Source: Octopus bimaculoides (Eukaryota). Taken from it: 55,277 nt of DNA. Position numbers and translations under genes: made by a program. The notes beneath the pieces were generated by a model that ran no database searches, was not told the DNA's origin, and saw only the letters and a list, made by a program, of their open reading frames with translations. The stretch is taken from the NCBI RefSeq assembly GCF_001194135.2, contig NC_068984.1:114994479-115049755 (forward strand), read 5' to 3'. Positions 1 through 55,277 of the stretch are shown piece after piece (position 1 is the first letter of the stretch; every line of letters begins with the position of its first letter).

Positions 1-329
1 TCCGAGGTCCATATTTTTCTAACCCGATTTCTGTATTCCTTAGTAACACGTTCCTTGTTACAGGTACCTTCATATGATACGTTTTCATCTACTCCCAGGT
101 ATCTGTAGGATTCATCATCAGATATTGGAGAAACAGATAGGCCATTGATGGAGATGTTGTTAGGGTGGTTTTTAGCCTTTCCTCGTTCCACAACCATACA
201 TGAACATTTATCTTGGCCAAACTCTAGTCCTACATCACCAGAAAATGTTGTGACCAGGTCGAGGCTTTTTTTCATATCATCCATGTTCTTGGCATACAAT
301 TTCAAATCATCGACAAAGAAGCAGTGCGT
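1..329 (-). mobile_element. Non-LTR retrotransposon RT fragment, RLE-type (R4/Dong-like), 5'-truncated, runs off the window edge
   Basis: The minus strand reads open for about 109 codons: THCFFVDDLKLYAKNMDDMKKSLDLVTTFSGDVGLEFGQDKC...ESYRYLGVDEN...RVRKIWTS. This matches the (Y/F)xDD RT core plus the FGxxKC and YxYLG motifs of R4-like RTs. Homology stops at a (TACA)n tract. The ORF track missed it because it has no stop inside the window. Confidence 0.8.
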
Positions 330-370
330 GTATGTATGTATGTACGTATGTACGTACGTATGTATGTATG

Positions 371-400
<30 letters not shown>
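330..400. repeat. (GTAT)n microsatellite abutting the RT fragment
   Basis: Directly visible tetranucleotide run. Confidence 0.95.
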
Positions 401-401
<1 letters not shown>

Positions 402-1089
402 GGATATATTTTTAATTTTATAATTATCTTTATTTTTCGGATTGTTGTTGTCGGTGGCATTGAAAAAAGTGATAAGGAGACCCAAAGCGCATGACCGAGG
501 TTGCTAAGTTTAATGACATCTTTGGGATAGAAATGCCTTTAACTGTTCTTTAATTTACGTCACTCTTCTATCCGCCCTCGTTGATTGAGAGATCAGAGTC
601 CCACTCACTGTACATTTCTAAGATGTTGGTAATTCTGATTAGAAATGCCAATTGTTGACGATCTACTCATCGGTCAACATGTCACTGCTCGCTTATTTAT
701 TTGGTTTGCCTGATGAGTTGAGAGTTGCGAAACATATTACATAATCTTATGGATGTTCTGTATACCTCACTGTACTATGCTTACGTCACAAAAAAAGACT
801 CTTAAGGAAACAATTGTAGCAATACAAGATAACCCATTTATATATTTTTATTATGTTTTCAGGCCTCGCGTAAGGTTCCATTTATCATTGGATACTTTTG
901 GATAATATCGGAGTTGTGGATTATCTAACAACAGTGAATTTCCCTTCAATGATGCATTCTCTGCTATAATAATGAATTTACTTTACTGCCTATTTTGTGT
1001 TATTCTATCTGGCCAATTTGTGAAGTGCTTCACTTTGATATGTCTCGATCCTTTACGGAGGCCTATAATCACAAAGTTATACATAGATA

Positions 1090-1970
1090 TATACTTAGAC
1101 TGTAACACTGAAACAACAGCTGCAGCAGAGGAAAGAGACCAGTAACTATCGTGTCCAAGTTTGTGACCATTAAATCAACAACATGGGATAGCTAATGAAC
1201 TTGAGAAGACGTATGAAATAAGAGCTGATATAGATCTCTCCCCAAGGAGCATTGATAAAATCTATTTATCAGAACAACAGCAGAAAAAAATGGAGCAGTT
1301 CATGAGAAGATAGAACATGGGATTGATTATGTCAAAATCTTGGTATGGTGTACCAACAAGTTTATGATATCCCACTTTGAATGCTACATCATTGCAATCC
1401 ACGAGCAAGAGATTCCCACCAAATACCTACAGCATAAAAGGCAGAAAACGTTGACAGACAGCAAATGTAGGCCATGCAAAACCAAGAATGAAGACATCAA
1501 CCACATTATTGTCAGCTGTGAGCGAATGTTTTCCAGATATTATCTTCTTATGAGGCATAATGCAGTGGCCAAAACGGCCTGAAACACGATAACAAAAAAG
1601 AAAAATATTTACAAACGAAGTTAACTTTACTGAGACCGATGGGTCAAAAGAATATTGATGGAACTTAAAAATTTAAACGTGGGACCACAAAGTAAAGATA
1701 TGCTCCATTGTGGAAATCAGCCGCCCTTTCGACAACAATGAGGTTAGAAAACTACAAGAAGAGGACATCTACAGACCATTGATAAAGAGTTTGCAAATCC
1801 AGTACCGAAGATACACTTTCAGCTTCATACTTATTTTGGAGAAACAGGATACATACTAACTCGCCTGGAGCAAAGTATGGCTGAACTTGGAATCCTAGAG
1901 AGAGAATGCAAATCTTTAATTGATATGAGACTATAAAAATCTGCAAGACCTTCTTAAGATTTAAGGAATG
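1090..1970 (+). mobile_element. Decayed RLE non-LTR retrotransposon C-terminus (CCHC knuckle plus restriction-like endonuclease), R4/Dong-like
   Basis: SHFECYIIAIHEQEIPTKYL...CRPCKTKNEDINHIIVSC...RHNAVAK (CCHC knuckle and RHN motif), then WDHKVKICSIVEISRPFDNN...YRPLIKSLQIQY (RLE region), ending KICKTFLRFKE*. Several stops and frameshifts. Confidence 0.75.
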
Positions 1971-2324
1971 ATGTTTAGGACAAAATACTTTTTTCCACAA
2001 CCTTGCTACCAAGTCAGTGGCCGATCAAAATGTTATGTGCCTTTACGTAATTAAAATTATTTTTCTGGTACAACACAATGTCGAGTATTTGTAAGAATGA
2101 GTGCTTCGATTAGATCGTACAGGGCACGGCTTTCCTGTTTTATTTTATCGATACTGTAAAGGTGACAATCAAAGTTGACTCCAGTGGCATTTGAACTCCG
2201 AACGAGATTGCTGTTGAGTTATTCGATGATATAGCGGAATGCACGAACGCACCAACGATCATAAGTACAAACCTAAATTTTAAATTTAGAAGCTGTACAT
2301 TTCAAAGCTGTTGTCAAATAATAT

Positions 2325-2374
<50 letters not shown>

Positions 2375-2377
<3 letters not shown>

Positions 2378-3947
2378 GTAGAAAGTGGGTTATACATCTT
2401 TAGATTGTATACCTGACTTTCTACTATAAAATTAAAGAAATTGACAGAACGCTGAACTCCAGACTAAACAANNNNNNNNNNNNNNNNNNNNNNNNNNNNN
2501 NNNNNNNNNNNNNNNNNNNNNNNNNNNNNNNNNNNNNNNNNNNNNNNNNNNNNNNNNNNNNNNNNNNNNNNNNNNNNNNNNNNNNNNNNNNNNNNNNNNN
2601 NNNNNNNNNNNNNNNNNNNNNNNNNNNNNNNNNNNNNNNNNNNNNNNNNNNNNNNNNNNNNNNNNNNNNNNNNNNNNNNNNNNNNNNNNNNNNNNNNNNN
2701 NNNNNNNNNNNNNNNNNNNNNNNNNNNNNNNNNNNNNNNNNNNNNNNNNNNNNNNNNNNNNNNNNNNNNNNNNNNNNNNNNNNNNNNNNNNNNNNNNNNN
2801 NNNNNNNNNNNNNNNNNNNNNNNNNNNNNNNNNNNNNNNNNNNNNNNNNNNNNNNNNNNNNNNNNNNNNNNNNNNNNNNNNNNNNNNNNNNNNNNNNNNN
2901 NNNNNNNNNNNNNNNNNNNNNNNNNNNNNNNNNNNNNNNNNNNNNNNNNNNNNNNNNNNNNNNNNNNNNNNNNNNNNNNNNNNNNNNNNNNNNNNNNNNN
3001 NNNNNNNNNNNNNNNNNNNNNNNNNNNNNNNNNNNNNNNNNNNNNNNNNNNNNNNNNNNNNNNNNNNNNNNNNNNNNNNNNNNNNNNNNNNNNNNNNNNN
3101 NNNNNNNNNNNNNNNNNNNNNNNNNNNNNNNNNNNNNNNNNNNNNNNNNNNNNNNNNNNNNNNNNNNNNNNNNNNNNNNNNNNNNNNNNNNNNNNNNNNN
3201 NNNNNNNNNNNNNNNNNNNNNNNNNNNNNNNGTAATTGATAGTAGTAATTGTTGTCGTCACGGTGGTAATCTTGGTTGGCGCACGACGCTGGTGGCGAAA
3301 AGGCTGTTTGGTGATGAGTGTTTGAAAAGGTACGCTTTTACAGAACGATCGACAGACAAAATCTCTGTACGACCATTAGCGAAAACCTCGAAGAAAAATT
3401 TTCTTAACCCAAGATGAAAGAACGACCGTGCGAAATGAACAACAAGAGTTATTGTGTGGCATAAAAGATGTATGTGTAATGTGAGAGTGTGAAATGCGAC
3501 ATATAAAAACATAAAAAGCAGGCCGTAAATCCTGTCTGTTTTACGTGAGTGGAAAAAATCCACTCTAACAGAGACCAGAATAAAAACCGCGCTTGTTGAG
3601 TCGTGTTGACTATGTTTGGAGATGTTGGTAATGAGTCAGTCTCCATGGCCGTATTTGTTCTTTAGTCGAGGTTCACCAGTTATAAGTTGGTAGTCCAGAG
3701 TCCATGCTGCGTTTTTTCTTCGTCGGGGGTCACCACTTTAGTAGAAAGTGGGTTATACATCTTTAGATTGTATACCTGACTTTCTACTATAAAATTAAAG
3801 AAATAGACGGAACGCTGAACTCCAGACTAAACAACTTAAACATTTATTTACTTGGTAAAACATACAAATCTGGCCAGCGAGAAAGAGAATGAATTGAGCG
3901 GGAAACGCTTGCTTGTTTAATTCTACGCATGCGCAGGCGTTACTACA
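2375..3947 (-). mobile_element. Small internally deleted Ty3/Gypsy-type LTR retroelement inserted in a (TA)n tract
   Basis: 5' LTR of about 210 bp (3947 to 3737, begins TGTAGTAAC, contains AATAAA), followed by a PBS. The 3' LTR end at 2375-2471 matches it with 2 substitutions over about 97 bp before entering an N gap. The internal part has an integrase C-terminal-like motif (KFFFEVFANGRTEILSVDRSVKAYL, cf. the NG..VS.DRLKPAYL consensus). (TA)n lies on both sides. Confidence 0.8.
3721..3735 (-). other. Primer-binding site complementary to the tRNA-Trp 3' end
   Basis: The minus strand reads TGGTGACCCCCGACG a few nt after the LTR end. Eukaryotic tRNA-Trp ends ...CACGUCGGGGUCACCA; this copy has one extra C. 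Confidence 0.8.
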
Positions 3948-3958
3948 TATATATATAT

Positions 3959-4130
3959 ATGGGGGGGGGATTCACAAAAGAAAACAACAAAAGACGAAGA
4001 CAGGTGGTGTAGAAAACAAACAGGTGTATTAGCTCGGGAAGTGAAAAAGTCTCTAACGTTTCGAGCCTACGCTCTTCCACAGAAAGGAACACAGAAAGAA
4101 ACAAGGAGAGAAAAAAAGGAGAGAAAAAAA
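3959..4130 (-). mobile_element. Penelope-like terminal repeat fragment with a degenerate hammerhead-like motif
   Basis: Minus strand ...GGAAGAGCGTAGGCTCGAAACGTTAGAG...; the CGAAACGT signature is typical of Penelope pseudo-LTR ends. No ORF; assignment by motif only. Confidence 0.4.
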
Positions 4131-4160
4131 ATATATGTATGTATGTATGTATGTATGTGT

Positions 4161-4530
4161 GGAGGCGCAATGGCCTAGAGGTTAGGGCAGCGGATTCGCG
4201 GTCATAGGATCGCGGTTTCGATTCCCCGACCGGGCGTTGTGAGTGTTTATTGAGCGAAAATACCTAAAGCTCCACGAGGCTCCGGCAGGGGATGGTGGCG
4301 AACCCTGCTGTACTCTTTCACCACAACTTTCTCACACTCTTCCTGTTTCTGTTATGCCTGTAATTCAAAGGGTCAGCCTTGTCACACTGAATATCCCCGA
4401 GAACTACGTTAAGGGTACACGTGTCTGTGGAGTGCTCAGCCACTTGCACGTTAATTTCACGAGCAGGCTGTTCCGTTGGTCGGATCAACTGGAACCCTCG
4501 ACGTCGTAAGCGACGGAGTGCCAACAACAA
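4161..4530 (+). mobile_element. tRNA-derived SINE (family A), full length
   Basis: tRNA-like head GGAGGCGCAATGGCCTAGAGGTTAG (A box) ... GGTTTCGATTCC (B box), body, and a (CAA)n tail. CpGs are retained. The same head recurs at 23878. Confidence 0.85.
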
Positions 4531-5618
4531 TGTATGTATGTATGTATATGTCTGTCGGTCTGTCTATCTATCTATTTATCTATCTATCTATCCATATCAT
4601 TGTTATATGCAAACACATCGTACACTGTGATTTAACACAGTACATCTGTAACAGATATTATCTCTCGACGAATACCGTAGTTAACTTGGCTTTCTGTAAT
4701 TCATTTGATATAAGTATGATACACTGGTCACTTTCTAATCTAATACTGCTTCTGTTGCTTATAACGAATTTTTATTCAGCCAGACAACTAATTGCAACAT
4801 CAGTGATTTTTCAATCACTGTTTTTCTACGTCAATGATGATGGATTTTGTCTTAGCACGCAGTTGTCAGTTGGTACGTGCCGTTGACGAAGCTCAAGAAG
4901 ACAGAAATGTACATCTATTACTCTTGCCACCGCTGCTGTGCGATTTTCGTCCGCTGCTGATATATTTTTGTGTTATTAAGACAATTCGTTCATAAGAGAT
5001 ACTATTTCCAGACGACTACTACAGTTAATTTAGCTTTTCGTGATGTATTTATATTAAGTATGATACTTAGACCGCTATTCTCTTTATCGTTGATGTCGAA
5101 AAGATAAAAACAATTCCTAAACAGCTAATCTCTAAAACTCACTATAATTTTCATTTTGTATCTGAAGTGTTTTAGGTCTCATGAGTTATAACAGTAACAA
5201 AACTAGTCATTTCGATCCTCATTGTATCCAAAGCTCCATTTCACCACAAAGCTAAATATATGGTCGTTAAACAAATGAATATGAATTATTAAACACATCT
5301 ATTTATAATTCAGACTGCTTACACTTTGTTTCCATTATGGTCTAGCATTCTAGGTTGTGTATTGTACTAGCAGTATCAAACCGGATATGCAAGTGATACT
5401 TGTATGTTGGAGATACTTGGACTTTGAAGAGGTCAACAAATGATCAGGAAAAGTCAGTGAAGTATTTTTTGAGTCTGGGCAGAAAACCTAGTCTTTGACA
5501 CACGCACACGCACGCACACACAATTACACACTCATACACGTAAGATTGCCATGATAGATCCTCATAAATTGTTAAGCCCAGCAAGTGTAGTGGCTTTTAA
5601 GTATTAAGTATTTTATCG

Positions 5619-5915
5619 CTGGGGGTTTCAAACTTTTTGACTTGCGGACCCCTTTATATTTCAGGCTTTACCTTAGGGACCCCCTTATAAACGCTTATGA
5701 AATTTATACATAAATATTTGCTTAAAATAACATATATTTTTGCATTTATTTATTTAACAGTATTTAACAAATAGGTTTATTGTCGATTAAAAGATTTCGA
5801 TAAAAATCATATATAAAATCAAATTGCCCATAAAAAGTATTTGCTGTCTACGGACCCCCCTGTCTTGTCCTTGCGGACCCACTGTGGTCCGCGGACCACA
5901 GTTTGAAACCCCCTG
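5619..5915. mobile_element. hAT-type MITE with a perfect 8-bp TSD
   Basis: TIRs CTGGGGGTTTCAAACT / AGTTTGAAACCCCCTG; TSD TTTTATCG at 5611-5618 and 5916-5923; second copy at 28342. Confidence 0.92.
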
Positions 5916-6614
5916 TTTTATCGTATAGTATTAAACTCTCTTCTTTAGGACCCGTTTGTTTCAAGAAACAATGGAGTTTTTCCCGTTGGTCAGCAAGTCG
6001 AAGTTAGTTGCGCAGAGATTCTAAGTTGCACAGCGATCAGAATTCCCGTCTCAGCTTCTCTAGTGTGTTCCAAATAGTGCAGAACAGTATGTTTGGCATC
6101 TGTTTGGCTGCAGGAAGAGTGTCGAGATGAATATCAGACCGTCTTGGGGGAAGGAGAAGGGCGCATTTTGAGGTTTTACTTCATAGCCTTTCTGTCTTAT
6201 AAAGTAGTGAAGCTGTCTACTTATAGCTGGGGATTTGTGATCCTGGACAGAGGTCCTGACTAGGCACTGTCAGTCAGAGTCAAAATTGCATGGATATAAG
6301 GTAAACCCCACCACCACCGCCACCATCAACAAGACACCACCTCTCTCCCCAAAAAACGCATGCACATTATTAAACCAAGTTAGAGGCAATCAATTGTTTT
6401 TTTTTTTAGAAATATTGACCAATATAAATATTAAACAAAAAATTGAGGTGCAGCGTAGTGAGTGTGCACCGCGACAATACGTGTTTGCTGTAGTCGAAGG
6501 CGTGTTGAAATTTAAGGGAGGGCGTGACTAATTTAGCAAACGCTCAAGTTGATAAAAGACATGCTACGGCGTTGACAAAAAGTCAAAATAATATTTACAT
6601 CACACCATCTATAT

Positions 6615-6899
6615 CAGTGGTTCCCGAAGTGGGCGGTATTGCCCCTTTGTGTGCGGTGGAAAAATCCAGCGGGGCGTTGAAGAAAAATGGGATGATAATA
6701 GGGTGGCCAAAAGGGGGCAATGGATGTAACCCTCCCCCAATAATGGATTAATTAGGTTTAATTTTATTTGTGAAATACAGTTGTTTTGAATTTGCTGCAG
6801 GAAGTGGTCTAGGTTTGTGATGGTGAGTGAAGTGGGGGCGCTAGGAATATGACCTGCGTGTCAAGGGGGCGGTTGACTGAAAAAGTTTGAGAAGTACTG
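6615..6899. mobile_element. hAT-type MITE (second family) with a perfect 8-bp TSD
   Basis: Ends CAGTGGTTCCCGAA ... TTTGAGAAGTACTG; TSD ATCTATAT at 6607-6614 and 6900-6907. Confidence 0.88.
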
Positions 6900-8566
6900 A
6901 TCTATATAATCAATTTCGGAGGGGTACGCAAAAGTCTTGAGCAATGTCCCTTTCTACAGACTAAACTATAAACGGTATAATGGTATCAATAAAGACTAAA
7001 ACAGTCTAATGGAAAAGTTCATAACTTATAATTATTTATAGAGTAGCTCAAAGATAACCTTAAAAATGACAATATCAAAGATTTAGTTTTCATCAATCAC
7101 AAATAATAGGAATCTCGACAGACACAAGTTTCTCTCTCCTCTCTCTTTCTATCTGTTAACTGCATGTCTGGCTATCTGTCTGTCGTTCGTAATGTAACTT
7201 GATACAGGGATATATTTAGTTCTGTATTCCGTCGTTCTTTAACTCAGTTTTAAATAAATTCTTCGAACACAATAATCGAAATTTTAGGCCTATGTAAATG
7301 GGAAGTGGTGACCTACATGTCTTTGCGAAGGACACCACCGTTTGTAAATGATGTGTAATTTCCCTAAGGGAGAATCAAAACTAATACGCGAAGAGCCAGC
7401 TTATTATACTCTACAGCGTCAAATTTATGCAAAATGAATGAACAAAAATGGTGAGACTTATAAGGGAAGGGAAACGAAATGGCTGTCAAGGGCATTAAAC
7501 GATCTAAATACGCAACGGTTCCAAAGAAAAGAAAGAAAACAGAAAAAAAAGCTTCCAATGTAAACAAAGATTAAATCTTAAGAGTTGAATGAATTTTCTT
7601 GATTACTTCTGATGATTGTCAGTGATAACTGTTGGATGATCGGGTAATCAAGTATCGTTAGAATTCCCAGTTATGGGTTTCTGCCAGTTCATTACGTTAC
7701 CAGAATAAAATATTTTCAATCCCTCTCGTCGATTACATTTAAACGTTCCGTAGAGTGTGACTATCATGATCACTAGGGGAGGAAATGTAGCTGCACATGA
7801 CTAGTCTACACAAGCTTGCAGCTCTGCACAGTAGTAAGGATCGTTTCCAGACTATCTCCATAGATGGTAACTAGCTTCTTGAGACAATCGTTTGTTTTGA
7901 CTCCTTCTTTTACTCAAACATTGAAATGAAACAAAATAATCAAATAACCACCCAAAACAAAGAAAGTTTTGTCAGCTGGGTGGCTCTCTAGTCAAGGGAA
8001 GTAATTCTGAAGTCAACCCCCGCAAGTGACTTTATTTCGCTTGAATTTCGATCATGTTTTGCAGCTGGAATCGACCAGCGCCGATACATTATATGAAAGG
8101 AAGGTCTGTTTGTGCTTGGATTATGTTGATCTAGGATAAAGACGTTTACCACGACATATCTTTACACTGTAGTGGTATTTTTTTTTTTTGATATATATTT
8201 ATCTTGATATTAGTTTTTATGTAAGCTTTACATGACCACTTTCACAACAGGTAAGTTGAGAGCAAGTTTACGTGTACGTGCTTGCATGTATATCATATAT
8301 GAATACAGAAACACACACACACACACACACACACGTGTGGTTACTTCTATATAATTAATTGAATGACAGTGGTGGAGGTGGGATCATCTTTCGCTAAGCA
8401 TGTCATCAAAATGGAACGTGTGATGTTTATACAAACAGGGTGTTTCCGTCATTCCAAAACAAAAACAATTCACATATATGTGTGTGTCTCGTTTCTCTCT
8501 CTCTCTCTCTCTNNNNNNNNNNNNNNNNNNNNNNNNNNNNNNNNNNNNNNNNNNNNNNNNNNNNNN

Positions 8567-8601
<35 letters not shown>

Positions 8602-9006
8602 GTGTGTGTGTGTGTATGAGCGAGAGAGAAAGAAATAGATGGGTGCCGTAATTCGAAAACAACAATCATTGTATATAAATCTGAGGGTACTAGTCTATCT
8701 ATGAGAAATACTGATCGTAAATTTGACAGCCCGAAATGATCGATAGATATAGTTTACATACTAAGAGGTGGGGGACATATATATGCCTCATTTTGATATG
8801 TATTGCAGTCTGTGGCAAACCAATACAGTTGTTTTTGTTTACTATGCCACTCTAACCCGTTTTCACTTTATCGACTGTGTCAATATGTGTGTACGAAAAC
8901 ACCCAAGTAATGCGCATTTATTAATTTGGTTTAACCATATTTCAACTGCGGGAATTTAAAACTATGTCAACAAATGAATATATATACATACATGCGCCAT
9001 ACATTT

Positions 9007-9066
<60 letters not shown>

Positions 9067-10134
9067 ATGTATGTATATAAACTATAGTTACGCAACAATA
9101 CCAGTTTCTCTTGTTTGGTTAGTATCCATGAAATTAAAGTACTTAGAGAAAATAATTACTGGAAAGAATATCTAAGGTGCCTTTTGCATGTAATATATAT
9201 AGTTAAGTTGTCTGTCGCTCACTATATTAAGCATCTTAATATCGTTTTAATTATTTTGCTTGTATAATCTGCTTCTTACTTATAATGAGGTCTTTCTACA
9301 TTCAGCTACGTTCATTCGTTCGTTGACACTGGTTTTAATTTCTGTAATTAAGGCATTTTAACTCATATCTGTTGATAAAATGAAAATAATTAAAACACTA
9401 GGATGTGTGCCCCGAGTTAAACTATATGTACGATGTTTCTGCTTCGATTTATTTTTGAACGACATACCCAACTCATCCGCCAGTTGAGAATAATATAACA
9501 CAGTTTAAGATTAGCATCAGGTAGTGTGTGTGTGTCTGTGAAATGTGGCAGAATCTCGTATCTCATCATTAGCGAACTGTATTTATTTGATTGTCAATCA
9601 GGCTGTGGCTGTATTGATGAGTAACGATTTCAAGACTATTATCATAAACCGTGTTAGTCACTCATCCTTCTACATCCTATCGATCTTCCTTGGTTTAGCT
9701 TTTTAATCGTTACAAAAATTAAAATGCTCCCTTTCCTATATATTTGTACACATACACACACACACACACACACATGATGTATATTTGCAGTGTTTATCTT
9801 CGGTAACAGCAAGATCGAATTTCAATCTTGAAAAGCATCATGTGATATGATGTGATAGATAGAGAAACCGGGAGTTTTTAAAGGGGAGGATTTGAGAGAG
9901 AGAGAGAGAGTATTATGTTATGTGGCCCATAAATCTGAAAATATTCCGAATGTTCTTACATATTCAAAATATCTACAGATTGAAACNNNNNNNNNNTATA
10001 TATATATATATATATATATATGTATCGTGTCTTTACAATTTGGTATTTTAAAGTATACTTTAAAATTATACTGTAAAAGTCGCCTGTCTATTTCTCATAC
10101 GTTACAATAATAATTGTTTGTAATTTAGGCGCGT

Positions 10135-11175
10135 GGTCAGCAATTTTGATGGGGTGGAGGTTACTCGAGTACTTCGATTCCAATAATGAACCAGTACTTA
10201 ATTTCACCGAACCCCACTGGGATAAAAGGTAACGTTAACTTATGTGAGCTTTGAATACAGAACAAGCACAAATACCATAAGACATTCTGTTCGACGCCCT
10301 AACGATTCTGCTAACCCACCGTCCTTAATATTTGTTTCCAAAGTAGGCACAAAAGCCATAAACTTAAGGAGAGATGAAATGCCATTAAATCGATCTCAGT
10401 ACCTTATTGGCACTTTATTTTATCGAACTCAGAAGGATGAAAGGCAAAGTTAACCTTGGCGGGATTTGAACTAAGAACATAAAGGCACATTTTGCCGAAC
10501 ACACTAACAACACAAACAGTTGATCACCCTTAGAATAATTTTTAACAGCCACAAGGTTATAAATTTGAAGGGAGGGGGCCAGTCGATTAAATCGATCTTA
10601 TATATGACTGGTAATCTATTTTATAGATGACCCTAGGAGTGTGGAAGATAGGGTAGACTTTAGCAGGATTTGTACTCAGAGCATAAAGAGCCTGAACCAA
10701 TGAAAGACATTTTGTTCGATGTTCCAACAATTTTGCCAGTCATGGTTTCTAATTTAGACACAAAGCCGACAATTTTGAGGAGAGGAGCTTTGTCAGTACC
10801 AACAGTTCCAGTACTTGACTGGTCTTTAATTTTATTGACTTTCGGAGGATGAAAGGCAAAGTTAACGTCAATGGGATTTGAACTCAGACTGTAAAGAGTA
10901 GGAACTGCAAGGCATTTTCCCGATGTACTAACGATTGTTTTTGCCTTTTCTTTTTTTTTTTTTTTTTTGTCCACTGATTCTACCAATCCACGAACTTGAA
11001 AAATAATAGTAATTTTTAATTTAGGCTCAAAGCCAAGAATTTTGAGGATAGGAAGTTCACCAGTTAAACTGAATCCAGTGCTTAACTGCCATTGTATTTT
11101 ACCAATGATAACTCAAATTGAGCCTTGGTGGGATTTGGAAATCAGATCAAATACCACAAGGCATTTTATCCAATT
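10135..11175 (-). mobile_element. Cluster of about 5 decayed family C SINE copies in reverse orientation
   Basis: Repeated reverse-complement cores (GATGAAAGGCAAAGTTAAC...GGATTTGAACT) at about 10220, 10440, 10850 and 11130, plus degraded pieces. Boundaries approximate. Confidence 0.7.
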
Positions 11176-11882
11176 TCCTCTGTTTGTTTTCCGTATAATT
11201 TTCCATACTAACATAGGTTAGATGAATACATTATTGTGGCATTATTTTAACAGCTGGATGCCTTTCCTGTTGCTACCCTTACCTGTTTTTCAAGTAAGGG
11301 GATTCTCTTATTTCACACATCTCTAAAGGTGCAAAGAAAGCAGACAATTTGTTGACAGAAGTGACAGCAACATCACTCATAGTCAGCAACTTTTGTAGAA
11401 CACAAATATAATGCTTATTCACAAACACACACATACATGATATTTATATTACTGGCTTCTTTTAGTTTCTATCTACCAAATTCACTGATAAAGCTTTGTT
11501 AGAGTTGGGCTATAGGAGAAGACATTTACCCAAAGTGTCATAAAGTGGGACTGAACCTGAAACTATATGGTTCCTGCATTTAACAATTCTGCCTAATTGA
11601 TGTTGTTAATGATGATGATAATTTCTCATAACTGGAGTGGATAGCCAGGTCATGCCCCAAATAATACACAAAAAATATTACAATATCATTGTCACAAAAG
11701 CTTACTGAATATAGAAGGTTGTTTTCATTGTTGTGAGTATAAGACAACTAACCTACTGTTACACCCATTAACTTCTAATATAAAACTGTATTTGCTATAA
11801 TTCTGTATTTTTCAATTTTTAAGGAGTGGATTTAATATATATATATATATATATACATATAGGCCATTGGCCTACAAGTCTC

Positions 11883-11940
11883 AGGGTCTGAAGATATGCC
11901 ATAAAGGTACCCTTTATGGCGAGAAACCCAAAGTAACCTT
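11883..11940 (+). ncRNA. Type I hammerhead ribozyme motif in a Penelope-like 3' terminal fragment
   Basis: Stem I AGGGT/ACCTT; core CTGAAGA (11888-11894); stem II GCCATAAAGG/CCTTTATGGC (10 bp perfect, closed by T-A and T.G pairs with a bulged A); GAAA; stem III AC/GT with a CCAAA loop; cleavage triplet GUA (A11935). An AATAAA follows about 85 nt downstream. Confidence 0.65.
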
Positions 11941-23749: not shown

Positions 23750-26467
23750 GTCTTGTTCAAGAACACAACATGCCACCACTCACAACATTCTGATCATGAG
23801 GTGAATACTCTCACCACTAAGCCACTATATATATATAGTCTTCTTTCAGTTTCCACCTACCTTATCCATTCACAGTGGAGGCGCAATGGCCCAGTGGTTA
23901 AGGTTCCCAGACTGGGCATTGTGTGTGTTTATTGAGTGAAAACACCTAAAAAGCTCCATGAGGCTCCAGCAAGGGGTGGTGGCAACCCCTGTTGTACTCT
24001 TTCGCCCCAACTTTCTCTTCCTGTTTCTTGAGTAACGCTGCAATGGACTGGTGTCCCATCCAGCTGGGGGGAACACATATGCCATAGAAACCAGGAAACT
24101 AGGCCCATGAGCCTGGCTAGGCTTTAAAAGGGCTCATAAAAAAAATATCCATTCACAAGGCATTGGTTGGTCCAGGACTATAGCCGAAGACACTTGCTCA
24201 AGGTGCCACACAGTGGCACTGAACTGAAAACAACATGGTTAGGAAGTAAACTTCTTAACCACACCACTGTACCTGTTCAGATAGTGGAATTAATAAAAAA
24301 AAAATCCCAAAAAGAACTAAAGACTGCAAACTTCCAATTTTCACCAGAAAACTTTTTTAAACTTTGCCCTGTTTGCTTTTTGTTTCAGTGTGTATTTTAA
24401 CAATTCTGTTCCCATGGAAATTAACATGTACATTATAGTCATGTTTCACATGTTCTTATTATAAGAGCTAAAATAACCTTTCACTCGTTTCACATTTGTT
24501 TAATCTGGATCCATTTTCTTTCTTCAGTTTCTTTAAAGATATCATCTCCTTATCTTTGCAGAACATACCAGTTTGTTAGGCCGGAAGAAAAATTACTGGG
24601 ACTACTTCTGCGAGTGCCTTGCTCCCAGTAAAGGACTCAGAGATGGCTTAAAATATGTCAAATCTCTTAAGGAGGTAAACAATTTTTTCTCTTATTTCAG
24701 GAATTATTTTAACTTTAGACACAGGCATGGATGCATTGTTAAGAAGTTTGCTTTGCAGCCACATGATTTTGGATTCAGTATGGCACTTTGGGCAAGTGTC
24801 TTCTATTATAGCTCTAGGTCGATTAATGCCTTGTGAATGAATCTGCTATCTGGAGACTGTATGGAAGTCTGTTGTATGTGTGTGTGTGTGTGTGTGTGTA
24901 TGTGTGTGTGTGTGTGAGTGTGAGTTTATGTATGTTTGTCTCCTTGTCTTGACATTGTGTGAATGTAAATGAGTGTCACTGTAATACAAGCAGTGTCATT
25001 CAATTCTGTAAAAATAAAAGTCTGGTCATGAGAAAATATTACCTTGCTTGCAAAAAGATTGAAGGTTGGCAGCAGGAAAAGCATCTGGCTGCAGAAAATC
25101 TACTTCAATAAATTTCATCTGACCCATGCAAGCATGGAAAAGTGGATGTTAAAACAGCAATGACGACAATGACAATGATTAAAAAATTAATAAGAGATAA
25201 AAATATTTTCAAAAATTAAAAAAAAATTATTAATATTTTTGTTTGTGAATATCTTTATTATTCTGAATATTTTTAAATTCTAAGTGTTGAAAAGTGGTAA
25301 GCTGACAGAATCATTTGCATGCCAGGCACAATGCTTAGTGACATTTTGTCTGTCTTTATGTTCTGAGTTCAAATTCCACCGAGGTCGACTTTGCCTTTCA
25401 TCCCTGCAGGATTGATAAAATAAGTACCAATTAAACACTGGGGTCAATATAAGTGATTTACCTACTCCCCTGAAACTATTGGGCTGGTACCACAATTTAA
25501 AACCAATATTAAGAGTTGACTAGGCGGTGAGCTGGCAGAATCATTAACATGCTGGGCAAAATGCTTAATGGTATTTTGTCCCTCTTAATGTTCTGAGTTC
25601 GAATTCTGCTGAGGTTGACTGGGCCTTTCATCCTTTCGGGGTCAATAAAATAAGTACCAACATCATTGACTTATCCCCTTCCTGGAATTGCTGGCCTTGT
25701 GCCAAAATTTGAAACCAATATTAAGTGTTGACTTATTTTATTTTGTTTCTTTATACAGTATCGCACAGCTTTAGGTAAAGGAAGAGCATTGATTCGGTTT
25801 GCCCTTGTCCATAAACGACTTGCAGATACAATCCAACAGTGTGTTTCAAATGGCCGTATCACAAGGTAATTGATTATTTTGGTTTTGCTCATTTTTGAAT
25901 TGGATAAAGTATTATCTTCTCTTTGCTTTGTTTTTTTTTTTTACTTTTCCCCATGTAAGTATATGTCGCTTGAAAATTTGGATATTTTCATATGAATTAG
26001 AAGGAATGAATATTTGTAATGTTAAGGTGCAGGTATGACTATGTTGTGAAGAAGTTTGATTCCCAATCAAATGGGTTTTGGTTTCTGTCTCACTCTGTTG
26101 CACCTTGAGCTAATGTGTTTTATGTCCCTATACCAACCAAAGCCTTGTGAGTGGATTTGCTAGATGGAAACTGAAAGAAACATGTTGTAAATACATATCT
26201 ATGTATGTACATATCTGTGTGCATGTATGTGTGTCTCCTCATATTGTCATTACATGTTCGTTGTCATACAAACGGTGTCATTCATTTCCAATCTTCTGTG
26301 AAAACATGTCTAGTCATGGAGAAAGATTAACTTGCTTGAAAACAAATGAGAGGCTTCATAACAGGGTAGGCCTCTGGCCATAGAAAATCTGCCTCAGTAA
26401 ATGTCATGTGAGCCGTGGAAGCACAGAAAAGTGACTGTTAAAATGACAGTGATGACGATGATGGTGA

Positions 26468-26501
<34 letters not shown>

Positions 26502-29500
26502 GGCAGTGGTGGCTAGTGTTATTATTAGCATGCCAGGAAAAATGCTTAATGGTATTTTGCCCATCACTACGTCCTGAGTTCAAATTCTGCTGAGGTTGAC
26601 TTTGCCTTTCATCTTTCAGGGTCAATAAAATAAGTACCAGTTGAGTACTGGGGTTAATGTAATTGACTAACCCTCTCCCCTAAATTTCAGGCCTTGTGCT
26701 TGTTATAGAAAGGATTATTATTATTATTATTATTATTTGTACTGTTAGATTCTTTATCTTCCCAATATTTGCCATTCTGGTATTATTGGGGATTGAACTT
26801 AACTTTTCAACTTGGTAGAGTGATGAAAATGTTATAATTTACCTCGGGCACATCTCAGTGGTAACATGAGAAATTGAACCCATCACCTTATTGGAACACA
26901 TACGTCATATGTACTTCATAATCAAATTGATTTTTTGATAGGGAAACAACTTAAAGCCAAATAAAATATCCAGTTTTAACATATCATACCAATGTTTATA
27001 TATACAGAACCGTGTAAGCTATATTTGTTATGACAAACATATACACACTGTTTTTGTGTAACATTGCTGTTTGTGTCACATCAGTGACAATATTTTGACT
27101 ATAGTTTTTGTAGTTGTCAGCTTTGATCAACCTCATACATCTTTGTGAAGGTTACTCCCTCTTTGGTGGTATCATATTATGATATTTTGAGCTCTGGACA
27201 ATATTTCATTAGTTAAACTACTAGTTCTCAACCATTTTTTGTTCTGTACCTCTTTCATGCAATCATGTTTTACAAACACCCACTCCCCATGTTTTGCAAT
27301 AAATAAAAAAATAAAGAGCAAAAAGAACCCCTCAAACTCCTTCAGTTGATTGTTTTAATCAATAGCAGTTAATTTTGCTCAATTGTTTATTATCTATTTT
27401 TTCTAATCACATCCCATCCACCATGTGTCTCTTTTTAACTATAGGGTTTTTTTTTACGCATATTAGCTAATGTTTTTCTATTTTCTTTAATTACCATCAT
27501 GGTAACTGGACCAGTTTGCTGTTGAAACATTTGTCAACCTGTAAAATGTGGAAGGACTTTTTTCTTCACCCTGGGCTAATGTCTCTTATGTTAAATTTTT
27601 ATGGAAATAACTAAAAAAAAGGCAAGGACTTATATAACAAAATCATATTGGAACCAAGCACATCATCAGTCGTGTTTCAGTTTACTGATAACACTATATC
27701 TTATTCATATTTTCTCATGACAAAGATTTTTATTTTAAATGTGTTTAAAACAAATATTGTGCCAAGTTTAAATATTTTATTTGCAAGAAAAAAAATCACA
27801 ATCCCTTTAAACCTTTAGCATTCAGATTACTTTATCAAATGTTATGTTTATTCATTCACATTATTTTGAATTAATCTTGCATTATCTTGTAGCTTTAAGA
27901 TTTCAAATGATGTGATTGTTTACTTTTAGAATGACATTATAGGGTAGATGCGAGAGGCCACATTTGGCTGGTTTGAACTTAAAACAAGTAGAACACTTGG
28001 ATCAGATATGGGAGGTTTTAAATGCTAAAGGGCTAAACACCCAATGTATCCCCTTGACATTTGCTGTCCCTTTGTGAGCTCAAAATACTTCCAAAGGTAT
28101 GCTGCCACTTAGGTTAACAACCACTGAGTTAGACATAGTAGAAGAGAAAAAATTTACTTATGAACTGAAATTAACATGAATTTCTAATTAAAGCTAGTTA
28201 CTCTGCTAATATTTTTGAGAAAGGCATGAATGTCACAGAATTTCAATTTTGTTCCTCAGATCTAAAGAAACATGTTTATGAAAGATATCAATATTATGCC
28301 AGTCAGTGTGAAGTCCTAGATATTATGCAGGTCTATTATAACAGGGGTTTTCAAACTTTTTGACTTGCAGACCCCTTTATATTTCAGGCTTTACCTTAGG
28401 GACCCCCTTATAAATGCTTGTGAAATTTATACATAAATATTTGCTTAAAATAACATATATTTTTACATTTATTTATTTAACAGTATTTAACAAATAGGTT
28501 TATTGTCAATTAAAAGATTTCGATTAAAAAACATATATAAAATCAAATTGCCCATAAAAAGTATTTGCTATCCCCCTGTGGTCCGCGGACCACAGTTTGA
28601 AACCCCCTGTATTATAAAACCATTTTGAAAGTGAAAGTGTGATTATTCTATAAACGAAGTTTCTAGAGAATCTAGGAATAAGAATAATTTTTGCTGATTT
28701 TGAGATATTTTTTTTTTTATCTTTCAGTGAATGGTTTTATCCATCATCTCCTTGGTTACAACACAAACACAGTTCGGTAATTATAAATGCACTGTATGAC
28801 ATCAATGATGTAAACTTCGATTTAATTCCTACAGGTTATGATTTAGACAACTCATGGCCTTCATTTGCCAGGTAAAATTTCACTGTTTCCTATTTTCAGT
28901 GTTTACATGTATTTAGTATATTTCAACTAAAAGTTGTATTTCTAATTAAAAAGTGATGACAATCTTTTAATTTACTTCTCTGTCAAATTTCTTGATTTAT
29001 CTTTCCTTCAAATCGAACATGAATCTGATTAGGTAGTTTTGGTCAGCTTTCAGTGCACAAATTTATGAGAAAAGAAGTGATCAGCTGAACTTTGAATGGT
29101 GATGCAGGAATTATTTATATCATAATTTTTGATCACATATTCTAGAAAATCTTAATATAAGCACTCATTTTTGTCAAATTCTTAACTGCTGAATGGTTTA
29201 GTCAATCATGAACAGAATCCAAATATCATGACATATATTTCTGAGCTCTCAAACTGTATGAAACTCAATACAATCACCAAAGTTCTAAACTGCTAAACAG
29301 TATTATAATAAGCCTGAACTTCAGAATCTATCTTGTTAGTTTTTTAAAAATTCAGTTAACTTTTGAGCCTTCAACATATTTTCTAATCATCATCATCATC
29401 GTTTAATGTCCATTTTCCATGCTGGCATGGGTTGAACGGTTTGACTGGAGACTGGCAAGCCAGGAGGCCTCACCAGGCTCCAATCTGATCTGGCAATGTT

Positions 29501-32500
29501 TTTACAGCTGGATGCCCTTCCTAATGCCAACTACCCCAAGAGTGTAGTGGGAGCTTTTTATGTGCCACTGGCATGGGAAGCAGTCAGGTGGCACTGGCAT
29601 TAGCCTTGTTCGGATGGTGCTTTTTACATGCTGCCAAGTAACATCCAATGTAACAATTCATGTAACGCAGAAGTTTTTATATTATGGAGAATAAAAATAT
29701 TTCTGAAAACTGCTATCCTATTTCAGAAAGACGAATGGCAGCTATTCCTGGAATCCGCCCAGTAGAACATCCAGTATGAGCAGTCTTCTCAGTATTCCAA
29801 GCATACAACAGGTTAAGTAATGTTGTTATACATTATGTATTATAATTTTATAGGTTTTCTTGCTATGTGTTCATCATCATCATTTAACATCCTCTTTTCC
29901 ATGCTTGTGTGGGTCAGACAAAATTTGTTGAGACAGATTTTCTGCAGCTGGATGCCCTTTAGGTAGCCAATCTTCATTTATTTCCATGAAAGATTGGAAA
30001 TGAACAATATTGCTTGTATGACAGCAATGCTCATATATGATCATCACAGGATGTCAAGATAAGGGTACATACTCATATTTGACAAGTCTTTTTCAGTTTC
30101 TGTCTTCGAAATTCACTCACAAGGCTTTGTTCAGCCTAGGGCTGTAGTAGGAGGTATTTGTTCAAGTTGTTACACAGTGGGAAGCAAATTTTTAAACCAC
30201 ACAGCCACCCCTTCACTGAGTGTTTAATAAATATGTATATGGATGCAGACATGGCTGTATGGTTAAAAAAAATGAAAATTTGGGCAAGTGTCTTCTACTA
30301 CTGCCTTGATTTGACCAATATCATATTAGAAAAATTTGGTAGATGGAGGTTGTATGGAGGTCCAGAAATACAGGCATGGGCTTCTGTACATCATCATCAT
30401 TTAGCATCTGCTTTCCATGCTGGGTTAAATGGTTTGACTGAAACTGGTAAACTGGAGAGTTGCACCAGGCTCCAATCTGATTTGGTACAGTTTCAACAGC
30501 TGGATACCCTTCCTAATGCCAACCACTCCAAGAGTGTAATGGTTGTTTTTTACATGCCACTGGTGCAGCTGCCAGTAACATGACACCGGCATCGGCCACA
30601 GCTATGCTTTCACTTGGCTTAATGAGTCTTCTCAAGCATGGCATATTGCCAAAGGTCTCGGTCACTTATCACCTTTATGAGGCCCAACATTTGAAGGGCA
30701 CTTTTTACATGCCACCGGCACGGGTGCCTGTTACATGGCCCCAGCATCAGCCACACCTAGCGTATGACTTGGTTTGATGAGTCTTCTCAAGTACAACATA
30801 TTGCCAAAGGTCTCAGTCACTTGTCATTGCCTCTGTGAGGCCCAGTGTTCCATATGTATGGAAAAATTATGTCTTGTTCAAATCTTGCTGCTATTTCCAT
30901 GCTGGTATGGGTTGAGTGAGTCTTGTTGGGGTAGTACTCTATGATTGAATGCCCTTCCTGATGCAAACCCTTACTTATTTTCAAATAAGGTACTTTATTC
31001 TCCTGATCTTTGCACATCAAACTGTGACAAAGTAGGATGTACTATTTTTGCTGGGCATTAACAATCTTCATCAATAATCAACAGATGTTGATGTGAAGAT
31101 GTGCGGAAATACACAGACACACTTATGCATTTATACATACATACATACATACATCCAACAGGCATATGCTTATACATTATGCATTTGTCTGCCTGCTTTC
31201 TATACATGTTTTCATATTGACACCACTTGGAGAGCAGTGATGTTTATATATGTCCAGTGTAAATACTATATCATATACCCCATATGATATATATATCATG
31301 CAAAGACTAGTGAAATAAAGCAATTTACTTGAAAACAAATAGGTTAACATTAGGATGAGGTGTTCAGGCCATAGAATACTGGCTCAAGAAGCCTTGTCTA
31401 ACCCATACCAGAATGGAGAAATGAGTGTAAAAGCATTGCTTCTGCTGCTGCTTATGACAGCATCACATCTATGTGTGTAATCCTTTTGTTACCATTTTTC
31501 TATTGAAATAGTCTTTTGTTTCAGTTAATTTTGAAAATAATGAAGAATTTATTGAAATAACTTTGTTATTGTTTAACCTTTTTGTCACCATATTTTCATT
31601 GAAATACGGTGCATTTGTTTAAATTAATTTTCAAAAAGAATGATGAATTATCTTTATTTAACCTTTTCATTACCATATTGCTGTTGAAATACACTGCTAC
31701 TGTTTCAATTAACTTTGAATATAATGAAGAATTTATTAACATAACTTCGTTGTTAATTAAGTTGATGTCTGGAACACACATTAATTTTAAGGGAAGGTTT
31801 TAATTTAGATTCATCATCTTCATTTAATGCCTGCTTTCCATACTGGCATGGGTTGGACAGTTTGACAGGAGCTGGTAAGCCAGAGAGCTGTCCAGGCTTC
31901 AATTGTCTATTTTGGCATGGTTTCTACAGCTGGATGCCCCTCCTAATGCCAGCCACTACACAGTGTGCACTGGGTGCTTTTTATGTACTACCAGTATAGG
32001 TGCTTTTAAGTGACACTGACATAATTGCTTATTGCATGGCACCAGCATGAGTGCATTTTATGTGGCATTGGCATGAGTGCACTCTATGTGGTACTAGCGG
32101 CGAGCTGGCAGAATCGTTAGCATGGCAGGCGAAATGCTTAGCAGCATTTCGTCTGTCTCTACATTCTGAGTTCAAATTCCACTGAGGTCGACTTTGCTTT
32201 TCATCTTTTCGGGGTCAATAAACTAAGTACCAGTTACGTACTGGGGTCGATCTAATCGACTGCACCCATCCCCCCAAATTTCGGGCCTTGTGCCTAGAGT
32301 AGAAAAGAGTACGAGTGCATTTTACATGGCACTAGCAAGAGAGCACCATATGTGGCACTGGCACGAGTGCATCTTACACGGCACTGGCACAAGTGCATTT
32401 TATGTGGCACTGGCACCCACAAGACAAAGCCAACTCAGCTGGGAGAGGGAGAGGGAGTAGGGGCATGACCATAAAGGGCTTGCCTGTAACCTATTTTACT

Positions 32501-34700
32501 TAGCTTGGCATGTCTTCTCAAGTACAGCAAATAGCCAGAAGTTTCAGTTCCTTGCCATCTCCTCAGTGAAGCCCAGCATCTGAAGATCCTTTCTCTCCAC
32601 TTCATCCCACGTCTTCCTGGGTCTACTCCTTCTACAGGTTCCCGCCACAATTAGAGATCCGTACTTCTTTATGTGGCTGTCCCCATCTAAATTTGTATCA
32701 CGACTTTCGAACTTTGGGCCTCACCGAGGCAATGACTTCTGACCGAGATCTTTGGAAATATGCTGTGCGTGAGAAGACCCGGCAAGCCAAGTGAGACCTA
32801 AATCCAAGGCCTCTACCAGGATGTGTACCTTCCTACATTGGACACTAAACTCCGCTTGCGAAGACCTGTTGAGGCAAGTGAAATCGAACTAATTTTGACA
32901 GATGGCACCCATGCCAACATCGTCTCCTTCATTGGACACAGAAACTCGGCTTGCGAAGACCTGTTGAGGCAAGCGAAAGCGAAATCGTGATAGCACCTGN
33001 NNNNNNNNNTTCATTGGACACAGAAACTCGGCTTGCGAAGACCTGTTGAGGCAAGCGAAAGCGAAATCGTGATAGCACCTGTGCCCTGGAACTTGTGCCT
33101 AGGCACATGTAAGGACATTCGAGCGAGATCGTTGCCAGTGCCGCTGGACTGGCTCCCGTGCAGGTGGCACGTAAAAGACACCATTGTGAGCGTGGCCGTT
33201 GCTAGTACCGCCTGACTGGCCTTCGTGCCAGTGACATGTAAAAGCACCCACTACACTCTCGGAGTGGTTGGTGTTAGGAAGGGCATCCAGCTGTAGAAAC
33301 TCTGCCAAATCAGATTGGAGCCTGGTGTAACCACCTGGTTCACCAGTCCTCAGTCAAATCATCCAACCCATGCTAGCATGGAAAGCGGACGTTAAACGAT
33401 GATGATGATGAACTAGGGGAAGTCTCTGAAAGATTGATATCAGCTTATTTAATACACACATAGTTTGTCTTGTCACAAAATTCATAACTGGCATTGTATT
33501 CATAATCAAATCATTAATAATTTTCATATTTGGTTGCATTGTATGTTATTGTGGTACTGTGTTTAATGTAGTTTGGTTTTGTTTACAGGATAGTCCATCT
33601 TCTAAAATAGATGTTGCTTCCTCCTTTACTGAATCCATTGACGAACAGTACATGTCCCCTCGAGAAACAAGTTCTAATGTCTCCTGTTCAGAACTGTACT
33701 CTAAAATTGAAGAATTAGAAGAGGAGAAGTTCACTACAAGTCAGGAGGTTGCTCTTTGGGTTAAGAGACTTAATGAGATGAAAGAGAAATACAGAACACT
33801 GAAACAAGAGTAAGTGATGATAGTTCTTCTTCTTCTTCTTCTTCTTCTTCTTCTTCTTCTTCTTCTTCTTCTTCTTCTCACCTTCTCCTCCCCTTCCTCC
33901 TGTTTCTGCATCCTCCCCTTCCTCCTGCTCCCGCCTCCTCCCCTTGCTCCTTCTCCTGCCTCCTCTTTTTTCCGCATTGTTGAAATATATTGTGGTGAAT
34001 TTCATGTTTCAAAGCATTGCTTACTTTTTACTCAGCCTGATATTCAGATATCATTATTGATCGACAGATGCAGAATAGTTACTACACTGCGCAAAATGCT
34101 TCGCAGCATTTTGTCCGTCTTCATGTTCTGAGTTCAAAGTTCACTGGTTGTCCGGTTGACTGAACAACTAAATAATCACCTGTGAGATCTACTTACGTAC
34201 TTTGTATCATCTGATACCTAATATTTCTTCACCCTTTTGAGATATTTGTTTTCTCTATGTTTTTTCTATCTTTAATTTTTCCAGTTAATTATTTACAATA
34301 ATAAGCCTAAGTAAGTTTTTAATATAAACGTAAATTTCCATTTCCATTTGTCTGGGGAGAGTCATTCTGTTTTAATGCTTCATTAATAAACACACACACC
34401 ATTTCAATTTCCACTCGTTTACTTATTTATTTATTTTTTCTTAAAATTTTCATTGCTTCTTGTAACCTCTTCAATAGTTGTTGATTCTGTCTGTTATTGG
34501 AGCTGTGTTCTTTTTGTGTGTTTGTGTGCATGTGTGTGCATCAGCATGCATGTGTATACACATATGTATGTATGTATGTATGTATGTATGAATGTATGCA
34601 TGTATGCATATATGTATGCATGTATGCATATATATGTATGTGTGTATGTGTACGTTTGTATGTATTCTGCATATTCATGTGTTTGTGTGTGCATGTTTGT

Positions 34701-34771
<71 letters not shown>

Positions 34772-37700
34772 AAATGTATTTGTAAATATATCTATGACAA
34801 TTTCTTTTTCAAACTGATCATTCTCCCTGAATAGACTACCTCCTGTTTAGTTTTCACCTCAATTAGTTTAATTTCTTTGTTTGTAGGTACGATAGCCTGA
34901 GTTTGGAATTTAGCAGTTCACAGCAAGCCTGGCAAGATGAAAAGGATAGATTAGATTTAGAACGTAGAAATCTTACGGAAGGCCTCAAGTCTCTCCAGGA
35001 CAAATTAACTGAGATAGAACATGAACACGAACAGATTGTTAATACTAACAAATCCAGAATAGAAGTCTTGGAGAAGGAGAAAACTATTCTGGAACAACAA
35101 ATAAATAGTCTCAAGTCAACAGAGGTAGAATTTGCTGAATCAACAGCAGTTCAAGAAGAACAGTTTCAATCTTTGTCATCATCGCAAGAAAATGAAAATG
35201 ATGTTAATGATATTAATGAAGATGATGATGATGATGATGTTGATGATCATGTTGATGATGATGATGATGATGATGTCGTTGATAATGAAGACAGTGTAGA
35301 ATATTTGAAGCAAGAATATGAAAAGATCCTATGGGAAAATCGACGTCTGCAGCGGAAATGTGAAGATTTTGAAGAAGTGCAACGAGAACTGCACAGACAG
35401 AATGAAGAGCTTGTGATGCTACAACAGTCTGTTGAAGAGAAAGCTGAGCTGTTAAACAAATACCAGCAACAATCTCAGCATCTAAAATCTACCTTGAATA
35501 ATCTTTTAGATTTTGACTCTATTGATGATCAGGTAAGTTATGTTTATATTCTGGATACATTTGTTAACCGTTTTGGTGCCAACCTGCCTGAAACTACCCT
35601 TGGTTCTATGATACACATTCTGTTTTGAAATGAGTTGACTTAAAAAATCTCCCATCAAAATTTCATGTTGATTTATATTCCAAACATCAGCTTAATAAAG
35701 ACAAAGTTATTTTAACAAATTCATTATATTCAAAATTACTTGAAACAAAGGTTGTGTATTTCAATAGAAACATGGTTACAAAAGGGTTATAGGATATAAA
35801 AATAACTACGAAAATTATATAGATTACAGATGATTAAATTTGATATATTAGCAGAAAGATGGCCCCCAGGCAGTTTTCTGCTAGCCCCTTGCTAATATTT
35901 TCTCATTTGATTCCCAATTGTAATAATTTTTATATTTTACAGCTAATTATTTCTTTGTATAATAGTGCTTACTTGCTTAGTAAATATTGCTTTCATTATT
36001 TTATCACAGTCATAATCTATCTCTTTTAAACAAACATCTTGGTAGTCTAACATCAAAGGAGATGTACTTGCGTAGCAAGTGACTTGATCTGAGATCGTGT
36101 GCTGAAACAAAAACAATTGCAGCATGGAAGATGTTTGTAAGCCATTCAAGAACACACAAAGATAGCTAGTTTCACTTCAACATTTAAATTTCATTTGTGT
36201 CAAAATATTTTTGTCACTTTGAAACTGTGACAGGATTGATGCAGCACGAAGTTTTGTCAGTGAACAGGTCATGGTTTCAAAGCAACAAAAATATTTTCAC
36301 ACAAATGAAATTTAAATGTTGAAGTGAAACTAATTTCTTGTGTGTTCTTGAATGGCTTACAAACATTTTCCACGCTGCAATTGTTGTTGATTTTAAAAAA
36401 GAGTTATGTAAACAATAATTCATTTTAATAGCATACTTTTCAGTTAGAAGATGTTTTTTTTTACACACACACACGCATGGCTTCGCTTCCTTCAGGTGGG
36501 GATAAAAATTTAGATTACAATTTATTTTGTTTTTCTTCTACCAATGCACCACGCATGTGTTACTTCGGNNNNNNNNNNNNNNNNNNNNNNNNNNNNNNNN
36601 NNNNNNNNNNNNNNNNNNNNNNNNNNTTTTTTTTTTTTTTTTACCAAAAAGACTCCTCCCATGGTTTTTAAGTTAAAAAGGAAAAATGGCCCAAATTGGT
36701 CTGGATAGTTATTATTCTAAGGCTTATAGTGTTCCAAACAGCCATAACAACAAAATCACTTTAAAAACTTTTCATTCAATAAATAATGTTTTTACATTAC
36801 GTATACATTAATAGAATAAACTGTTGGTTTTCCAAATAGCAAATTAAAACTTAAAATGAAAATATTAAAAGAGAGAGTGAGAAACTTTGCAAATGAAAAT
36901 GGATTACTCCACAGTGAATGCAATGAATATTTAAATTTGCGAAGAATTGGACACAGTGAATGCAATGAATATTTAAATTTGCAAGAAATTGGAGTTAAAT
37001 AATTCAATAAACTTGAGAAATCGAAATTATAGGAAATTTCTTAGAACATGAATTTATAAAAATATTTCCAGACGGTCAAGCCTTTAATAATTGCTTTCTT
37101 TTAGTACTTTTAGTAATTGTTACATATCTAATTAATAAGCAGCTTTCTCCATTATAGTATAGAAATGTAGATATATATTTATTCTTGTTAAGGAAGTATG
37201 ATGTTAAGAGCCCAAGATAGAAAGGGAAGTGACTCCATCAATTACAGGATTGTGACTTCAAGTGTACTTAATGACACTCAATAGTTGTAATATAGCAGAG
37301 ATAGTTTCTCTGAGGCTTCATGCAACAGTGGATCAAAATCAGCTGGGTGGAACCTTATAGAATTATTACTAAAATCAAATGATGATTTGAGTGTGGATAC
37401 CAACGAGTGTAGTGGATTGATAGAATCAGTAGAGTGGTGGACAAAATGTCATGTAGTATTTCATTATATTCTTTTATGTTTTGAATTCAAATCTTATTGA
37501 GATTGACTTTGCCTTTCATCTTTCCAGTGTCAGTAAAATAAATGTCTGTTGAATACTGGAGTCTATCTGTTCAACTACATAAATCCTCCAAATTTGAGGC
37601 TATAAACTTATGTTAAAAATCAATTTAATTTCTTTTTTTTTTGTGTTGGAGCATTTTTATTATGCTTGCATATGGATCTGGTTTTATACAGAATTATATA

Positions 37701-48725: not shown

Positions 48726-49721
48726 NNNNNNNNNNNNNNNNNNNNNNNNNNNNNNNNNNNNNNNNNNNNNNNNNNNNNNNNNNNNNNNNNNNNNNNNNNN
48801 NNNNNNNNNNNNNNNNNNNNNNNNNNNNNNNNNNNNNNNNNNNNNNNNNNNNNNNNNNNNNNNNNNNNNNNNNNNNNNNNNNNNNNNNNNNNNNNNNNNN
48901 NNNNNNNNNNNNNNNNNNNNNNNNNNNNNNNNNNNNNNNNNNNNNNNNNNNNNNNNNNNNNNNNNNNNNNNNNNNNNNNNNNNNNNNNNNNNNNNNNNNN
49001 NNNNNNNNNNNNNNNNNNNNNNNNNNNNNNNNNNNNNNNNNNNNNNNNNNNNNNNNNNNNNNNNNNNNNNNNNNNNNNNNNNNNNNNNNNNNNNNNNNNN
49101 NNNNNNNNNNNNNNNNNNNNNNNNNNNNNNNNNNNNNNNNNNNNNNNNNNNNNNNNNNNNNNNNNNNNNNNNNNNNNNNNNNNNNNNNNNNNNNNNNNNN
49201 NNNNNNNNNNNNNNNNNNNNNNNNNNNNNNNNNNNNNNNNNNNNNNNNNNNNNNNNNNNNNNNNNNNNNNNNNNNNNNNNNNNNNNNNNNNNNNNNNNNN
49301 NNNNNNNNNNNNNNNNNNNNNNNNNNNNNNNNNNNNNNNNNNNNNNNNNNNNNNNNNNNNNNNNNNNNNNNNNNNNNNNNNNNNNNNNNNNNNNNNNNNN
49401 NNNNNNNNNNNNNNNNNNNNNNNNNNNNNNNNNNNNNNNNNNNNNNNNNNNNNNNNNNNNNNNNNNNNNNNNNNNNNNNNNNNNNNNNNNNNNNNNNNNN
49501 NNNNNNNNNNNNNNNNNNNNNNNNNNNNCATATATATATATATATATATATATATACTCCCAAATTTAATTAATTGCAGTTTCGTAAACCAATTAGCAAC
49601 AAAAACCTACAATATTAAGGGAAAGTAATTCAAAATGAGGAATATCTCAGATAAAATACTGTATAGATACCTCTTTTTTTTTGTTTTTAGTTCTGTTTTT
49701 GTATTGTTTTGTTTCTTTTAG

Positions 49722-49751
49722 ACAAGCCAAATTTATGAAGAAAAAACCAAG
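49722..49751 (+). CDS. FYCO1: Candidate FYCO1 30-nt microexon with a GC donor (TSQIYEEKTK)
   Basis: Long T-rich tract, then TTTTAG|ACA...AAG|GCAAGT. Phase 0-0, no stop, composition compatible with coiled coil. No homology support. Confidence 0.5.
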
Positions 49752-51565
49752 GCAAGTTTTTTTTCAATGTGTTTGTTTTGCTTTTTTTTTTTAGCATTCT
49801 GTTCTTTTGTGTTTTGTGACATTGCTTGCTTGTGCCACTAAATATTAGTTATTGAGCATCACGACTCTTTCTTACAGAAGAATTTTTCCGAACTAACATT
49901 TAATCAGCTTGTTTCTTTCTAGTGTTAATATAGCACAGACTTGTATGTTTTTTAAAAATTACTTTGATTGCTAATTTAACCATCCTCTTCAATGTGAATG
50001 AAGCAACTTTAGAAATTTTGGAAAAAGAAGGAAAATGTTTAACATTTACATCTACTCTGTGTTTTGATTCTTTTTAATCTCTGACCATAATTAGATGTGT
50101 TATTCCTTAATACATACATAATTGCAGACTGATTTCAAGCTAGAAACCTTTATTTTTAAAACTTATAACATTTTTGTATTTGATCTGTTAGATTCTTGAT
50201 GTGAATTTGTGTGTTGAGACAGATTTTGTTGTATTTTGGGAGGATCATTACACCAATAATAAACACATGCACTGGTTCAGTTTCACTTCTTTATTATTCA
50301 TCAATTGGTTAGCTATTTAACCAAATAACTAATCAACTATTTGCTTGATCATTCGGTTAATCAGTCAAGCAGTTGTGTTTGCCAAAGTTCTTTTGAAGCT
50401 GATCTGGTGAAGAGAGGGCATATCATTGAAGTGGTCAAGAATGGCAATGAAAGGACTTTAATGAACACAAATGACTGATATAATAACATTCTTATTTATT
50501 TAGCTGCTTATATATGAAAATGATTGAACATCATATTAATGTAAATGTAAACAAATTTTCAATCCATTTCTAAAGATGTGGTTAATACAATTAATAAATG
50601 AAGTAAATTGAAAGGTCATTTTAACAAGCATGCTAACTTCATTTTGGGGTCACTGACCTCATTGACATCTATAAGAGGATATTGATATCATTTACAATGG
50701 GCACATTAGGTATTTTATATATGATAGTTAGTTAATCAATGCAATTAATTTCATCATAGTGCTGGTGTATTAATACCAGCATAGTGCTAATATTTTGATT
50801 TCAAATTTTGGCATAGGGCCAGAAATTTTGGGGGAGGAGTGACCCCAGTACTCAGTTGATACTTATTTTATCAATCTCAAAAGGATGAAAGGTTTAAGTC
50901 AATCTTGGCAGAACATGAAGACTGATGAAATGCTGCTAAGCATTTCACCTGCTGTACTAATGATTCTGCCTACTTGCCACCTTACATAGTGCTAATACAT
51001 TAATACCAGTATTATAGTGTATTGGATCCTACCTGATTGAATGAAATGCAAAATTTAACTGTGTCAAGATTTGAACTTGGAAAAAGTTTCAGAAACCAAG
51101 GTAGAGAATTAATGTGACCTTGAGCAAAACGCTTCATTTCACATTGCTCCAGTACACTCAGCTGTGCATGGGTGACCCTGAAACAGACTGGCGTACATGT
51201 GCACACACACAATTTGTTTTTTTAATGGTTGAACTTGAAGTAGGTAAAACTATAAATAGTAGTGTGTAAATAAAAAACACTTTGGACAGAAAAAGTTGAA
51301 GGCTGCTCACCCAGTGTGCACATACTCTTATTTATAGCTTTATCTGCTTAAAGTTGAACCATTAAAAATGCATTATTTCATGTTCTCTTGAGGTTTCTAA
51401 ATTCTTATGATGTAAACAATATAGATGTATAAGATGTATGTATGTGTGTATGTATGTATGTATGTATGTATGTATATTACTGTTTGTTTTTATGTTCAGT
51501 TATAATAAAAGCTATTTTACATTAATCTGAAGGGTTACTCTGTACTTTTGTAGAGTACAAATTTA

Positions 51566-51831
51566 TTGAAGTAGTTGTATGCTGTCAACTTAATGTGACA
51601 GTCCCATGAAGTCATGCTACTCCAGACTGATGATGAGCAAAGACTCAGAAACATGTCTCTGGATGCAGGCTTAGCTGGGTGGAGGTGCTTGTCTCCTCCT
51701 TGTAAACATAAGGACACAGGAAATGTGTCAAGGCCAACAGGAAGCAGTGCAGCTTCCTAGGTCTAAACAACAGTAGTATTATTCCCTTCATGGGACTGTC
51801 ACATTAAGTTGACAGCATACAACTACTTCAA
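51566..51831. other. 266-bp hammerhead-bearing element bounded by a perfect 46-bp inverted repeat
   Basis: 51566-51611 TTGAAGTAGTTGTATGCTGTCAACTTAATGTGACAGTCCCATGAAG is the exact reverse complement of 51786-51831. The spacer holds a hammerhead and several hairpins. No TSD seen. Confidence 0.9.
51621..51663 (+). ncRNA. Minimal type I hammerhead ribozyme
   Basis: Stem I TCCAGA/TCTGGA; core CTGATGA (51627-51633); stem II TGAG/CTCA with loop CAAAGA; GAAA; palindromic stem III ACATGT; cleavage triplet GUC (C51657). All invariant core nucleotides are present. Confidence 0.85.
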
Positions 51832-51943
51832 CGTATCACTACTGTATAAATCTCTCTGAGAGATTTAGAAATGTACTATTTCTAATACAAATTTATTATT
51901 CTTATATTCTTATACAAGGATATTGTTGACAGTGACTTTGAAA

Positions 51944-51995
51944 TTTCGGCCAGCTAACCCATAGTCTGATGATAGCTTAGCTGGCTGAAACTGAT
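51944..51995 (+). other. Degenerate hammerhead-like motif inside a 14-bp hairpin
   Basis: CTGATGA (51966) T AGC...GCT GAAAC (51987-51991), but with no convincing stem I or III. TTTCGGCCAGCTAA / TTAGCTGGCTGAAA pair with one G.U. Confidence 0.4.
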
Positions 51996-52318
51996 AATTA
52001 TTCATTAGGTGCATGCAAAACAGTGAAAATATAAACAATAACATATCTGTCCATTCTAAATATGTTCTGGCAGATTTGAATGTGACTATACTGATTTTTA
52101 GTGTATTTTGTTATCAGAGAATGTATCTTTCCTTTAGAAGATGTGTCTTCATAACACACTCAGTTCATTAGGATGAGGGAACTTTAAAATACTGTAGTGT
52201 TTCAACTTCATGTTTGAATCTGCTAGAATGTATTAAGAATGAATGAATACTTTGTTGTTTAAATTTTTGCTGTTTTGAATACAGCCTACGAATTATCATA
52301 AGACATCAATACTTTATC

Positions 52319-53360
52319 TCATCATCATCATCATCATCATCGAAGGTCTTGCCTCACCACCTCAGCCCAGGTCTTCCTGGGCCTACCTCTTCCACGGGTT
52401 CCCTCAACTGTTAGGGTGTGGCACTTTTTCACGCAGCTATCCTCATCCATTCTCACCACATGTCCATACCAGCACAATCGTCTCTCTTGCACACCACAAC
52501 TGATGCTTCTAATGTTCAGCTTTTCTCTCAAGATACTTACACTTTGACGGGTATTCACATTGACATTACACATCCAACGGAGCATACTGGCTTCATTCCT
52601 TGCGAGCTTACGTATGTCCTCAGCAGTTACAGCCCNNNNNNNNNNNNNNNNNNNNNNNNNNNNNNNNNNNNNNNNNNNNNNNNNNNNNNNNNNNNNNNNN
52701 NNNNNNNNNNNNNNNNNNNNNNNNNNNNNNNNNNNNNNNNNNNNNNNNNNNNNNNNNNNNNNNNNNNNNNNNNNNNNNNNNNNNNNNNNNNNNNNNNNNN
52801 NNNNNNNNNNNNNNNNNNNNNNNNNNNNNNNNNNNNNNNNNNNNNNNNNNNNNNNNNNNNNNNNNNNNNNNNNNNNNNNNNNNNNNNNNNNNNNNNNNNN
52901 NNNNNNNNNNNNNNNNNNNNNNNNNNNNNNNNNNNNNNNNNNNNNNNNNNNNNNNNNNNNNNNNNNNNNNNNNNNNNNNNNNNNNNNNNNNNNNNNNNNN
53001 NNNATGTGTCCATAGCTTGCACCGGGTACATCTTATAGAGTTACTACCTACTCCTTTTCTACATACTGAGCAGGGCCATCTACCTGAAGGGGTTTGTGTT
53101 TTATCTACCTTCCTACTTATTAGGATTTTGGTTTTAGCTGGGTTGACTCTAAGGCCCTTCAATTCTAGACCTTGCTTCCACACCTGAAACTTCTCCTCTA
53201 GTTCTGATAGTGACTCCGCAATTAGGGCAAGGTCATCAGCATAGAGGAGCTCCCAGGGGCAACCTGTCTTGAACTCCTCTGTGATTGCCTGGAGGACTAT
53301 GATAAATAAGAGGGGGCTGAGGACGGAACCTTGGTGGACCCCTACCTCTACCCGGAATTC
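52319..53360 (-). mobile_element. RTE-clade LINE RT fragment, 5'-truncated, lacking its 3' UTR
   Basis: EFRVEVGVHQGSVLSPLLF...LLYADDL...LRVNPAKTK...WPCSVCRKGVGSNSIRCTRCKLWTH, an N gap, then LRWMCN...RRLCWYGHVVRM...GRGRPRKTWAEVVRQDLR directly followed by (TGA)n. Confidence 0.92.
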
Positions 53361-53660
53361 ATGTAAATCAACACAGATTCTACAGTTTGGTTGTCTTCTT
53401 AAATTAATCATCCAAGAAGGTAGAGAAGCTAATTCCTGTTTAGAATTATAAAAGCCTCGCATCATTTGTTTGTCACCCACTTTTGTCTCCTCCTTTACCT
53501 AAAATTTCCCGATATTACCTCACTCTTTCTTGCAATGTTTATAATGTTTTGATAGTAGCTAGTGAATCTTTTCCCTTTTTCTGTCTTTCATAATATTTTA
53601 TAATAATTTAAAACCATCAAAGGTAAGTTAATTCTCAATAATAGCTGCTACCCTGCATAT

Positions 53661-53887
53661 TCAACCCTTTAGCATTCAGACTACTCTGTCAACTGTAATA
53701 TTTATTTATTCAAATTGTTTTGAAATAATCATGCATTATTTTATAGCTTTGAGATTTTGATGATGTCATTGTTTATTTGTACAATGACATTGTAGAATGG
53801 GAGTGAGAGGCCAGATTTGGTCAGTTTCATCATAAAACAGGTACAATATTTGGGCCAGATGTGATTGTTTAAATGCTAAAGGGTTAA
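53661..53887. mobile_element. piggyBac-type (TTAA) MITE
   Basis: TCAA-CCCTTTAGCATT ... AATGCTAAAGGG-TTAA. Confidence 0.72.
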
Positions 53888-54435
53888 TAAACCTGTTTTA
53901 ATTATGAGCAATGAAAATATTAGATTGTCTATTTATCTAATATTTAGATTGTGTAAGTGATATTAATTAGACGTAATTTAGGTAATCATATTTAGATAGT
54001 TTACATAATGTAGTTATTAAATGTATGATCTGTCATTACTAGCATGTATTTTATCTATCCCTCTCTTTAACAAAGTGCCTTGTGCAAGATGTCAGAATTA
54101 TTTTCTCCCTTGCAGGCTATTATCTAATTCCACTTTGATAATTTTTTTTTATATTTGATCTATGGTAATGCAGACTACTACTAGTTTCCTTGGATTCTAC
54201 TGTTTTCTTTTCACACTTATGTTACCATATTTCTGTTGAAATATACTACCTTTATTTCAATTAAGTTTTAAAATAATGAAGAATTTAGTAAAATAACTTT
54301 TCCATTATTAATCCTTTTGTTACAATATCTCTTCTGAAATGCACTACCTTTGTTTCAATTAAGTATTTTCAAAATAATGAAGAATTTACTAAAATAACTT
54401 TTGTCATTATTAAGCTAATATTTGGAACAAATTAT

Positions 54436-55085
54436 ATCATCATCATCATCATCATCGTTTAATGTCCGCTTTCCATGCTAGCATGGGTTGGACGATTTGA
54501 CTGAGGACTGGTGAAACAAGATGGCTGCACCAGGCTCCAATCTGATCTGGCAGAGTTTCTACAGCTGATGCCCTTCCTAATGCTGACTACTCCAAGAGTG
54601 TTGTGGGTGCTTTTACATGCCACCGGCACAAAGGCCAGTCACGCGGTACTGGCAACGGCCACGCTCAAATAATGTTTTTATGTGTCACCTGCACAGGAGC
54701 CATTCCAGCGGCACTGGCAACACCCTCGCTTGAATGTTGTTTTCCACGTACCACTGGCACAAGTGCCAGTAAGGCGATACTGGTAACAATCATGCTTGAA
54801 TGGTGCTTTTTACATGCCACCAGCACGGGGGCCAGTCAGCGGCCCTGGCAATGATCATGCTTGGATGGTGCTCTTAGCACTCCACTATCACGGATGCCAG
54901 TCATGCGGTGCTGTGATCGAATTTGATTTCAATTTCACTTGCCTCAACAGGTCTTCACAAGCTGAGTTTAGTTTCCAATGAAAGAAAGGTACGCTGGGCT
55001 GGTTACACCACTGGCATAGGCCACAGGTTATGGTCTCACTTGGTTTGCCGGGTCTTCTCAAAGCACAGCATATTTTCAAAGGTCT
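54436..55085 (-). mobile_element. RTE 3' UTR copy with an (ATC)n tail
   Basis: Reverse complement of the 32702-33410 family, including the ORF end (GAGAAGACCCGGCAAACCAAGTGA on the minus strand). Confidence 0.85.
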
Positions 55086-55239
55086 CATCCATTCATCTGT
55101 TTTTCATGCTAGCATGGTTTAGATGGTTTGACATGAGCTAGCAAACCAGAGAGCTGCACCAGGCTCAAATTGTCTGTTTTGGCATGCTTTCTATGGCTGG
55201 ATGCTTTTCCTAATGCCAAAACATATATACGTATTATGT

Positions 55240-55277
<38 letters not shown>

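Follow-up and report, generated by a model that had tools for sequence, protein, structure and literature searches.

Hammerheads are present in the pseudo-LTRs of Penelope-like elements (PMC4209133, PMC8557442). Insertions of these elements are highly 5′-truncated and their 5′-end is often adjoined by an inverted 5′-truncated copy, which results in inverted repeats; the tail of 30–40 bp is often found at one end only, and the length of the target duplication is variable (PMC8557442). In vitro, a Penelope-like protein cut and extended both DNA strands with a preference for AT-rich (ATT) targets. Reverse transcription started internally in an AC-rich stem-loop approximately 90 nt downstream of the hammerhead cut site, and the tail was identified as the sequence lying between two start sites (PMC11167929). 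The animal non-LTR retrozymes consist of short tandem units of approximately 170–400 nt with type I hammerheads (PMC7229834). According to a recent proposal, they descend from Penelope pseudo-LTRs as non-autonomous elements; their dispersed monomers are common, and 42–44% of the copies are intronic in two Xenopus genomes (bioRxiv 10.64898/2026.07.22.740005). Type I hammerheads also occur in Schistosoma Sm-alpha (Sm1/N79), newt satellite 2, and cricket pDo500. The amniote hammerheads HH9 and HH10 are ancient, ultraconserved motifs of type I, which lie in sense orientation in introns of protein-coding genes.

The locus described here belongs to a 55,277-nt stretch of Octopus bimaculoides DNA that was analyzed as a whole (hereafter the window, from the first base of which all positions are counted). 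It had been predicted to be an undescribed element, that is, a hammerhead enclosed by a perfect inverted repeat within an intron of FYCO1. The observation itself proved to be real, and the link to Penelope-like elements and retrozymes suggested by the prediction was upheld. The interpretation as an undescribed system bounded by inverted repeats, however, is not supported, since the left arm is a copy of the element's own 3′-terminal 44 nt placed beside a target duplication, and a 56-nt tail lies on the opposite side. What was found looks like a Penelope terminal repeat of the usual kind in which an inversion occurred once, which the prediction itself had named as the competing explanation. The best reading is that the locus belongs to the known Penelope-like/retrozyme kind of insertion: with a probability of about 0.72, its 318 nt represent a young retro-insertion, non-coding and dead, which was derived from the hammerhead-bearing terminal region of a Penelope-like element or from a relative of the non-LTR retrozymes, and which lies in sense orientation in an intron of the FYCO1 orthologue.

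The locus has several features in common with Penelope-like insertions (Evgen'ev & Arkhipova; Craig et al. 2021, PMC8557442; Mob DNA 2024, PMC11167929), namely the position of the hammerhead close to the 3′-end of the unit, a partial copy of that 3′-end inverted at the 5′ side, a tail at one end only, an AT-rich target with a duplication of variable length, and a proximal end located in an AC-rich region beside a stem-loop. In contrast, the tail is 56 nt instead of 30–40 nt, the inverted copy is just 44 nt long, and the hammerhead has the "canonical" metazoan/retrozyme proportions, not those of the long-helix-II minimal form of many Penelope-like elements. The Penelope assignment proposed here is based on this insertion signature and not on a linked reverse transcriptase or endonuclease gene. 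With the non-LTR retrozymes (Cervera & de la Pena 2020, PMC7229834; Li et al. 2026 preprint), the locus shares the type I order, helices I/II/III of 6/4/2 bp, the palindromic loop, and a non-coding, self-paired unit, whose size (274 nt) falls within 170–400 nt and whose GC content (42%) is below 50%; intronic monomers have also been described among them. However, it is a single unit and not a tandem repeat, and would count only as a "monomer derivative". Consequently, no circular RNA could be released from the locus by its own hammerheads. The Sm1/N79-type hammerheads, including those of the newt and the cricket, resemble it in their type I order, in loop 2 (CAAAGA here and CAAAUA there), and in the UAC bulge 6 bp up helix I, but helix III, a 2-bp palindrome here, is stable in Sm1, and the 10.1–11.1 pair is U–A instead of G–C.

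Genomic setting and anatomy of the probable insertion

The plus strand of the window carries an orthologue of FYCO1. Three RUN-domain frames (19971–20156, 24537–24833, and 28654–28872) matched PDB 7BQI_A, "FYVE and coiled-coil domain-containing protein 1", with an E-value of 7.6e-36, and the RUN exons are followed by long coiled-coil exons at 33.4–41.1 kb. A Logan contig (SRR11869391) carries an exon of 92% identity, and a protein search with the RUN exons gave no match. A FYVE-type exon was not found anywhere in the window; thus, FYCO1 very probably runs past 55 kb, and the element is then intronic and in sense orientation, which makes the predicted location plausible. On the minus strand, a GIY-YIG fragment preceded by Cx4CxxC was detected at 13407–13709 (21.8 bits with Pfam, just below the cut-off of 22.6), suggesting that Penelope-like remnants are present in the genome. 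Fragments of LINE reverse transcriptases lie at 52620–53480 and 3–503, both on the minus strand. The former ends in a (GAT)n tail at 52319–52342 and stops short of the element. The draft contains many N gaps, those nearest to the element being approximately 800 nt and 2 kb away. Other foldback structures also occur in the window, for example at 36105–36392.

The two arms (51566–51611 and 51786–51831) are complementary in inverted orientation without a mismatch over 46 nt, with a spacer of 174 nt between them, just as predicted. The prediction was wrong, however, in stating that the element has no target-site duplication, since a perfect 12-nt direct repeat, TACAAATTTATT, was found on its two sides (Table 1). 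The left copy stops exactly where the left arm starts, and the right copy is situated 55 nt past the right arm. When 20,000 random positions within this same window were inspected in the same loose geometry, direct repeats of at least 12 nt appeared at an empirical rate of 0.0022. A flush duplication at the ends of the arms, which would be expected for a DNA transposon or a MITE, is absent. We read the 12-nt repeat as a target-site duplication, which would frame an insertion of 318 nt (51568–51885) composed of a 44-nt inverted copy, a 218-nt sense body, and a 56-nt tail. The complementarity of the left arm extends 2 nt into the duplication, to 51566; the two additional pairs that bring the arms to 46 nt are formed by TT in the duplication with AA at the beginning of the tail. 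According to this insertion model, the empty orthologous site in the FYCO1 intron would read ...GTAGAGTACAAATTTATTATTCTTAT...

Table 1 Features of the proposed insertion and of its hammerhead, with positions in the window
Feature	Position	Strand	Basis or remark
Left copy of the putative target-site duplication, TACAAATTTATT	51556–51567	.	Perfect 12-nt direct repeat with 51886–51897; AT-rich, contains ATT
Left arm, inverted copy of the last 44 nt of the element, without the tail	51568–51611	−	Exact reverse complement of 51786–51829(31)
Sense body, 218 nt: hammerhead, hairpin-rich region, and right arm	51612–51829	+	Contains no ORF; found once in the window; folds together with the left arm
Type I hammerhead	51615–51667	+	Descriptor scan, shuffles, and Sm1/N79-derived covariance model; core 51621–51663
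Outer extension of helix I, UGC/GCA	51615–51617/51665–51667		Leaves a UAC bulge six bp from the core
Helix I, UCCAGA/UCUGGA	51621–51626/51658–51663		6 bp
CUGAUGA box	51627–51633		
Helix II, UGAG/CUCA	51634–51637/51644–51647		4 bp; loop CAAAGA
GAAA	51648–51651		
Helix III, ACAUGU	51651–51656		Palindrome
Cleavage site, GUC	51655–51657		C17 is C51657; cut predicted after C51657
Hairpin-rich region 3′ of the cleavage site	51664–51785	+	GGAGG/CCUCC, CCUUG/AAGG, GACACA/UGUGUC, AGGAAGC/GCUUCCU; minimum-free-energy folds
Right arm, original 3′-terminal segment	51786–51831	+	Stem-loop CTGTCA..TGACAG, AC-rich end; reverse complement of the left arm
56-nt tail with a perfect hairpin (51847–51867)	51830–51885	+	Follows the right arm and precedes the right copy of the duplication; no left counterpart
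Right copy of the putative target-site duplication, TACAAATTTATT	51886–51897	.	Perfect repeat of 51556–51567

The unit, that is, the sense body together with the tail, is 274 nt long, non-coding, and highly self-paired, with a GC content of 0.42. We propose that the sense body represents either a 5′-truncated or a short non-autonomous unit. The inferred 3′-ends lie 172 and 228 nt downstream of the hammerhead. The 51813–51845 segment contains 64% A+C and 9% G, versus 48% A+C across the window, and the presumed proximal start site (51829–51831) is situated in this AC-rich, G-poor stretch, just 3′ of the stem-loop. Frames starting from the ATGs at 51630 and 51653 end after 14 and 35 codons, and downstream of the hammerhead no Penelope-like ORF was present. 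No further copy of the element was found in the window: blastn with a word size of 7 on 51000–52620 returned only its own inverted repeat and microsatellites. A 73-aa frame across the element, used as a query against the called ORFs, gave no match. Exact and degenerate DNA scans for this hammerhead in metagenome and viral collections were likewise negative, and its sequence had no match in the text of the literature searched. The tail was also considered as the beginning of another unit in tandem, but this was rejected, as it aligned to the start of the unit no better than shuffled sequences did (p 0.2).

The hammerhead motif

All core positions of the hammerhead are present in type I order and three helices can be recognized, the third one only as a palindrome. 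In a monomer, helix III would comprise 2 bp closed by an impossible 2-nt loop, while in a dimer it would extend to 6 bp; cleavage is thus predicted to need a dimer, in agreement with the original prediction. The claim that every core base is intact stands for the 11 core positions, but the adjoining 10.1–11.1 pair is atypical, being U51634–A51647 and not the highly conserved G–C. Alternatively, helix II can be read as starting with a G–C pair, in which case one U is supernumerary after A9 and one A before G12. Such a U has been reported to be conserved in Penelope-type hammerheads (PMC4209133), and it was also present in all four hammerhead families retrieved here.

When both strands were scanned with a descriptor, the window yielded this hammerhead and one weak, chance-like site. 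A motif of like quality (≥6 bp in helix I and ≥4 bp in helix II) was encountered in one of 300 dinucleotide-preserving shuffles of the window, which corresponds to approximately 0.003 expected per window. An independent covariance model was built from the Schistosoma N79 and Sm1 hammerheads only (sequences from PMC12550524 and PMC3245953) and applied to the window in an unfiltered search. The 51616–51670 segment was its sole significant match in the 55 kb (28.6 bits, rough E-value of 2.4e-6, full model length), the next best hit reaching 11 bits. These results bore out the presence of a type I hammerhead with a GUC site, which had been postulated 9 nt inside the left arm. With Rfam 15, no hammerhead was found at the gathering score in the whole window, nor at E ≤ 10 in segments of 901 and 76 nt; these scans gave only weak snoRNA, miRNA, and SRP look-alikes, arising from the UGAUGA box and the long stem. 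The negative Rfam result is weak evidence, because RF00163 gave just 15 bits, against a gathering score of 34, to a clear member of a multi-copy hammerhead family in one of the metagenome contigs described below (L008). A likely reason for the Rfam miss is the U–A in place of G–C at 10.1–11.1. A hairpin at 51944–51995, which contains CTGATGA and GAAAC, was considered as a second hammerhead and discarded: its helix II does not directly adjoin the core boxes, the Sm1/N79 model did not match it, and no significant similarity to the real hammerhead was obtained.

The predicted folds contained the four hairpins of the spacer and the two hairpins flanking the element, as claimed originally. The spacer alone exceeded shuffled sequences in stability only marginally (z −2.2). 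The whole region had a z of −12 owing to the arms. The left arm and the sense body were folded into a clamped rod, and hence the closed rod foreseen for the transcript was reproduced as a long clamped stem by folding. In the full-length fold, the pair probabilities of helices I and II were 0.4–0.9.

Analogous structures in metagenome contigs

When hammerheads sharing this loop 2 and helix III were sought with a degenerate pattern, 12 eukaryote-like metagenome contigs were obtained. One hammerhead family, having the sequence CUGAUGA-U-GGCC-AAAUA-GGCC-GAAACAUGUC, was found in nine of them (eight distinct ones, as L013 is L008 reversed). The copies have variable 5′-ends, and their 3′-end is either at ...TTTTCATT or 35 nt further, after GTTACATACGCAACGGGGATGCCTCAACTAGAGAT. 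Thus, this family shows the same two alternative 3′-ends with a tail between them. In L002, L008, and L012, the 35-nt tail behaves like the one-sided tail of the window element, and an inverted 5′ copy forming inverted repeats occurs in these three contigs and in L007.

L008 contains two head-to-head copies with arms of 189 nt, which are 96% complementary and each include a hammerhead; they are framed by a 12-nt duplication, CCAACTCAAAGA, and the tail is present at one side only. The arms of L012 are formed by an inverted 3′-end copy of 38 nt with the tail and, opposite to it, a sense copy without a tail; the 223-nt spacer between them contains the hammerhead. L007 represents a further head-to-head case, with a candidate duplication matching at 11 of 12 positions and a one-sided extension of approximately 36 nt. 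In L002, arms of 49 nt surround 115 nt holding the hammerhead. Its flanks are 89–93% identical to those of L008, so that it is the same locus lacking 237 nt from the center of the palindrome. The comparison of L002 and L008 indicates that a short-armed clamp can also arise by a deletion inside a longer head-to-head insertion. Since the arms of these contigs are 38, 49, and 189 nt long and consist of each copy's own 3′-end, they are copy-specific. No ORFs of at least 150–180 aa were found beside the analogues, and consequently their assignment to Penelope is also based on the insertion signature.

Probable origin of the insertion and its presumed place in the FYCO1 transcript

We infer that the insertion was formed by priming on both strands of the target. 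A GIY-YIG-type endonuclease would have nicked the two strands of the AT-rich target TACAAATTTATT 12 bp apart. The 3′-OH of the bottom strand would then have primed at the distal template site, 51885, from which 274 nt were presumably copied through the right arm, the hairpins, and the hammerhead to 51612, while the 3′-OH of the top strand would have primed at the proximal AC-rich site, 51829–51831, where only about 44 nt were copied. Joining of the two cDNAs would yield the inverted 44-nt copy at the 5′ side, the one-sided 56-nt tail, and the 12-bp target-site duplication. The left arm begins right at the duplication, which fits the assumption that the top-strand nick also primed reverse transcription, and the tail would be the stretch between the proximal (51829–51831) and the distal (51885) start sites. 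In a variant of this scheme, a longer head-to-head double insertion may have been formed, the center of which was deleted later, as seen between L008 and L002. The hammerhead would be a hallmark of the family, serving the processing of multimeric element RNA. Of the two readings originally offered for the mismatch-free arms, young or constrained, the former is retained; the identity of the arms and of the duplication copies is ascribed to their having been written recently from one template and not to selection.

Part of these traits could be left by other processes. A hammerhead-containing template RNA, such as a retrozyme or satellite transcript, might have been inserted by a LINE reverse transcriptase with a 5′ inversion resembling twin priming. 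The 12-bp duplication and the AT-rich target suit LINE endonucleases as well, twin priming yields 5′ inversions, and the LINE reverse-transcriptase fragments mentioned above (52620–53480 and 3–503) lie nearby. We regard this route as unlikely, as the 3′-end has neither poly(A) nor a microsatellite, classical twin priming inverts a unique 5′ segment and does not duplicate the 3′ terminus, and a tail defined by two start sites has been described as Penelope-specific (PMC11167929, PMC8557442). Even lower is the probability of an undescribed MITE-like or foldback family carrying a hammerhead, in which the arms would be fixed terminal inverted repeats recognized by a transposase or needed for the rod RNA. 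The element is indeed short, non-coding, and hairpin-forming like MITEs and foldback elements, its terminal inverted repeats are perfect over 46 bp, the whole unit folds to a clamped rod, and the window has other foldbacks (e.g., 36105–36392). Nevertheless, the 12-nt duplication is not flush but asymmetric, being offset by 55 nt on the side of the 56-nt tail, the arm is the element's own 3′-end instead of a transposase-binding terminus, the analogous metagenome copies differ in arm length and have arms formed by their own 3′-ends, and no second copy is present in the 55 kb. The least probable of the explanations is an artefact, by which the inverted duplication would be an assembly error of a gap-rich draft or the hammerhead a chance match. 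The many N gaps and the lack of an Rfam hammerhead match would fit this, but the nearest gaps are approximately 800 nt and 2 kb distant, and the abutment of the arm on the duplication is unlike an assembly error. Moreover, the chance expectation of the motif is 0.003, the independent model gave an E-value of 2e-6, and Rfam assigned only 15 bits to a clear family member.

If the locus is a Penelope-type retro-insertion, as we favor, its value is mainly in annotation: a structure that looks like a ribozyme enclosed by perfect inverted arms is interpretable as a footprint left by double-strand priming of the Penelope type, whose marks are the duplicated target, the inverted copy of the 3′-terminal segment of the element itself, and the tail on a single side, and not as a new class of mobile elements. 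It also provides a clean single-locus illustration of the two-start-site model deduced from in vitro work. Should the family be abundant and young in this genome, it would offer a useful natural system for studying Penelope-type integration. A more speculative, and in our judgment doubtful, extension is that the locus belongs to an undescribed family of very short non-autonomous elements, a "hammerhead SINE", which would combine a canonical-type hammerhead at the extreme 5′-end with a 3′-end recognized by the Penelope machinery. Double-primed insertions of such a family would routinely produce long perfect RNA duplexes in introns. Such duplexes would serve as input for RNA editing or for small-RNA pathways; conditional self-cleavage of the FYCO1 pre-mRNA would be a less likely outcome.

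The insertion itself is presumably without function. The suggestion that it has been exapted as a conditional cleavage site in the FYCO1 pre-mRNA, or as a dsRNA for editing or dicing, by analogy with the amniote hammerheads, appears very improbable. Like HH9 and HH10, it is a sense type I hammerhead in an intron, its core is intact, and the global fold accommodates helices I and II, but unlike them it looks very recently inserted, as judged from the perfect arms and duplication, and there would have been no time for selection. Efficient cutting of the FYCO1 pre-mRNA is also unlikely, since there is only one hammerhead, whose helix III comprises 2 bp and a 2-nt loop, and a second copy would be needed for dimerization. 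The U–A instead of G–C at 10.1–11.1 probably reduces the activity of the hammerhead further. For the minimal hammerhead with short helix III, the single copies tested from Schistosoma mansoni had no detectable self-cleavage (PMC4209133). Nevertheless, the locus places a 46-bp perfect RNA duplex and a hammerhead with an intact core in the FYCO1 intron, and the duplex, which is predicted to form in the pre-mRNA as a by-product of the insertion, could be edited or diced.

Palindrome collapse and hammerhead families in metagenome contigs

Comparison of two eukaryote-like metagenome contigs carrying members of one multi-copy hammerhead family revealed that L008 (4700-5212) and L002 (9995-10207), which come from different metagenome samples, cover a single locus and differ by a 237-nt deletion. 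In L008, the locus is occupied by a 450-nt head-to-head double hammerhead insertion with 189-nt arms; the deletion leaves L002 with one hammerhead, held between arms of 49 nt. The pair illustrates palindrome collapse in nature. Three more, unrelated hammerhead families were found on contigs L003, L006 and L011; a U directly 3′ of CUGAUGA and the GAAACAUGUC palindrome were present in all three, and helix I of the L011 hammerhead was a clean 5 bp.

Detection of hammerheads with a short helix III

With the Rfam model RF00163 (Hammerhead_1), the window hammerhead (51605-51680) did not score high enough to be reported, and a clear member of the multi-copy family (L008, 5097-5139) reached only 15 bits, the gathering score being 34. 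The curated model evidently under-detects hammerheads that have a short helix III and an extra U after A9. A hairpin approximately 300 nt 3′ of the real hammerhead, to which it aligns loosely (29/41), was also considered as a hammerhead, and was ruled out by its structure, by the custom covariance model (built from Schistosoma Sm1/N79 hammerheads only) and by alignment statistics.

Gene and repeat context of the window

The RUN domain of the FYCO1 orthologue (match to PDB 7BQI_A, E 7.6e-36) is followed downstream by long coiled-coil exons. No FYVE or GOLD exon was found within the window, therefore the gene probably extends past its 3′ end.

Features of the window
Feature	Position	Strand	Remark
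FYCO1 orthologue exons	19971-20156, 24537-24833, 28654-28872, 33430-33810, 34867-35625, 38071-39174, 40865-41122	+	RUN domain, coiled coil
Further foldback/inverted-repeat structures	36105-36392; 47441-47807; 48302-48675; 51219-51368; 51991-52302
SINE-like dispersed repeat	e.g. 12485-13393, 14987-15679, 19499-20044, 33102-33353, 39174-39455, 54505-54851	both
(ATGT)n microsatellite	51425-51477
Open frame	13407-13709	-	Cx4CxxC, then GIY-YIG motif (VVYSIRS...YIGETSRS)
Hairpin	51944-51995	+	9-bp stem; contains CTGATGA, GAAAC next
LINE-type reverse-transcriptase fragments (RVT_1, zf-RVT)	52319-53480	-
	3-503	-
	1259-1579	+

Approximately 80 nt separate the (ATGT)n microsatellite from the insertion site of the hammerhead element downstream. 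Penelope-like elements reportedly prefer microsatellite or AT-rich targets; the target of this insertion is itself not a microsatellite. The open frame with the GIY-YIG motif, which adjoins an N gap and scored 21.8 bits with the Pfam GIY-YIG model (cut-off 22.6), looks like the remnant of a Penelope-like endonuclease. An N gap also splits the LINE fragment at 52620-53480(-), which is terminated by a (GAT)n tail at 52319-52342.

The SINE-like repeat can be recognised by its pseudo-translation. The foldbacks are candidates for MITEs, microsatellite palindromes or more head-to-head insertions; in the one at 36.1-36.4 kb, arms 55 and 78 nt long are nested, and the 162-nt arms of the inverted repeat at 47.4-47.8 kb are 92% complementary.
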